Below are positions 1-64,000 of a DNA stretch of 64,000 nucleotides, one piece after another. The notes below the pieces were generated by a model. The model was not told the origin of the DNA. It worked only from the letters and a program-made list of their open reading frames with translations, and searched no databases. How positions within the stretch are numbered: the stretch's first letter is position 1; each line of letters opens with the position of its first letter. The stretch covers positions 32,001 to 96,000 of IMG/VR virus record IMGVR_UViG_3300033148_006964. The stretch is one strand, 5' to 3'. Source of the stretch: a virus. Both the position numbers and the translations under genes were made by a program.

Positions 1-173
1 ACGATCAATTGTATACTATAGTTGATGTTGTTGATAATCATTCGTTAAAATTACAAACGCATGATGTGAATGGCGACCCTGTACTTTGGAGGGCGTCTAA
101 AGGTGAACGCGACGTAGAATATGATTTATTATGGAACACTATTCATGTTCATATTGAGCTTCCACAAAAATAA
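1..173 (+). CDS. 3' end of an upstream gene (partial, hypothetical; probably virion-associated)
   Basis: Frame starting at nt 3 is open to TAA 171-173 (DQLYTIVDVV...HIELPQK*). It ends 21 nt before the sheath ATG, which is preceded by AAGGAG. Confidence 0.6.
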   Translation, partial: DQLYTIVDVVDNHSLKLQTHDVNGDPVLWRASKGERDVEYDLLWNTIHVHIELPQK

Positions 174-194
174 TTTAAGCAAGGAGAAATAGAT

Positions 195-2981
195 ATGACT
201 GCATACCGAGGACCGCATGTGGCGGTTGAACAAACATTTGAAACATCTCCCGGTGCCGTAGCTATTGAAAATCTGCCACCTGCAATCGCAGCCTCTGCAT
301 TTGACATTTTTGCAGAAGAGGCATTAGATACATGGTATGGTATTTTAGGAGCTAGTTCTGGAGTTGAAACACCATGGGAAGTAGATGGTGTCACAATAGA
401 TAAAGTCGTCTATGATAAAGATGTAATTGATCAAAGGGCATATGATTTTTATCCTGTTAATGTATATGCTAGTAGTCAATTTGGTAATATTGAATTAGAT
501 AAAGAGGATAAAGTTTCTTCTGATGGTATTACTTTTTATAAAGACGATGTTTATGATGTGCCTGATACAGAAAAGGTAGTTGGATCTTGCACTGGAGTTC
601 TTCCGTATTATAAAAGTATGGGCTCTTTAGTAACGATTCTGGAAGCTAATAAGTCTACTGTTATTATTACTAATGGCGCTATTGTAACGGCTCAAATAAA
701 ACCTGGCCAACATGTTTTTGTAACAAGTGACGCAGGAACATCCTGGACATTAGTTGGTGTAGTTGGATCAATTGGAACAGATGAAACTAAAATTCATCTT
801 GCCAGTGCTTATAGTGCTGCTATAGCTGCTGGAAACGGAATAGCTGTAGGATGCGCACCTGAAACTAATGCAACAATAGCCTTGAATACGCTTTCAGATA
901 CATTATATGATGCTAATGCTGATTTTATAGCTGCTAAAGTTAAGGTCGGTGATCTGGTTAATATTACAAGCCTATCATTAAGTAGCGAAATCGTTGCCTC
1001 AGTAAGATCTATAATAAATGCTAATACTATTAAATTTAATACTGTAACGCAAACAAGGCCAGATGATTATTTTACTCAATATAAAATATCAGCTGCAGCG
1101 CCTGGTGTTACGGTTGCAGCAAGTACATATAGTATTACAAGATTTGTTGGGTTTTCTCAGAACTACGGTTTAGAGATACTTGAAGATGAAGCGTCTGTTA
1201 AAACTGGTGTTGTAATTAAAGCAGTAGATACTGTTAATTATCTTTCATTTAAAATACCTAGCATTGTGCAAGAAGCTTCTCAGGCTTCGAGTTCTTCGAG
1301 TTCTTTGAATTCTTCCAGTTCTAGTTCAGAATCTTCGAGTTCTGAAAGATCAAGTAGCTCAAGTTCTGAATCTTCAAGTTCAAGTTCTGAAAGTTCAGCA
1401 TCTTCAGGGTCTATGAGTTCTTCCAGTTCTTCTCTTTCTTTAAGTTCTGAAAGTTCGTCCAGCTCTGTATATGGAGATACAGTTCCTGCACTTTCTGCTG
1501 GTGATGTGATTATGATTACCAGTACTAATGATGATAGTATCTCTGAAGCAAATATGACGCCGTATAAAATAGATACTATTACTTTTGATGGGACCGATTA
1601 TACTATTACGTCTCAGACTCATCTGTATAGAAGTTGTGCGGGTACTGTTAATATTGCTAATGGTGATTATCTACATGCCTGGCATCCTGAGCTTGAAAGT
1701 TCTGTTGCAGCAGATTTTAGAGCTGTTAGATCTGAAGAGAATCAGGTTGTTAAACGTATTTCTAGTCCAAAAGATATTACAAACGCCTGGTGTAGTGGTG
1801 ATGAAATAGATGTTCATAATGAGCTTGCATTTATGGCTTTAAGCGCATTTAATACATCTGGCGGTAAGGTTTGTTACGGTATTAATGCTGATGCTACTGC
1901 ATCAAGTATTTCAACTGAATACGCCGCATGCCTTGAGGAGTTGAAGCTTTATGACGTTTATAGTCATTGTCTTGGAACTACAGATGCTGGTGTTAATGCG
2001 TTAATGTCTGCATATTGTGACGGCCAAGCTGATCCTTATGAAGGACATGAACGTGTTGCTGTTCTCGCTTATGATGAAGATGACGCTTACTTAATGGGAA
2101 CTGATACAGGCACTTCAGCTGCATCAGGTGTTATAACCCTTACAGGTGGAACGTTTAATCCTCTTACAGCAGGTTTAACTGTAGGTGATACTGTAGATCT
2201 TTTTGATTCAGATGGAGATCTTGTAGGAAGTGCAAATGTTACTGAAACTCCTACAACGTTAACATCTATACAAACTGATGGAATCCTAACTACTGGTGTT
2301 TCGTTTAACTTTTTAAGCGGTAGAAAAGACGACCAGGCAAATCGTATAGCCCTTCTTGGTGCGATTACAAATAGACGTAATAAAGTCGTTTGGCCTAGTT
2401 ATTTTTATGCTGAAGTTGATAATACCAGATATTTACTTCCGCCTTATTATATTGCTGCTAATATTTGCGGTGAAGATTCTGGCGTTATAGTATCTCAATC
2501 TTTTACAAGAAAGTCTTTTACACCTTCTGGTATGTCTAATATTCAACTTAATACTAATACTTATTTTAGAAAGTCTCAACTTGACGAAATAGGTTCAGGT
2601 GGTATAGATATTATGATTCAAGATGCGACTATAACTCAAAGTATTAAATCGCGTCATGATCTTACTACTAATATGGACGCAGTTGAATATAGAGAATGGT
2701 CAATTACTAAACAAGCTGATGTAGCGGCTAAAACTTTAAGAAATGCTATTGATCCTTATGTTGGTAGATACAATATAACACCAGATCTATTTAAGTTTAT
2801 AGGTCAAGTATGCGGTATTGTAAGTGCTAAACTTGTTAAAGATGGTATTGTTAAAAAATTAGAAGTTAGTTCAATAAAACGTGATGAAACGATTTCTGAT
2901 AAAATTAATATTACCGCAAAAGCGACTGTTTTTGTAGCTGCAAATACTTATGAAATAGATTTACTTGTTGTATCACGTTAA
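195..2981 (+). CDS. Contractile tail sheath protein with an internal poly-Ser insertion
   Basis: 928 aa. The C-terminus (SITKQADVAAKTLRNAIDPYVGRYNIT...DKINITAKATVFVAANTYEIDLLV) has the pattern of phage sheath C-terminal domains. It lies directly before a tube-like gene. Confidence 0.85.
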   Translation: MTAYRGPHVAVEQTFETSPGAVAIENLPPAIAASAFDIFAEEALDTWYGILGASSGVETPWEVDGVTIDKVVYDKDVIDQRAYDFYPVNVYASSQFGNIELDKEDKVSSDGITFYKDDVYDVPDTEKVVGSCTGVLPYYKSMGSLVTILEANKSTVIITNGAIVTAQIKPGQHVFVTSDAGTSWTLVGVVGSIGTDETKIHLASAYSAAIAAGNGIAVGCAPETNATIALNTLSDTLYDANADFIAAKVKVGDLVNITSLSLSSEIVASVRSIINANTIKFNTVTQTRPDDYFTQYKISAAAPGVTVAASTYSITRFVGFSQNYGLEILEDEASVKTGVVIKAVDTVNYLSFKIPSIVQEASQASSSSSSLNSSSSSSESSSSERSSSSSSESSSSSSESSASSGSMSSSSSSLSLSSESSSSSVYGDTVPALSAGDVIMITSTNDDSISEANMTPYKIDTITFDGTDYTITSQTHLYRSCAGTVNIANGDYLHAWHPELESSVAADFRAVRSEENQVVKRISSPKDITNAWCSGDEIDVHNELAFMALSAFNTSGGKVCYGINADATASSISTEYAACLEELKLYDVYSHCLGTTDAGVNALMSAYCDGQADPYEGHERVAVLAYDEDDAYLMGTDTGTSAASGVITLTGGTFNPLTAGLTVGDTVDLFDSDGDLVGSANVTETPTTLTSIQTDGILTTGVSFNFLSGRKDDQANRIALLGAITNRRNKVVWPSYFYAEVDNTRYLLPPYYIAANICGEDSGVIVSQSFTRKSFTPSGMSNIQLNTNTYFRKSQLDEIGSGGIDIMIQDATITQSIKSRHDLTTNMDAVEYREWSITKQADVAAKTLRNAIDPYVGRYNITPDLFKFIGQVCGIVSAKLVKDGIVKKLEVSSIKRDETISDKINITAKATVFVAANTYEIDLLVVSR
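1287..1466 (+). repeat. Poly-serine tract 1 (about 60 codons) inside the tail sheath gene
   Basis: Mixed TCN/AGY Ser codons, including the SSSSSSLNSSSSSS motif shared with the other tracts. Confidence 0.95.
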
Positions 2982-3037
2982 CTGAAATTATAATTATTTT
3001 TCTGTTAAAGAAAAGTTTTTATATATAGGAGGTCATT

Positions 3038-3871
3038 ATGGCCGATAGTCAAGAAAAAAAACCAATGCAGTCAATAGATGACTATATTGATCATACAGCG
3101 TCATGGGATTGGGAAGATAAGCATGTTTCTCAAGCCTATTTAGATCCAGAAGATGGAATAGCTAATAAAGACTCTATTGCGATTAATGATATTGTTGAAT
3201 CGGGAACAGTGTTAATAGCGGCAGGTCCTGCCGATCTTGACAAAGCTCTTGATCTATCTATCAATGCAGATGGTTTTAGAGTTGTTCCAATTGGTTTAGT
3301 TGAAACTGCTCAAATAAGTATGAACAAACCATTAAGTCGTATTTTTGAAATTGGATCAAAACTTAGTTACATTGTACCAGGTAGAACTGTTGGTGGAGTA
3401 AGTCTAAGTCGAGTATTTTTTGATGGTCCAAGTCTTATGAAAGCGTTGTATATGGGTGAAGTAAAAGCTGATGCCGCTAATGTTGATAAGAAATTAGTTA
3501 AGTTTATATCGAATCAATACAATGACGATGATGGCAATGCAGCTTATCAAAAATTTGCTCATATAGGATCTGGTAATCTAGCTATGAATTTAGCTTCTTC
3601 ATTTTTTGATCAGCCAATAGGTCTTGCGTTTTATTTTAAAGATCAGCAAAGTGATACTGTTGGCCAAACTTATTTTGAAGGTTGTCGGGTTAATACATAT
3701 AACCTTGGCATTTCAGCAAATATGAATGTGCTTACAGAATCTGTGAATATGGAATTTATAAGATGTCGTCCAATAGTAACAGTAGGTTATACTTCCAGTT
3801 ATTCTAGAAGTACTGATCTTGCTGATATTAATATTGTGTCGTCTGCACCATCTGCAGTTCCTAGTGCATAA
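3038..3871 (+). CDS. Tail tube protein
   Basis: 277 aa, directly after the sheath, with a GGAGG RBS. Tube-like pattern GLVETAQISMNKPLSRIFEIGS...YFEGCRVNTYNLGISANMNVLTESVNMEF. Confidence 0.75.
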   Translation: MADSQEKKPMQSIDDYIDHTASWDWEDKHVSQAYLDPEDGIANKDSIAINDIVESGTVLIAAGPADLDKALDLSINADGFRVVPIGLVETAQISMNKPLSRIFEIGSKLSYIVPGRTVGGVSLSRVFFDGPSLMKALYMGEVKADAANVDKKLVKFISNQYNDDDGNAAYQKFAHIGSGNLAMNLASSFFDQPIGLAFYFKDQQSDTVGQTYFEGCRVNTYNLGISANMNVLTESVNMEFIRCRPIVTVGYTSSYSRSTDLADINIVSSAPSAVPSA

Positions 3872-3894
3872 CATTATTAATAGCTAAAAAAAAG

Positions 3895-3926
3895 AAACCC
3901 CTGTAAAATAATATTACAGGGGTTTT
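3895..3926. terminator. Bidirectional intrinsic terminator after the tube gene
   Basis: AAACCCCTGTAA-N7-TTACAGGGGTTT perfect 12-bp stem, with an A-rich left flank and a T-rich right flank. Confidence 0.85.
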
Positions 3927-3953
3927 ATTTTATTATTTTTTATTAAATAATAC

Positions 3954-3982
3954 TTGATATTTTAATTTCCTTATATTATATT
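3954..3982 (+). promoter_or_regulatory. Sigma70-like promoter for tnpB
   Basis: TTGATA(3954-3959)-N17-TATATT(3977-3982), ending 9 nt before the ATG. No RBS is visible, so the mRNA may be leaderless. Confidence 0.5.
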
Positions 3983-3991
3983 ATTCACTGT

Positions 3992-5164
3992 ATGAATATT
4001 ATAACTTATAATGTAAAAATTCAGGGGAAATATGAAGATTCTCTTATTAAGACATTAAGTCTTCAAAGAGATTTAGTTAATTTTTGCTCTAAGCTTCATT
4101 TTGGTGCTAAAAAAAATTCTATTGTTGACCTTCATAATAAAGCATATAAAAATGCCAGATTAAAATACCCAGATGCTTTTAGCCAACTTGTAATTCGAGC
4201 TGAACAGGAAACATTAGGATCTTATCGCACGGCAAAATCAAATAAACATAACCTTAAACAACCTATTAATAAGCATAACTTATCATGTAGACTTGATAAA
4301 AGGGCTTATTCCAAGTTTACAAAACAGTCAATAAGAATATCAACTATCGATGGTAGAAAAGAGTTTGATCTTAAATTATATCCAAAAATAGACAATTTAT
4401 TTGATAGATATACTACAGCTGATCCTCTTGTGTTTTGTAAAAATGATAAGTTATGGTTGTCCGTTAGTTTTAACATACCAGAACAGGTCATTGCAGAAAA
4501 TAAACTTGCCGTTGGTGTAGATCTTGGGAAGCGTAATTTAGCTGTAACATCTGATGGTAAATTAATCTCTGGAAGAGAATTTAATAAACACAAGCGTAGA
4601 ATTCGTTATAATAAAAGAATGTTGCAAAGCGTAGGTTCTAAATCTTCAAAACATAAACTCAGAAAAATAAGAAGAAAAGAATATAATTTTTCAAAGAATT
4701 ATACGCATCATGTTGCTAATGAAATATTAGATACAGGTGCTAATATTATTGTATTAGAAGATTTAACAAAAATCAAAAAGAAAAAAAATAAATATCAAAA
4801 TAAAAATAACATTTCTCAAGTTCCGTTTTATTTGCTTCGTTCTATATTGGAATATAAGGCACCTCTTTTAAATAAGAAGGTAACGGTTATAAATCCAAAG
4901 AATACAAGTAAAAATGATTATAGGGGTATTAAGCCTGGTATAAGAAAAGGTGGAGAATATAAAACCAGTGATGGTTTAATTTTTCACGCAGATCTTAATG
5001 CCGCAAATAATATAGCCTTAAAATCAAAACACCCTTCTCTACTTGTTGATCCAATTAATTCGTTTAGAAGGCAGGGTGCGGTCAAACACCCAATAGTAGA
5101 CTCTCAAATTAGCATTGCTAATGGAGAGGTCTACAAGCCCACGGCTTTAGCTGTTGGCGTTTGA
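3992..5164 (+). CDS. tnpB: TnpB RNA-guided endonuclease (IS200/IS605 family)
   Basis: RuvC-I GVDLG (D177), RuvC-II IVLEDL (E256) and RuvC-III HADLNAA (D334) are all intact. The Cys ligands of the usual Zn finger are absent. Confidence 0.92.
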   Translation: MNIITYNVKIQGKYEDSLIKTLSLQRDLVNFCSKLHFGAKKNSIVDLHNKAYKNARLKYPDAFSQLVIRAEQETLGSYRTAKSNKHNLKQPINKHNLSCRLDKRAYSKFTKQSIRISTIDGRKEFDLKLYPKIDNLFDRYTTADPLVFCKNDKLWLSVSFNIPEQVIAENKLAVGVDLGKRNLAVTSDGKLISGREFNKHKRRIRYNKRMLQSVGSKSSKHKLRKIRRKEYNFSKNYTHHVANEILDTGANIIVLEDLTKIKKKKNKYQNKNNISQVPFYLLRSILEYKAPLLNKKVTVINPKNTSKNDYRGIKPGIRKGGEYKTSDGLIFHADLNAANNIALKSKHPSLLVDPINSFRRQGAVKHPIVDSQISIANGEVYKPTALAVGV

Positions 5165-5185
5165 CCCCACCACATTAAAGATATA
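5040..5185 (+). ncRNA. Putative omegaRNA (TnpB guide RNA) overlapping the tnpB 3' end; 5' boundary approximate
   Basis: Hairpin 5096-5133 (TAGACTCTC..ATTAGCA-T-TGCTAAT..GAGAGGTCTA) and hairpin 5137-5159, then TTGAC, then the flank CCCACCACATTAAAG as the predicted guide. This is the established omegaRNA layout. Confidence 0.6.
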
Positions 5186-5754
5186 ACGTTCCATAAAGCT
5201 TGATATAAATGAAGGAATCCAGATTCAGAGTCATATATATATTTAGTACGCATACATTTAAAATGTCTGTAAAATGCCCCATGATATCTTTTAGGATCGA
5301 CTAACATCCAATTATCATCATCATATTTAATAGCGCCATGAGCGTATACATCAGCAAGAATATTAAGAACATCAGGATCAATAAGATCCCATCTTTCTAT
5401 GTCTGATGAATATGATAATAGATCTTCAGTTATATAATCTTCTTTTTTTAATAAGAAACATATAAGAAAAGCAATAACAGCAAGATTTTCACAGTTAGTT
5501 CCTGGAATAAATCTATGTCCTGTGCTCCAATTACGCATTAATGACATTATAGTGTTATATATTATTGCTTCTTTTTTTTTATCTAAAAGATTAAGTTTGT
5601 GTAACGATCCACCAGGGAGAAATTCATTTGCAGCAAGTACTACCCTGCTTATCTGAGCCATCGGAAGAAGATCCCATCTGGCTTTTTTGCTATCAAACTT
5701 TATGCCTTGTTTACTAAAATCTGCGTTTTTATCAGTACTTTGTTTATTGTTCAT
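5131..5754 (-). CDS. dATP/dGTP diphosphohydrolase-like (DUF5664-type) protein with a duplicated domain
   Basis: GIKFDSKKARWDLLP at the N-terminus, and a second full copy RWDLIDP...YAHGAIKYDDDNW...RYHGAFYRH...DSESGFLHLYQALWN matching the family pattern. Confidence 0.75.
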   Translation of the reverse strand: MNNKQSTDKNADFSKQGIKFDSKKARWDLLPMAQISRVVLAANEFLPGGSLHKLNLLDKKKEAIIYNTIMSLMRNWSTGHRFIPGTNCENLAVIAFLICFLLKKEDYITEDLLSYSSDIERWDLIDPDVLNILADVYAHGAIKYDDDNWMLVDPKRYHGAFYRHFKCMRTKYIYDSESGFLHLYQALWNVISLMWWGQTPTAKAVGL

Positions 5755-5776
5755 AAAAAAATCCTTGTTTTAAATT

Positions 5777-5808
5777 AAAAAAAGAGGGCATGCATTACAC
5801 ACGCCCTC
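5777..5808 (-). terminator. Intrinsic terminator closing the structured non-coding locus
   Basis: Minus strand GAGGGCGUG-UGUAAUG-CAUGCCCUC followed by U7. The stem is 9 bp with a G-U pair that forms only on the minus strand. Confidence 0.85.
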
Positions 5809-6616
5809 CCACACTCTAACTAAAGATCGATCGCGGTTTTCTTTGCGCAAACTGACGTTAGCGTAGAAGACTGCAGCTCTTCAGATTAAGATCTCAAGAA
5901 GCTTTCGAATCCGCGATCCCTTATTTATAAGGGATATTAGTTTCGTGGCGAAACACCACGCTTTAAACTTAGAGTATATTTTTTTGTTCTCTTACTTAGA
6001 TGGATATGTTTCGCCACCCAGAATAGGTAATACTAGGAGAAGATCCCGCGTAATAACCGTGGGACGTTACGAAATTCCTGGAGGCGACCGGTTCCGCCGT
6101 GTCATCCATCTGTTGTAGAAACATACTCTGAGCCTGAATTTATTAAGTATTCGAATTTATTCGAAAATACGTGTAAATGTGCTGTTTAAACAGCGAAGCT
6201 TTAAACAGACAGGCGATAAGAGTATGCATTAAAGATATGACGAGACGTCATACCATTGCAATTTCTAAGAGAAAAATTTATTATCTTTTTTTTAGCTGTT
6301 CTCAAACTAGATTGAGCGAGTTTGTAACCTTAACTTAGTCACTGAAGATCCAGGATATACATCGACGGCGCCGCCCATAGAATAAATATTATATTATATT
6401 ATACAACAAAACTAGCATTCACTAAAAGGGTCTGTCAGCGACTTAGCAGATATGGTACATAGATGCTAATAAAGCGTTTGACAGAATTTTGCGCAAGCCC
6501 AAATTCAAAGAATTTGGATGTCTGAGCAAAATACTTTTAAGAGTGAATATAGAATACAGATGGTGAAACACCACCTATCTAATGACTTTGAGAAAACACA
6601 CTATTTTAATATAAAA
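5777..6616 (-). ncRNA. Putative large structured ncRNA of unknown class (about 840 nt, or about 600 nt if started from an internal promoter near 6380)
   Basis: No ORF of 60 aa or more in about 900 bp, GC-richer than the flanks, many nested helices, a promoter motif at 6623-6636 and a terminator at 5777-5808. Details are in the findings. Confidence 0.7.
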
Positions 6617-6622
6617 CCTTCT

Positions 6623-6636
6623 ATTATACTTATTAC
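6623..6636 (-). promoter_or_regulatory. Conserved promoter-like motif, copy a (GTAATAAG-TATAAT)
   Basis: One of four intergenic copies of GTAATAA[CG]TAnnAT, all upstream of minus-strand units. Confidence 0.65.
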
Positions 6637-6658
6637 ACAAAGTTTATAAAAAATAACA

Positions 6659-9600
6659 TTATGAAGCAGGTAATTGGCATGAATCTCCATCACAATACTT
6701 TTCACCAATAGCTTGATTTATAAAATTTGTATAATTAGGTTTTTTCAAATTTTTTGACATTTTTATATAAGTAGCTTCATCTATTTCTTCATACGGAGCT
6801 TGTTTATATCCGTGATCATTGTATGGAAGCATACTTACTGATTTTAATCTAGAGTCAAATATTGATAAAGCATTTGCTATATCTCTGACTTCATCTTTCT
6901 TAAATGTAACTGTTATAGAAACTTGATTATCACACCAGTATTTTTGGTAATCTGAAGCGTTTAAAAATTGTTCCCACATTGTTACTTCTTTTTTCCCTTT
7001 AATAAAATATTTGGTTTTTACTGGAAATTCTACAACCATCATAGTATCCTCCTTGCCATAGCAAGGAACAACATTATATCCAGCTTCTACCATAATATTT
7101 ACTAAAGGCGAACTCTTAGCGACTATAATTCTTCTTATATAATATTCTGAATGAGCATAATGAATACCTGGCGATACTCCTGGCAATAACGATACTGAGC
7201 CAGAAGGTTTTACTGAGGTAATCTTAATGCTTCTTGGGATACATAACCAATCAGAATATATACCATCGAGTTCTCTTAAATATTTATAACCTTGTTGAGA
7301 CCATTCTAATACTGTTTGCCTACCGTGCCTGATAAAAGCATCGATAATTCCAGATTGCGAAGTACCAATCCTTCTATTACGAAGTAATACTGCGTTTGTA
7401 GGTTCCCAGTGAGTTGGTAACAATGTTACAGTCTTTGCATATAAATATGCATATTTAAGTGTTAGTCGATACTCATCATATGTCGCATGCAAAGAAGGGA
7501 AAGTTTCAACTAAATTGCATAATTCATATGATTCTAAAGTTTGTTCACTTTGATGTAAGTATATACCAGTACACGAGTTACAAGAATCATCTAACAATTT
7601 ACTTGAGATAACTCCAAGAGTATGGTGGCTATCTACAGTTCCGTTATATACATCTTCATGTCCATCAAATTCTACAGAAACAACTTTATGGTTAGCTATA
7701 GCGGCTAATTCTTTAAGTTGTTTATACGATGTTAGTGCAAATTTATTACCCGTAGACCCAGTTTGTCTTATTCTATAAGGAACACTATTTTGCTTGCACC
7801 CTTCCATCCATTCTAATTTAAAAGGATCTCTTTTTAATTTAAATTTAAGATCATTGTAAATTTTTATTTGAGATGCAAGTTTAGCCTTTTGTGTTAATTC
7901 AAATTTATCTTTTTGAGCTTGTTTTCTTTTTTTTGATCCATGCCCTGTATTAAGAAAAATTAAATTACATTTTTGACTACAAAAAGCGGTATTTCTAAGA
8001 CGATACGGAACATCATATTCTACTTTGCATTGATCGCACGTTCTAGTTATTATACATTTACCAACTTTATTATATTTAGCTTTTAATCCAGTAGATATGG
8101 CTTTTTCAAAGTATTCTTTTTGTACGCCTTTATGCCATTTTTTTAAACTTTCTCCTTTAAACTGAGATCTCCATTCTTCAGAATCCCAATATTTTTTCAT
8201 TATAATTTTTTGTTTTTCCATCCTATCTATAGTCTTATTGCCTATTTTTCTTTTAGTATCTTTAGAATGTTGTTTTCCATACATAGGATTTGATTCACCA
8301 GAACTATGAAATGAAATGTGTTCACTTTGAGGAATTGCCTCTAAGTTATTAATTAAATCATTTTTTTTATTTTTATCAATATGATGAATATGAACCTTCT
8401 TAGGTATTTTTTTATTAGAATAAGCTTCAAATATTCTTCTTGATTGAATATCTAAAATCCAATTCTCTTTACCAGGAGTGGTTTCTACATATCGTCGATC
8501 TCTTTTTACATAAGCTCTAAATGGCATTAAAGAATCTCCTGCTTGTAGCTCATAACATAACGCTATGTACCCGTCGCGCCTAATAAATTTATGGTCTTCT
8601 GTAACCCTAACACAACTTCCATCATCTAAAGTCACTTTATATACTGGTACCTTTTCACCAGTTTTATGAAATTGTCTCATATATGATATTGTTGATTTTC
8701 CATTTTTATCAAGACTATAAACAGGAACATCATTATCTTCATCAACTAGTTGTTTTATTGGTACAGCGTTTCTACCATCAGCTACGGCAATTAGTGTCTC
8801 ACCAACTACACAGCAGGGGTTACATCCGACTGCCTTATAGTCAAGATCATTTTGTGGATCTACCATACGGCTATATTTTTTTGCATTATCAAGCCAAAAT
8901 AAACCTGGTTCACCATTAACAGCTATTTTTTTAGCGATATCCGTATAGTCTTGTCCAACCTCTGCAAAAACACTATTATTTGAAGCCCATCTCCAGTTTT
9001 TTAATTCTTTAGGAAATAGCTTATAATCCTTCATATTAATAAACTGTTCATCGTTAGGATCGCCAAGTGCAATTAATGCAGTTCTTCTAACGTTTCCAGA
9101 TACAACACATTTTCCTATCATAGCGCAAATGTCAACTATAATAGTTGATGTTATTTTTTGGTCTATATGTGTTATTAACATTTTAGTTAACATATTTACC
9201 ATTTGTTTTAAAGGTCCTGAACCACTAGCCGTACCTCCAAAGCCTTTAATTGGAGCTCCTTCAGGACGTATTATTGAATAATCAAATTCAGGTATTTCAG
9301 ATCCAGTAAAAAAACCATTGAGTACAATACTCATGGTTTCAACCCAACCTTCTCTTGTGTCTGGAACTATAGCCGCCGTTTTAACAAAAGCTGGTTGTTT
9401 AATAATTATCTCACCAGCACCTTTAGTGTCAAATCCTACACCAACACCTAACATTGACATATCCATAAGAAAACGAAAAGGCCCAACAGGGTCTAATGCA
9501 AGATTTTTACTTGATACATACGAGCAATTTCCTGTAAGAATATTATCAGCTAAAGCAAATTTACCTTCATTTTTTACTGTAACACAAAATACTTCTTCAT

Positions 9601-10957
9601 ATCTATTTGTAGGAGTTACAGAATTTACAGTCCAATAGTTTTCTCTTTCTGTAGGCATTTTATCTAAAAAAGATTTTTTATGCTTATCCCTTAAAAAGAA
9701 ATCACTAGTTAAAAATTTTGATATAAAGACAACACTATGTATAGTATGTTCTCTATTAGTAAGATTTGATATTCGTTTACAACTACGTATTCTATTAGAT
9801 CCAATACCAAGTTTATAACAAACATCTCTTACAAATTTTAACGATTTTTTATTGCTACTATGTAATATTGAAGATCCGTTTGATACAGATCCGTCAGCAG
9901 CAAAATATCCTATTAGCCATCCTAATAAATAAGAACTATTTTCATGAATATCAGGTAATCTTTTATAATAATTTGGTAGATTTTTTATTATAGTTTTTGT
10001 CTTTTTCTCTTCAATATCTTTTTTATTGAAATAATTAGACAATTTCATTTTTTCTCCAAATAATTCTAATCGATTTGAATGGCGTTCTGTTTCAACTGAT
10101 GTTCCATCTCCGTAACATATTCCATGCATAATTCCTATTGAAGATGGTTTTAAGTTTGAAGAATTTAAACAGTTTTGACCAAAGACACATTGTAATTTAT
10201 GTTTATTTGGTCTAAGGTCTTTTGTTAAAAATTCTACATATTTAAAATTTCTATATTTAACTCTTCTATCTATACAAAACCACCTATGGTCTTTTGTTGT
10301 AAAGATTGTTTTTTTTACACCACATCTAGTTAAAATTAATTCATATAACTGTTGTTTTCCAAAACTATTAATTGGAGCTTTTACCCACTTACCATTATTT
10401 GTAAGGATGGTTTGTTGGGTGTCTTTACAATCTCCTAGTTTTTTTACACCTTCGCTAGTTATAAACTCAGTATTATATTCAAAACAATTATTTAAACATG
10501 CTGCTCCTACTTTATTAACGTGCTCAGTGTTTGACATCCATATGCCTCTACCTGGAGGAAGGAACTTCATATTAAATATTAAATCATACATGATCTTTGC
10601 TGATGCTTGAGCTTTACCGTTATACCATGGAACTCTATGAGAAAAACAATGTCGTTTTTGTATTGTAAAGCAACCTTCCACAACACGTCTAACAGTTTCA
10701 AACCATTTTTCTTTTTTTGTTTTTCCATATTCATCTTCATATGTTCTTGAGTAAGTCCTCATATAAGTAAATTCACCCAGAGGCCCCCAAGGTACTTTTT
10801 TCTTGGCATAACCTTGCACAAATTCTTCACTTAAATAAAAAGGTATAAATCTTGATGAGGTTTCTTCTTGTACAAAAAAACCACTATTTGACTTTAAAAC
10901 TGAACCATGCAAGTTGTCAGCCAAAATTTCCTCCTCAGTTTTTGATATTATATCCAT
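6659..10957 (-). CDS. nrdJ: Class II (B12-dependent, monomeric RTPR-type) ribonucleotide reductase with two inteins
   Basis: Motifs FTYMRTYSR, FLPPGRG, GKCVVSGNVRRTA, GCNPC|SEQTLESYELCNL, TSVKPSGSVS and YCDGDSC at the C-terminus. Removing both inteins leaves about 691 aa. Confidence 0.93.
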   Translation of the reverse strand: MDIISKTEEEILADNLHGSVLKSNSGFFVQEETSSRFIPFYLSEEFVQGYAKKKVPWGPLGEFTYMRTYSRTYEDEYGKTKKEKWFETVRRVVEGCFTIQKRHCFSHRVPWYNGKAQASAKIMYDLIFNMKFLPPGRGIWMSNTEHVNKVGAACLNNCFEYNTEFITSEGVKKLGDCKDTQQTILTNNGKWVKAPINSFGKQQLYELILTRCGVKKTIFTTKDHRWFCIDRRVKYRNFKYVEFLTKDLRPNKHKLQCVFGQNCLNSSNLKPSSIGIMHGICYGDGTSVETERHSNRLELFGEKMKLSNYFNKKDIEEKKTKTIIKNLPNYYKRLPDIHENSSYLLGWLIGYFAADGSVSNGSSILHSSNKKSLKFVRDVCYKLGIGSNRIRSCKRISNLTNREHTIHSVVFISKFLTSDFFLRDKHKKSFLDKMPTERENYWTVNSVTPTNRYEEVFCVTVKNEGKFALADNILTGNCSYVSSKNLALDPVGPFRFLMDMSMLGVGVGFDTKGAGEIIIKQPAFVKTAAIVPDTREGWVETMSIVLNGFFTGSEIPEFDYSIIRPEGAPIKGFGGTASGSGPLKQMVNMLTKMLITHIDQKITSTIIVDICAMIGKCVVSGNVRRTALIALGDPNDEQFINMKDYKLFPKELKNWRWASNNSVFAEVGQDYTDIAKKIAVNGEPGLFWLDNAKKYSRMVDPQNDLDYKAVGCNPCCVVGETLIAVADGRNAVPIKQLVDEDNDVPVYSLDKNGKSTISYMRQFHKTGEKVPVYKVTLDDGSCVRVTEDHKFIRRDGYIALCYELQAGDSLMPFRAYVKRDRRYVETTPGKENWILDIQSRRIFEAYSNKKIPKKVHIHHIDKNKKNDLINNLEAIPQSEHISFHSSGESNPMYGKQHSKDTKRKIGNKTIDRMEKQKIIMKKYWDSEEWRSQFKGESLKKWHKGVQKEYFEKAISTGLKAKYNKVGKCIITRTCDQCKVEYDVPYRLRNTAFCSQKCNLIFLNTGHGSKKRKQAQKDKFELTQKAKLASQIKIYNDLKFKLKRDPFKLEWMEGCKQNSVPYRIRQTGSTGNKFALTSYKQLKELAAIANHKVVSVEFDGHEDVYNGTVDSHHTLGVISSKLLDDSCNSCTGIYLHQSEQTLESYELCNLVETFPSLHATYDEYRLTLKYAYLYAKTVTLLPTHWEPTNAVLLRNRRIGTSQSGIIDAFIRHGRQTVLEWSQQGYKYLRELDGIYSDWLCIPRSIKITSVKPSGSVSLLPGVSPGIHYAHSEYYIRRIIVAKSSPLVNIMVEAGYNVVPCYGKEDTMMVVEFPVKTKYFIKGKKEVTMWEQFLNASDYQKYWCDNQVSITVTFKKDEVRDIANALSIFDSRLKSVSMLPYNDHGYKQAPYEEIDEATYIKMSKNLKKPNYTNFINQAIGEKYCDGDSCQLPAS
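7550..8812 (-). mobile_element. Intein 2 in nrdJ (421 aa, HNH/NUMOD3 endonuclease, C-terminal Gln)
   Basis: Junctions NPC|CVVGETL...GIYLHQ|SEQ. HNH motif HIHHIDKNKKNDLINNL and NUMOD3-like GESNPMYGKQHSKDTK. Confidence 0.88.
9527..10486 (-). mobile_element. Intein 1 in nrdJ (320 aa, LAGLIDADG homing endonuclease)
   Basis: Junctions LNN|CFEYNT...ILTGN|CSY. Two LAGLIDADG-like motifs, IMHGICYGDG and WLIGYFAADG. Confidence 0.9.
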
Positions 10958-11136
10958 AAAGGTTTATCTTCATTCTTTTTTGGGGTTGCTGCGTATTTTT
11001 TCTTTTTATAATATTGTTCAATTTCGATTGGAACTTCTTTATCATTATTAACTGCGTTAATATTATGAATCATTCCAAAGAATTTATCCTTAAAGTTTTC
11101 AGGCATTGATAGTGACACATAAACACGATCCGACAT
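10948..11136 (-). CDS. Hypothetical protein (62 aa) coupled to nrdJ
   Basis: AAGGAG RBS; its 3' end overlaps the nrdJ start. Confidence 0.65.
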   Translation of the reverse strand: MSDRVYVSLSMPENFKDKFFGMIHNINAVNNDKEVPIEIEQYYKKKKYAATPKKNEDKPLWI

Positions 11137-11165
11137 CTTATCTCCTTTATATAAATAACTATTCC

Positions 11166-11179
11166 ATAATAGTTATTAC
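11166..11179 (-). promoter_or_regulatory. Conserved promoter-like motif, copy b (GTAATAAC-TATTAT), overlapped by a 10-bp perfect inverted repeat at 11154-11177
   Basis: AATAACTATT-CCAT-AATAGTTATT, upstream of the nrdJ operon. Confidence 0.65.
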
Positions 11180-11199
11180 ACAAAGGAGGATAAGATAAC

Positions 11200-11227
11200 A
11201 AAAGCGGATCATGGAGATCCGCTTTTA
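11200..11227. terminator. Intrinsic terminator
   Basis: AAAAGCGGATC-ATGGA-GATCCGCTTTT hairpin at the end of the upstream minus-strand gene. Confidence 0.75.
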
Positions 11228-11664
11228 TCTATTTTAGCATCATATTCATCTTTAACAAAACCTATAGGAGCACTATTCCAATGATGCATTCTAAATGCCG
11301 CAATCATTTGAGGATATGCTTTTTCTATCATGATAATATTATCATGATCTGAATTTTCTATGGTATTTGCTAGACCAGTTACCAACGCGCCACTCATATA
11401 CTTGTACCAATAAAAAGATCCCCTTTTACATGTGTCTGCATTATATTTAATTTTTCTCTTTGTATCAGGAGTCGCAATGATTGGATGTAATGATACAGGC
11501 ACTTTGTTCCAGTTCGGTTCTTTAAATGCGTCAACCATATGAGGATACATTGATTTTATTTTATTAAGATTATTATTATCTGCATGCTGTATTGCTTGTG
11601 TAAGGCTTTTAAAAAAGTCCGATTGTTGTGCCATATACCATTCAAAACAACCTTTTTCAAACAT
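11209..11664 (-). CDS. Hypothetical protein with two ~55-aa internal repeats (start revised from 11775 to ATG 11664)
   Basis: GGAG RBS 7 nt before MFEKGCF. The repeats are GCFEWY...YPHMVDAF...WN and GSFYWY...YPQMIAAF...WN. Confidence 0.7.
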   Translation of the reverse strand: MFEKGCFEWYMAQQSDFFKSLTQAIQHADNNNLNKIKSMYPHMVDAFKEPNWNKVPVSLHPIIATPDTKRKIKYNADTCKRGSFYWYKYMSGALVTGLANTIENSDHDNIIMIEKAYPQMIAAFRMHHWNSAPIGFVKDEYDAKIDKSGSP

Positions 11665-11761
11665 AATATTCTCCGTTTCACTTTTTTTTAAAAATTTTAA
11701 AAACTTAATTGATAAGATCAGTATTATTATTAAAACAACACCGATCCCCATTAATACATTA

Positions 11762-12031
11762 TTACAGATCAACAAAATTTTTAATACTCATTTCAATTTT
11801 TATACTACCTTTTTTAGGTAACGGCATTTCACCAAGAGCTATTCCTTCATCGTTATACGCTACTACTTTTACTGGTATTAAACTTGTTTTCTTTCCTTCT
11901 TGCCCACGCTTATCCGCTATCACCGCAAGATCTTCATTGATATCAAAACCCTGTCCTTCTTTATAAACTGATGGATCTTCATCTTTAGTTTTAAGGTCTT
12001 TGAAATTAAGCAACTTATTATTATCTGGCAT
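11762..12031 (-). CDS. Hypothetical protein (89 aa; start revised to ATG 12031)
   Basis: GGAGGAG RBS directly upstream of MPDNNKLL. Confidence 0.65.
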   Translation of the reverse strand: MPDNNKLLNFKDLKTKDEDPSVYKEGQGFDINEDLAVIADKRGQEGKKTSLIPVKVVAYNDEGIALGEMPLPKKGSIKIEMSIKNFVDL

Positions 12032-12058
12032 AACTCCTCCTAATAAAAAAAAATAAAA

Positions 12059-12082
12059 AAAGAGGTTGATATACAACCTCTT
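12059..12082. terminator. Intrinsic terminator
   Basis: AAGAGGTTG-ATATA-CAACCTCTT hairpin, flanked by A and T runs. Confidence 0.75.
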
Positions 12083-12092
12083 TTAAATTGAT

Positions 12093-12230
12093 TTACACTC
12101 TATTAATCCTTCTACTGTTTTTTTTCATTTCCTTTCTGATTCTTTTTTTTGCTACATAATTTCTTGGCCTTATCTTTGATTTAATACTTCCAATACCGGT
12201 TGGATTTAAAATTGAATCTAATGCATGCAT
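12093..12230 (-). CDS. Small basic protein (45 aa), not in the ORF track
   Basis: AAGGAGG RBS, then MHALDSILNPTGIGSIKSKIRPRNYVAKKRIRKEMKKNSRRINRV*, followed by a terminator. Confidence 0.65.
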   Translation of the reverse strand: MHALDSILNPTGIGSIKSKIRPRNYVAKKRIRKEMKKNSRRINRV

Positions 12231-12268
12231 ACGGCCTCCTTTTTTAGCCACCCTTTAAGTATGTTTGT

Positions 12269-12415
12269 TTAAGCTTCAAATATATTTGCTAAAACATTAT
12301 CATCTTCATCAAATAAGTTTTTGTTTGATTGTGTTTTTCCGATGAACCCCTCATTAAAATTTTCATTTCTTTCACTAGGTAATAAATCATTATCATATAA
12401 TTCATCATCTTCCAT
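12269..12415 (-). CDS. Small acidic protein (48 aa), not in the ORF track
   Basis: AAGGAG RBS, then MEDDELYDNDLLPSEENENFNEGFIGKTQSNKNLFDEDDNVLANIFEA*. Confidence 0.6.
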   Translation of the reverse strand: MEDDELYDNDLLPSERNENFNEGFIGKTQSNKNLFDEDDNVLANIFEA

Positions 12416-12529
12416 TATAAACTCCTTGATATAATATGTAAGATCTTTAAATATTATATATCATTGGAGCTTTATATTGCAAATTATATGTTAAGATTTT
12501 TTTTAATTATAAAGATAATAACTGTTCCC

Positions 12530-12543
12530 ATATTAGTTATTAC
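12530..12543 (-). promoter_or_regulatory. Conserved promoter-like motif, copy c (GTAATAAC-TAATAT), overlapped by the inverted repeat AATAACT-N11-AGTTATT at 12517-12541
   Basis: Upstream of the small-ORF cluster and just downstream of a terminator. Confidence 0.6.
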
Positions 12544-12563
12544 GTAAAAAAAAGAAAAATCAC

Positions 12564-12597
12564 AAAAAAAAAGACAAAGCAAATCGCTTTGTCTTTT
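12564..12597. terminator. Intrinsic terminator
   Basis: AAGACAAAGC-AAATC-GCTTTGTCTT 10-bp stem, with an A-run giving the U-tract on the minus strand. Confidence 0.8.
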
Positions 12598-12623
12598 AAT
12601 ATTAAATAAGAACTGTTATGTCA

Positions 12624-13391
12624 TTATACAGTGCGTTTCCATTCTTCATTTATATAACTATATATTTGTCTCTCATTATAGCATAAGATTGGAACCCCAG
12701 AAATAATAACAGCAACTTTATAACCATCTTTTATGGGCATTAAGTATTTATTTTTATTAATACTAGCCTGGGCAGTTTCAATATCATCAAAATAATCTCT
12801 AACCTGTACAGTTTTAGTTTTTTCATTTATAGAGTATTCAACTGTAAATCCAGCTATTTCATATTTATCATCAACAGAGTCTATATCTATATCAGGTATA
12901 ATCTGACCACCTTCATTTGCTGGATCACTTACTTGTTCTTTCATCATTTCTGTTGTCTTTGTATTTATAATGCCACCTTCAATTTCATTATTAGACCTAA
13001 CGTCTTGTACACTACTTGGGTCAAATCCTGGGTTTTTAGATTTAGGCATTGCAGGTAGTTCGCCTTTTTTTAATTCTATTATATTAGGTTTAGAGTCTGT
13101 TTTTTCATCTTCACTATCAATAGGATGCGCTATGTCTTCCATTACCGCTGTATTTGTATCGTCTTCTACATTTTCTGGTTCAGATGTTTCCGCAATCTCT
13201 TCTAAAGTTTTAGCGTTAACAGCTTCAGGAGCTTCCTGGGCGTCTTTAATAAGATCTTCCATAGGATTACCAGAAGAGCCAGCATTGTACTCTATAGAGC
13301 CTTCTCCTTTTGCTGTTACAGATTCAACATCAACATCCTTAGATTCTTCATTTTCTGCATGTACATTAGTTTTTTCTTCGTTCATTACCAT
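12624..13391 (-). CDS. Hypothetical protein with a long acidic, disordered N-terminal region
   Basis: 255 aa, E/D-rich, with a GGAGG RBS. Confidence 0.7.
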   Translation of the reverse strand: MVMNEEKTNVHAENEESKDVDVESVTAKGEGSIEYNAGSSGNPMEDLIKDAQEAPEAVNAKTLEEIAETSEPENVEDDTNTAVMEDIAHPIDSEDEKTDSKPNIIELKKGELPAMPKSKNPGFDPSSVQDVRSNNEIEGGIINTKTTEMMKEQVSDPANEGGQIIPDIDIDSVDDKYEIAGFTVEYSINEKTKTVQVRDYFDDIETAQASINKNKYLMPIKDGYKVAVIISGVPILCYNERQIYSYINEEWKRTV

Positions 13392-13400
13392 CCTCCAGCA

Positions 13401-13739
13401 TTAAAGTTTATTATTTCGGTTTTGTAATTCTTTATCCATGGTTTCAAATATAGATATTATTGATGACTTTATAAGTTCATCTTTTAATATTATGTAAATC
13501 GGGTATTCAAGATTAAGCACCCCACTGGGGTCAATTATGCCTATTTCGCAATTAAAAAGGTGTTTTCTAAGAAAAGATACTGCATTAATAAGTTTTGATT
13601 TATCTAATAATTTAACATGATATTCGCCTTTTGGCTTTTCATCAATAAGGACTTCACGAATTTCAAAAAATTTATATTCCATTATAGCATAATGGATATT
13701 TTGTGGTTGAGTTGGTATGCCGTATCTATACGATTTCAC
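13401..13739 (-). CDS. Hypothetical protein
   Basis: 112 aa; ATGA overlap with the upstream gene. Confidence 0.65.
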   Translation of the reverse strand: MKSYRYGIPTQPQNIHYAIMEYKFFEIREVLIDEKPKGEYHVKLLDKSKLINAVSFLRKHLFNCEIGIIDPSGVLNLEYPIYIILKDELIKSSIISIFETMDKELQNRNNKL

Positions 13740-13939
13740 TTAGCGTCCTGGATTGATAATTTTATTTTAAATTTATTGGGATCATCAATATATGAATCTA
13801 TGAAAGCTGATAATATAGATTGCATAGTCGTTCCATTTTTATGAGCAGTTTCTTTAAATTCTTTTCTTTGTACATTTAAAAGTTTTAAATTTAATGTAGA
13901 CACTTTGTCTTCGCTTAGATCATTAATATTATTTATCAT
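13736..13939 (-). CDS. Putative ribbon-helix-helix DNA-binding protein
   Basis: 67 aa. VSTLNLKL followed by two helices (RKEFKETAHKNG, TMQSILSAFIDSYI) fits the Arc/CopG pattern. Confidence 0.55.
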   Translation of the reverse strand: MINNINDLSEDKVSTLNLKLLNVQRKEFKETAHKNGTTMQSILSAFIDSYIDDPNKFKIKLSIQDAK

Positions 13940-14116
13940 ATTTAGTCCTATTTTTATTATTATATTTTATATATTGTTTAATATAATATATGATAATGTT
14001 TTATGCAAATAATTTGTGATAATATATTATTTTATATATTATTTTATATGTTGCATTATATGGGTTAAAATATTATTTTATAATCATTGACTAATTAAAT
14101 GCAATAAGGAGGCATT

Positions 14117-14869
14117 ATGGAAGATAAACAAAGTGGTGGAGTTTTTGATCAAAAACCTATAAAAGAAGATGTCCCAGCTGCGTCTCCTATAGCAGAGGCG
14201 CCTAAAGAAAATTTTAAATCACCTGAAAATCAATCTCAACAACAAATGCCTCATAAAGCAATAAAAGAAAATGAGGATACTAAAAATTTAGGATCTTCTA
14301 GTGATGCTGATAATGTTCAGGAAGAGCTTGAAGATTTGGAAAAGGTATCTCCAGAAGATTTAAAATTAGCGGAACAGTTAATTTTTAAAGGATATGCTGA
14401 AAAAGATATTGAGATGCTAAATTTACCAGGAAATGTTTTTACAATTTGTTCTACAAGTGCTGCTGAATATGACATTATTGATGAAGTGGTTTTTGATAAA
14501 GTAAAAGGGTATGAGACAGATGACGGTAAAATAGATATGCCTCAAAATAAGCTAACAGCGTTAAAAACAGCTCTTATGATAGCTATTTCATATAGAGGTA
14601 GGAATAAAGAAGAGATCTGCGTTGATTCTGTGAACCATTTAAATACTATTAAAAATGCGATAATAAAGATCAGTGAATACCAAATGCTTGGTGAGATTAA
14701 AAAATTAGATGAATTAAAAGAAAGTTTAAAAAAATCATTATTGGTAAGGGCAATTCATATAATGAAACTTCCTACACAGATAATAGATTTTCTTTCTTCT
14801 GAAAAGCTCGCTTTTGATAGCACTATGTATAGGATTATGACTACTAAAAAAATACTCCCAAAATCCTAG
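14117..14869 (+). CDS. Tail assembly chaperone (G-like)
   Basis: Precedes the tape-measure-like gene and ends in the slippery heptamer C CCA AAA, which opens into a -1 frame. Confidence 0.65.
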   Translation: MEDKQSGGVFDQKPIKEDVPAASPIAEAPKENFKSPENQSQQQMPHKAIKENEDTKNLGSSSDADNVQEELEDLEKVSPEDLKLAEQLIFKGYAEKDIEMLNLPGNVFTICSTSAAEYDIIDEVVFDKVKGYETDDGKIDMPQNKLTALKTALMIAISYRGRNKEEICVDSVNHLNTIKNAIIKISEYQMLGEIKKLDELKESLKKSLLVRAIHIMKLPTQIIDFLSSEKLAFDSTMYRIMTTKKILPKS

Positions 14870-15168
14870 GGACTACTACAGGTACGGCTCGTGCTAATTT
14901 TATAGCTAATAATATTAAGTTTGAGTATGGGTCAACCCGCGAAAGTATCGCAATTTCAGAATTTAATCGTCAAAGAGGAATAACGTTTATATCTTCACTC
15001 TTTGCTGTAGTAGACCCAAAACAAATTAATAAAGCGGTACAGCAGTATAGAAGTGTTTTATATCCTGAAGAGAGATATGATGATATTATGTATATTAAGA
15101 AAGCTCAAAAAATGTTTGAAAAACTTAGAAAACATGATATTAAGATTATGCCGTTTAAGATTAAGTAG
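14860..15168 (+). CDS. -1 frameshift extension of the tail assembly chaperone (GT-like), missed by the ORF track
   Basis: About 102 open codons (KILGTTTGTARANF...MPFKIK*), bounded upstream by TAA 14845-14847. There is no ATG until 15088. Confidence 0.7.
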   Translation, partial: KILGTTTGTARANFIANNIKFEYGSTRESIAISEFNRQRGITFISSLFAVVDPKQINKAVQQYRSVLYPEERYDDIMYIKKAQKMFEKLRKHDIKIMPFKIK

Positions 15169-15196
15169 TAAAATTTAAGAATTAATTATATAATAA

Positions 15197-15230
15197 TAGG
15201 GATATGGATTGCTCATATCCCTTTTTTGTT
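15197..15230 (+). terminator. Intrinsic terminator between the chaperone and tape measure genes
   Basis: AGGGATATG-GATTGCT-CATATCCCT followed by a T-run. Confidence 0.65.
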
Positions 15231-15280
15231 TTATATTATATGTACCTGCCATTAATATGTTTTTTATTTAAGGAGTTAAG

Positions 15281-18200
15281 ATGCCGCCTCCTAATGCACC
15301 TTCTTATGGTTCCGGCCCATTAAATTATGCTAACCAAGGTGGCGCCGATCCATTTGGTTCGTTTGATAATAGGATAAGATATAATGATATGGTGCGTCAC
15401 CAAATGGTTGCGCAGTATCAGCAAAGTATTGTCAGTCCGGCAACCATGACATTATCACAACAAAGACAAGTTGCTACACAGCAAAGATTTCAATATGGAG
15501 TAACGGGTGGCCAGGATATTAGACATTATCAAAGACAAGCTGAATTAAATAGAGTTGCTGGAGCTTCCGGATTTGCTAAAGGTGCCGTTGGTTTTGCAGC
15601 ATGGACCGCTGCAGATGCAGCTGTTGGTATGACTGGTGCCTCAGCAATTGCGGGCAGCGCACTTGGAGGAGGCATTTTAGGAGGGGCAGCTGGGTTGGCG
15701 ACAACTTTTGCAGCTCCGCTTGCTTTAGGTATGGCTACTGCACATTATGTAAATAAAGGAATAGATCAAACGTTTGAAAGACAACGTTTTATGCATTCTA
15801 CGGCTGCTGATATTTCTCAATATCGTGATAGACTTGGATTTAATAGTCTTTCATATAATGATGCAACTAGGCTTGGTTCGAGTCTTGGAAGATCTATGAA
15901 CGCACCAGGTCAATTTTTTTCAAAAGAACAACAGACAAGAATACATAAAATAGGTCTTTCTAATGACCTTATATCCGCTCGTGGTAAAGGGATGAGTGCT
16001 GGTAGCATTAGGCAATATGAGCAAAATTTTTCTGAATTAAAAGATACGACAGAAGAAGTAGTAAAACTTTTGCAGACGACAATAGAAGGTGGGATGTCTG
16101 TTATTAAAGAATTGCAAGGTAAAGGTTTTACTTCTATGAAACAGATTAAACAACAAGTGATGCAGGCAAAAGCGTTTGGTGGTTTTACTGGGATGGGTGC
16201 TCAAAATATGATGGCGTTAGGCGCAGCAGGAGCACAGGCAGTACAGGGAACTCCGTTTGGTGCAACCCAAGGAGCAGCTCAATATCAATTAGGTGCAGTT
16301 AACGCGTCGTCTTTAGCACAATCTGGAGGGTCAGCAGCATATGCGGTAAAGAGGGTTGGTGGTGTAGCTGCTGCTGGAGCAGCAATAGCTAATTTTCAAA
16401 TGAATATGGCTCAAACTGGAATGGGCACTAAATTAGCGGCATACGCTATGAACGCTGATGGTACTGTAAATCAAAAAAGGTTTGATACATTAATTAGCGG
16501 CAACGCATCTGCTTATGATATAGTTACAGGTGCCAATCAAACTGGCTATGCAATGGGTCAGGGTGGAAGAGCTATGTTTGCTTTACATAAAGAGGATTTT
16601 TATAATTCTTTAAATGAAAGACAAAGAGCGGGATTGGTGCAGCAAAATTTTAAAGCCTGGAGAGGCGGTAAAGCTGGAAATTTAAAACAACAAGCTTGGG
16701 CATTTGCTGGTTTAGGAACAAACGATCAAAGGCAACAACGAGTTGTAATGGAACAATTAACTGGTAATTCCGGATATGCAACCGCAGATGCTTATGGAGC
16801 TGCGACTCAGATGGGTTTAAATAGGGTTGTTAATACTAATGACGCAGGTGTTTTAGATTTAATGATAGGAAATGAAATACGAAATGTTAAAAGGATTGGT
16901 AAAGGGCTCGCTTATACAGGTGAAAGAATAGGGTATGGAGCAATCTCTATAGGGGAAGATATTGGAAAAGCATGGAGCAGCTTGGGTAGTGGGATTGGAA
17001 GACTTGGTGACGCGGCGATAGGTGGATACGGGTGGGGTGGAGCAAGTAGAGCTAAATATGGCGATCTTGGTGATGCTGCAAAGACGATGTACGGTCTTGG
17101 TGTTAGTGGGGGTAGTAGAGGTAAACGCGCTTTACAAGCTATGTCTGTTGAAGAAACGAAATCATTATACGCAACACCTGTTAAGGGTTTAATTTCATCT
17201 GATGCAATTAAAAATATGTCTGGTGATAGTGTTGCATATTCTATGCAAGCTTTATTATCAGCGTCTACAACGGGTGGAAACGCTGCTCTTGATAGCAATC
17301 TTAAAGAAGCCCTTGGTCTTTCCGGATCAAAGCATTTAAAACAACTTAAAGAAAATCCTGCTATGTATTATGCAAGCTTTAAAGCTGCTGTTACTGATCA
17401 GTATAAATCTACATCTGCAAAGTGGGAAGATGCTGCTGGAGCTTTTGAAACATATAAAAAACAACTTAGCTCTTCAGGAGCAAGAGAAGCTCAAAGTATT
17501 GTTTCAAAAGCAGTACAAGAAACTGGGCCGGTTAATTTAAATAACTCTATATTAAATAATTATGTAAAAGCTGCACGAGCTAGAAATATTATGGGTGCGG
17601 CAGAACAGTTTGGAGATATTGCAGGTAATATAAATGAACTTAATAAAAGAGTAGAAAGTGTTGGAAGGGCTAAATTATCATATGCAGATCAAATTGCTGG
17701 TGGTATAGGACAATATCGTGCGTTTCATAAATTTGCAGGGGCAAAAGTTGGAAATAAAGATTTTATGTCAGGATTACGTAGTACGGGATTAGGAATATTG
17801 GAAAAGGCTGGAGCGATAGATCCAGCTACAGGTAAAATTAAAGAAAGTTGGTCTGGGTTTGGTGCTGAAAAAGATATTACAGCTGATTATTTAAAGAAAT
17901 ATACGGAAGAAGAAAGAACATTAATAGATAAAGGATTTTTAGATCCTGATACTGGGGTACTGTTTAATACTATAGGTGAATATTCTCAAGCAGTAACAGC
18001 TAGGGATAGAGAGCTTTCAGGAGCTAGAGGTATTGGTGCTGTTAATCAATTAGAAAGATCTCTTAAAACTGGAAAAATGACATTATCTGAAAAGGGTGGT
18101 GCAGCTATACGATCAGCTTTAATATCTGGAAGAGATGTTGAAAGTCTTAGTGATTTAACACAAAAGGACAAAAAGTCACTTGCCGCTATATATACTAGAG

Positions 18201-18613
18201 GTGATACTGCTGTTTTAAATGAAAAGATAAAAGAAGGTGAATTAAATACTTTTATAAGAAGTGAAAACACTCAAGAAAAGTATAGGAGCACACAAGAAAA
18301 ACTTGATAGAGCATATTCTAATGTAGATCTTATAGCGGCTGGCGGGGGAGATAAAGGCAATACTTTAGTATATGATGGTGGCGAGTATACATGGATGAGT
18401 AAAAAGGCCGCTAAAACTGTTATTGGCGGAAAAGATAGTAAAGCTAAAATAACTGACGCTGAAGACGCAATGGAGCGTGAAGAGAAAAAATCTGGAAGAT
18501 TGCAAAGTACTAGATTAATAGAAACTTTACACGAAACAGCACAGGGGCGAGGCGTGGCGACACAAGTATCTCCTCCTGTTATGAATTATTGGAATAATAA
18601 ATGGTCTCTATAA
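15281..18613 (+). CDS. Tape measure-like protein
   Basis: 1110 aa, G/A/Q-rich and helical with a hydrophobic GA-rich segment. It follows the frameshifting chaperone. Confidence 0.7.
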   Translation: MPPPNAPSYGSGPLNYANQGGADPFGSFDNRIRYNDMVRHQMVAQYQQSIVSPATMTLSQQRQVATQQRFQYGVTGGQDIRHYQRQAELNRVAGASGFAKGAVGFAAWTAADAAVGMTGASAIAGSALGGGILGGAAGLATTFAAPLALGMATAHYVNKGIDQTFERQRFMHSTAADISQYRDRLGFNSLSYNDATRLGSSLGRSMNAPGQFFSKEQQTRIHKIGLSNDLISARGKGMSAGSIRQYEQNFSELKDTTEEVVKLLQTTIEGGMSVIKELQGKGFTSMKQIKQQVMQAKAFGGFTGMGAQNMMALGAAGAQAVQGTPFGATQGAAQYQLGAVNASSLAQSGGSAAYAVKRVGGVAAAGAAIANFQMNMAQTGMGTKLAAYAMNADGTVNQKRFDTLISGNASAYDIVTGANQTGYAMGQGGRAMFALHKEDFYNSLNERQRAGLVQQNFKAWRGGKAGNLKQQAWAFAGLGTNDQRQQRVVMEQLTGNSGYATADAYGAATQMGLNRVVNTNDAGVLDLMIGNEIRNVKRIGKGLAYTGERIGYGAISIGEDIGKAWSSLGSGIGRLGDAAIGGYGWGGASRAKYGDLGDAAKTMYGLGVSGGSRGKRALQAMSVEETKSLYATPVKGLISSDAIKNMSGDSVAYSMQALLSASTTGGNAALDSNLKEALGLSGSKHLKQLKENPAMYYASFKAAVTDQYKSTSAKWEDAAGAFETYKKQLSSSGAREAQSIVSKAVQETGPVNLNNSILNNYVKAARARNIMGAAEQFGDIAGNINELNKRVESVGRAKLSYADQIAGGIGQYRAFHKFAGAKVGNKDFMSGLRSTGLGILEKAGAIDPATGKIKESWSGFGAEKDITADYLKKYTEEERTLIDKGFLDPDTGVLFNTIGEYSQAVTARDRELSGARGIGAVNQLERSLKTGKMTLSEKGGAAIRSALISGRDVESLSDLTQKDKKSLAAIYTRGDTAVLNEKIKEGELNTFIRSENTQEKYRSTQEKLDRAYSNVDLIAAGGGDKGNTLVYDGGEYTWMSKKAAKTVIGGKDSKAKITDAEDAMEREEKKSGRLQSTRLIETLHETAQGRGVATQVSPPVMNYWNNKWSL

Positions 18614-18624
18614 GGAATTAGATT

Positions 18625-19425
18625 ATGGCTGAAAATGAAGTATTAATAAACTCTGTTGAAGATAATGCAATAAGGCCTTATAATGTCGGAGTAACTGAAC
18701 ACGATAAGACTTTAGCTACAATTGTATTATATAGATCTAAAGATTCTTTAATTTCAGATAGTTCTGATAATATTGATTATTTAAATTCTTTTGAAATCCC
18801 AATACCTACTATAAGTTCTGAAACGGTTCCGCAAGATGGTAATGTAAGGCAAAGGGTTGGGACAATGTTAGAAATACCAAAGCTTAAAAATTTTGGTGGT
18901 CCTGATAATAATTATTATGGAATATTTAATAATTTTTCTCTTCTTAAGGTTTCAGAGATCCAATCTCAAAATGTAAAGGTACATCAAAATTTTAGTAATG
19001 TTTGGAACGCTTTTTTCTTTGGGGATAAACCTGAAATATATTCATTTAATGGATTTTTTCTAGATACAAGAGAGTATCCTTATTATCAAGAATTTCTTAT
19101 GGCTTATGAAGAATATCTTTCTGGAAGAAAATGTGTTGAAAACCAAATGGAATTAAAAGTCGTATATGATGGTAGAATAGTTGATGGCTATATGTTAAAC
19201 ATATCAACCATTAATGCCGCTGGTGATCCATTTATGAAAAACTTTTCATTTTCAGTATTAGTAAAATCTACGTCATGGCTTAGAAATAATTTGGTAGTTA
19301 AAAGAGCAATACAAGGCCTTTCAGACGATCATATGAGGGTTTCAGAGTTGAACGGGTTTTCAAATGAATATAGATTAGCAAAACAATTTGATACTGGAGA
19401 ATTAGATTCTTTAGAAACAGATTAA
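18625..19425 (+). CDS. Putative tail tube initiator / baseplate-proximal protein
   Basis: Position after the tape measure, plus a tube-like beta pattern (FFGDKPEIYSFNGFFLD...VDGYMLNIST...FSFSVLV). Confidence 0.45.
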   Translation: MAENEVLINSVEDNAIRPYNVGVTEHDKTLATIVLYRSKDSLISDSSDNIDYLNSFEIPIPTISSETVPQDGNVRQRVGTMLEIPKLKNFGGPDNNYYGIFNNFSLLKVSEIQSQNVKVHQNFSNVWNAFFFGDKPEIYSFNGFFLDTREYPYYQEFLMAYEEYLSGRKCVENQMELKVVYDGRIVDGYMLNISTINAAGDPFMKNFSFSVLVKSTSWLRNNLVVKRAIQGLSDDHMRVSELNGFSNEYRLAKQFDTGELDSLETD

Positions 19426-19443
19426 AAGTATGAAAGCGAAATA

Positions 19444-22125
19444 ATGGCAAAGCAAGGTTATAATTATGAATTCCGCATGTTTCTTGAAGGGGTGTTAACT
19501 CCATTCAAAAGTGCTAATATTATGAACACACCAAACGGTGTAGAAGCTAATATTAATGTTTATTCATGTAAACAAGCTCTTAATATAAAACCTAAGACCG
19601 CTGTACAAATATTTTATAGGGATTGGGTTTATGACCAAAGTAAACCTGCGTGGAGAATAATGTTTGACGGATTCTTTTCAAGTTTTTATAAACAAGATTC
19701 AGCGCCGGATATAAGAAGTGTTAGTCTGATATGCAGAGATTTTAGAATGGATATAAGAAAAAACCCAGCAGCTCTTTCATTTCAAAGTAAAAATGATCTT
19801 GCGCCTCAAGTACGATATAACGCAGCAGGGATATTTAAAACTTTTGTCGTTAAAGGTGTGACTAAAAAAACAAGTAAAGGTAAAAGAATACATACTTATG
19901 GAAATTCTGGTTTAGATGATATTAGTGAGACTCTTGCGTATATAGCTGGTACTGCGTATGGAAAGGGGGCGAAGAAGCTTAAAAATGGAACTTATCAAGC
20001 TCAATCAGATTTTGGGACTTGTATCAAAGCTATAAAAGGTGATATAGGAGATGGCGGTTTGTTTCTTGACTCTCTTATTAGAGGTATATGGCTTGAAGCT
20101 GTTGGTGGAACTTCTATAAATGCTTTTATGAATAAAAGAATACGAGTTGATAAAAGATTTTTTATTCCTACTAATGCTGCTGGATATAATTTTTGGAGAA
20201 GAAAGAATGCCGGGTTACAAATAGGTAGTTATATGATGGGTAATGCACAATTTACCAGTGTTGAAGCTACCATAATGAGACTTGCTGGTTTATTTTCTGT
20301 TAGGGCGTATTCTTGTAATACACCTTCTTTAATACCTATTGGTGTTGATTCACCAGCTTCAGATTATGCTATTTCAGATGGAGTTAGAAAATTTCTTGTT
20401 GAAAGAGCTGATTCTGAGTTTGGTGCGAAATTTATACTTAATGAAACTATGTTGCTTCCGCCGCTTGAGTTTACTGCTCCTCCAAATTGTAATCTTATAT
20501 TACCGCCTATGTGTAATAAAATTACATGGAATTATGATATGGATGCCGATGTTACAAGAGGGTACTTTCAAACATTAAATGTATTTCCAACAAAGAAAAG
20601 TACTAATCAATTAGCAAGTAAGTCAATACAAGTGCCTAACGCTTTATTTAATATTGCTAAAGAAGAAGGCAACTCTAAAGATATATATGGAAGATCAAAA
20701 CCACCGTTAACACTTGAAGAAAGATATAAAGGTGTTAGTGTTTTTTATAATAGAGTTGAATGGTTATTAGCTGCAAAAGATGCTGCTTCATCTGCTATAA
20801 ATAAGACATTTAATAAAAAAGCAAGAGCAAGGTTAGAGTCTGAAATATCTGATCTTCAAGAATCTATAGATAAAGCTGCTGGACTTGAAGTTGAATCGAT
20901 GTCTTCCGAACTTACCCCACAACAAATAGTAGAGATTAAAGCGGCTATAAAAAGAAAAATAAAAGCAAAAGCAAAAACTACTTATAATAAAGGCCAGGCT
21001 GTAGCCGGTAAAACTGATGATGCTATTAAAAGACATGCGTTATTAAAGTACCTTAATGTAAAATATGCTGGAAGAGTCGTTACCGCTGAAATGGCTTTTA
21101 ATCCATATTTAATGTGTGGGTTTCCAGGCGCGGTAGTAACTGATGATAAATTATATGGAGACGAATCGATTAAAACTATAATCGGAATGGTTCAACAGGT
21201 TAAGCATCAATTATACATAACACCGGAAACAGCTGATGCTTTTACTGTAGTTGTTTTAAATAACGCAAGGTTTGAAGATGAACCTACTGATATGGATGAG
21301 TTTGGGAATTTATTATGGTCTAAAGAAACTGATTCTTCTTCAGCTTTAATAGATCCAAAAACTTTAGAATATAAAGATTCAACATATCATGTTCAAGATC
21401 CTAAAGCGTTAGTCGCTTTAAATAAAGAAAATAAAGCTGATTTAAAAAAGAAACAATTCAATCCTTATGATTTAAGAGAAAGGCAATTAAGACCTGATTA
21501 TATATACGCTAAAGATCTATTAACATTAACCGCTGAAGCTATTGCTAATGGAGAAAGAAATCAAATATATGTCGATGAAATATATGAACCAAATAAAATA
21601 GCTAAGTTTTATAGAGATGCCTTACAACATAATAGTGAAAGCTTTATGATCGGAAATACAGTTGTTAATAATAATAATGAAAAATTTATGTATGATACAG
21701 TACACGAAGGTCTTGTTAAGATGCGTGAAAATTATCCTGAATTAATGAACGACTATATCTCATGCATTAAATATGTATCCAGAAATGTATGTTCTGCAGA
21801 CGCATTTTATCAGGGAATATTAGGGTTATCAGTTAAAAATGTTAGAACCATTGCAGGTAATACAGCTGTTTTATATGAAAACATCCAAAAGGGGTTTGAC
21901 GATACTCGTATAGATGATGAATATTTTGGAGTTACGACTAACTTATGGGATAGTGGAAAAATAGATAATTTAATTAAATATTTTAGTAGTACTGGAGCTA
22001 TGACGGAGCCTGGTCAATGTAGTAGTATACGTGAAAGTATTCCTGTGACTGCATTTATAGAAGAACGAAAGAATGTTGTTAAAACTTATGTTGCCGAGGT
22101 TACAAAGACTGCAAGAGGAAGCTAA
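19444..22125 (+). CDS. Putative baseplate hub protein
   Basis: 893 aa. Hub-like N-terminus (YEFRMFLEGV...TAVQIFYRD...IMFDGFF...SLICRD) and late motif FNPYLMCGFPGAVV. The call rests partly on position. Confidence 0.45.
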   Translation: MAKQGYNYEFRMFLEGVLTPFKSANIMNTPNGVEANINVYSCKQALNIKPKTAVQIFYRDWVYDQSKPAWRIMFDGFFSSFYKQDSAPDIRSVSLICRDFRMDIRKNPAALSFQSKNDLAPQVRYNAAGIFKTFVVKGVTKKTSKGKRIHTYGNSGLDDISETLAYIAGTAYGKGAKKLKNGTYQAQSDFGTCIKAIKGDIGDGGLFLDSLIRGIWLEAVGGTSINAFMNKRIRVDKRFFIPTNAAGYNFWRRKNAGLQIGSYMMGNAQFTSVEATIMRLAGLFSVRAYSCNTPSLIPIGVDSPASDYAISDGVRKFLVERADSEFGAKFILNETMLLPPLEFTAPPNCNLILPPMCNKITWNYDMDADVTRGYFQTLNVFPTKKSTNQLASKSIQVPNALFNIAKEEGNSKDIYGRSKPPLTLEERYKGVSVFYNRVEWLLAAKDAASSAINKTFNKKARARLESEISDLQESIDKAAGLEVESMSSELTPQQIVEIKAAIKRKIKAKAKTTYNKGQAVAGKTDDAIKRHALLKYLNVKYAGRVVTAEMAFNPYLMCGFPGAVVTDDKLYGDESIKTIIGMVQQVKHQLYITPETADAFTVVVLNNARFEDEPTDMDEFGNLLWSKETDSSSALIDPKTLEYKDSTYHVQDPKALVALNKENKADLKKKQFNPYDLRERQLRPDYIYAKDLLTLTAEAIANGERNQIYVDEIYEPNKIAKFYRDALQHNSESFMIGNTVVNNNNEKFMYDTVHEGLVKMRENYPELMNDYISCIKYVSRNVCSADAFYQGILGLSVKNVRTIAGNTAVLYENIQKGFDDTRIDDEYFGVTTNLWDSGKIDNLIKYFSSTGAMTEPGQCSSIRESIPVTAFIEERKNVVKTYVAEVTKTARGS

Positions 22126-22817
22126 TGCCTAACGATAAAGATCAAATATTAGAATGGCAAAAATCTAAAAGTCCTGAACTTTTTGCTAATCTTGTAATTC
22201 GCTATCAACCTGTTATAAATAAGGTCGTTAGTAAGTATAGAACTGTTGGTGTTGCTCCAGCTACTTTAAGAGCACAAGCTACATCTCAATTAATAAAGGC
22301 ATTTAAATCTTATGATGCTACTAAAGGTGCTCAACCGACTACACATATATGGAACAATCTTCAAAAGGTTCAAAGGATAGCTGCAGAAAGTCAAATGTCT
22401 GGACATATTCCTGAAAATAGAAATCTTAAAAGATCTACTTTTACTATTGTTAGAGATAATCTTACAGATAGACTTGGTTATGAGCCTAATGTTTCTGAAA
22501 TGGCAGATGAACTTGGATGGAATAAAAGAGAAGTTGGTAGAATGAATCATGAACTTGCTGGAGAAACAACTGCGTCTGAAGCTAAATTTGATTTTTATGG
22601 CAACTCTGTTACAAAAGAGCATTCTGATAAAGCTCTTGTTGATTATTTATATTACGATCTTGATAATAAAGAGAAGGCAATATTTGAACATACTTTTAAT
22701 TATGGTGGTAAAAAGGTATTAAGTAATAAAGAACTTGCTAAAAAATTAAATGTAAATGAGATGGCGATACATAGATTAAAAAAACGCCTTAGTCAAAAGA
22801 TTCGGAGTTACCGTTAA
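22125..22817 (+). CDS. Sigma-70 family RNA polymerase sigma factor (SigF/FliA-like architecture)
   Basis: Region 2 (LVIRYQPVINKVVSKY...LIKAFKSYDATKG..TTHIW), region 3 (LGYEPNVSEMADELG) and region 4 HTH (LSNKELAKKLNVNEMAIHRLKKR). Confidence 0.85.
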   Translation: MPNDKDQILEWQKSKSPELFANLVIRYQPVINKVVSKYRTVGVAPATLRAQATSQLIKAFKSYDATKGAQPTTHIWNNLQKVQRIAAESQMSGHIPENRNLKRSTFTIVRDNLTDRLGYEPNVSEMADELGWNKREVGRMNHELAGETTASEAKFDFYGNSVTKEHSDKALVDYLYYDLDNKEKAIFEHTFNYGGKKVLSNKELAKKLNVNEMAIHRLKKRLSQKIRSYR

Positions 22818-24889
22818 TGTCTCCTCCAAAAATAGCATGCCAAGTTCAGGCTAATTTACTTTCTACTACAGCGAAGTTGATTGAGAAAGTTGAATCAATC
22901 TCATTAACAGTAAACTCTATTATAGCTTTAGTGGCTAAAGTAAAATATGGAATTCTTAATTTTACTGACATGGCTAGTGCTGAACTAATATCTGCAGTTA
23001 GTTCGATAGCTGCTAATGCTGCACAGGTTGCTTTAGGTGCTATTTCTAAAGCTTCGGCAGCGTTATTGGAAGCTATTTTATCTTCACTTCTTAAAATATT
23101 ACTTGCGTTTCCTACGGCTATTTTTTCACTTGTTGCAATCCCTCAAGATCAAGCGATAGATGCTGCTGATAAAGAAAGATTATACCTTTTAAATGCAAAA
23201 GCTAATCTTAAACGTATTATTAGTATAATAATACATTGGACTAACGGGTTTGATAGTAATAAATATTATAAGCAGATGATCAACGCAATACCTTATATAA
23301 ATAAAGCTTTTGAATTATGTGAAGAGTTAATAATTGAATTAGAAGGATCACCAACTGAAGATGATAGTGAATTAAATTCACGTTTTAATGAAAGCAAATA
23401 CAATTCATTAAGAGGCAATATATTACAAGCTATTGAAATAACTAAACCATCTTCTGTTATTGTTGAAAACAGCCGTATTACTCAAATCATAGAAAAGAAA
23501 CGTGTTGATACTTATCAATCAGAAGCTAATGTTATTAATAATAAATATGCAATTAAAAAATCTGAATTAGTTGAATGGTATCATAATGAAACAGTTAAAA
23601 ATACCCCTGAAAATGAAGATAAATGGGGAGAAAGATTAGGAGATTCTTTAAAGCTTGAAGGTATAAAATTAGAATATGCAACCAGGTTGAAGGCTTTAAA
23701 TGTATCTAAAAAGGAAGAGCTTGCTATCGCTGAATTAAATTCCAGTTCACAAGGAATAATAGATAAAAGCGCATACGTCGAATCGGCATTAGGACTTGCA
23801 GCAAGGTTCCGTAATGATATGCAAGTTTTATCAAATGAACTCTTTCAATTTATTAAAAATATAAAAGACGCTTTTTTACAATATAAAAGATGTCAGGTAA
23901 TGTGTAATACGATATATAATATAGAAGGTTTAATTAAAAAACTTATTGGTGAAATAATTAAACTATTAAAAAACGTTGGTAATGGTGCTTCCAGCGTAAT
24001 AGTAAAGGTGCTTGAAACGTCATCTGCATTAATCAGTTTTACTCATGATAAGTTTGAAGACAATATAGATAGATATGAGGATTCTTCTAAAGATATTTCG
24101 ACCAGTGAAATGTCTACAACTATCGTTACCGGTAACGGGGCTTTAATGTCCGCAAATAGTGCTTTATCTGCTTCGGTTACAGATAGTTTAATTCAACTTA
24201 TAAATTCAGACGACACAATGGAAAATTCTGATGACAACTTTAGAGAGTTTATTAATAATATGGCAAATATTTCTGATTGGGATGGTAAATTAAATATTTG
24301 GTCTGTTGATCATTTAAACGCATCCGTATCTCCTTATTCTAAATTAATATCTGATTCTACGACAATGCTTGCTAAAATACCTAAATTAGCATTTTCTACG
24401 GATGAAGAGGATCGTTTAAAATTGCGTGGGACTATAACTGTTGTTAATAAATTATTTAAAGTATTGTTTGCCCATAACTCAGAGGTCAGTAGTGTCCTGT
24501 ATTCTTATACACCATATAGAGCGTCTGAAACTGGTGATTTAAAAAAGATACTTGCAACAGCTAATCTTTTGGATCAATTTGCGCTTGGAATGAGTATAAC
24601 TTCATTAATTACTGAATTAGCCATGATGAACGTTGAGTTTTCAATAGACGAGGCACTTCCTACGTTAAGTAATTGTCAGGCAGCTTATCCTGATCTGTAT
24701 CAAGATGAAGGAATTCAGAAAGCAATAGCAATATTAAAAGGAAGTATTCCACCTGTGGATATAGATAAAAATATTCAAAATAAAAGAGAAGACAATCTCT
24801 TTGCGTTAAAAGATGCTCAACAAAAACTAAAAGCATTTGAGATTAATGTGCCTGAAGATGAAATGTACAACAGCGCTCTCGATAATTAA
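22817..24889 (+). CDS. Hypothetical helical protein, probably virion-associated
   Basis: 690 aa, TAATG-coupled to the sigma gene. Confidence 0.6.
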   Translation: MSPPKIACQVQANLLSTTAKLIEKVESISLTVNSIIALVAKVKYGILNFTDMASAELISAVSSIAANAAQVALGAISKASAALLEAILSSLLKILLAFPTAIFSLVAIPQDQAIDAADKERLYLLNAKANLKRIISIIIHWTNGFDSNKYYKQMINAIPYINKAFELCEELIIELEGSPTEDDSELNSRFNESKYNSLRGNILQAIEITKPSSVIVENSRITQIIEKKRVDTYQSEANVINNKYAIKKSELVEWYHNETVKNTPENEDKWGERLGDSLKLEGIKLEYATRLKALNVSKKEELAIAELNSSSQGIIDKSAYVESALGLAARFRNDMQVLSNELFQFIKNIKDAFLQYKRCQVMCNTIYNIEGLIKKLIGEIIKLLKNVGNGASSVIVKVLETSSALISFTHDKFEDNIDRYEDSSKDISTSEMSTTIVTGNGALMSANSALSASVTDSLIQLINSDDTMENSDDNFREFINNMANISDWDGKLNIWSVDHLNASVSPYSKLISDSTTMLAKIPKLAFSTDEEDRLKLRGTITVVNKLFKVLFAHNSEVSSVLYSYTPYRASETGDLKKILATANLLDQFALGMSITSLITELAMMNVEFSIDEALPTLSNCQAAYPDLYQDEGIQKAIAILKGSIPPVDIDKNIQNKREDNLFALKDAQQKLKAFEINVPEDEMYNSALDN

Positions 24890-24949
24890 TTAAAGAGTAA
24901 TCAAGCTAATTATCGTTTCAAATATTATTTTGTATAAGAGGACGTATAC

Positions 24950-25396
24950 ATGGACATTGATTTTATAACAGATCTATCTTCAGATTTTAAGATTTCACTT
25001 AGTGACAATCCACAAGGTGTATCCGGTAATAGAGCTTTAGTCAATAGGTTTGAAATAACATTTTTTACAAAAAATAGACAATTTTTATTTAATGATGAAG
25101 ATATAGTTGTAGATGAATATGGTGGTGATGCTGAGAAACTTATAAATAAACCTCGTGTATTAAATAATGTACAATCTATAGCGGCTGCTATGGATATAGT
25201 AGTTTCTCAAACAGTAAAAAGTATGAAGAACAATGAGCCTTCAAATATACCATCTACAGAAAAGATCGATAGTGCTAAAGTCATTGGAATAAATATTATT
25301 AGCGATACCGTGTACGGTACTGTTCAAATATTTCCAGTAGAAACTGAATCGTATGAAGATATTCTTTTTAATTTGCCAATTATTCGAAGGACGTAG
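24950..25396 (+). CDS. Baseplate wedge protein (gp25-like)
   Basis: 148 aa with the pattern VSGNRALVNRFEITFF...YGG...EKIDSAKV...GTVQI, directly before a baseplate J-like gene. Confidence 0.6.
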   Translation: MDIDFITDLSSDFKISLSDNPQGVSGNRALVNRFEITFFTKNRQFLFNDEDIVVDEYGGDAEKLINKPRVLNNVQSIAAAMDIVVSQTVKSMKNNEPSNIPSTEKIDSAKVIGINIISDTVYGTVQIFPVETESYEDILFNLPIIRRT

Positions 25397-25398
25397 TT

Positions 25399-28300
25399 AT
25401 GTTTAATTTTTATGAGTTTATCAGAAAAAGATGGTCAGAAAATTCTGCCTCAAGTGGCCAAAAGGGAACTGTAGTCGATGAACTTGCTGTTAAACCTACA
25501 GGACTTGTTCTTTCTGATTTTTATAATTCTTTAGTATCTCAGCAAGCTATAAATAATATAACAAACTGGGAAACGATGACTGAAGATTCTATGGATTATT
25601 TTGGAAATAAATTCTTTTATCCTCGTATTGATGGTGATCAAGCTTTTGGTTTTATAAGGATTTATTTTGATAGTAAAAAGGATATACTTATTACTTCAGA
25701 TAGTAGGGCGGTCTCTACGACTGGACTTAGATATTCCGCTATTCAACCAGGTACAATAAGTGGTAATTCATTTAAAATATCTGATGAGAGTTTTGCGTTA
25801 TATTATGTGGACGTTCAAATATTAGCTGCATCTAAAGGTGATGCATATAATATAGATATTGGTGAAATAGTACAACTTGAGGCTGTTGATTTTACATATA
25901 AAGCAGTGACTAATGTTGAAGAAATATCATATGGAACTGTACATGAGACTAATGAAGAATATTTTAATAGATTGAAATATTCTATTTCAGATCGTAGTAT
26001 GATGAATCATCGGAGTATATTTGCAAGACTTCCAGAGTTTTTTCCTGTAATACATTCTATTTATATAGCCGGTCCTGGCGATAGATATATGATCAGAGAT
26101 CTGGTTAGCGCTGTCGATCCTACTGAACCTATACAAGAAACTGATTATCTTGGTAAGATAACTGGTGAAAATATTATAAAAAATATAGGTTTTTATCAGA
26201 TTTTTCCACCAAAAGCTGGAACAGTATTAGCTGATACCTGGGGTCCTTTTACCATACCGACTAATTATCAATATCCATTGACTATCGAAGCGTCTGATAT
26301 AACAAATGCAGATCCTGCTTTTCATGGATACGATTTAAGCCAGGAATGTTCTAACGATATGTATCAAGGTCTTTATTTTGATGATTTTAAAAATTATATG
26401 GAAATAAAAACTGAAGATCTATTTAATATCTTTGATGAAGATGTTGGTTTTACTGATGTTCTCATTCCAGATTCGGATTGGATATATGGAGCTCATGGGG
26501 CTTCGTCTGGAGATTTTGCGACATTATCAGATGGTGTTAAGCCTATTCAAGTTATGAATTTTAATAATAATCAAATAACTCTTGCTGGTGGTGATCTAAG
26601 TTCTATATCAATAAATAAAGATATAAAAAAACGTACTGGCATAAAACTTGAAGGTTCTTTTATATGGCCTGCATATGATCCAGATAATAACGATAAGACT
26701 GTAGATAGCAATTTACAGCTTATGGTAGGTGGTATAAATGAAACATTTGTTGAAGGATATACTGGTTTTGGTTTTGGTATAAGGCTTACTGGAGAATATA
26801 AAGAATCATTAGAAAGTGATCCTACAAAAATAGGACTACCTAATGCTATTATATATTTTGCTCATTCTGAAAAATATGGAGATGGGCAGATATTTGCTAC
26901 TGATTCTGATATTTCCAGCCATATAGGTATAACTGATCTTGGGGCTTTAGCTGAAACCTCATGGAGATTAGAACCTGGTATTGAATATGAATTTGAATTT
27001 GTTCTTCATGATGAGGGAATAACTACAGATCCTGATCAACGTACTTTATATATGACATTATATCTTAAAAAGCTTAGTAATGATAACCCGCTTGATACTA
27101 CAGGAGTCCTTGAAAATAAACTTCAATGGCAATTACCAGCAACTGTTCTTAATGCATTTAAACAAGAAGCATTTAACGCAGATTCTACTCATTATGGAAC
27201 TATGATGAAAGTAACTTTAGATACTGAATCAATCGATCCTGATGATGCATGGTTAATAAATGATCTTAGGGCATTTGATATATCAGAACAACGTGCTACA
27301 GCTCTTTTAGCATTAGATGTAAAAGAACTGGAAAGCCCTGTATCGATCTATTTAAGAGGCTATGGTGAGTCTTCAGTAAGTGATTTGACCTCTAATGGGT
27401 ATTTAGTATATATATGGGATAAGGAACGTACTACGGACGCTACAAGTGATACTGAGTTAACTGCTGGTGGTTGGACATTACTTGATGGTTTGTCTAATCC
27501 TGATGGATCTAAAGATGTATTATCTACATTACCTTCAGAATTGATCCAAAATATAGAAAGATATAAAGTGGATAATAAATATGGTACTAATGTGTTTTTA
27601 TTAATCACTACAAGTGGAACTTCAAAATCACAATATAAGTTCTCAGGAGCAGTACTAAATGATATTCAAGCTGAACTTAGGGTAGATTATGCTAAGATTC
27701 AAAGCGAACTTTCAACAAAGTATCATGCTAATAATAAAGCTGATATTTATGTATCTACATTAAGAAACTCAAAAGACCCTGAACCTGTTACTGTTGTTCT
27801 TGAAAAACAAACTTTAGAGTCATATTTTGAAATGAATTCTGATAATTCAAATGTTCCTGTTGCAGAAATAGTATCAGTAGCAATAGGTTCAACAGAAGAA
27901 GAAACTCAGGTATTGGCCGAAACAGAGTATATAGTGTCATCTGGTAACTCTACTTTTATTGGATCTGCCCAGGAAGTGATTAAAATAACTTTAGATGGGT
28001 ATGATTCAGATGTTATATCTGTAGAATACAGGCCTTATCCTCAAGTTCAAAATATACAAGAATTTTTTGACGGGCCTCAATATCAAAAGATATTTGGAGA
28101 TATTTTAGTAAGACATCAATTTCCATGTGAATTATCTTTTCCTGTAGTATATACTGGCCCGATTGAAGAAGATCAAATGATCGAAGAGATCAAAGGTTAT
28201 GTTGATTCAAATATAAATAGTATTTTTTCGGTTCGTGAGCTTATAAAATATTTATATGACAGCGGATTTGCAAATAGCATTCAAGAACCTATTAATGTAG

Positions 28301-28416
28301 AATATTCTAAATGGAATGATGAATTTAATAAAGATTATGGTGAATTTACTAATAATCTTGAAATCCGTACTGTAGATTTTTTTAAAATAGATGATCTAAC
28401 GGTTAGTAAACTATAA
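25399..28416 (+). CDS. Baseplate J / gp6-like wedge protein with a large internal insertion
   Basis: Motifs AFGFIRIYF, VQILAASKGDAYNIDIGEI, VTNVEEISYGTVHETNEEYFNRL and a C-terminal QNIQEFFD...DILVRHQFP. Confidence 0.75.
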   Translation: MFNFYEFIRKRWSENSASSGQKGTVVDELAVKPTGLVLSDFYNSLVSQQAINNITNWETMTEDSMDYFGNKFFYPRIDGDQAFGFIRIYFDSKKDILITSDSRAVSTTGLRYSAIQPGTISGNSFKISDESFALYYVDVQILAASKGDAYNIDIGEIVQLEAVDFTYKAVTNVEEISYGTVHETNEEYFNRLKYSISDRSMMNHRSIFARLPEFFPVIHSIYIAGPGDRYMIRDLVSAVDPTEPIQETDYLGKITGENIIKNIGFYQIFPPKAGTVLADTWGPFTIPTNYQYPLTIEASDITNADPAFHGYDLSQECSNDMYQGLYFDDFKNYMEIKTEDLFNIFDEDVGFTDVLIPDSDWIYGAHGASSGDFATLSDGVKPIQVMNFNNNQITLAGGDLSSISINKDIKKRTGIKLEGSFIWPAYDPDNNDKTVDSNLQLMVGGINETFVEGYTGFGFGIRLTGEYKESLESDPTKIGLPNAIIYFAHSEKYGDGQIFATDSDISSHIGITDLGALAETSWRLEPGIEYEFEFVLHDEGITTDPDQRTLYMTLYLKKLSNDNPLDTTGVLENKLQWQLPATVLNAFKQEAFNADSTHYGTMMKVTLDTESIDPDDAWLINDLRAFDISEQRATALLALDVKELESPVSIYLRGYGESSVSDLTSNGYLVYIWDKERTTDATSDTELTAGGWTLLDGLSNPDGSKDVLSTLPSELIQNIERYKVDNKYGTNVFLLITTSGTSKSQYKFSGAVLNDIQAELRVDYAKIQSELSTKYHANNKADIYVSTLRNSKDPEPVTVVLEKQTLESYFEMNSDNSNVPVAEIVSVAIGSTEEETQVLAETEYIVSSGNSTFIGSAQEVIKITLDGYDSDVISVEYRPYPQVQNIQEFFDGPQYQKIFGDILVRHQFPCELSFPVVYTGPIEEDQMIEEIKGYVDSNINSIFSVRELIKYLYDSGFANSIQEPINVEYSKWNDEFNKDYGEFTNNLEIRTVDFFKIDDLTVSKL

Positions 28417-28441
28417 TTATTAATAGAAAGGCAGGGAAAAG

Positions 28442-28708
28442 ATGGCTATAACGATACTAGTAAATGAACAGAGGGAAGAAATAATAACACCGGCTTATAC
28501 ATCAAGACCTCGTAATAAGACTATGAGAATAACTGTTAAAGATGGTGATACTGTTGAACAGATCGTAAAAGTCAATGGTAGTGAAGTAGAAGCATTAAAG
28601 CATGTTGTTGATGGTAAGTCAGTAGAAGGTAAGAAAATAACAGCATTAGGTACTTTAGATTTTGTAGATGAAAATGATGTTGATGCAGTATCTATAGAAG
28701 AAAAATAA
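28442..28708 (+). CDS. Hypothetical protein
   Basis: 88 aa ORF in the + strand virion operon. Confidence 0.6.
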   Translation: MAITILVNEQREEIITPAYTSRPRNKTMRITVKDGDTVEQIVKVNGSEVEALKHVVDGKSVEGKKITALGTLDFVDENDVDAVSIEEK

Positions 28709-28722
28709 TTTAAGGAGTTATA

Positions 28723-31700
28723 GTGGCAGCGATTACTTGGGAAGGTGATGAAAGTACTAACTGGGAGACGGGTGGTAATTGGTCAGGTGGTGTTAAACCG
28801 ACTAACGCTGATGACGTAACCTTAGATGGAACAGCAAGTGATAGTTGTGTATTAAATGCCGCTTCTGTTTGTAAAACCCTTACTATAACTAATGCTTATG
28901 CAGATAGCTTTGATACTAATGGTCAGCCTTTGACTGTTTCAGGATCATGTTCGTTGGAATCTGATGGTACAGGAGACCTTACTATTGATGCGTTAGTTAC
29001 TGTTGATGCTGATGGTACGTTTAAAATAGGAACTTGGAATTCAGTTGATTGTTCAGCAGGAAGTTTAGACTTACAGGGTGACGGGGACTTTGATAATAGC
29101 TCAGGCGGAAATATTACATGGAAAAAAATCTCAGGTGCGGCTGCTGGTAAGAAAACTAATCAAACAGGATCAAATCATTGGTTATGCCAACAATATACTG
29201 GTGGAGCTGGTGAGCATGACGTTAATACAAAATATCTTTACGTTAACCCCACTGGTGCTAATGATATTGTTTTGCATGCAGATCATAATTTTACTGGAAC
29301 AGGCCGTTTGTTTATAAAAATAAACGCTGCAATAACTTTATTGTTACCTAAAATCAACGCTACCTTTCGTTTAGTAATGGGTCAAAATAATGATAATGTA
29401 TGTGGAATACAATGTCAAGGGAATATTTTTTCCGGACAACTGATTATTTTAAAAGAACAAGCTTCTAATTTTACCGTTGATTTTAATAACCAAAATGTAA
29501 CTGCGTCAAATCTTTATTTTGGAAATCAAAATGTTGGTGGTACTTTCACTTTTAATTGGGGTGATGGTACACATGATTTTAGCAGTTTTATAGAAAGTAC
29601 AACATATAACGCAGGTGTAACTACTTGTAATTTTGAAGGCTCAACAATTACTTGTGCAGGAGATTTAGCCCTGGGAACTAATACTACCCCCGATGCTGGA
29701 ACTTCATCATTTACGTTTGATGGAGGAGCTCAACTGGTTACTCTTGAGGGGCAGTCTTTATATACAGTAATCCAAGATAATACTTCTTTAACTCTGCAGG
29801 ATGCTTTTGCTTGTAATTCTTTAACAGTTAATGGCAGCAGTGATCTTGATTTTAATAGCCAAACAGTAAATTGTGCAGCAGGATTTGTTTGGAATTCTTC
29901 AGGAGTGCTTACGGCGGATGCAGCATTAACTTTGTCTGGAAACAGTGACCTTACTGCTGATGGCGAAACTTTAAGTAGATTAATTATAACTAACAATCCT
30001 ACCATTACGTGGAACGCAGCAGGGACGATAGCTGTAACTAATTATACTAATGGAGATTGGGATGGGGCAACCTTTGTTTCATCAACTCCAGATACTGCCT
30101 ATACAATAACTAACCCGGCTGCAATGGCTGTTAGTGATATGACTGTCACTGATTCAACGGCGACAGAACGAATAGATGCTACAGATAATTGTGTAGATGG
30201 TGGTGGAAATACATTATGGGATTTTGATGTATCAAGTTCTTCTAGTTCTTTAAATAGTTCTTCAAGTTCTTATAGTTCTTCAAGTTCTTATAGTTCTTCT
30301 AGTTCTGAAAGTTCTTCAAGCTCATTGGGACATTCTAGTTCTTCTAGCTCTTCAAGCTCTTCAAGTTCTCAGAGTTCTTCAAGTAGCTCTCAAAGTTCCC
30401 CAAGCTCTTCAAGTTCTCAAAGCTCTTCAAGTTCAGAAGGTTTTTGTCCTCGTCAATTTGGTGGTAATTGGCAACGTAAGATCTGGTACGATGGAACTTT
30501 TACATGGAGAGGTAGATTAGATAGGGTTAATGATAGATTAATGTTTGAATATACAGATGATTATGAAGCAGATAATTGGATTGAAAATGTAAATGCCAGG
30601 ATAGATGCTTCTGGATTTTCAGGTGTAGATGCGGATTTTACAGTAAGAGGTAATACTGCTGGTGGTGGTTTGCCTACAACTATTCATTACGGCACTGGCC
30701 ATCGTACTTATATAGCAGAAAGCGATGAAGCTACAGCAGTTGGTTGGGCATGGGAAAATACTACTGTTGTATTTGATGCTGAAGAATCTTCTAGTTCCAG
30801 TTATTATTCTGAAAGTAATAGTAACCCTGGCGATACATATCAAAGGGTTAATTTAGCGGCTAATAGAGACACAGGGGCAGTTAAACTTTGGGCTACTGCC
30901 GTTTATGATGATGGAACTAATATATGGGTAAAAGCTAAAAAACAAACGGCTTCTTTAGATATAACTGGATGGAATGCTTCTGTAGATGTCAGTGATAATA
31001 CAAACACTTCAATGATATATGGTCAATCTGTAAGATCTATTGGCGAAGGTGGTGCACTTAAAAAGGATATGATATTTGGTTGGAAAGAAGGTGACGCTTT
31101 ATATTCAAGATTTAGTGATAACGATGCTTTTGAAGCTATTCAAACAATAGACCTAACAGTATTTTCAGGCAAATCGGCATTTGATTTTGAACATGGTTTA
31201 ATTGGGGACGTCAAACTTATTCAAATTATATATGCGGATGCTGATGAAACAGTAAAATGGAAAAAAAGAGGAGACGGAGATGCTGATGCCTGGTCAGCAG
31301 CTTTAACTTTATGTGATGATTGTGAAGGCACAAAAGGATTAGCAATAGTAGAACATGGTGATGCTCATTTTGATATGTTATGGAGTGAAAATGATGTAAT
31401 TGAATATCGACAATATGATTGGATTGAAGATACCTGGTCTCCAATTTTAGCAAATGACCCATATATATTTGATACATCTACTGAAGCAGTAGTTAATACT
31501 ACAACAGTATCTCAAGTTCAAACTGCTGATTATATGTCAGCTGGTACAAATGCTATTACATGTTGGATAGGTCAAATAGGAGATGTATATTGTCAAATTG
31601 GTTGGGGAGTTTTTGAAGAGGCTGTATCTTCAAGTTCAAGTTTAAGTTCTTCCAGTTCTTTAAATTCTTCAAGCTCTTCAAGTTCTTCCAGTTCTTCTAA

Positions 31701-34700
31701 TTCTTCAAGTTCTCAGAGTTCTTCAAGTTCTCAAAGTTCTTCCAGCTCTGAGAGTTCTTCAAGTTCTTTAAATAGTTCTTCCAGTTCCGAGAGTTCTTCA
31801 AGCTCTTTAAGTTCTTCAAGTTCTCAGAGCTCTTCAAGTACCTCTTCGAGTTCTCAAAGTTCCTCTAGTTCTCAAAGCTCTTCAAGCACTTCTTCAAGTT
31901 CTCAGAGTTCTTCAAGCCTTTCCAGCTCTTCAAGTTCTCAAAGCTCTTCAAGCTCTCAAAGTTCTTCAAGTTCAAAGAGTTCTTCAAGTTCTTTAAATAG
32001 CTCTTCAAGCTCTAACAGTTCTTCAAGCTCTCAAAGCTCTTCAAGCTCTGAGAGTTCTTCAAGTTCTTTAAATAGCTCTTCAAGTTCTAAAAGTTCTTCT
32101 AGTTCTTTTAGTTCTTCCAGTTCTCATTCTTCAAGTTCAAGCTCATCTAGCTCTCAGAGTTCTTCAAGTCCATCCAGTTCTCAAAGCTCTTCGAGTTCTT
32201 CAAGTCTTTCTAGTTCCTCAAGTTCTCAGAGTTCTTCAAGCTCTCAGAGTTCTTCGAGCTCTTCAAGTCTTTCTAGTTCCTCAAGTTCTTTAAGCTCTGA
32301 GAGTTCATCCAGTTCTCAAAGTTCTTCGAGTTCTTCTAGTTTTTCAAGTTCTTCAAGTTCTTCAAGTTCTTCAAGTTCTCAAAGTTCTTCAAGCTCTTCA
32401 AGTTTTTCAAGTTCAAGTTCTCAATCTTCTAGTTCTCAGAGTTCTTCCAGTTCAAGTTCTTCAAGTTCTAGTTATTCCAGTTCAAGTTCTTCAAGTTTAA
32501 ACTCCTCAAGTTCGTCAAGTTCTTCAAGTTCGAGTAGTTCTGGATTTGATCCTAATGCACCAATTAGGCCAGATCCTCAAGAAGTTATAGACATTGAACC
32601 ATGCCAGGAAGACGAAATAGTTACAGAAGGATTTTGGGATTATTTGACTACATTTTGGAATTATCTTGATAATTATAGTCGTGATCTTTTTGAAACATAT
32701 TGGGACGGACTTGTTAAAGCTGGTGGTTCAATGGTTAAAAAAGCTACTAGATTTTTTAATGCAACTGCTCCTGAAAATTCCGATACTTGCATTTTAGAGT
32801 CTTATTACGATTTACAGGTAGGACCATTATATTCAAAACCTTTAAATTTAGATCCTACTTTAATTGAACCGACATATAACATAGATCCAATAGGGACTTT
32901 GATCGTAGAACCTACATATTCAAATAATGAACCTGTTTATAGAGATCTTATAGAGATCTCGGCAGTTGATTATTATGCTATAAGAGAAGTCGGTCTTGAA
33001 TGTTATGTAGTTATTACTGATGATAATAATGAATTACCTGTTAAATATTTTAAAATTAATAATTTACTTTCATCGGAAGAGTCTAATGATAGGGCAGCTT
33101 TTGCAATTGCTAATGAAGATATCAATACAGATGCTACCAGACTATTAGTCGGCAGGATAGGCATAACAAGTATTAGAGCTTCTCTTGATGTAACTGAATA
33201 TACAGTTGAATTTAAATCTGGAACTTTAAAAGTAAATTGGGATAATGTTCATGGAACTCTTATAATAGCTTCTTCAGATACAGATACTATTGATGATATA
33301 ATAAATATCACTCCATCTGGAACTCCATGGGGTACGCTTACAAATATGTCACCAAAAAATAAAGTTCAAGCACCAGTATTTGATACAATAGAATTTGACT
33401 TATTACCAGGTTATTCTCAAGCAGAGCCTGCAAATGATAGGTATTATCCTAAATTAGGCAAAGTATGGCAATGGTATGATGGTTATTCTTCTAACGATGG
33501 AACAATAGGAGATTTAAGCTTTGGAAGATGGATTGATTCTTTTTCAAAATATAAATATATGATAGAAGTAAAAGGAAGTCTGACATATCTTGGTATAAAT
33601 TCTTTTTCAATATATTTAACAACGGGACGCGCTTATGACATTGACAAAGAAGTCTTGAGTTTAGATATATTACAAAATCATATTGTCCCTGGTGATGGAA
33701 CTGTATTTACTAATAATATAGATTTTACTTTTTATAATCATATAGTTGAGTTTAATACTGATCCTTTTGAATCAAATCAAATTAAATTTAATGATTTTTT
33801 ATATGGATATCAGGTTCCTGTTATAGAAAAAAACTTATATGATATGTATGGAACTTTAGTTGGAATATCAGATTGGACAGAATATAATTATAATAATTGG
33901 TCTGGGAAAGCAGCTATTAATGCATTATTAAAATCATTGCAGGAAGTTAGTAATAGTACCGAATACGAAAGAGCTTTAAATGTTTATTATGGACTTCCTA
34001 TTTCACCTGAAGATGGAAATATAGTAGGTTTGTATGAATCTTACGAATATGAAGTAACTGATATCAGTATTAATAAAATTACTTTAAGTATTCCTACAGA
34101 TGGGCTTCCAGATGAAGACGATCTAAGTAAGTTAATACAACCTGGTACATGGCTTATGTGTGAAGGTAAAAAAGAAGTTATAGTCTCTACTATTAATAAT
34201 AGAGAACTTGGCATCATTACATTAGAAGACGCATCTACTTTAGAGGTCGGTGATAAACTTCATATAAAACTTGTAAATAAATATATGATTAAAAGGCTTG
34301 TAGGAGAAAATAAAACTTTAGGAACACCTGGATATATAGATATATACTCATTTGAAGATGAAGGTGGAATAAGTAATTTAATCGATATTACTCAAACTAT
34401 ATCAGATGGTAAAAGATATCCTGAAATCATAGTATATGGTACTAAAGATCTTACCGAGGATTATGATGGAACATATCATATAACAAATGCAACTTTAATT
34501 AATACAACTGGTAATACCAGAGAGATTCAACTTACTGTTTATTTTAAAGACGAAGCTGAAGAACCATTGTATAATGATTATATAGGTTCTAATTCAGGAA
34601 TATTAGATAGTGGATATGTTCATATTTCCTGGCCTACTCATAAGTTTTTATACCTACTTCTTAATAGAGAAAAGTATTTTAAAGCATATATAGACGCTCC

Positions 34701-34923
34701 GATAGATACGATTTATAGCACTGGTGATGAAATAGAGAAATATGCTATAATAGCAAGAAACGCATCTATTGTAAATAGCACTATATTTCCTGGTTGGAAT
34801 CAATTTAATTTATTTAGGAAGCAAAATGGTATAAATGTTGAGTCTGATATATTACAATTGATTAGTTCTATGCCTAACGCTGAATTTGGTAAATATTTTC
34901 CAACTGATGCTGTATCTGTTTAA
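28723..34923 (+). CDS. Giant modular virion protein: beta-helix/adhesin-like N-terminus, propeller-like middle, poly-Ser linkers and a putative baseplate-wedge C-terminal part
   Basis: 2066 aa with a GTG start after AAGGAG. N-terminus AAITWEGDESTNWETGGNWSGGVKP; after the 305-codon Ser tract comes EGFWDYLTTFWNYLDNYSRDLFETYWDG. Confidence 0.7.
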   Translation: MAAITWEGDESTNWETGGNWSGGVKPTNADDVTLDGTASDSCVLNAASVCKTLTITNAYADSFDTNGQPLTVSGSCSLESDGTGDLTIDALVTVDADGTFKIGTWNSVDCSAGSLDLQGDGDFDNSSGGNITWKKISGAAAGKKTNQTGSNHWLCQQYTGGAGEHDVNTKYLYVNPTGANDIVLHADHNFTGTGRLFIKINAAITLLLPKINATFRLVMGQNNDNVCGIQCQGNIFSGQLIILKEQASNFTVDFNNQNVTASNLYFGNQNVGGTFTFNWGDGTHDFSSFIESTTYNAGVTTCNFEGSTITCAGDLALGTNTTPDAGTSSFTFDGGAQLVTLEGQSLYTVIQDNTSLTLQDAFACNSLTVNGSSDLDFNSQTVNCAAGFVWNSSGVLTADAALTLSGNSDLTADGETLSRLIITNNPTITWNAAGTIAVTNYTNGDWDGATFVSSTPDTAYTITNPAAMAVSDMTVTDSTATERIDATDNCVDGGGNTLWDFDVSSSSSSLNSSSSSYSSSSSYSSSSSESSSSSLGHSSSSSSSSSSSSQSSSSSSQSSPSSSSSQSSSSSEGFCPRQFGGNWQRKIWYDGTFTWRGRLDRVNDRLMFEYTDDYEADNWIENVNARIDASGFSGVDADFTVRGNTAGGGLPTTIHYGTGHRTYIAESDEATAVGWAWENTTVVFDAEESSSSSYYSESNSNPGDTYQRVNLAANRDTGAVKLWATAVYDDGTNIWVKAKKQTASLDITGWNASVDVSDNTNTSMIYGQSVRSIGEGGALKKDMIFGWKEGDALYSRFSDNDAFEAIQTIDLTVFSGKSAFDFEHGLIGDVKLIQIIYADADETVKWKKRGDGDADAWSAALTLCDDCEGTKGLAIVEHGDAHFDMLWSENDVIEYRQYDWIEDTWSPILANDPYIFDTSTEAVVNTTTVSQVQTADYMSAGTNAITCWIGQIGDVYCQIGWGVFEEAVSSSSSLSSSSSLNSSSSSSSSSSSNSSSSQSSSSSQSSSSSESSSSSLNSSSSSESSSSSLSSSSSQSSSSTSSSSQSSSSSQSSSSTSSSSQSSSSLSSSSSSQSSSSSQSSSSSKSSSSSLNSSSSSNSSSSSQSSSSSESSSSSLNSSSSSKSSSSSFSSSSSHSSSSSSSSSQSSSSPSSSQSSSSSSSLSSSSSSQSSSSSQSSSSSSSLSSSSSSLSSESSSSSQSSSSSSSFSSSSSSSSSSSSQSSSSSSSFSSSSSQSSSSQSSSSSSSSSSSYSSSSSSSLNSSSSSSSSSSSSSGFDPNAPIRPDPQEVIDIEPCQEDEIVTEGFWDYLTTFWNYLDNYSRDLFETYWDGLVKAGGSMVKKATRFFNATAPENSDTCILESYYDLQVGPLYSKPLNLDPTLIEPTYNIDPIGTLIVEPTYSNNEPVYRDLIEISAVDYYAIREVGLECYVVITDDNNELPVKYFKINNLLSSEESNDRAAFAIANEDINTDATRLLVGRIGITSIRASLDVTEYTVEFKSGTLKVNWDNVHGTLIIASSDTDTIDDIINITPSGTPWGTLTNMSPKNKVQAPVFDTIEFDLLPGYSQAEPANDRYYPKLGKVWQWYDGYSSNDGTIGDLSFGRWIDSFSKYKYMIEVKGSLTYLGINSFSIYLTTGRAYDIDKEVLSLDILQNHIVPGDGTVFTNNIDFTFYNHIVEFNTDPFESNQIKFNDFLYGYQVPVIEKNLYDMYGTLVGISDWTEYNYNNWSGKAAINALLKSLQEVSNSTEYERALNVYYGLPISPEDGNIVGLYESYEYEVTDISINKITLSIPTDGLPDEDDLSKLIQPGTWLMCEGKKEVIVSTINNRELGIITLEDASTLEVGDKLHIKLVNKYMIKRLVGENKTLGTPGYIDIYSFEDEGGISNLIDITQTISDGKRYPEIIVYGTKDLTEDYDGTYHITNATLINTTGNTREIQLTVYFKDEAEEPLYNDYIGSNSGILDSGYVHISWPTHKFLYLLLNREKYFKAYIDAPIDTIYSTGDEIEKYAIIARNASIVNSTIFPGWNQFNLFRKQNGINVESDILQLISSMPNAEFGKYFPTDAVSV
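30232..30435 (+). repeat. Poly-serine tract 2 (68 codons)
   Basis: Degenerate TCTTCAAGT units. Confidence 0.95.
31627..32541 (+). repeat. Poly-serine tract 3 (305 codons, the longest)
   Basis: Degenerate TCTTCAAGT units punctuated by Q, L-N, E, K and F codons. Confidence 0.97.
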
Positions 34924-34936
34924 AGAGGATTAAAAA

Positions 34937-35326
34937 ATGAAAATACCAGATAGTTTAAGAGCAGCTATGCTTAATGTTATTAAAAATGATATATTAGCCG
35001 GTACAAAAAAAATACAATTTTATGATGATTCTGCCGTAAAGTTAGCTGAATTTGATTTTTTAGCTATAGATACTTTTACTGCTGAACAAACATATCTATT
35101 AATTAAAAGATTAACGACTTCAACTAATTCAGATCTTATAAGCGCCGTAGATACGAGTGGTACTGTAACTAATTTTATAATACCTACAAATGCTTATGGT
35201 AATATAACAGGTACAGTAGGTGCTATCGGTACATCGACCGATATTCAATTTACAAGTACTACTTGGGTCGCTGATGCCGTTATTAGGATTAGTAATATTA
35301 AAATGATTCTTGAACAAGGATCGTGA
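34937..35326 (+). CDS. Small virion structural protein (putative)
   Basis: 129 aa, beta-rich, between the baseplate and fibre genes. Confidence 0.55.
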   Translation: MKIPDSLRAAMLNVIKNDILAGTKKIQFYDDSAVKLAEFDFLAIDTFTAEQTYLLIKRLTTSTNSDLISAVDTSGTVTNFIIPTNAYGNITGTVGAIGTSTDIQFTSTTWVADAVIRISNIKMILEQGS

Positions 35327-35341
35327 AATTAGGAGTGAATT

Positions 35342-36967
35342 ATGCAAACGTCTGTCAAAACTACTATTTTAGACAACTCTATTAGTGGAGATAAAATTCA
35401 TGGTGGTGAATTAAGTGGAGGTGGAGTAGCGCCAGGTGTTACTGTGCTTGATCTTGACGACAAATCAATTGCTGTTACTGGTGGTTCTGTAGATGCAGTA
35501 GCATTAGGATGGACTTCGGCGTGTGTAAATCCGTTTTTTTCTGGTGGTATATTTCTTAATGATAGCGTTGGGTATGGTGCTTTGTATATACGCTATAATC
35601 TTGTAACTAGCGCTAAAATAGGCCAAAGTCTTGGATATGGGTATTTAGACTTAGGTATGCCTATGGTTGGCACAAGGATTTATCTTGATGCTAATAGCAG
35701 TAATAATAGTTATATAAATGTTAGCAAGTTAATTGTAGGCGGGACCACACAATATCATGCTGATACAAAACTAGATGTTAAAGGTAATTTCGGTGTTGGT
35801 GGAATCATAATGGCTGACGGGCTTAACTTATATGCCGCTACATTTATCAGGCTTTCAAATGCGGCAGAATTTGCCGATCCTTTAAACCCAGGAAGTTATG
35901 TTAATCTTCAAACTTTTTATACTGATTTTATAGCAGTAGAAACCGATATGAACCTTATTGATTCAAATGTACTTACTTCGTTACAGTCTTTTGGAACTAG
36001 TGGAAATCCTATAGATCAACTATCTAAAATGGGAGGTTCTTTAAGTATTCCATTAGCTAATTGGGGATATTTGGCTGGACTGGATCAACCCTTAGCTAAA
36101 GCGTCTAATCCAACATTTGGTGGCAACCAAATCTCTCATGTAGCTCGTATGGCATATACTAGAGGTTATATAGATGGGTTTATAACAAGATCAAGCAGCG
36201 TAAGTACTAAAAGAATAGATATTTATGCTGGAGAATGCGTTTTTGATCTTGGCGGTCAGACTTATGATAAAGGTGTATTAACTGCTATAAAAACAAAAGC
36301 ATGTATTAATGCCGCAGAAACTGGGTGGGAAAATTGGGTAGATGGTTGGTCTAATGGTGGCATGGCAGTGGGTGCTGACGCTATAGCGGAACATAGAACT
36401 GTGCATATCTTTATGTTGTTTAATCCAACAACACAAGCTGTAAACGCTGGATTTGATACAGATGAAACTGGAATTAATCTATGTAATGTGGGGACAGTTG
36501 CGTATGTAGCTGGATACACTAAGTGCAGACGTATAGGCTCGTTTACTATAGCTAATGCTGCTGCACCTTTTGAAGTGCGTCCTTATTATCAAGTTGGTGA
36601 TAAGTTCTTTTTAGCTTCTTCAGAAATGAGTACTCTTATTAATATGACATCGGCCTATACTGGGATTCGCTTAATAGGAGTGCCGATTGTAAGTGGTATT
36701 ATATTAGATTTATATACGTTCCTTTATAACACATTTGGAACTTCTACAGATGCGTCTTTAACTTTTGCTAACAATACTACTTCTCCTAATTATGAGACTG
36801 AATATCCTATATCTGGTTCGCCAAAAGTTGTAGAGTTCGGATTTTCAGTAAAAGTAGGCATTAATAGCTCTGGGCAGTTTGCGGTAAAGCAAAACGCATC
36901 AGCTAGTCCTTTTAACGCAAAATTTACTTTACAATCATGGACAGATTTACGTGGTAAAGATTTATAA
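35342..36967 (+). CDS. Tail fibre protein
   Basis: Contains the fibre-type module YIDGF...GGM..GA...TVHIFMLFNP...VNAGFDT...GYTKCRRIGSF and ends in WTDLRGKD. Confidence 0.65.
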   Translation: MQTSVKTTILDNSISGDKIHGGELSGGGVAPGVTVLDLDDKSIAVTGGSVDAVALGWTSACVNPFFSGGIFLNDSVGYGALYIRYNLVTSAKIGQSLGYGYLDLGMPMVGTRIYLDANSSNNSYINVSKLIVGGTTQYHADTKLDVKGNFGVGGIIMADGLNLYAATFIRLSNAAEFADPLNPGSYVNLQTFYTDFIAVETDMNLIDSNVLTSLQSFGTSGNPIDQLSKMGGSLSIPLANWGYLAGLDQPLAKASNPTFGGNQISHVARMAYTRGYIDGFITRSSSVSTKRIDIYAGECVFDLGGQTYDKGVLTAIKTKACINAAETGWENWVDGWSNGGMAVGADAIAEHRTVHIFMLFNPTTQAVNAGFDTDETGINLCNVGTVAYVAGYTKCRRIGSFTIANAAAPFEVRPYYQVGDKFFLASSEMSTLINMTSAYTGIRLIGVPIVSGIILDLYTFLYNTFGTSTDASLTFANNTTSPNYETEYPISGSPKVVEFGFSVKVGINSSGQFAVKQNASASPFNAKFTLQSWTDLRGKDL

Positions 36968-36987
36968 CAAATAATGGAGATTTTTTT

Positions 36988-37548
36988 ATGAAACAACCTC
37001 AAGTAGTAAACTTATTAGACGATACGGTAATTGCCATTAGTGGTGATAGCGTAATTGATGATAGCGATCAGCTTCCTCTTGGATCTGATCATAGTGTAAC
37101 TAATATTACTGTAAAAGTCGCGTTACTTAGTCTTAAATCTGGCGGTTCAATGTCAACTTTAACAAATGTTGCAATGACATATGATGGATTAACTGATTTT
37201 TGGGTTATTCAAATAGCAGATTTAGTAAGTACTTTACCAGGTTTTAGTACAGATAGGATTAAATATACAGGTAAAATTAGCGAACCTTCTGGAACAAATG
37301 ATATGAGAGATTTTAAATTAGAAGAGTTTTCTGTAGATAATGATTCATTTGAAGCGTCTTGGATGAGACTTCCTTATGAGGTAGTAGTAAGTGGTGGACA
37401 AGCATGGATGATCTGGTATGAGGATGGTTATATAGGGGTTGCAGGAAGAGAAAAATATAAAGCTCCTGCATATGAAGGTGGAACTGGGACCACTTATGCT
37501 ACTGATCCAGCCAGGATAACTCATCGTGGCGCTATAGTAGATTACTAA
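36988..37548 (+). CDS. Hypothetical virion-associated protein
   Basis: 186 aa ORF in the operon. Confidence 0.6.
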   Translation: MKQPQVVNLLDDTVIAISGDSVIDDSDQLPLGSDHSVTNITVKVALLSLKSGGSMSTLTNVAMTYDGLTDFWVIQIADLVSTLPGFSTDRIKYTGKISEPSGTNDMRDFKLEEFSVDNDSFEASWMRLPYEVVVSGGQAWMIWYEDGYIGVAGREKYKAPAYEGGTGTTYATDPARITHRGAIVDY

Positions 37549-37562
37549 AATAGGATACTTAA

Positions 37563-40500
37563 ATGATTCTAGGGTATACTCATAGTTTAGTTAATCCGGC
37601 AGCTGGAGCTGCAGCCTTTGATTTTGGAACAAAAGCTGTAAGCGAGTATATGGCCTTTTCTGTAGGAACACAATCTACAGACACTAATGGATATTTAAGG
37701 TTGGATCATGACGATTCAATGCCTAATATTAATATAGTAAATAGTGAAATAACTTTTAGTGTCCCTCAAGATAATTATTATGTTGGAATCGGCGATGAAC
37801 TAACTATTACTGACGGTACTACCGTTCAAATAATGTATCTTATCGAAAAAATAACGCCATGGAAGTGGAAAGTAAAAGATAAAAAAGGCTTACCAATAAA
37901 CGATATATCAAGCCTATCTGGATATTATGCAACTGATTTAAATAAAACGTTTAATCATATAAGAAAAGCTGTTGGGACAAATGGAGCTTCTTATAAATTA
38001 GAAACTTCTGATTTAGTAGATAAAGAATTAATACTTAAAATCGTATGTTATGAAATGACAGATACTCGTAATTTTACAATAGATGATAATTGGACTACAA
38101 GCGAAGAATATTATATACATATATTAGTCCCAAATAATACATCAAAAGATTGTAATTCTACGCAACGTCATAATGGAGTGTATGGTGATGGTTTTAAACT
38201 TGTTGTAGGGGCTGCTACTGCAATTGCTAATAATACAGCCGGAACGATAATTGAAGGATTACAGATATATGGATCTGGAGATTATGGAATTAGGCTTAAT
38301 ATAGATGAAGATGTAAAGATTCTTAATAATATTATTCATGGATTTGATCGTGGTATAAGTTCTGAAGTCGCAGAGTCTTCAAGTTCTCATTCTTCAAGTT
38401 CTTTAAATTCTTCAAGTTCCAGTAATTCTAGTTCTAGCTCTTTAAATTCTTCTAGCTCAAGCCTTTCAAGTTCTTCGAGTCCTTCAAGTTCCTCAAGCCT
38501 TTTAAGCTCTTCAAGTTCTTCAAGTTCACCTAGCTCTTCAAGTTCTTCGAGTTCTTCAAATTCTTCAAGTTCTTCAAATTCTTCAAGTTCTTCTGAATCT
38601 TCAAGTTCTTCAAGTTCTTCAAGTTCTTCAAGTTCTTCAAATTCTTCAAGTTCTTCTGAATCTTCGAGTTCTTTAAGTATTTCAAGCTCTTCAAGTTCTT
38701 CTAGCTCTAATTCCCATAGTTCTAGTAGTTCAAGCCCTTCCAGCTCTTCAAACTCTAGTAGCTCGGAATCTTCAAGCTCTTATGAATCAAGTTCCAATAC
38801 TATTATAGCCTGGAATACAATATACGACTGTTTAAATATAGGTATATATATAGGGACGTCTTTGATATATAATAATACAATTCAAAATTGTCCTATTGGA
38901 TATCAAATACATTCTCATAATTCAGAATTAGTTAATAATATAGGACAAGATTGTCTTACTAATGTATTTGATATAGGATCATATACATCTACTCTTGAAA
39001 ATTGTATAAGTGATGATGCGACTGCTATTGGAATTAATTGTTTTATTAATACAACCATATCATTTACAGATAAAACTAATAATAATTTTAAATTAGATAA
39101 TAATTGCAATGTGGCAATAGATAAGGGAAAAGACCTTTCTAATGATTTTGATTATTTATTCAAAGAAGATAATAGCGGAGAGATTCCTGATAACACTTGG
39201 AGCATAGGTTCTTTTCATTATACAAGAAATATAACCTTTTCAGTAGGAGATCTTGCATTAGATTTAAAGAGCGGTGGAAACGCTACTATATCTAATGGGA
39301 TTATTACTTTTTCTGTTCCACAAGTAGACACAGGACTATGCGTAGGTTGTAAAATAACTTTAGCAGCAGTTTCTGAAGATGTCTACCTGGAAGAAAAAAT
39401 AGACACATCTAATTGGAAGGTAAATAATGGAGTTGGAAGCCCTTCTTCCGATCAAGCAGTTCCAAAAGTAGTAAATAGTATAAAATATGCAATAGCAAAT
39501 TTATTAACTGGATTAGAAGATGACGGTTCTGGACACTGTGCTATTATTACACTTACAGGACATTATTATTTATCTTCGTCAGATTTAAAAATACAATTAG
39601 CTTGTGCTGAAGGGGCTTCAGTTGCTACTGTCACGGAAGACCTTCGTACAGATAGAACCAGATATGTTAAAATATTTACACCATATAATACTACAACTCA
39701 ATGCAATGCTACAATGCGACATAGTGGTATTTGGGATGATGATTTATTTAATTCATATCAGATTAGTGTTTCTATGGATAATTTTGTTATTGAAGGACTT
39801 CAAATAGATGGCGCTAGTCCGAGTAGTTATGGGATATATGCAATTGCCGGTAAAGATATTATTATTAAAAATAATATTATAAAAGACGCAGTAATAGCTG
39901 GTATTCGTTTTGATGACAATGATTCTGCAGGTAAAAATGTTATAATAAATAATATTATATATGATAATCAAGGTGATGGCATTAATATTATTCATAATTT
40001 TGGAATTGCAGCTATGGGTACTATGGGAGAACCTAGCGAATTAAGTTCTTCAAGTTCTGAGACATCAGCTCAATCTTCAAGCTCAAGTAGTAGTTCAAAC
40101 TCAAGTAGTAGTTCAAGTTCTTCTATTCTTTCAAGCAGTTCAAGTTCTTCAAGTTCTTCAAATTCCAGTAGTAGTTCAAGCGGTTCAAGTTCTAGTAGTT
40201 CTAGTAATAGTTCAAGTAGTTCTTTAAATTCTTTAAGTTCAAGTAATAGTTCAAGCAGTTCTCTTAATTCATCAAGTTCAAGTAATAGTTCAAGTTCAAG
40301 TAATAGTTCAAGTAGTAATTCCAGTTCATCTAAAAATTCCAGCAGCTCAAGTTCATCTAATAGTTCAAGTTCAGTTAGTTATAATGAATGGAGATTAACT
40401 GCACTGTATAAATCTGCGCTTCCTAACGATTATAGTATAAGTGTTATATCAGGATCGTCACCAGAAATTAATTGGAATTCAAATTCCCTTCAAATAATAT

Positions 40501-43500
40501 CTGATGGAAGAACTCCACAAAGTATTATTGATAACGCTACAGTTAATGGCGAACCATGGGGAACAATAGAAGCTATAGATAATACTACTAATATACAATT
40601 ATTTAGTAGTACTTTATTTAGTGACTTTAATAATTTTCGAGCTGGATCATACGGTTCAATTGATTCTCATTTTTATATATATAATAATACAGTTATTGGA
40701 TGTGATAACGGTATAAATATGGAATCTTTTCCAGAAAGAGCTTATACCAATCATATTGAAGTAAAAAATAATTATTGTGCAGATTCTACAGAATATGATT
40801 ATAAATCTAATTTAGTTAATCCTGCAACAATCAATATAGAATCTTCATGGTCTTCAGATGATACGTTATCAAAAAATTTTAATGGATCTTGGAATGATAT
40901 TAATAAAATTTTAAGATTTAGAGATTTGCCTTTAAAAGATTTTCATATTATACTCGCCGATTCTCTTAGTATGAATAGAGTTTTAAATCTTTCGGCAGAT
41001 ATATACTATAGTTTTGATTTTGATATAGATGATGAGTCCAGGTTATCTAAAAAATGGGATCTAGGAGCTGATAACTATTCCGCATTAAGCGGTAAAGAAG
41101 CTGCATTTTCTATAGGATCTGATTCTACTAATCTTGATGAAAATCCTTCTGGTAGACGGTTTACAGTAAAAGATAGTATAGTAATTTTTAATGAATCTTC
41201 ATTAGGAGATAAGGTCGGAGTTGGTGATAAGATAACATATAATTTTGATTTTTTAAGTTCTTCAAGTTCTTTAAATTCTTCAAGTTCTTCAAGTTCTTCA
41301 AATTCTTCAAGCTCTAATAATTCAGAGTCTTCAAATATTTATAGTTCAAGCAGTTCGCTTTCAAGCAGTTCAAATTCAAGCTCTTCAAGTCTTTCAAGTG
41401 CTTCTAGTTCTTCGAATTCTTCGAGTTCTTCCAGTAATTCTTCAAGTTCTTTAAGTTCTTCAGGATCTTTAAGTTCCTCAAGTTCTGAAAATAGTTCAAG
41501 CTCTGAAAGTTCTTCGAGTCTTGAAAGTTCTGAAAGTTCCAGTAGTGTAGGAACTGGTAGTTTTTATTTAGTAGAAAAAGGTACTGATTATAAATGGAAA
41601 GTTGCTGATAATACAGGTAATGATATTTCAGATATAGACACATTAGCCAATGTAAATCATATTAAAAGGGTAGCCTCCAGTCTTAACTCAGGAATGAATT
41701 TATCCGCTGGTTCCATACAAAATATTATAGGAAGCCAGGATTTAACAGCTGCTTTAATAAATATAGCCAGATTAAGTATTTACTGTTATACTGATACAGG
41801 AGCAGATCTAGGTAATGTTGAAATTAAAAATTGGACTACTGATACAAATCATAAGATAAAAATTGAAGCTCCGTATGATACTTATTCTCAGTGCAATTAC
41901 AGCCAAAAACATGCTGGAATATGGAGTTCTTTAGCTTTTAGAATAGAACCTACTGGAAGCGTAGCCGTAGTAGTAACTAATTCTTATGTATCTATTATAG
42001 GTATGCAGGTAGTACCAAACGACTCTACTGCAGATAACGGTATTATTATAGATGGTGGTTATTCAAATATTATTATAAGAAATAATATTATTAAAGAGGC
42101 TTTTATTGGAATAGCGCACACTACTAATGTAAATAATGCTTTTGTTATCTCTAATACGGTTTACGATACAGATGATCATGGTATAGAAATAAAAAAAGGA
42201 TATGGATTTAATAATACAGTTATTGGTTCGGGAAATATAGGAATTCAAACACCAGCTGCAGCAATTGATTTAATAAATTGTTTAGTTCAAGATTCTACTA
42301 CAACAGATTTTGGTGCGTCTACTTCAATATCTACTTGTATAAGCAGCGATGCAAGCGCTGGTATACTAAATGGATGCAAATCTAATGTAACTGCTGTATT
42401 TGCAGATAAAACTAATAAAGATTTTCATTTAGCTCGATCAGATATACAAGCGTTAGGAATTGGAACAGATTTATCAACTAATTCAAATTATGCTTTTGGA
42501 TACGATATAGATAATGAGCTTATAGACGATCCCTGGGATATAGGGTCTGATTTTAAATCTATTTCAACTATAGATCTATATTTTTCAATAAGTAGAAATT
42601 CTACAGCTGATTTAAAATCTGGAACAACCCCAAAAATAGATATATCAAATGGAATTGCTTATTTTACAGAAGATGGTGAAGAACTGCCTCAAGATGATAT
42701 TGGTTTAGGCGTTGGCAACGTAGTTACCTATGATACTACATTAAAATGTTATTTATATCGTAAGATAACCAGTTCTTCCTGGGAAGTTAGAACTAAATAT
42801 GGAGAAACACCAGACGCAACTGCAGCCCCAGTTGCTTTAAATTCTATAAAACATGTTTTTAATGTAGAAATGCGTTATGTATTAGATTCCAGTGCAAATA
42901 GTTTAAGAGTCTTTTTAGGTGACGCTTCTAACCCATTCGATAATTTATCTGCTGCAAAATATAGAGTATTTATTCCGACTTATCGTAATACTTTTTATAA
43001 TTTATTATCAGTTACTATTTCGGGCTTCACTACTGATCAATATAATTATTTACATGTATTTACTCCGGTTGATATTAATTCATATTGTAATACCTCTCAA
43101 AGGCATCCAGGGCAGTACATATCTTCTGCCACCGCTAGTCAAGCTAGAATAGATGTATCAAGCGGTACTCCTGGTCAGGCTGTTAATATAGCAGATGATT
43201 ATATAAAATTTGAAGGTTTAGAAGTAGTAGGTGGTGCTCCAAATAATGGATTTTTATTAAGTGCAAATTATTGTGTAATTATAAATAATTTAATAGTAGA
43301 TTGTAAAAGAGGGATGGAATTAAGCTCATCCTATAATATTATAATAAATAATATTATTAATAATACGAGCTCTCACGGCATTAATTCTGTTGGTAATAAT
43401 ATTTTTTATAATAATACTGTATATGGATGCACTGTATTTGGCTTTGTCAACCCATCAACTGATACTATTATTAATTGTATTACTCAAGATTGTGGGGCAG

Positions 43501-45677
43501 GTTTTGCTAATAAAACAACTATTGAATCTTGTGTTTCAGAAGACTTAACGGCTGGTAGTAAACGTAATAATTTATCAAGTGTATCTTTAAGTTGGTCTGG
43601 CACTTATCCAGATTTTGAACCAATTAAAACCGATGTGGATGTAAGAGGAAATGCTCAAGTCTTTTTAAATAATGCATATTGGGATTTTTTATTAGATTCT
43701 GTTGGATATATTCGTGGACGCTTATGGGATAGAGGAGCTGTTGAATATAAAACCGTTAAAAAAGTTGTATATGCAGTAGGCACAGACCCTTCAAATTTAA
43801 TAACAAGCGTTGAAACATTACAATGTTCAGTTGCACAAACTGATGGAAGAAGCATTATAACATTTTCTGAAAATCAAATTGATATTAGATTAGGAATAGG
43901 ATGTGTTGTTCAGGTATTAGATCCTTTAGTTTTTCCTGATGGATGTTTATTGCTTGAAAAAATAAGTACAAGTCAATGGTATGTGACCACTTATAAAGGT
44001 GAGATGGTTTCAGTTACAAATGATAAAAATGTGTATTATATTACAAGACCGTTTTCATATTTAAAGTTTGCTTTAACTCAAATCTTTTCATTAGCATACG
44101 GGTATTTAGATGCTACTAATTTAGTAAGCGAAGAGGTTCAGGTAAGTATAGCCTGTTATGATGATTCAAAAAATTATTCCGCTGATATATATAGAGTGGA
44201 TATTCCTGTCATATATTCTGATTGTGATTATTTTTTAAGAATATTTACACCTACTAATGCTAATACAGAATGTAATAAAACACAAAGACATTATGGTAAA
44301 TATTTAGAAACTGGATATAGAATTGATCCAATATACGATACAGTATCTTCATATCAAGATACTATTCGAGGAATAACATGTCATTATTTAGAAATTGAAG
44401 GCTTACAGCTTACGTCTTCATTTGAGCTTTCAGATGGTATAAACTTAACCAGATCTAAAAATATTTATATAAATAGTAATATTATTAAAGGATGTGTAGG
44501 ACATGGAATTAAAATTTTTCCTTCTTCATTACTTTTGAATATTACTAACGATGTTATTGTAAATAATTTAATATATGAGTGTTGGAAAGATGGTATTAAT
44601 TATGGTGCTGATTATTTGGCTTTAGGTGCAATTGCTTATGTTTATAATAATACTATAGTTGATTGTTATCGTGGTATAGTATTAATTAAAGATGATTCGA
44701 TACCTGGCAATTCATTAATAGGTAGAAATAATATATGTCAAAATCCAAATGGTTATGACTATGCTGTAGATTTATTTTCTGCTGGAGGTCAATTTAATTT
44801 ATATAATAATATCAGTATAGATGATTCTCTTGTTAATTATTTAGACTTATTTAATCAACCTGATATTTATATTAATTTTAGAAATAAAACAGAAGAAATT
44901 TTTGATCTTAACAGTACGGATGTAGCTGCTGTTGGAAACGCAACGCCATTGTTTGATGATACAATATCACCGTTTGGTGTTGATATTGCAGGACGTCCAA
45001 GAAGTGAAGATAATTGGGAAATAGGGGCGTTTGAAATAACTGATATAAATTGTGATGAAGCGAATTTAATAATAAATTCAGTTAAACTTGAATCAATAGG
45101 AACATATACAACAGATCCTGTTATTGAAACACTCTACCTTAGAGATGCTGTTGGCGTTGATCCTGATTATAAACCTGGAATAGATCATGGGGTTCAATTT
45201 AAAGCAATATCTGAAATTAATACGTATATTGCGGCAACGCCAGGACAAGACGCTTTTGACCTTATTATATATGTTCAAGGCGGGACTTCTCATGAGGGAA
45301 CTTTTGAATTAGATGATCGTGGAACCCGTACTGTTCTTATAGAAGCAGATCCTGATGATTATTCTTTAGGTATTCCAACTTTAATTTCTCCTGATAGTGA
45401 TGCGTTAATTGATGACGCATCAGTTCAAGATGAGATTACTTTTGAAAATTTAAAACTTAGAAATGTTAATATAGCAGAAGGGGTTGTTGGCACGGTACAA
45501 GACCTTCTCGTTAATAGCACTACAAGTACTACTAATATTATTTTAATTAATTCTATAGCTCAAATAGATGGAAATAAATTAATTAACGGGGCAGACAGAT
45601 GCGATATTGATGTTCTTAATTCTATACTTATATATAGGAATTCTAATAATAGTTCAACGTTGTATTTAACAAATTAA
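37563..45677 (+). CDS. Giant repeat protein: five tandem beta-sandwich plus parallel beta-helix modules with three poly-Ser insertions
   Basis: 2704 aa. Each module has FS(V/I)G...LxEKI...WxV...P...CN..QRH.G...IEGLQ...NNII...YNNT...W(D/E)IG(A/S). Confidence 0.85.
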   Translation: MILGYTHSLVNPAAGAAAFDFGTKAVSEYMAFSVGTQSTDTNGYLRLDHDDSMPNINIVNSEITFSVPQDNYYVGIGDELTITDGTTVQIMYLIEKITPWKWKVKDKKGLPINDISSLSGYYATDLNKTFNHIRKAVGTNGASYKLETSDLVDKELILKIVCYEMTDTRNFTIDDNWTTSEEYYIHILVPNNTSKDCNSTQRHNGVYGDGFKLVVGAATAIANNTAGTIIEGLQIYGSGDYGIRLNIDEDVKILNNIIHGFDRGISSEVAESSSSHSSSSLNSSSSSNSSSSSLNSSSSSLSSSSSPSSSSSLLSSSSSSSSPSSSSSSSSSNSSSSSNSSSSSESSSSSSSSSSSSSSNSSSSSESSSSLSISSSSSSSSSNSHSSSSSSPSSSSNSSSSESSSSYESSSNTIIAWNTIYDCLNIGIYIGTSLIYNNTIQNCPIGYQIHSHNSELVNNIGQDCLTNVFDIGSYTSTLENCISDDATAIGINCFINTTISFTDKTNNNFKLDNNCNVAIDKGKDLSNDFDYLFKEDNSGEIPDNTWSIGSFHYTRNITFSVGDLALDLKSGGNATISNGIITFSVPQVDTGLCVGCKITLAAVSEDVYLEEKIDTSNWKVNNGVGSPSSDQAVPKVVNSIKYAIANLLTGLEDDGSGHCAIITLTGHYYLSSSDLKIQLACAEGASVATVTEDLRTDRTRYVKIFTPYNTTTQCNATMRHSGIWDDDLFNSYQISVSMDNFVIEGLQIDGASPSSYGIYAIAGKDIIIKNNIIKDAVIAGIRFDDNDSAGKNVIINNIIYDNQGDGINIIHNFGIAAMGTMGEPSELSSSSSETSAQSSSSSSSSNSSSSSSSSILSSSSSSSSSSNSSSSSSGSSSSSSSNSSSSSLNSLSSSNSSSSSLNSSSSSNSSSSSNSSSSNSSSSKNSSSSSSSNSSSSVSYNEWRLTALYKSALPNDYSISVISGSSPEINWNSNSLQIISDGRTPQSIIDNATVNGEPWGTIEAIDNTTNIQLFSSTLFSDFNNFRAGSYGSIDSHFYIYNNTVIGCDNGINMESFPERAYTNHIEVKNNYCADSTEYDYKSNLVNPATINIESSWSSDDTLSKNFNGSWNDINKILRFRDLPLKDFHIILADSLSMNRVLNLSADIYYSFDFDIDDESRLSKKWDLGADNYSALSGKEAAFSIGSDSTNLDENPSGRRFTVKDSIVIFNESSLGDKVGVGDKITYNFDFLSSSSSLNSSSSSSSSNSSSSNNSESSNIYSSSSSLSSSSNSSSSSLSSASSSSNSSSSSSNSSSSLSSSGSLSSSSSENSSSSESSSSLESSESSSSVGTGSFYLVEKGTDYKWKVADNTGNDISDIDTLANVNHIKRVASSLNSGMNLSAGSIQNIIGSQDLTAALINIARLSIYCYTDTGADLGNVEIKNWTTDTNHKIKIEAPYDTYSQCNYSQKHAGIWSSLAFRIEPTGSVAVVVTNSYVSIIGMQVVPNDSTADNGIIIDGGYSNIIIRNNIIKEAFIGIAHTTNVNNAFVISNTVYDTDDHGIEIKKGYGFNNTVIGSGNIGIQTPAAAIDLINCLVQDSTTTDFGASTSISTCISSDASAGILNGCKSNVTAVFADKTNKDFHLARSDIQALGIGTDLSTNSNYAFGYDIDNELIDDPWDIGSDFKSISTIDLYFSISRNSTADLKSGTTPKIDISNGIAYFTEDGEELPQDDIGLGVGNVVTYDTTLKCYLYRKITSSSWEVRTKYGETPDATAAPVALNSIKHVFNVEMRYVLDSSANSLRVFLGDASNPFDNLSAAKYRVFIPTYRNTFYNLLSVTISGFTTDQYNYLHVFTPVDINSYCNTSQRHPGQYISSATASQARIDVSSGTPGQAVNIADDYIKFEGLEVVGGAPNNGFLLSANYCVIINNLIVDCKRGMELSSSYNIIINNIINNTSSHGINSVGNNIFYNNTVYGCTVFGFVNPSTDTIINCITQDCGAGFANKTTIESCVSEDLTAGSKRNNLSSVSLSWSGTYPDFEPIKTDVDVRGNAQVFLNNAYWDFLLDSVGYIRGRLWDRGAVEYKTVKKVVYAVGTDPSNLITSVETLQCSVAQTDGRSIITFSENQIDIRLGIGCVVQVLDPLVFPDGCLLLEKISTSQWYVTTYKGEMVSVTNDKNVYYITRPFSYLKFALTQIFSLAYGYLDATNLVSEEVQVSIACYDDSKNYSADIYRVDIPVIYSDCDYFLRIFTPTNANTECNKTQRHYGKYLETGYRIDPIYDTVSSYQDTIRGITCHYLEIEGLQLTSSFELSDGINLTRSKNIYINSNIIKGCVGHGIKIFPSSLLLNITNDVIVNNLIYECWKDGINYGADYLALGAIAYVYNNTIVDCYRGIVLIKDDSIPGNSLIGRNNICQNPNGYDYAVDLFSAGGQFNLYNNISIDDSLVNYLDLFNQPDIYINFRNKTEEIFDLNSTDVAAVGNATPLFDDTISPFGVDIAGRPRSEDNWEIGAFEITDINCDEANLIINSVKLESIGTYTTDPVIETLYLRDAVGVDPDYKPGIDHGVQFKAISEINTYIAATPGQDAFDLIIYVQGGTSHEGTFELDDRGTRTVLIEADPDDYSLGIPTLISPDSDALIDDASVQDEITFENLKLRNVNIAEGVVGTVQDLLVNSTTSTTNIILINSIAQIDGNKLINGADRCDIDVLNSILIYRNSNNSSTLYLTN
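38376..38795 (+). repeat. Poly-serine tract 4 (140 codons)
   Basis: Interrupts the beta-helix of module A. Confidence 0.95.
40044..40373 (+). repeat. Poly-serine tract 5 (110 codons, N-punctuated)
   Basis: Interrupts the beta-helix of module B. Richer in AGT/AAT (TCAAGTAGT, AGTAATAGT) than the other tracts. Confidence 0.95.
41256..41546 (+). repeat. Poly-serine tract 6 (97 codons)
   Basis: Interrupts the N-terminal subdomain of module C. Confidence 0.95.
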
Positions 45678-45702
45678 TTGTAAATTGAAAGTAAATTAAA
45701 AT

Positions 45703-45774
45703 ATGGCTAATTATTATGTAGATTTCAGTTCTGGCAAACCTGGATGCGCCAATATAGTTATCATTAATAAATAG
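45703..45774 (+). pseudogene. Possible truncated gene remnant (MANYYVDFSSGKPG...)
   Basis: 23-codon ORF whose start resembles the YYVD N-termini of beta-helix proteins. It lies between two beta-helix genes. Confidence 0.35.
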
Positions 45775-45836
45775 GCTATATTAGATATTATAATAAAGAT
45801 TTGGGATCAGTTGAGTTAAATTAAGGTGAGATTAAA

Positions 45837-47633
45837 ATGCCAATATCACAAGGAAGTTTTGAAATTGGAATTGATGGTGATTACGATAATTGGTATTTGT
45901 GGGCAGACGCTTTAGATGCTGGTTTAACAGACGATATGTCTGTTACAGCTATTTCTGCGTTCAATTCGCCAACAAGAGCCCAGATAGATACGTTAAATTT
46001 AAACGGCCATACATTAACTATTGATGGTGCAGGATTTTTAACTACAGCAATATCTTCAGATGCTGCAAAAACTTGTATAGAAATTTATAATATAACAGGC
46101 TTAGGAACTGTTAATGTTAAAAATCTTAATATGATAGCTACTTGTGATGCTACAACATCTCCAGATACTTGGTTTGAAGCTCTTCTAACTATTAGTGTTC
46201 TTGGAAATGTTGATCAAATATATAATATTCAAGATTGTAAATTTAATTGCAATAATTATAAAATGATTGGTATTACTATTAATGCAGAACCAACATTTCC
46301 TTATATTAATATTAGTAATGTTATTGCTATTAATAGTAGTGATAGACATGGATTTTATATATACGGGAGTAGTGATAATCTTATTATAGAAAATTGTAAT
46401 GCTATTAATAATGGTGGCAGTAATTTTTACAAGGATCTCGCAGGTACATTTAAAGCATGTATTTTAAGAAATTGCACAGCTTATAATGGTTCAGGTTATG
46501 TTAATTTTAATTTTGGTCATGCTACATTAATTAAATGTGCATCTTCTGACACTTCTGGTTCTGAGACAATTCTTAGAAACAGATCATTTAATAATGATTT
46601 TATTGATGATATTGACTATTTACCTAATGAAACCGGTATATTAATTAATAATGGTGTAAATCCAATTATACCGGGACATACAAAATATTATAACGATGTT
46701 GTAATCGTTAATGGTGAAGTTGATATTGGCGCAAATGGAGTGGATAAAATGAGTTCAAGTTCTAGCTCGTCTGGTGGCATTTTAAGTACTATTAAAAACT
46801 CTATTATTATATCATATAATAATAATGATATTGATTTTTCAATAGGAAGCGCAAGCGATTTAATTAATAATTGTCTTTCTTATAATTATGGTGCTGGAGA
46901 TCTTGATCTGTCTGCAACGAGTAAGATTGATTGTATAGAAAATGAAGGCCCTCAGTTTGTTGAAGTGTCAATTGATGAAAGGCTTTTTAATATTGATCTA
47001 TTAATGAGTTATGATTTTGTCCCAAAGATTACATCTCCAATCGTTAATAATGGTGACAATTCATTTATGAGCGGAATAGATGTTGATATTATTGGTAATA
47101 ATAGAATATATGATAATGGAATAGTAGATATTGGACCGTATGAATTAGAAACTCATAAAAAAATATTTGAACCTAATTCTATACAATCAATATTTCAAGA
47201 TAAACTTACAATTGATTATGCAAATAAAAAATATATTCCTACAAAAGGTGATAAAACTTATAATGATCTATGGTATCAATTTACAAATAATCCGGAAGAC
47301 CGAGAAGATTTTGTAAGAGAATCTAAAATTATTATAGAATTAAAAAATCTTGATAAAGGCTATAAATTATTAACTGATAAACAAAATACAGAAATAGGTT
47401 CTGTAGAAGCATATTTTGATAGTGGTACTTATTCTATTATTATATCAAAATCAAATAATCTATTAGGTAAGGTCTGGAATGATTTATTTTCAGGGAGATA
47501 CGTATTTTATTTTGATGAGTCAGTACATCTATTAAGGATATATTTAAATGATACTTATAGTAAGGGCCTTTCTGGTAATAGGAATCCAATTAAAAATGTG
47601 AAAATTGGCGGTTCGTCTATTGTTAACAAATAG
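45837..47633 (+). CDS. Beta-helix virion protein with a short poly-Ser tract (46752-46772)
   Basis: 598 aa with NC-rich beta-helix repeats and two VDIG(A/P) end motifs (GEVDIGANG, GIVDIGPYE). Confidence 0.7.
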   Translation: MPISQGSFEIGIDGDYDNWYLWADALDAGLTDDMSVTAISAFNSPTRAQIDTLNLNGHTLTIDGAGFLTTAISSDAAKTCIEIYNITGLGTVNVKNLNMIATCDATTSPDTWFEALLTISVLGNVDQIYNIQDCKFNCNNYKMIGITINAEPTFPYINISNVIAINSSDRHGFYIYGSSDNLIIENCNAINNGGSNFYKDLAGTFKACILRNCTAYNGSGYVNFNFGHATLIKCASSDTSGSETILRNRSFNNDFIDDIDYLPNETGILINNGVNPIIPGHTKYYNDVVIVNGEVDIGANGVDKMSSSSSSSGGILSTIKNSIIISYNNNDIDFSIGSASDLINNCLSYNYGAGDLDLSATSKIDCIENEGPQFVEVSIDERLFNIDLLMSYDFVPKITSPIVNNGDNSFMSGIDVDIIGNNRIYDNGIVDIGPYELETHKKIFEPNSIQSIFQDKLTIDYANKKYIPTKGDKTYNDLWYQFTNNPEDREDFVRESKIIIELKNLDKGYKLLTDKQNTEIGSVEAYFDSGTYSIIISKSNNLLGKVWNDLFSGRYVFYFDESVHLLRIYLNDTYSKGLSGNRNPIKNVKIGGSSIVNK

Positions 47634-47641
47634 GTTATTGT

Positions 47642-50419
47642 ATGGATAAATTTATTAATTCAAAAAAAGCTACATACCATCATAAAACTATTTCAGATTT
47701 TTCTAAAACAAATAGTTTTGTTTCTAGTGGATTATCTTATGGATATTCAGCAGAAGAATATTCATGGCTTGCTGATATGCTGTTTAAGCATCGATCTAAT
47801 ACATATACTAATGCACATATAGCTTATATTTCATTTTTTAGTAATAGAGAAATAATGAATCAGGAATATTGGAATGTATCTGGTATTTATGAAGAATATC
47901 CATTTTTAAAATTAAATAGTATTGAAAAAACATCTCCTCATACATTTGAATTATCTTCAAGGCAGTATGCTACAATAGGTCAAAAATCTGTAGAATCTGA
48001 TGTATTAGAATATATAAACGCAACAATGTTAGAAAATTTTGAATGGGGTGCCACAGGTTATGATACAGTTGAATTTAAATCTAATCATGAATATTATAAA
48101 GCTCCAGGATTTAGAGCTTTAGGTTTTAGATTAGATATGGAATACGTTTCAATTCCATATGAAAATCATTATCAATATTTATGGATATGGGATAGAAAAA
48201 CAGGAAGCGGTAGTACTTATAACCCTGAAGTTAGTTTAGATAATTATAGATATAATTTAACCGTTAAACCTTGGTTGGCTGATGCATCAAATATAGATCC
48301 AGATAATGATGCTATAGATATATTAACTGACTGGGATTATTATACCTATGGTAGTAGTATATTACGTATGATAAAATACCAATTAAATGTTAATAATCCT
48401 AAATATATATATTTTGAACCTATGAGCCAAATGGTTAATTATTATAATGATGAAGAACATTATGTATCTAATACATATGTTCCATATTTAGGAATTGTTG
48501 GCATTTATAATAATAGTTGGGAAGAAGTCCTTACTGGACATAATTCTACTTTTTTTCCTCAAGTAATTCAAGATGGTGTACTTGAACCCGCAAAAGTGAT
48601 AACGTCGTGGGAACTCCCTACAAGTGCTATACCTAAATCAAAAATTACATATAATCCAATTAATCATCTTCAAGAAGCAGATGATCAATCCAGGATTATT
48701 TATAGTGTATGCGAACATATGTTTAGTATCTTTGACCCGGCAAGCCCTTCAAGGAATTCTATTTATAAAGTTGTTGGTCTTGATGTAGTTTATGAAGGAA
48801 TAGATATTGATACTGAAAGAAATAGAAAATATTCAGCAACAGTAACAACTGAACCTTATTTTGTTAATAGCCCAATATCTAATGGGGAATTAATAAAATA
48901 TACATTTGTAGATTATAATAATACTCCAGTATCTTTTGATGACCCTGCAGATTTTAAATCAGCACCAGCCATGTATCTTAAAATTAAAGCATCTTCAGCT
49001 TTTATTAAAGAATTGGATAGAATATTATCATTAAAAGAATTTAATACTGATATTATTAATACTTTTGAAATGGAAGCCCCTCAAGATCATTTATCAAATT
49101 TATATAATAGTGGAAGTTCTTATTATAGAGATTTTGGTGGAACCGTTAATAAATTTTTTGAAAGACAAGATGATTGTATTGACAATTTAATTGGTGATAC
49201 TGTTGATGGCAGTAAGGTTGGGGCTGGTAGACACGTTAAATTTTGGGTAGATGGTGTTTCTGATTTAAGCTATAGATATACAGACGATGAAATGAAAATT
49301 AATGGTCTTGGGTATAGATGTAAGACAACTGTTAATTCTAATGGTGAAATACAATCTAGTTATGAAGATTCTTTGTTCTTTTATTGCAATAATTATATTG
49401 CAGAAGATGCCCCATTACCAAGTGGAGCTCCTGTGCCAGTTGAAACTCCTATTGAAATCTTAGATGATAAATCATTATTATCTGATGGTCTTAGATATGA
49501 ATTATTTAGACCACTTCTTAAACTTTCTTGTATCAATGGTTTTATAAAAATAATAGAACGTAATCCTCATTTTGAATTAAAAAGAGCCGCCGATGGTAAG
49601 TATGAAGTAATATATAATATCGAATTTCCATATTGTCCAGGATCATATACAGAAAGATCTACTATGGATTTTTCTGGTTCTGATCCGTATAAACTTGCTC
49701 AAATACTTTATAAAGAAAATTATATTAATTCCGGTTCATGGGAGATTGCAGATGAACGGTGTGAGGATCGCTATGATAAGACAAATGATAGGTATGCACC
49801 TTATGGAGACGATTCTTTTGTATATACTAATGCTTTGTTTGAATATGATACAGTAGAAGATAATGTAACAACAAATTCATTTAAAAAGAATGGAAGAATT
49901 ACTAGTGCTGATGGCAAACTTGGAGAGTTGATATTATATCCTAAATCTTTAATTTATTCTGTAAACAGAGATAAGTTACGTTTACTTAGTCTGATAAAAC
50001 CTAAAGCTAATGGTTATGAAAGATATGGGACTTATATAATCAACCTTGTACCATCGAGCAGCGGTCCTGCTGATATGAAGTTAATATCAATAGCTGATAA
50101 TCAACAATGGAAGTTTGATATAGATAAATTTAGTTCTTATATTGGAAGAGAAGTTCCAACTTATATTTTTGAAATAAACGCATCTACTTTATTTGAAGAT
50201 TATCTAAATTATCAAAAACATTATAGCGGAATACCAAATATGAAACGTTGGTTATATACTAACTTTTCAGGGTATGCGCATATGGTTTCATTGCCTAGCA
50301 TTGAAGAGGCAAATAATATTACATCTGAAGAGATAATTACTTTAGATAAAGTTAATTGGCTTACGTCAAAACAATCTGAATCAGATATTATAATAGAGAT
50401 TTGGGATCAATTAAGTTAA
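47642..50419 (+). CDS. Large hypothetical protein (Y/N-rich), probably virion-associated
   Basis: 925 aa ORF in the operon; no family recognised. Confidence 0.7.
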   Translation: MDKFINSKKATYHHKTISDFSKTNSFVSSGLSYGYSAEEYSWLADMLFKHRSNTYTNAHIAYISFFSNREIMNQEYWNVSGIYEEYPFLKLNSIEKTSPHTFELSSRQYATIGQKSVESDVLEYINATMLENFEWGATGYDTVEFKSNHEYYKAPGFRALGFRLDMEYVSIPYENHYQYLWIWDRKTGSGSTYNPEVSLDNYRYNLTVKPWLADASNIDPDNDAIDILTDWDYYTYGSSILRMIKYQLNVNNPKYIYFEPMSQMVNYYNDEEHYVSNTYVPYLGIVGIYNNSWEEVLTGHNSTFFPQVIQDGVLEPAKVITSWELPTSAIPKSKITYNPINHLQEADDQSRIIYSVCEHMFSIFDPASPSRNSIYKVVGLDVVYEGIDIDTERNRKYSATVTTEPYFVNSPISNGELIKYTFVDYNNTPVSFDDPADFKSAPAMYLKIKASSAFIKELDRILSLKEFNTDIINTFEMEAPQDHLSNLYNSGSSYYRDFGGTVNKFFERQDDCIDNLIGDTVDGSKVGAGRHVKFWVDGVSDLSYRYTDDEMKINGLGYRCKTTVNSNGEIQSSYEDSLFFYCNNYIAEDAPLPSGAPVPVETPIEILDDKSLLSDGLRYELFRPLLKLSCINGFIKIIERNPHFELKRAADGKYEVIYNIEFPYCPGSYTERSTMDFSGSDPYKLAQILYKENYINSGSWEIADERCEDRYDKTNDRYAPYGDDSFVYTNALFEYDTVEDNVTTNSFKKNGRITSADGKLGELILYPKSLIYSVNRDKLRLLSLIKPKANGYERYGTYIINLVPSSSGPADMKLISIADNQQWKFDIDKFSSYIGREVPTYIFEINASTLFEDYLNYQKHYSGIPNMKRWLYTNFSGYAHMVSLPSIEEANNITSEEIITLDKVNWLTSKQSESDIIIEIWDQLS

Positions 50420-50465
50420 ATTAAGTTTTTAGTATTTGTATAATAAAAACAGAGGATTAATAAAA

Positions 50466-51386
50466 ATGGATTTAAGTTCTTCAAGTTCCTCAGATTCTTC
50501 CAGTAGTTCTATGGGCAGTTCATATTTACAAGGAAATTGGCGCCCATTTAATGCTACAAGATTTGATAACAATAAAACTTGTGGAAATCTTCTTTTAGAC
50601 GATCTACATGCACGAGAAATATCAGCCCCATTTGAACCAACTAAAATTTTTGAAATAGATGGCGATATAGGAATTTATACGGTCAATCTAGGTACATGGG
50701 ATTTTGAAGGATCTTTTGTTTTTCCTAAAGATCTGAATGTTAAAGAAAGATTTAATGGGATGACAAATAAAGTATTATATGATATTGTTAATAAAAAGAC
50801 ATATCATATAGCTTATTTAGATTATGATTCCAGTGATATATTACAGCCTTTTTTATTAGCATATATATATTTCGACCCAAATGATACTGATAACTTTGAC
50901 GTGTGGGATATCGCTAATATTGCTGGATATGACGTAAACCCTCTTCAAATATTAGATTCTGGATTTAGATTAAGTAAAGATATATTAAATTCTTTTGATT
51001 CTAATAAGCATATTGTAGGTGTAGATGACTGTTCAGTTAAAAGGATGATAGATATTAGAGAGGAAGGTACGTATAGTGATTTATTAAGATATATTGATGA
51101 AAACAGTAAGATTTTCTTTAGAGTAAGGCCTGTAATCGCTAAAAACCTAGCGCCTGCCTCGTATGAAGACCAGGACACATCTTCACTTCAATATATTGGC
51201 GAAGAAGTTTTAGAGTCACCAGTTGATAAATGGGTTAATTATCCATGGAGTGATGATGGCGTTACTTATGAATATGGATTTGAGTGGGGCATTACTAAAT
51301 TAATAAATAGCATTAGAAGATCTATAAGACCTATAGAACTACCAAGAAAGTTTGGTATAACTTATTTTAAGTGTGCATCGAAATAA
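50466..51386 (+). CDS. Hypothetical protein with an N-terminal poly-Ser tract (start revised to ATG 50466)
   Basis: AGAGG RBS upstream, then MDLSSSSSSDSSSSSMGSS (Ser tract 50475-50522). Confidence 0.7.
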   Translation: MDLSSSSSSDSSSSSMGSSYLQGNWRPFNATRFDNNKTCGNLLLDDLHAREISAPFEPTKIFEIDGDIGIYTVNLGTWDFEGSFVFPKDLNVKERFNGMTNKVLYDIVNKKTYHIAYLDYDSSDILQPFLLAYIYFDPNDTDNFDVWDIANIAGYDVNPLQILDSGFRLSKDILNSFDSNKHIVGVDDCSVKRMIDIREEGTYSDLLRYIDENSKIFFRVRPVIAKNLAPASYEDQDTSSLQYIGEEVLESPVDKWVNYPWSDDGVTYEYGFEWGITKLINSIRRSIRPIELPRKFGITYFKCASK

Positions 51387-51414
51387 TTGCTTATTATAGT
51401 AAAATTATTATATA

Positions 51415-52554
51415 TTGAATTCATGGGGGCTTGTCGCAATGATTTCAAATTTAAGATCTAAATCAATACAAGGGCATATAACAGATAGCGCTGGTAATAT
51501 TTTACGTAATGCCACAATAGTTATTAAAGTAAATACTCCAACTAGTGTAAATGTTGTAGATTCAGCAATTTCAGATGATGATGGATACTTTATTAGCAAA
51601 CCGCTTCCTAATGGAATATACGATATATATGAATCAGGTATAAGAGTGTCACAAGTTATACATACAGCTGATAGAAATTCTATTCAAGTATTTAAAGCTG
51701 ATTCTGATAATTATAATACTACTATAATAGAATCGTTTTCTGATTTAATTGAAAATGATGCGACTAAACAACTTAATAAATTTAAAATGTTTCTTCAAAT
51801 AGAGCCAAATAGTATTGATGTAGCTCAATATGGGAATATTTTTCCATTATATGATGTTGATTTAACACAGTTAGAGAAAGCAAATGAAAGTTATTATGAT
51901 TTATCTCAATTTTTTGGATTTGAATCAGAATCTAGGATTACTATAACCAGATTTGATATAGAATATTATAGTCCATTAACTTCTATCTCTCAGTCTTATA
52001 AAAGAATTAGATGGTCAGGAGTTCCTGGAATAAGAAATAGTAGTGATTCTAAGCTAGTGTTACCGCTGGATTATTTTTCAATTGTAGCTAATCTTTCTAA
52101 GGTTGTACAACCTGTAAGTAATACAGCATTTACAGCTGGAACTATTGTATATGAATATGTTGCTGTTAGCGGTACATTGTTTATATCTCAGGCTGGGCTT
52201 GGCGACAGCGATTATGCTGCTGGGTTTTATCCATACGTTAATATTGGTGATATAGTAAAAGTAGAATTAGATATAGGTGATTGGTATGGTTTAGTTGTTA
52301 GTAAAACTGATGGATCAGGTTCGTTAAAAAAAATAGAATTAAAAAATTGGCTTACAAGTAGAAGTGAATATACGAGCGTAGCACTTTCACCACTTACTGG
52401 TGACGTAGAGAAAATTTCGGCATATAATGGGATGTTTCAAGCGATACCTAATATAGATGAAGAAACAAACGAATTATTTACTGTAGTTGAAAACGTATCG
52501 GCTCAAAATGGAGCAGATGAGCTATATACTTATATTAATGCTCCAATATCTTAA
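51415..52554 (+). CDS. Protein with an N-terminal carboxypeptidase-regulatory-like (prealbumin) fold; true start may be slightly downstream
   Basis: IQGHITDSAGNILRNATIVIK...SDDDGYF...LPNGIYDI. Confidence 0.6.
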   Translation: MNSWGLVAMISNLRSKSIQGHITDSAGNILRNATIVIKVNTPTSVNVVDSAISDDDGYFISKPLPNGIYDIYESGIRVSQVIHTADRNSIQVFKADSDNYNTTIIESFSDLIENDATKQLNKFKMFLQIEPNSIDVAQYGNIFPLYDVDLTQLEKANESYYDLSQFFGFESESRITITRFDIEYYSPLTSISQSYKRIRWSGVPGIRNSSDSKLVLPLDYFSIVANLSKVVQPVSNTAFTAGTIVYEYVAVSGTLFISQAGLGDSDYAAGFYPYVNIGDIVKVELDIGDWYGLVVSKTDGSGSLKKIELKNWLTSRSEYTSVALSPLTGDVEKISAYNGMFQAIPNIDEETNELFTVVENVSAQNGADELYTYINAPIS

Positions 52555-52584
52555 TCATAGCTGGGTGGCTATCTGGGGGTTGTT

Positions 52585-52989
52585 ATGGATGTATCTGGAA
52601 TGAATCAAAAACAAGCAGCAAGTATTGCTGTGGCTTATTTAGTAAAGCATAAAGAAGAAGCTCCGAAAGAAGCACATAAACTTTTAGAAAAGCTTGTTAA
52701 TTATGAAAATGCTGCTAAAAAAACACAAATGGCATTGCGTCAAGCTGAAGAAGCTATAAATCAACTTCAGGTACAAGATGCTAATATTTTTGGATCTATA
52801 TCAACTGTTGTAGAGTTAATAGCAGAAGATCTACCGAAAGATAAAGTTTTAGAATGGTGTGAGAAATATGAAATACCTGCTGGGATGCAGATGCCTTCAA
52901 AAGCTACTAGTGCGCCAAAACAACAGGTTCCTGATATGGCCGGACATACGGCTCAAAGTATAGAACCAAATTTGCAGACTTCTGAATAA
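52585..52989 (+). CDS. Hypothetical coiled-coil protein
   Basis: 134 aa, helical. Confidence 0.65.
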   Translation: MDVSGMNQKQAASIAVAYLVKHKEEAPKEAHKLLEKLVNYENAAKKTQMALRQAEEAINQLQVQDANIFGSISTVVELIAEDLPKDKVLEWCEKYEIPAGMQMPSKATSAPKQQVPDMAGHTAQSIEPNLQTSE

Positions 52990-53010
52990 GTTTAAATACG
53001 GAGTGTTATT

Positions 53011-53913
53011 ATGAGAAGAGTACAAGTTCGCCATGGTTTAAAACAAAGAATCAATGAGATTATGGGAACTGATTATACTGGAGGGGGACAAACTTCTCCT
53101 CCAGGTATTACCCCTTGGTCTCTCCAGGCGGCTATGATAGAAAATTTAAAACGAATAGTAGCTGGGATCTCTGGTAATGAAAAAGGCGTTCCGATGAATG
53201 GCCTTGTAATAACTGAAGAAGCAGGAAATGCTACTTATATCATTTCTCCAGGATATGGCTTTACAAATAATGGTAATATAGTTGTTATTGATAAAGCTAT
53301 TTCAGGTATATCTTTACCATCATCTGGAAGTGTTGTTAACATTTATGCAAAACATTCATTAGCTTATCTTGATGGTGACGGAGATGTCGCTGGTGGTAAA
53401 AAAACTGGATTTATTGGGCAAGAGGGTGAACAAAACATAGTTGAAGATGATCTTGGTGCCACGTTAGGTTCAGGTATAACTATTGATGATGATGTAATAA
53501 TTCAAGAAGTTGATGATACCCTTTCAGGGACTGATTTAGATAACCACGTATATTTAGGTCAGGTTGCTTTTAGTGGAGGTACTATTGATAGTATCACTCT
53601 TCATAATTTTACTCTTAATAACCTTTTAGTAAATCAAAATTTAGAAGTTAGTGATACTATTACAACTGATAATATTACAGTAACAGACACTATAGCATTA
53701 AAAGATGCTAATATAAGCGGGGCTGTTGCTATGGCCTCTGGATCATCTATGGATTTTAATGGTGGATCAGAATTAAATGTTAATAATTCATCAACTCTTA
53801 ATATAGCTGGAGCCGCAACGGTTAAATCTGGAGGTGTAACAGTATATACAGGAGCTGTTGGTGCTGCTCAAGCTTTTGTTGTAGAAAATGGACTAATTAA
53901 ATCGCTTTCTTAA
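53011..53913 (+). CDS. Putative virion structural protein
   Basis: 300 aa. YIISPGYGFTNNG...YLGQVAFSGG followed by a fibre-like beta-repeat C-terminus. Confidence 0.55.
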   Translation: MRRVQVRHGLKQRINEIMGTDYTGGGQTSPPGITPWSLQAAMIENLKRIVAGISGNEKGVPMNGLVITEEAGNATYIISPGYGFTNNGNIVVIDKAISGISLPSSGSVVNIYAKHSLAYLDGDGDVAGGKKTGFIGQEGEQNIVEDDLGATLGSGITIDDDVIIQEVDDTLSGTDLDNHVYLGQVAFSGGTIDSITLHNFTLNNLLVNQNLEVSDTITTDNITVTDTIALKDANISGAVAMASGSSMDFNGGSELNVNNSSTLNIAGAATVKSGGVTVYTGAVGAAQAFVVENGLIKSLS

Positions 53914-53929
53914 TATAGGAGAATAAATT

Positions 53930-54601
53930 ATGCATTATGCATTAAATGGGAAATACCCAATCGAAACTGAAGAACAGGTTAAAACTGCTTCAGATTATTT
54001 TTCAAGATATCTTCAAAGGTTTGCTCCCATGGATAGGGTTGCAGCAGCTACTAACATAGAAAAAAGGGCTACAGTCCTTGATATAAATGTTAATGAAGGA
54101 TGGATTACTAATTATTCGCGTCCATTAAAACCAGAGTCTACTTATTCACCAGATTTCGATGCTAATATTAAGCTTCGTAAAGAGGCGTGTGTTAGGACTA
54201 GTGCTAAAGTTGAAGTAAATGGTAAGATGATAAACGCTACAGAATTACTTAAAAAAGTAGCAATGCAACGAAAAGAACTTCCAGGCATAGCTATGATGAA
54301 ATCTTTACAAGAATTTGATAAACTAGCTAACCTTGAACAGTATTATGATAATGATGTTATCGATCCTGCTATGACGGTGTTTGGTAGTCTTAATAATCCA
54401 AGATTTGATTCTGTTAAAATTGCTAAAGACCTAACTAACTATGATTTGATAGAAGCGTCAAGAGATGTATTAGCTATGGAAAAGATCTCTAATACTTTTG
54501 GAGAAAGGTTTTCGGAAAAGTTTAAAAAAGAACCTATTAAAATAGCGTCAGATTTGGGGCCTCCTGAAAAATCTCTTTTATCAGAAACGATATCTAAATA
54601 G
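53930..54601 (+). CDS. Hypothetical protein (head-region, upstream of portal)
   Basis: 223 aa with an AGGAG RBS. Confidence 0.65.
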   Translation: MHYALNGKYPIETEEQVKTASDYFSRYLQRFAPMDRVAAATNIEKRATVLDINVNEGWITNYSRPLKPESTYSPDFDANIKLRKEACVRTSAKVEVNGKMINATELLKKVAMQRKELPGIAMMKSLQEFDKLANLEQYYDNDVIDPAMTVFGSLNNPRFDSVKIAKDLTNYDLIEASRDVLAMEKISNTFGERFSEKFKKEPIKIASDLGPPEKSLLSETISK

Positions 54602-55347
54602 TGGCTAAATTATCTGAACAGTTATTAGATGCTCATATGGTTAATGACCATAATGAGATTAATCGTATACAGGAGTTAATTGATACTAAACAATCTAAAT
54701 TAACTTCTAAAAAGAAAACTAATACGGTTAAAATTAATACTGTTCTTAATAATGAAAAGGCATCTGCTTCTAAAGTATATAATTTTTTAAATAAAGCGCT
54801 TGGAAGCGATTGGTGGGAATGGGAAATCGAAACTCTTGAACAAGTCTTATGGATTAAATATGGTGTTGCATTAGAAAGTATTAATAAAGATAAAGTTTTA
54901 GCAATAAGACATGTGTGTAGAAGCGATAATCCATTTGCTGATTGGTATGAATTTAATCAAGTTGCATTGTCATTTAGTGGAAGTATAGCTGATTTTGAAT
55001 ACCTTAAGTCTCCTTCTCCTGGGATGGTTATTAATTGTGTTAAAATTTTAAACCATATCAGACCTGATAGAGAGTCTTTTTTTAGTAATGATGTTATTAA
55101 GTATATATGTATAGTTTTATTAAACCATGGTATATATATTTCACCTCCATCAATAGTAAATATTATTGGTAAAAAAATGAAAGAAATGATATCTACAACA
55201 ACAGCGTTAAAATGGAGTGATATATTGCAGAAATATAAAAAAATTGTTTCTAATCCTAATTTTAAAATTGAAGAAGACGATATGGTTGATATTCAGGCAA
55301 AACGCTTAGTAAATGCTGAAGCGGCCTCTTTGGTTTTTGGTTCGTGA
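54601..55347 (+). CDS. Hypothetical protein (head-region, upstream of portal)
   Basis: 248 aa; the GTG start overlaps the upstream TAG stop. Confidence 0.65.
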   Translation: MAKLSEQLLDAHMVNDHNEINRIQELIDTKQSKLTSKKKTNTVKINTVLNNEKASASKVYNFLNKALGSDWWEWEIETLEQVLWIKYGVALESINKDKVLAIRHVCRSDNPFADWYEFNQVALSFSGSIADFEYLKSPSPGMVINCVKILNHIRPDRESFFSNDVIKYICIVLLNHGIYISPPSIVNIIGKKMKEMISTTTALKWSDILQKYKKIVSNPNFKIEEDDMVDIQAKRLVNAEAASLVFGS

Positions 55348-55410
55348 CTACTCCCATGAATAAATTCATGGGCTTTCTGGTAAGAGGAATCGTAAATTGG
55401 AGTGTGAGAT

Positions 55411-57477
55411 ATGGCTAATGAAGGTCTTTCAGGCTTAACAACCCCTACAGTTGAAAGCGCGTCTAGTTCTGGGCAGTCTTTATTTGTAAGAGGGTCTATT
55501 AAATATGATTCTCCATTTTTAGATATGACCAGTACATTTATTCCCAAGACTATAAAAGGTATATTGAGATTTGTAGCAGCTTATGTCCTTGGTGATGGAC
55601 TTGTAGCTCAATGTATATCAAAATTATCTGAATATCCTATTACAGACTTATTATATAATGATAGTAACCCGTCTCATATAGAAGACGATAAAACTATTGA
55701 TTATTGGAAAAAGTTTTTAGAAAAACAACTTAATATAGTAAGATCATTAAAACAAGCTGGTATGGATTATTATGCTTATGGCAATTCTGTTATATCTATA
55801 AGTTATCCGTTTAAAAGAAGATTAAGATGCCCAAAATGCAAACAAGAACAAGCTATTGAATCTGAGAAAACTTCGTTTAAAGCTTTTAAATTTTATTCAG
55901 AATGTATATCTAAAAAATGTAAATATAAAGGTGAGATGGAAGCTTATGATTTAAACACCAAAGAACTTGATAAATTTAATATTGTACATTGGGATTTAAT
56001 GTGTTTAGATATTAAATATAATAGTATTACTGGAGATCATTTTTATTTTTATTCTCCTCCTATAGATATAGTAACCGCTGTTCGTAGAGGAGATATGGAT
56101 ATTATTAAAACTACAAGGCTTGAAGTTATAAATGCGATAAAAAAACGTAAAAAGCTTAAGATAATGGAAGACAATGTATTTCATCTTAAAAGACCTGCAC
56201 CGCAATATATCATCCCTGCAGAGCGTGGATGGGGAATCCCTGTAATAATGCCGGTTATGAAAGACATTTTTCATAATAAAATTCTTAAAAAAGGCAACGA
56301 AATGATAGCGTTTGATCATATTGTTCCACTAAGAATTCTTTTTCCTAAAGGTACTGGGGATATAAGTCCACATGCTACTGCCAATCTTGGTACATGGAAA
56401 ACTAAGATAGAAGATGAAATAAGAAAATGGAAAGCAGACTCTAACTACATTTCAATTGTACCCCTTCCAGTAGGTATTGAAAATATTAGTGGAGACGCTA
56501 AGATGTTAATGGTAACTCCTGAAATTAAAGTAACTGAAGATAATATTATAATGGGTATAGGTATTATTCCTGAGATCATACGTGGCGGCGCATCATGGTC
56601 TGGTAGTAACGTTTCGTTACGAGTTGTAGAAAATACCTTTTTAAATCATCGTAATGATATGCAGGAAATGATTGATTTTATAATTGAAAACATAGCCAGG
56701 TATTTAGAAAAACCCGCTATAGAAATCACAATGTCTGATTTTAAAATGGCCGATGATCTTCAGAAAAAAGAACTTATGTTAAAAGCATCTGCCGGACCTC
56801 CTTCAGAAGCATTAGTATCTAAACCTACAGTTACTAAAGAACTTGGTTTTGATCCTGATGAAGAATATAAACTTTCTGAAGAAGATCTTCAAAGACGAAT
56901 AGAGATGCGGATTAAAGAAGCAGAAGGATCTGCAGAAGCCCAAGGTTCTGCCACTCTTCTTAATGCTATGTATTCAGCAGACGCTCAAATGGAACAGCAA
57001 AATAGAATGGATATGCATGAGAGGGAGAATCAGTCTAAACGTGATGAATTTACTCAAATGCAGCATGAAGACAATGCTCAACAGGTTACTAAAGAAGTAA
57101 GCGCTTTAAGTGCTCAGCCTGAAAAAATATCTCTTCAAAATCTAATTTTAATATTAACCCGGAGATTTGCAAGACTTTTAAAAATTAATGTGGATGATTT
57201 TAAAATAAGAATGCTCGCCTTAAAAAATAGTATGCCAGCACTTTATAAGGAGATCTTTGATAATTTAAAAGAAATGAACCTAATAGAAGCTGATACATCC
57301 CCTGACCTTCAAGCTGTTCAAAGGTTTACTCCTGGTCAAATACCTTCTCATACTCAAGGAGAAGGTTCTGCCGAACAGCCTCCTACCCCTGCTGAAGCCA
57401 ATGCGGGAGTAGGTACAATAAATGCACCTCTACCAGAGGTAAGTCCTCCCAGATCAGCCGTAAGCTCTTCGGTTTAG
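55411..57477 (+). CDS. Portal protein with a Zn-ribbon insertion
   Basis: Portal-like pattern GMDYYAYGNSVISI...VFHLKRP...GWGIPVIMPVMKDIF...IVPLRILF...SGASWSGSNVSLR. Confidence 0.75.
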   Translation: MANEGLSGLTTPTVESASSSGQSLFVRGSIKYDSPFLDMTSTFIPKTIKGILRFVAAYVLGDGLVAQCISKLSEYPITDLLYNDSNPSHIEDDKTIDYWKKFLEKQLNIVRSLKQAGMDYYAYGNSVISISYPFKRRLRCPKCKQEQAIESEKTSFKAFKFYSECISKKCKYKGEMEAYDLNTKELDKFNIVHWDLMCLDIKYNSITGDHFYFYSPPIDIVTAVRRGDMDIIKTTRLEVINAIKKRKKLKIMEDNVFHLKRPAPQYIIPAERGWGIPVIMPVMKDIFHNKILKKGNEMIAFDHIVPLRILFPKGTGDISPHATANLGTWKTKIEDEIRKWKADSNYISIVPLPVGIENISGDAKMLMVTPEIKVTEDNIIMGIGIIPEIIRGGASWSGSNVSLRVVENTFLNHRNDMQEMIDFIIENIARYLEKPAIEITMSDFKMADDLQKKELMLKASAGPPSEALVSKPTVTKELGFDPDEEYKLSEEDLQRRIEMRIKEAEGSAEAQGSATLLNAMYSADAQMEQQNRMDMHERENQSKRDEFTQMQHEDNAQQVTKEVSALSAQPEKISLQNLILILTRRFARLLKINVDDFKIRMLALKNSMPALYKEIFDNLKEMNLIEADTSPDLQAVQRFTPGQIPSHTQGEGSAEQPPTPAEANAGVGTINAPLPEVSPPRSAVSSSV

Positions 57478-57525
57478 ACTTCGAGGAAAGCCACCCTAGC
57501 CTTCTACTCGTAGTCTCGCAATATC

Positions 57526-57558
57526 CAGCTTTTATTTATTTAAAAGTTGGATTTTTGC
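57526..57558 (+). terminator. Probable terminator of the portal operon
   Basis: TCCAGCTTTTA-N6-TAAAAGTTGGA followed by TTTTT. Confidence 0.55.
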
Positions 57559-57574
57559 GTTTGTGCTGATAGCT

Positions 57575-57603
57575 AAAAATAGCGCCCGTTAGGGCGTTAC
57601 TTT
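57575..57603. terminator. Terminator between convergent units
   Basis: AGCGCCC-GTTA-GGGCGTT hairpin, with an A-run giving the U-tract on the minus strand. Confidence 0.65.
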
Positions 57604-57625
57604 AAGTAATCTGATTTTTTACTAA

Positions 57626-57964
57626 TCAGTTAATGGATTTGCTGCTGTTATTGTGCAACTGTTCTTCAACCGAAACGGTTACGAACGCATCTATAAATTT
57701 TTCAACTTCTTCGCTGGTAAAGGCTCTAGCTTTACCTTCTTTATCAATTATCTGCAAAGTAAGATGCGGCACAATGTTTACAAAAGTCCTTTCTCCAGAC
57801 TTATATAGTATTTCGAACGATCCTTCTTCTTCAATATCTAAGTCTCGTTCTTTTAAGTTTTGATATGAGTATTTAATTTCTGTTACTTCGTTCATAGAAA
57901 TAATATTAATATTAGTTGTTAAAGATTCATTATCCTTTGGCCTTTCTAAAATTTTTATAAACAC
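57626..57964 (-). CDS. Hypothetical protein
   Basis: 112 aa with a GGAGG RBS and GTG start. Confidence 0.6.
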   Translation of the reverse strand: MFIKILERPKDNESLTTNINIISMNEVTEIKYSYQNLKERDLDIEEEGSFEILYKSGERTFVNIVPHLTLQIIDKEGKARAFTSEEVEKFIDAFVTVSVEEQLHNNSSKSIN

Positions 57965-57989
57965 CTTGCCTCCAAATAGATTAAGGTAA

Positions 57990-58015
57990 AAGAGGGAATT
58001 ATTAATTCCCTCTTA
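57990..58015. terminator. Terminator closing the ubiquitin-like operon
   Basis: AAGAGGGAATTA/TAATTCCCTCTT hairpin just downstream of the Ubl stop codon. Confidence 0.75.
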
Positions 58016-58032
58016 AATATAGCAATTAAAGA

Positions 58033-58509
58033 TTAAAGATTGCCCTTTGTTTTTTCTGAAAAAATCAACCTCATATTTCCATCATCATCTGGTCGTGTTA
58101 ATTCGGTTGAACCAGGAATACTCCCGCCACCTGTCGCAAGGCGATATTCATAAATTGGATCACCATTTTCTTTAAAAAATTCACTTCTTTGTTCGGAAGG
58201 AAGTTGATCAAGAAGTTGATTTATTGTGATGCCGTCTTCAACTGGAAGAGTAACATTAGCACCATTTCCAAATCTTATAATTGTAACATCCCATGGAACA
58301 TTACCTTTAGTCGGTTCTGCGATAAAAACACGCATTCCATCAGTAAGAATTTTATCAAGAGAAGCTGGAGATTGTCCTACAGTTACACATCCTTCAACAA
58401 ACTTTTCTTCAGCACGTTCTAAAAGATGTTTTATAGTAGCATCTTCATTAGTTTCAAAAGAAAACTCTCTATTAGCAGTACCCATTTTAATTAAAGTTAC
58501 ATCTAGCAT
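58033..58509 (-). CDS. Tandem di-ubiquitin-like (beta-grasp) protein
   Basis: Two homologous units: LDVTLIKMG..ATIKHLL..MRVFIAEPTKGN and WDVTIIRFG..ITINQLL..MRLIFSEKTKGNL. Adjacent to E1 and JAB genes. Confidence 0.75.
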   Translation of the reverse strand: MLDVTLIKMGTANREFSFETNEDATIKHLLERAEEKFVEGCVTVGQSPASLDKILTDGMRVFIAEPTKGNVPWDVTIIRFGNGANVTLPVEDGITINQLLDQLPSEQRSEFFKENGDPIYEYRLATGGGSIPGSTELTRPDDDGNMRLIFSEKTKGNL

Positions 58510-58540
58510 TTTAATATCCTTCTAAAATATTGTATAGAAT

Positions 58541-59311
58541 TTAAGATGTACACGTCTCCCGCATTGCCATTACGGGCTCTTCATTAAATTTTTTTAAATA
58601 AAAAGATTCTGGATACAATGAAAATTGAACTTCATTCCATAAATGAAGTCCTATTTCATCATCGTTTCGTAGATTATCATTACCATAATGACAATTAAAA
58701 TGTTGTATAATTCTACCTGCTGCAATGCTTGCAATAAACATTACTGTAGTAATTATAGATTCACTTGCTCCACATAACGATGTTTCTGCTTCCTCATCTG
58801 TATATAAAGTTTGCATCCATTGTTCTACTTCGTCTCGTGAATGAGGATTAAATGCGTAAATCCGACCATTTCGCAACCCCATTCTGGTTTCAATTACAAG
58901 ATCCGTATTAAACGAACGCTTTATACATTTTTCAAATATTTCTTTTCTACTGGACATAGTATCTGTTAATAGCATCACATAATTTGATTTTACTGATTCT
59001 TGATCAGTAACCATCTCATTATGAGCTTCAATTTTAAATCCACATTTTCTTAAAATAATTTCTTTAAGAGCTTCGACTTTTGGCATGCCGACATGTGATT
59101 GCTCATATATTTGATTTGCTAAATTATGTTCAGCTACTATATCTCCATCGAATACTTTTAAAACACCCTGTTTTAATGGAGTGTTCCCCCATCCAAACTG
59201 AGCCAGCATTGAAGCGATATAACTTCCAGTAGCACCAACCCCAACCAGTGAAATTGTTTTTTTCCCAATATCAGTTGGATTAAGCAATTTTTGTTGTCTA
59301 GTGTAATCCAA
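58541..59311 (-). CDS. ThiF/E1-like adenylyltransferase (start revised to TTG 59311)
   Basis: DYTRQ, GVGATGS, VFDGDIVAEHNLANQ, KVEAL, TDTMSSRK and a candidate thiol in ETSLCG. AGGAG RBS 8 nt before the TTG, right after the JAB stop. Confidence 0.9.
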   Translation of the reverse strand: MDYTRQQKLLNPTDIGKKTISLVGVGATGSYIASMLAQFGWGNTPLKQGVLKVFDGDIVAEHNLANQIYEQSHVGMPKVEALKEIILRKCGFKIEAHNEMVTDQESVKSNYVMLLTDTMSSRKEIFEKCIKRSFNTDLVIETRMGLRNGRIYAFNPHSRDEVEQWMQTLYTDEEAETSLCGASESIITTVMFIASIAAGRIIQHFNCHYGNDNLRNDDEIGLHLWNEVQFSLYPESFYLKKFNEEPVMAMRETCTS

Positions 59312-59312
59312 T

Positions 59313-60161
59313 TTAAAATCTCCTGTTATTGATATCGTGAACCATTTCATCTAATTCATAATCTTCTAACATTATCTTATTAAGCTTTTCATTTCTTATT
59401 TTAAACAAGTCTTCTTGATAATTTAAAAGATTATTTTTATATTTCCCATTTTTTTTACTATATGACTTATAATTTGTAAAATCTTCTTCGGGGAGATTTA
59501 TTTTTTTAAGTTCTTTAACTTTTTTCTTAATATTATTAGTTTTAATAACTTTTTCAATCTTTTGTATTTTTTTAGCTGTATCAATATTATCGGTAGATAG
59601 TATTAACGCAACATCTTTAAGCTTTGTTTCTTCAGAGTTTTGTAATAGTCCGTCTTCTTCAACCGTCCATTTTACGTTATCAAACTTAATTTGTTGATTA
59701 TAATCAAAAAACGATACAGACATTATTTCTTTTTTATTACATATACCTCTTAAAAAATAAGTTTTTCTTCGATTCATTTTTTCAATTGCTTCGTCTTCAT
59801 CTTGTTGAGACGGACTGACCCCCATAGTATGGTGAGAATGCCCCCAGAATCTAACTTTTCCAATATCATCTTCTCTATTACGATTAATTAACCAAACCCC
59901 CATATCAGATTCACCTTCAGTGGATATTTCACATGTACCACCATTAGCTTCTGAATGTTTAGGATAAAAAATCTCTCTTATAAAATATGTATCATTACCA
60001 CGTTCATCTACGATTCCAAAAAAACCAACTTCATCTGAATGAACGTCAACTAATGCTTCTATCCATTTGATAGCAGAGCTTGCAAAAATTATCTTTGGCG
60101 CTTCTTTTTTTTCTGGCTTTAAAATTGTATAGGTTGTAGCTTCATTTTTTTCGAATTTCAA
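59313..60161 (-). CDS. JAB/JAMM metallopeptidase (deubiquitinase-like)
   Basis: E44 plus H108-S-H110-x7-S118-x2-D121 is an exact JAMM motif. Confidence 0.9.
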   Translation of the reverse strand: MKFEKNEATTYTILKPEKKEAPKIIFASSAIKWIEALVDVHSDEVGFFGIVDERGNDTYFIREIFYPKHSEANGGTCEISTEGESDMGVWLINRNREDDIGKVRFWGHSHHTMGVSPSQQDEDEAIEKMNRRKTYFLRGICNKKEIMSVSFFDYNQQIKFDNVKWTVEEDGLLQNSEETKLKDVALILSTDNIDTAKKIQKIEKVIKTNNIKKKVKELKKINLPEEDFTNYKSYSKKNGKYKNNLLNYQEDLFKIRNEKLNKIMLEDYELDEMVHDINNRRF

Positions 60162-61261
60162 TCTTCACCCCCTACAATTGGCCAATTTTTTGCATTTCTA
60201 CCCCACTCATCTCCTAAATTTGGAGTTGTTACAAACCTGGTAAGTATATCCGTTAACATAAATAAATCTACATTAACAAAAGATTCAAATACACATTCCC
60301 AAGCAGATCCATAACAAGGAGTACCGCTTAAACAAACATGCGGACATTGAAATCCACCATCTGAATTATTAACTAAATATTCTCTTGTAAGATTTCTAAT
60401 TATAATAGGATTAGATGTATTAGCTTCTCCAAATAAAGTTTTTAATAAAACCCTAAACTCAATACGACCAATAAGTCTATTATTACCATCTATAGCATTT
60501 ACAGTCTGAAGATCTTTTGTTCTTATAATAAGATATCTTTTAGTAAATAATACATCATCAATTTTATTAGAATCATCTTCTATAAGCTCCTTAGCTTGTT
60601 CGATAATTTTTTTAATAAAAGGATGGTTTTCAATTGGAGTTCGAAGAACATCTATTTTATTTTTTAATTCTATTAAAATAGACATTTTTTTACTAAATAC
60701 ATTAACCTGTTCTTTTAATACCTTAGCTCTACTTGCAAGATCAGAGTTCATGCCTTCTGCTATGACTTCGGGTGCGTCATTTATATTTACAGTATTAAGA
60801 TTTTCATTAAACTTTTCAATCTTAGACCCTGAATCCTGGACATCTCTAAAGCTAAAATCATCTTCATCATAAGAATCATCTTCCACAGGCATTGCAGCAA
60901 GTATTGGTGGCTCTTGATCCGGTGGAATATCTTCTGGCGGTGCTTCGAGCGGTCCATCTGTAATTACCTGTTCTTCTAACGTCTCCGCTTGTGCTTCTGG
61001 TGCCGGACATTCATTAAGCTCTTGAACAATAGGTTCATGCAATTTACACGTAATTATATCTCCTGATATATCGTTTGTAATATGACACCCTCGTATTGTT
61101 GCGTCTTCAGTTATTAATTCAACTACCCTATCAGAGGATTGGTCTGCAACTTCTAATTCAAAAATACCATCTGATTCGTGAGATTTTAATATATAATCAA
61201 AAATCTCTTCATCAATATAATTAAGAGAGAAGTTTACAGCCGCATCTATTCTAATTTTCAT
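60158..61261 (-). CDS. E2/UBC-like protein 1 (coiled-coil plus C-terminal E2-like domain)
   Basis: CPHVCLSGTPC316 has the same spacing as the UBC signature HPNIxxxGxIC. C-terminal N..D.WG...WP tail. Confidence 0.65.
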   Translation of the reverse strand: MKIRIDAAVNFSLNYIDEEIFDYILKSHESDGIFELEVADQSSDRVVELITEDATIRGCHITNDISGDIITCKLHEPIVQELNECPAPEAQAETLEEQVITDGPLEAPPEDIPPDQEPPILAAMPVEDDSYDEDDFSFRDVQDSGSKIEKFNENLNTVNINDAPEVIAEGMNSDLASRAKVLKEQVNVFSKKMSILIELKNKIDVLRTPIENHPFIKKIIEQAKELIEDDSNKIDDVLFTKRYLIIRTKDLQTVNAIDGNNRLIGRIEFRVLLKTLFGEANTSNPIIIRNLTREYLVNNSDGGFQCPHVCLSGTPCYGSAWECVFESFVNVDLFMLTDILTRFVTTPNLGDEWGRNAKNWPIVGGED

Positions 61262-61281
61262 AAAAATTTTTTCCTTCCAAT

Positions 61282-63180
61282 TTAAGAATGAAGCGGAATC
61301 GCATCCGCTAAAATATTATCAAATTTTTTTTCTGCCTCAGATATTTTATTGAGGATCTTATTAATATCTTTATTTCTATCAGCATTGTTCGCTACTTCTT
61401 CACTTACTTCAGGCCACCTATCTATATAAGCTCCTGCAGCATCATCAGTGTTAGCTGTTTGCAAAAAAAGCATCAATTGAAAAATTATTTCATACAGATC
61501 TCTTCGTATGTAAGAATCGGCCATACTTTTTACTAAATTACCAAGACACATATGTCCATCTGAAAAAATATGTGGTGCTTGCATTTCTGTTTCAAGAGCC
61601 TCTATTTGATGTTTAGTGTTATAAATACGAATAGTGTTATTTTCATCATACCTTTCATCTAACATTCCAATTTTTATATGAAAAGTACCAATATCATGCC
61701 AACAGTTAGATCTATTATCTTGAGCATATAAATTATGAGTATATACATTAATTTTTCCATCTTTTATATTAATAGAACTTACTTCGTCAAGAGCTATGGT
61801 TTCGTTATAGTTATATAAAGCTTTTTCTTTTTCTTTTTTTTTCATATCAACTTCATCGAATGCGTCAATTTGATTCATATACTTCATCATCATCTTACCG
61901 CTTTCCATAGCTTTATTAAAATGCATTTCATAATCTTGTTTAGATTTTTCTTTTAATGTAGTAATCTCTTTCAAGATGCTTATGGCATTTTTAACTGAAA
62001 AATTTACATATTCCTCCTTATTCATTTGAGCTATATTATTATAATAGCCTAAATCAATCTTAAAAAGATCTTCATATTTAATATCATTATTAATTCTTCT
62101 TACAAATTCTTTAAATATTAACGATGAAGACTCATTTTCTCCAAAATAAACCATAGGATATAAAAATGTAATAAAGCATCTATCCTTAAGTGCCCATATA
62201 ACATTTGTAATAAAATCTTTAAAAATAAAATCAAATTTAGCATACGGTGAATTGGATTCATTTTTTAATATTTCTTCTATATCATTATATTTTTCAGTCT
62301 CTCTAAGCTCTTGAATTTCAGAATTTATTTCAGAAGAATGTAATACATGTAAATTTTTAATTGTATGACCAAAACATAATGCTTTACACCCAGGAGGCAC
62401 TTCTTTAAATTTAGAATTATCATACGGAACAAGAGATATTATTAACGTATGCTTTTCTATTTCTTTTAAATTAAATTCATTACTATCAAACAATGTTTTA
62501 AAATTATAAACTCCATTTGTAAGGAAAATAATATTTTTATTAGTTTTTTTTACTAAATTTACTACTTCCTTTTCTTGCGGGACATCACCAGTGCCGTATA
62601 TTATTACTTTACGATTTATTTTTTTTATTTCATCGTTACGTATAATAACCTGTGGACTTGCAAAATTTTCTGTAAACTTTACAAAAAATAAATCTATTTC
62701 TTTTTTTAATGGGTCTTCAAAAGTTGGTTGTTCTTCTTCATTTAATACCGCAGGAGTTGTATTAATTATATCACCTATTATATCCTCTTCTGAATCTTTA
62801 TGTTCATCATCAACAAAAAGATTTAATACAAAATCTTTAAAATCTGAAAGATCAAATCTGTTCGTTCCAATACCAAGATCTTTAATATTACGATATTGAT
62901 CGGTATTCTTTGTAGCTTCAGATGTTAATGCGTCTAATACATCGTCATCGGCATAATATTTATGTAACAATATCATCATTCCATTAATATTTGAAGCATA
63001 GTGCGTTGGACTAAGCACAGATAGATCATCTGACGCTACAAAATAATTAAGGATAATATCACTTATTTCATTAAAATCTTTTTCATTAATAGCAGCGGCT
63101 TCTCCACCATTATTCAATGCATATGGAATAAAATCAATATCAAGGAATTCTGCTAACCATTTTTCTATAAATCCATACAT
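61282..63180 (-). CDS. E2/UBC-like protein 2 (large N-terminal region, coiled coil, C-terminal E2-like domain)
   Basis: APHIFSDGHMC545LG matches the UBC signature spacing. The tail ANTDDAAG...RWP parallels that of the neighbouring E2-like gene. Confidence 0.7.
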   Translation of the reverse strand: MYGFIEKWLAEFLDIDFIPYALNNGGEAAAINEKDFNEISDIILNYFVASDDLSVLSPTHYASNINGMMILLHKYYADDDVLDALTSEATKNTDQYRNIKDLGIGTNRFDLSDFKDFVLNLFVDDEHKDSEEDIIGDIINTTPAVLNEEEQPTFEDPLKKEIDLFFVKFTENFASPQVIIRNDEIKKINRKVIIYGTGDVPQEKEVVNLVKKTNKNIIFLTNGVYNFKTLFDSNEFNLKEIEKHTLIISLVPYDNSKFKEVPPGCKALCFGHTIKNLHVLHSSEINSEIQELRETEKYNDIEEILKNESNSPYAKFDFIFKDFITNVIWALKDRCFITFLYPMVYFGENESSSLIFKEFVRRINNDIKYEDLFKIDLGYYNNIAQMNKEEYVNFSVKNAISILKEITTLKEKSKQDYEMHFNKAMESGKMMMKYMNQIDAFDEVDMKKKEKEKALYNYNETIALDEVSSINIKDGKINVYTHNLYAQDNRSNCWHDIGTFHIKIGMLDERYDENNTIRIYNTKHQIEALETEMQAPHIFSDGHMCLGNLVKSMADSYIRRDLYEIIFQLMLFLQTANTDDAAGAYIDRWPEVSEEVANNADRNKDINKILNKISEAEKKFDNILADAIPLHS

Positions 63181-63236
63181 AATAATGCACTCCTATTTAA
63201 ATAAAGGTTTAAAATTTTATGATAAATATTTCTATC

Positions 63237-63250
63237 ATTGTAGTTATTAC
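63237..63250 (-). promoter_or_regulatory. Conserved promoter-like motif, copy d (GTAATAAC-TACAAT)
   Basis: 57 nt upstream of the first gene of the ubiquitin-like operon. Confidence 0.65.
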
Positions 63251-63272
63251 AGAAAAATGATTTGAATAACTA

Positions 63273-63611
63273 TTAAACTGCATGATGAGCGCTTTTAATA
63301 GTTTCTTTTTCCATATTAAGTTTTTGTTTTATCGCTATCCACTCAGCCCATGAAAAACAAACCATAGCTTTTGTACCACATGAATTAAGTTTTTTAATTC
63401 TTAAAATTTGTAATCTAGAGGCTTTACCATTAAATCTTTTAGTTTCTATAAAAACTCCGCCAGTTAAAGCTGTTGAAAAGAATATATCTGGAAAGCCGTT
63501 ATCACTTGCTCTCATAATCTTAGTACATGTGCAATATTTTCCTAATGATCTTAAATCATTTAATATTTTTGTTTGGAGGTCTGATTCTTTTTCCATATTG
63601 TTGTAATCCAT
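63273..63611 (-). CDS. VRR-NUC (PD-(D/E)xK) nuclease
   Basis: KESDLQTKI...GFPDI...FIETKR..GK.S.LQ matches the VRR-NUC pattern. Confidence 0.85.
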   Translation of the reverse strand: MDYNNMEKESDLQTKILNDLRSLGKYCTCTKIMRASDNGFPDIFFSTALTGGVFIETKRFNGKASRLQILRIKKLNSCGTKAMVCFSWAEWIAIKQKLNMEKETIKSAHHAV

Positions 63612-63690
63612 TTAATTAATTTAACTATATATGTGTAAGATGCATATTTTCCATTTCTAAGTCTTGGTTGATATTTATTTTTAAAGCTAT

Positions 63691-63981
63691 TCATTTTTTT
63701 CCTCTAAATTTTTGCGTAATACGACGTACTGTTGTGACTGATATTTTTAATCTTCTAGCTATTTCAAAACCTGTTAATCCTTGTTTGTTTAATTCTATAA
63801 TTTTTTTATTTCTTTGTTTTTTATTATTCGCAAGCGGTATAATACCTAATTCTTTTCTAACTCTATATACAGCTTGTCTGGTTACTCCAAGAATATCACC
63901 AATAGCTTTATCTGTACGATAAAGTGATTGCATTCTTTTTATATACATCGGTGTAACGATTCCAACTGTACCTAATTTCAT
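63691..63981 (-). CDS. Double helix-turn-helix DNA-binding protein
   Basis: TDKAIGDILGVTRQAVYRVRK and LTGFEIARRLKISVTTVRRI. Confidence 0.75.
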   Translation of the reverse strand: MKLGTVGIVTPMYIKRMQSLYRTDKAIGDILGVTRQAVYRVRKELGIIPLANNKKQRNKKIIELNKQGLTGFEIARRLKISVTTVRRITQKFRGKK

Positions 63982-64000
63982 GACAGCATCTCCTTCAATA

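What the first reader, a model, noticed from the sequence alone, without database searches (positions are those of the whole stretch)
58033..63250. Phage-encoded ubiquitin-like conjugation and deconjugation operon (E2, E2, JAB, E1, di-Ubl)
Seen in sequence: five co-oriented, tightly spaced genes lie between a promoter motif (63237-63250) and a terminator (57990-58015). They show UBC-spaced PHxxxxGxxC motifs (C545, C316), an exact JAMM motif, a ThiF/E1 nucleotide-binding fold with a candidate Cys, and a tandem beta-grasp protein. Established: E1/E2/JAB/Ubl sets act in bacterial anti-phage systems (CBASS Cap2/Cap3, BilABCD, which ubiquitylates phage virion proteins). Inference: here the virus appears to own the full cycle. 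It may modify host or virion proteins, or counter host ubiquitin-like defence with a decoy Ubl and a deconjugating JAB. No E3 or substrate gene is evident.
Basis: partly seen in the sequence, partly recalled or inferred. Interest (0 to 1): 0.9.

Follow-up and report, generated by a model that had tools for sequence, protein, structure and literature searches.

The report
Phage-owned ubiquitin-like protein-tagging operon
A complete 181-kb uncultured phage carries its own five-gene ubiquitin-style protein-tagging kit (two carrier enzymes of an uncatalogued family, a trimming protease, an activating enzyme and a two-unit tag whose units each end in Lys-Gly-Asn). In the papers I could search, such machinery in prokaryotes is described only as bacterial anti-phage defence.

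Summary
Five co-oriented minus-strand genes (58033-63180) encode the following:
- Two paralogous proteins whose C-terminal ~150 residues model as a UBC/E2 fold, with invariant His and Cys (H537/C545 and H308/C316).
- A JAMM/JAB peptidase with the full E...HxHx7Sx2D motif.
- A minimal 269-aa ThiF/E1 with an invariant Cys193.
- A 158-aa tandem beta-grasp protein that models like ISG15 or linear di-ubiquitin.

The window lies in a complete 180,926-bp virus record. The operon is kept in the same order in 12 related large-phage contigs. It sits at the end of the replication/recombination gene block.

The E2-like domain has no Pfam or PDB sequence match, yet it has about 4,200 cluster representatives in metagenomes. 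These include compact cassettes in a few Patescibacteria chromosomes.

Both tag units end in an invariant K-G-N. I infer a polyubiquitin-style precursor that the JAB cuts after Gly.

Most likely this is an E3-independent E1-to-E2 tagging pathway run by the phage. Its targets are unknown, and no biochemistry has been done.

It is not a member of Bil, Bub or CBASS Cap2/Cap3 by architecture. I rate it a new variant of a known kind.

This scan has already reported the same operon family on other phage DNA.

The parts
63237..63266 (-). Promoter-like -35/-10 pair (TTCAAA, 18 nt, TACAAT) upstream of gene A. A GGAG ribosome site follows, before the ATG.
   Evidence: This is a consensus match only, and the number of such matches in the region is not above chance.
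61282..63180 (-). Gene A, 632 aa. It has an N-terminal alpha/beta domain (1-126), a disordered acidic linker, a second alpha/beta domain (about 156-365), a long helix (369-439) and a C-terminal E2-like domain.
   Evidence: AF2 model, pLDDT 73. There are 18 homologues, several of them on 112-186-kb contigs (longest contig per cluster; the rest are known only from short contigs). There is no Pfam, PHROG, NCBIfam or PADLOC hit.
61393..61845 (-). E2-like (UBC/RWD-fold) domain of A, residues 446-596, with H537 and candidate catalytic C545.
   Evidence: All of the top 48 Foldseek PDB rows shown are E2 enzymes. VIA-align gives Z 7-7.8, rmsd about 4 A, about 120 residues aligned. An unbiased search of 48,161 chains puts UbcH10, E2S and the Knl1 RWD domain on top. 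P536, H537, G542, C545 and G547 are invariant.
60158..61261 (-). Gene B, 367 aa. It has a small N-terminal domain, an acidic/Pro-rich linker, a helical region and a C-terminal E2-like domain.
   Evidence: Orthologues sit in the same position in 10 phage loci.
60170..60589 (-). E2-like domain of B (about residues 225-364), with H308 and candidate catalytic C316. It is a paralogue of the domain in A.
   Evidence: BLASTP of A against B gives E=3e-8, 26% identity over 104 aa. H308, C316 and G318 are invariant. Both align in the joint family alignment A7.
59313..60161 (-). Gene C, 282 aa. It is a JAMM/JAB metallopeptidase (core about 1-170) with a Lys-rich C-terminal extension.
   Evidence: E44, H108, H110, S118 and D121 are invariant. 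Pfam Prok-JAB matches at E=0.068 here, and 4 of 13 family members match at up to E=0.0012. The nearest named ESM Atlas cluster is 'JAB domain-containing protein', score 0.95.
58541..59350 (-). Gene D, 269 aa. It is a minimal single-domain ThiF/E1 adenylating enzyme with candidate catalytic Cys193.
   Evidence: PF00899 matches at E=2.8e-20. Invariant nucleotide- and Mg-binding residues and C193 are seen. The profile matches UBA6/UBA1, MccB, ThiF, UBA5, MoeB and Cap2 in PDB.
58303..58509 (-). Tag unit 1 (residues 1-69), a beta-grasp ending in T-K-G69, followed by N70.
   Evidence: Model and fold matches. K68-G69-N70 is present in 46 of 47 family members.
58042..58302 (-). Tag unit 2 (residues 70-156), a beta-grasp ending in T-K-G156, followed by N157-L158 and the stop codon.
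   Evidence: The terminal K-G-N is present in 46 of 47 members. 32 of 47 end exactly at N, and 14 carry 1-21 further residues.
57990..58014 (-). Intrinsic-terminator-like hairpin (11-bp stem, 3-nt loop, then UUUU) after the tag gene.
   Evidence: -13.5 kcal/mol, z=-4.0, and 0 of 200 shuffles fold as well.

Best explanation
This is a self-contained ubiquitin-like conjugation and deconjugation pathway owned by the phage. The proposed steps are all inferred, not shown.

1. The JAB peptidase trims the 158-aa precursor after Gly156. It probably also cuts after Gly69, which would release one or two beta-grasp tags ending in Lys-Gly.
2. The minimal E1, probably a homodimer like ThiF, MoeB and UBA5, adenylates that glycine. 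It may hold the tag as a thioester on Cys193.
3. The tag passes to Cys545 of protein A or Cys316 of protein B.
4. These two E2-like enzymes carry large, dissimilar N-terminal regions and no E3 gene is present. I therefore expect them to choose targets themselves and to form Lys isopeptide bonds.
5. The JAB can reverse the mark.

The operon closes the replication/recombination gene block. I therefore expect expression before or during DNA replication, which would favour action on host proteins, or on phage non-structural proteins, over virion decoration. That placement argument is weak.
For: All four enzyme and tag classes are present with intact catalytic residues.

Fold support: the tag resembles ISG15 or di-ubiquitin at E about 2e-6, and 15 of 47 relatives hit Pfam ThiS. 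The E2-like domain has UBC enzymes as its best structural class in three searches.

Conservation: order and content are conserved, with VRR-NUC upstream, in 10 IMG/VR phage contigs and 2 phage-like MAG contigs. Variant cassettes with 1-3 E2-like genes plus JAB and E1 occur in more distant phages and in some Patescibacteria and Obscuribacter MAGs. A small Ubl ending [KR]G[NA] was identified in most of them (L013, L014, L018-L020), but not in L012, L021 or L022.

Precedents: JAB pre-processing of a masked C-terminal Gly, and E3-independent target choice by the E2, are both established for Bil (10.1101/2023.09.26.559546; PMC11601596).

Trimming must happen in at least some members, because 14 of 47 tags carry variable extensions after K-G-N.

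Context: the upstream genes on the same strand are primase-helicase, exonuclease, SNF2 helicase and VRR-NUC.
Against: - No experiment exists.
- The E2 assignment has no sequence-level support. Neither Pfam nor a profile search of PDB finds UBC. The structural Z of 7-7.8 lies in the range the tool calls 'middling'. I could not inspect whether C545 superposes on the UBC catalytic Cys.
- The JAB is below Pfam's cut-off.
- The E1 has Asn where ThiF, MoeB and E1 enzymes have the Arg of the NLxRQ motif. The comparison uses the 9egc alignment; the role of that Arg is from my own knowledge.
- The invariant Asn after Gly is odd for a disposable cap.
- Targets are unknown.
Confidence: 0.68

Rival explanations
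1. The cassette is a defence module carried by the phage. It would work like Bil, tagging structural proteins of competing phages, and serve superinfection exclusion rather than the phage's own infection programme.
For: Prokaryotic E1/E2/JAB/Ubl operons characterised so far act in anti-phage immunity (PMC11601596). The cellular relatives of this family are sporadic, as defence genes are: 3 of 301 sampled genomes of the Saccharibacteria MAG's phylum carry the domain.
Against: The operon is fixed and syntenic inside the replication block in all 12 related phage contigs, although proteins have diverged to 30-45% identity. This is unlike a mobile accessory gene. No PADLOC model matches A, B, C or E.
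Confidence: 0.12
2. The chemistry is not protein conjugation. The E1 and beta-grasp pair would act as a sulfur carrier (ThiS/MoaD/TtuB-like thiocarboxylate), or would modify the tag's own C-terminus. The JAB would only process the tag, and the E2-like proteins would be non-catalytic scaffolds.
For: ThiF equivalogs are the best NCBIfam hits, though far below their cut-offs. ThiS is the only Pfam family hit by the tag relatives. Cultured Flavobacterium phages carry just a JAB+ThiF pair, annotated as thiamine biosynthesis. MccB scores as well as other E1 relatives against the profile.
Against: The operon holds no rhodanese, cysteine desulfurase, ThiG, MoaE or TtuA-type partner. The His and Cys of two UBC-fold paralogues are kept invariant across distant relatives, and both were lost together only in one extra paralogue. 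The E1 lacks the rhodanese domain and the CxxC zinc site seen in sulfur-transfer E1s; that last point is my reading of the sequence.
Confidence: 0.1
3. The pathway is enzymatically active, but its main job is counter-defence. It would strip or out-compete host Bil- or CBASS-type ubiquitin-like modifications, with the JAB as the key effector and the tag as a decoy.
For: Host Bil systems modify phage tail proteins, so a phage deconjugase would be useful.
Against: A decoy or deconjugase role does not explain why an E1 and two catalytically intact E2-like genes are strictly retained. The proteins show no detectable sequence similarity to Bil or Cap3 models.
Confidence: 0.07

Closest known systems
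Bil (BilABCD, bacterial ISG15-like) anti-phage operons, types I and II
   Same: The four functions are encoded as separate genes: a Ubl (two beta-grasp units in type I), an E2, a JAB that pre-processes the tag to expose Gly, and an E1. There is no E3, and the E2 is thought to pick targets.
   Different: - It is owned by a phage rather than by the host.
- The E1 is a 269-aa single adenylation domain, not the IAD-AAD-CYS enzyme.
- There are two E2-like genes with long N-terminal regions, and they belong to a family with no sequence match to known E2s.
- Both tag units end in an invariant K-G-N.
- No defence-model hit was found.
Bub / 6E operons (types I and II)
   Same: Ubl proteins with 1-3 beta-grasp domains work together with E1, E2 and a peptidase.
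   Different: Bub uses Ubl-E2 and JAB-E1 fusions, or an E2-E1 fusion, plus a DUF6527 serine protease, and it works through oxyesters. Here the genes are separate, there is no DUF6527, and the Cys residues are conserved.
Type II CBASS Cap2 (E2-E1 fusion) and Cap3 (JAB)
   Same: E1 adenylation, an E2-type Cys relay and a JAB antagonist. PADLOC 'E1-E2' models hit the E1 nucleotide-binding half.
   Different: No E2-E1 fusion is present, and there is no CD-NTase substrate gene in the operon. The tag here is a dedicated beta-grasp protein.
Eukaryotic UFM1 system (UBA5, UFC1) and polyubiquitin precursors. These comparisons are from my own knowledge.
   Same: A minimal homodimeric E1 without a separate Cys domain. 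The tag precursor has a short C-terminal cap removed by a dedicated protease. The tag units are arranged head to tail and capped by a single extra residue, as in polyubiquitin genes.
   Different: There is no sequence relationship beyond the superfamily level. The cap residue here is invariant Asn. Processing of the internal site has not been shown.
JAB+ThiF gene pair of Flavobacterium phage FpV4 and relatives (cultured phages)
   Same: It is phage-encoded, with adjacent JAB-like (E=2e-5) and ThiF (E=1e-29) genes next to replication genes.
   Different: E1 identity is only 28%. My profiles find no E2-like domain or tag nearby. The genes are annotated as thiamine biosynthesis.

Membership tests
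ThiF/E1 adenylating enzymes (PF00899) | Profile match above the curated cut-off, with GxGxxG, a Mg-binding Asp and a phosphate-binding Lys | tested here: met
   72.9 bits against a cut-off of 28.1. G37, G39, G42, D68, K91, D130 and R135 are invariant. One departure: Asn replaces the Arg of NLxRQ.
ThiF/E1 adenylating enzymes (PF00899) | Catalytic Cys that forms the E1~Ubl thioester | not testable with these tools
   C193 is invariant in 13 sequences, within an SxCG motif. Its role needs biochemistry.
UBC/E2 superfamily | UBC fold: N-terminal helix, four-strand meander, Cys loop and C-terminal helices | tested here: met
   Residues 446-596 of A align with E2 cores at Z 7-7.8, rmsd about 4 A, about 120 of 150 residues. 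All of the top 48 Foldseek rows shown are E2s. The Z value is middling by the tool's own notes.
UBC/E2 superfamily | Catalytic Cys placed as in UBC, preceded by an HPN-like His | tested here: inconclusive
   His and Cys are invariant, 8 residues apart (10 in UbcH5, from my own knowledge), in the loop after the last strand. Residue-level superposition could not be inspected.
UBC/E2 superfamily | Sequence-profile membership (Pfam UQ_con or Prok-E2 families, or PDB E2 sequences) | tested here: not met
   None of 29 domain sequences hits any E2 or RWD Pfam family at E<=1. The family profile finds no E2 in PDB at E<=10.
JAMM/MPN+ (JAB) metallopeptidases | E...HxHx7Sx2D zinc and catalytic motif | tested here: met
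   E44, H108, H110, S118 and D121 are invariant in 13 sequences.
JAMM/MPN+ (JAB) metallopeptidases | Profile match above Pfam's cut-off | tested here: not met
   Prok-JAB scores 13.5 bits against a cut-off of 25. 4 of 13 members match at E<=0.1, best 0.0012. The profile finds no PDB hit. The ESM Atlas lead is a JAB cluster at score 0.95.
Ubiquitin-like beta-grasp modifiers | Beta-grasp fold | tested here: met
   pLDDT 83.8. 75 PDB matches at E<=0.001, led by ISG15, linear di-ubiquitin and FAT10. ThiS Pfam hits in 15 of 47 relatives.
Ubiquitin-like beta-grasp modifiers | Reactive C-terminal Gly, free or exposed by processing | tested here: inconclusive
   A conserved Gly is present in both units but is always followed by Asn (Ala in L014). 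Cleavage is inferred only.
Bil (BilABCD) | [quoted passage not shown] | tested here: not met
   D is 269 aa with one adenylation domain. The Bil architecture is taken from PMC11601596.
Bil (BilABCD) | Separate Ubl, E2, JAB and E1 genes with no E3 | tested here: met
   Here the E2 is duplicated.
Bub / 6E | Ubl-E2 and JAB-E1 fusions (or an E2-E1 fusion) plus the DUF6527 protease BubE | tested here: not met
   All genes are separate. No DUF6527 hit appears in the operon or its two flanking genes.
Type II CBASS (Cap2/Cap3) | E2-E1 fusion protein acting on an adjacent CD-NTase | tested here: not met
   PADLOC E1-E2 models align only with the E1 part of D, at model positions about 300-460. No CD-NTase-like gene is in the operon.

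The most novel reading that the evidence does not exclude
The invariant Asn after the conserved Gly may not be a throw-away cap. It may be part of the chemistry: the mature tag would end in Gly-Asn, and the E1 would act on a C-terminal Asn. One E1-superfamily enzyme already does this. MccB adenylates the C-terminal Asn of MccA through a succinimide intermediate (PMC4010828), and it scores as well against this E1 profile as other E1 relatives do. If true, this would be a ubiquitin-like tag attached or activated through a new kind of C-terminus.

For this reading: 32 of 47 tags end exactly at Asn, and Asn is kept at both sites in 46 of 47 tags and in distant single-domain relatives.

Against it: one distant phage has K-G-A at both sites. 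Fourteen tags have extra residues after Asn. JAB enzymes are known to cut after Gly.
Probability: 0.15. Interest if true: 0.9.

Novelty: new variant of a known kind. Interest (0 to 1): 0.78.

Why it matters
Ubiquitin-like protein tagging in prokaryotes is currently understood as a host weapon against phages (CBASS type II and Bil, and probably Bub).

Here the whole enzymatic cycle belongs to the virus. It is fixed in a clade of large phages and is built from parts that no database names: an E2-like family with about 4,200 cluster representatives but no Pfam model, a minimal E1, and a polyubiquitin-style tag ending in Gly-Asn.

If the system is active, phages use covalent protein tagging to reprogram or disarm their hosts, or to manage their own proteins, as eukaryotic viruses do with ubiquitin.

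It would also provide:
- a compact, E3-free conjugation system for study or tool-building;
- a large uncharted branch of E2 evolution;
- a testable question about what an invariant Gly-Asn terminus does.

Tried and rejected
Searches that found nothing:
- Nucleotide search of the operon against GenBank phages gave no match.
- tblastn of protein A against the same collection gave no match.
- The first scan of viral contigs with single-sequence patterns found nothing. The alignment-based scan worked.
- phmmer of A, B, C and E against PDB sequences gave nothing meaningful.
- Profile searches of the E2-like domain and of the JAB against PDB also gave nothing.

N-terminal 365 residues of A:
- The ESM Atlas gave no usable feature hit and only TM<=0.33 structural neighbours.
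- VIA-wide gave one weak match of residues 156-365 to a carbohydrate deacetylase, Z 6.5.
- I draw no conclusion about these domains.

Link to a retron reverse transcriptase:
- I looked for an RT next to the cassette in the divergent phage loci L012-L014. I found ribonucleotide reductase, a sigma factor, TnpB/IS605 and a resolvase instead.

Literature:
- Searches for a phage-encoded E1/E2/JAB/Ubl system found none.
- Neither of two jumbo-phage reviews mentions one.

Host identity:
- It could not be inferred. The MAG bins holding full-length copies disagree with each other (Chitinophagales, Ectothiorhodospiraceae, Thermoplasmatales). They look like mis-binned phage contigs.

Full report
WHAT IS THERE

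The window is bases 32001-96000 of a 180,926-bp virus record that CheckV rates as complete. It carries tail sheath and baseplate genes.

Five minus-strand ORFs fill 58033-63180 with spacings of +20, -4, -38 and +31 nt:
- A, 632 aa
- B, 367 aa
- C, 282 aa
- D, 269 aa
- E, 158 aa

A clean hairpin follows E at 57990-58014: an 11-bp stem, then UUUU, z=-4.0.

A -35/-10-like pair precedes A at 63266-63237. Such matches are no commoner in this region than in shuffled sequence, so I treat the promoter as unproven.

THE FIVE PROTEINS

D is a ThiF/E1 enzyme.
- PF00899 matches at E=2.8e-20, above the cut-off.
- The nucleotide- and Mg-binding residues and Cys193 are invariant in 13 relatives.
- It is a minimal, single-domain E1. 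It falls below the cut-off of every NCBIfam equivalog.
- Its profile matches UBA6/UBA1, MccB, ThiF, UBA5, MoeB and Cap2 about equally, and only over the nucleotide-binding half.
- One departure: the Arg of the NLxRQ motif is an invariant Asn.

C has the complete JAMM motif.
- E44, H108-x-H110-x7-S118-x2-D121 are invariant in 13 sequences.
- Profile support is weak. Prok-JAB scores below the cut-off, and 4 of 13 members hit it.
- The nearest named ESM Atlas cluster is a JAB cluster at score 0.95.

E is a tandem beta-grasp protein.
- The AF2 model built from 47 sequences has pLDDT 83.8 and shows two beta-grasp units.
- Foldseek finds 75 PDB matches at E<=0.001, led by ISG15, linear di-ubiquitin and FAT10 at about 2e-6.
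- 15 of 47 relatives hit Pfam ThiS.

A and B share a C-terminal domain.
- BLASTP of A against B gives E=3e-8.
- The motif is [PG]H-x4-5-G-x2-C-x-G. His and Cys are invariant in 19 A-type and 10 B-type sequences.
- In the AF2 model of A (pLDDT 73), residues 446-596 form a helix, a beta-meander, a Cys loop and then helices.
- All of the top 48 Foldseek PDB rows shown are E2 enzymes. E is 0.02-0.13, with probability up to 0.99.
- VIA-align gives Z 7-7.8 at about 4 A over about 120 residues, which covers almost whole E2 cores.
- An unbiased comparison with 48,161 chains again ranks UbcH10, E2S and the E2-like RWD domain of Knl1 first.
- By the tool's own notes this Z is middling.
- No sequence method links the domain to UBC.
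- The E2 call therefore rests on four things together: the fold, the conserved His and Cys in the expected loop, paralogy, and gene context.

CONSERVATION AND SPREAD

- The same A-B-C-D-E order, with a VRR-NUC gene upstream, occurs in 10 IMG/VR contigs of 15-208 kb. It also occurs in two 'MAG' contigs that look like mis-binned phages. Proteins in these loci have diverged to 30-60% identity.
- More distant phage contigs carry variants. One of them has been split by an IS605/TnpB insertion.
- MAG contigs of Saccharibacteria, Paceibacterota, other Patescibacteria and Obscuribacter carry compact cassettes with one to three E2-like genes plus JAB and E1. A small tag was found in three of the five.
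- In two of these MAG contigs the cassette lies among housekeeping genes: malic enzyme, endonuclease V, PilM and LepA.
- The domain was found in only 3 of 301 sampled genomes of that phylum.
- A profile of the E2-like domain finds 4,185 cluster representatives at E<=1e-3 among 1.84 billion proteins. 532 of them are at E<=1e-30, and some carry two tandem copies.
- The domain is always C-terminal, behind variable N-terminal regions.
- This phage has exactly two copies of the domain and one tag gene.
- No GenBank phage has protein A.
- The nearest case in cultured phages is a JAB+ThiF pair in Flavobacterium phage FpV4, with 28% E1 identity and no detectable E2-like domain or tag.

THE TAG'S ENDS

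- Both beta-grasp units end in K-G-N. The internal K-G-N is present in 46 of 47 family members.
- The terminal K-G-N is also present in 46 of 47. 32 members end exactly at Asn, and 14 carry 1-21 variable residues after it.
- Distant single-unit tags end in R-G-N. One phage has K-G-A at both sites.
- One Saccharibacteria protein has a K-G-N unit at the N-terminus of a longer protein.
- I read this as a masked reactive Gly at each unit, that is, a polyubiquitin-style precursor. BilC provides the precedent for JAB pre-processing.
- The invariance of the Asn is not explained by a simple cap. The alternative, that Asn takes part in the chemistry as in MccB, is kept as the novel case.

MECHANISM AND ROLE

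The steps below are inferred.
1. The JAB matures the tag.
2. The E1 adenylates it and may hold it as a thioester on C193.
3. The tag passes to C545 of A or C316 of B.
4. No E3 is present and the N-terminal regions of A and B are long and unrelated. I therefore expect the two E2-like enzymes to select different targets directly, as proposed for Bil E2s.
5. The JAB reverses the mark.

Context: the operon is the last unit of the minus-strand block that encodes primase-helicase, an exonuclease/PD-(D/E)XK nuclease, an SNF2 helicase and VRR-NUC. That block converges on the structural genes. This hints at early or middle expression, and so at host or non-structural targets. It is only a hint.

COMPARISON WITH KNOWN SYSTEMS

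In function it is closest to Bil: separate Ubl, E2, JAB and E1 genes, a two-unit tag, and no E3. It fails Bil's E1 architecture and shows no sequence membership. It also fails the fusion and accessory-gene criteria of Bub and of CBASS Cap2/Cap3.

I found no paper describing a phage-encoded complete system.

The scan itself has reported the same operon family in several other phage genomes. My observations agree with those notes. I reached the K-G-N observation and the E2 paralogy independently, before reading them.

LIMITS

- Only two structure jobs were available, so B, C and D were not modelled. I could not inspect residue-level superposition.
- The host is unknown.

Noticed in passing
L022:2423-8738: A Patescibacteria MAG contig has three tandem E2-like paralogues (664, 653 and 656 aa) before the JAB and E1 genes. 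The middle one has lost both the His (now Asn) and the Cys (now Tyr), which resembles an inactive UEV-type partner.
   Followed up: partly
L021:11208-13481: In an Obscuribacter MAG, the cassette (two E2-like genes, JAB, E1) is followed directly by a 757-aa protein. By eye this looks like a ClpA/ClpB-type AAA+ unfoldase (Walker motifs in the translation). That could link tagging to unfolding or proteolysis. It was not scanned against Pfam.
   Followed up: no
L014:6184-7284 and L013:12389-14000: IS605/TnpB-type transposase genes sit inside or beside the cassette in two divergent phage contigs. In L014 the insertion separates one E2-like+E1+tag group from a second E2-like+JAB group.
   Followed up: partly
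proteins P0062-P0070: Several 420-680-aa metagenomic proteins carry two copies of the E2-like domain in one chain.
   Followed up: no
window 58541-59350 (residues 76-80 of the E1): The E1 family reads H-N-L-A-N-Q where related E1 and ThiF proteins read N-L-N-R-Q. The conserved Arg is an invariant Asn in all 13 sequences.
   Followed up: partly
window 59313-59650 (C-terminal third of the JAB protein): The JAB carries a Lys-rich, low-complexity C-terminal extension of about 110 aa. It contains a conserved K-V-x-x-L-K-x-x-N-x-P motif, and several orthologues have an acidic/aromatic E-E-F end. Its function is unknown.
   Followed up: no
window 3992-5164: A 390-aa ORF matches phage transposase family phrog_506 (E=1e-33). 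It lies in the structural part of the window, next to the gene-free structured-RNA region noted by earlier readers.
   Followed up: no
L024 (Flavobacterium phage FpV4, KT876724.1 63878-65810): Cultured Flavobacterium phages carry an adjacent JAB-like gene and a ThiF gene beside replication genes. The ThiF gene is annotated as thiamine biosynthesis (the JAB-like gene as hypothetical protein). This may be a reduced or different ubiquitin-like module and is probably mis-annotated.
   Followed up: partly
same genome, about 82 kb beyond the window's end (earlier notes e1-5819595, e1-5885001): This phage also has a retron-type reverse transcriptase system. Earlier notes say that other phages join a Ubl-E2-JAB-E1 cassette to a retron RT in one operon. 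I found no RT beside the cassette in the loci I examined, so any link is untested.
   Followed up: partly
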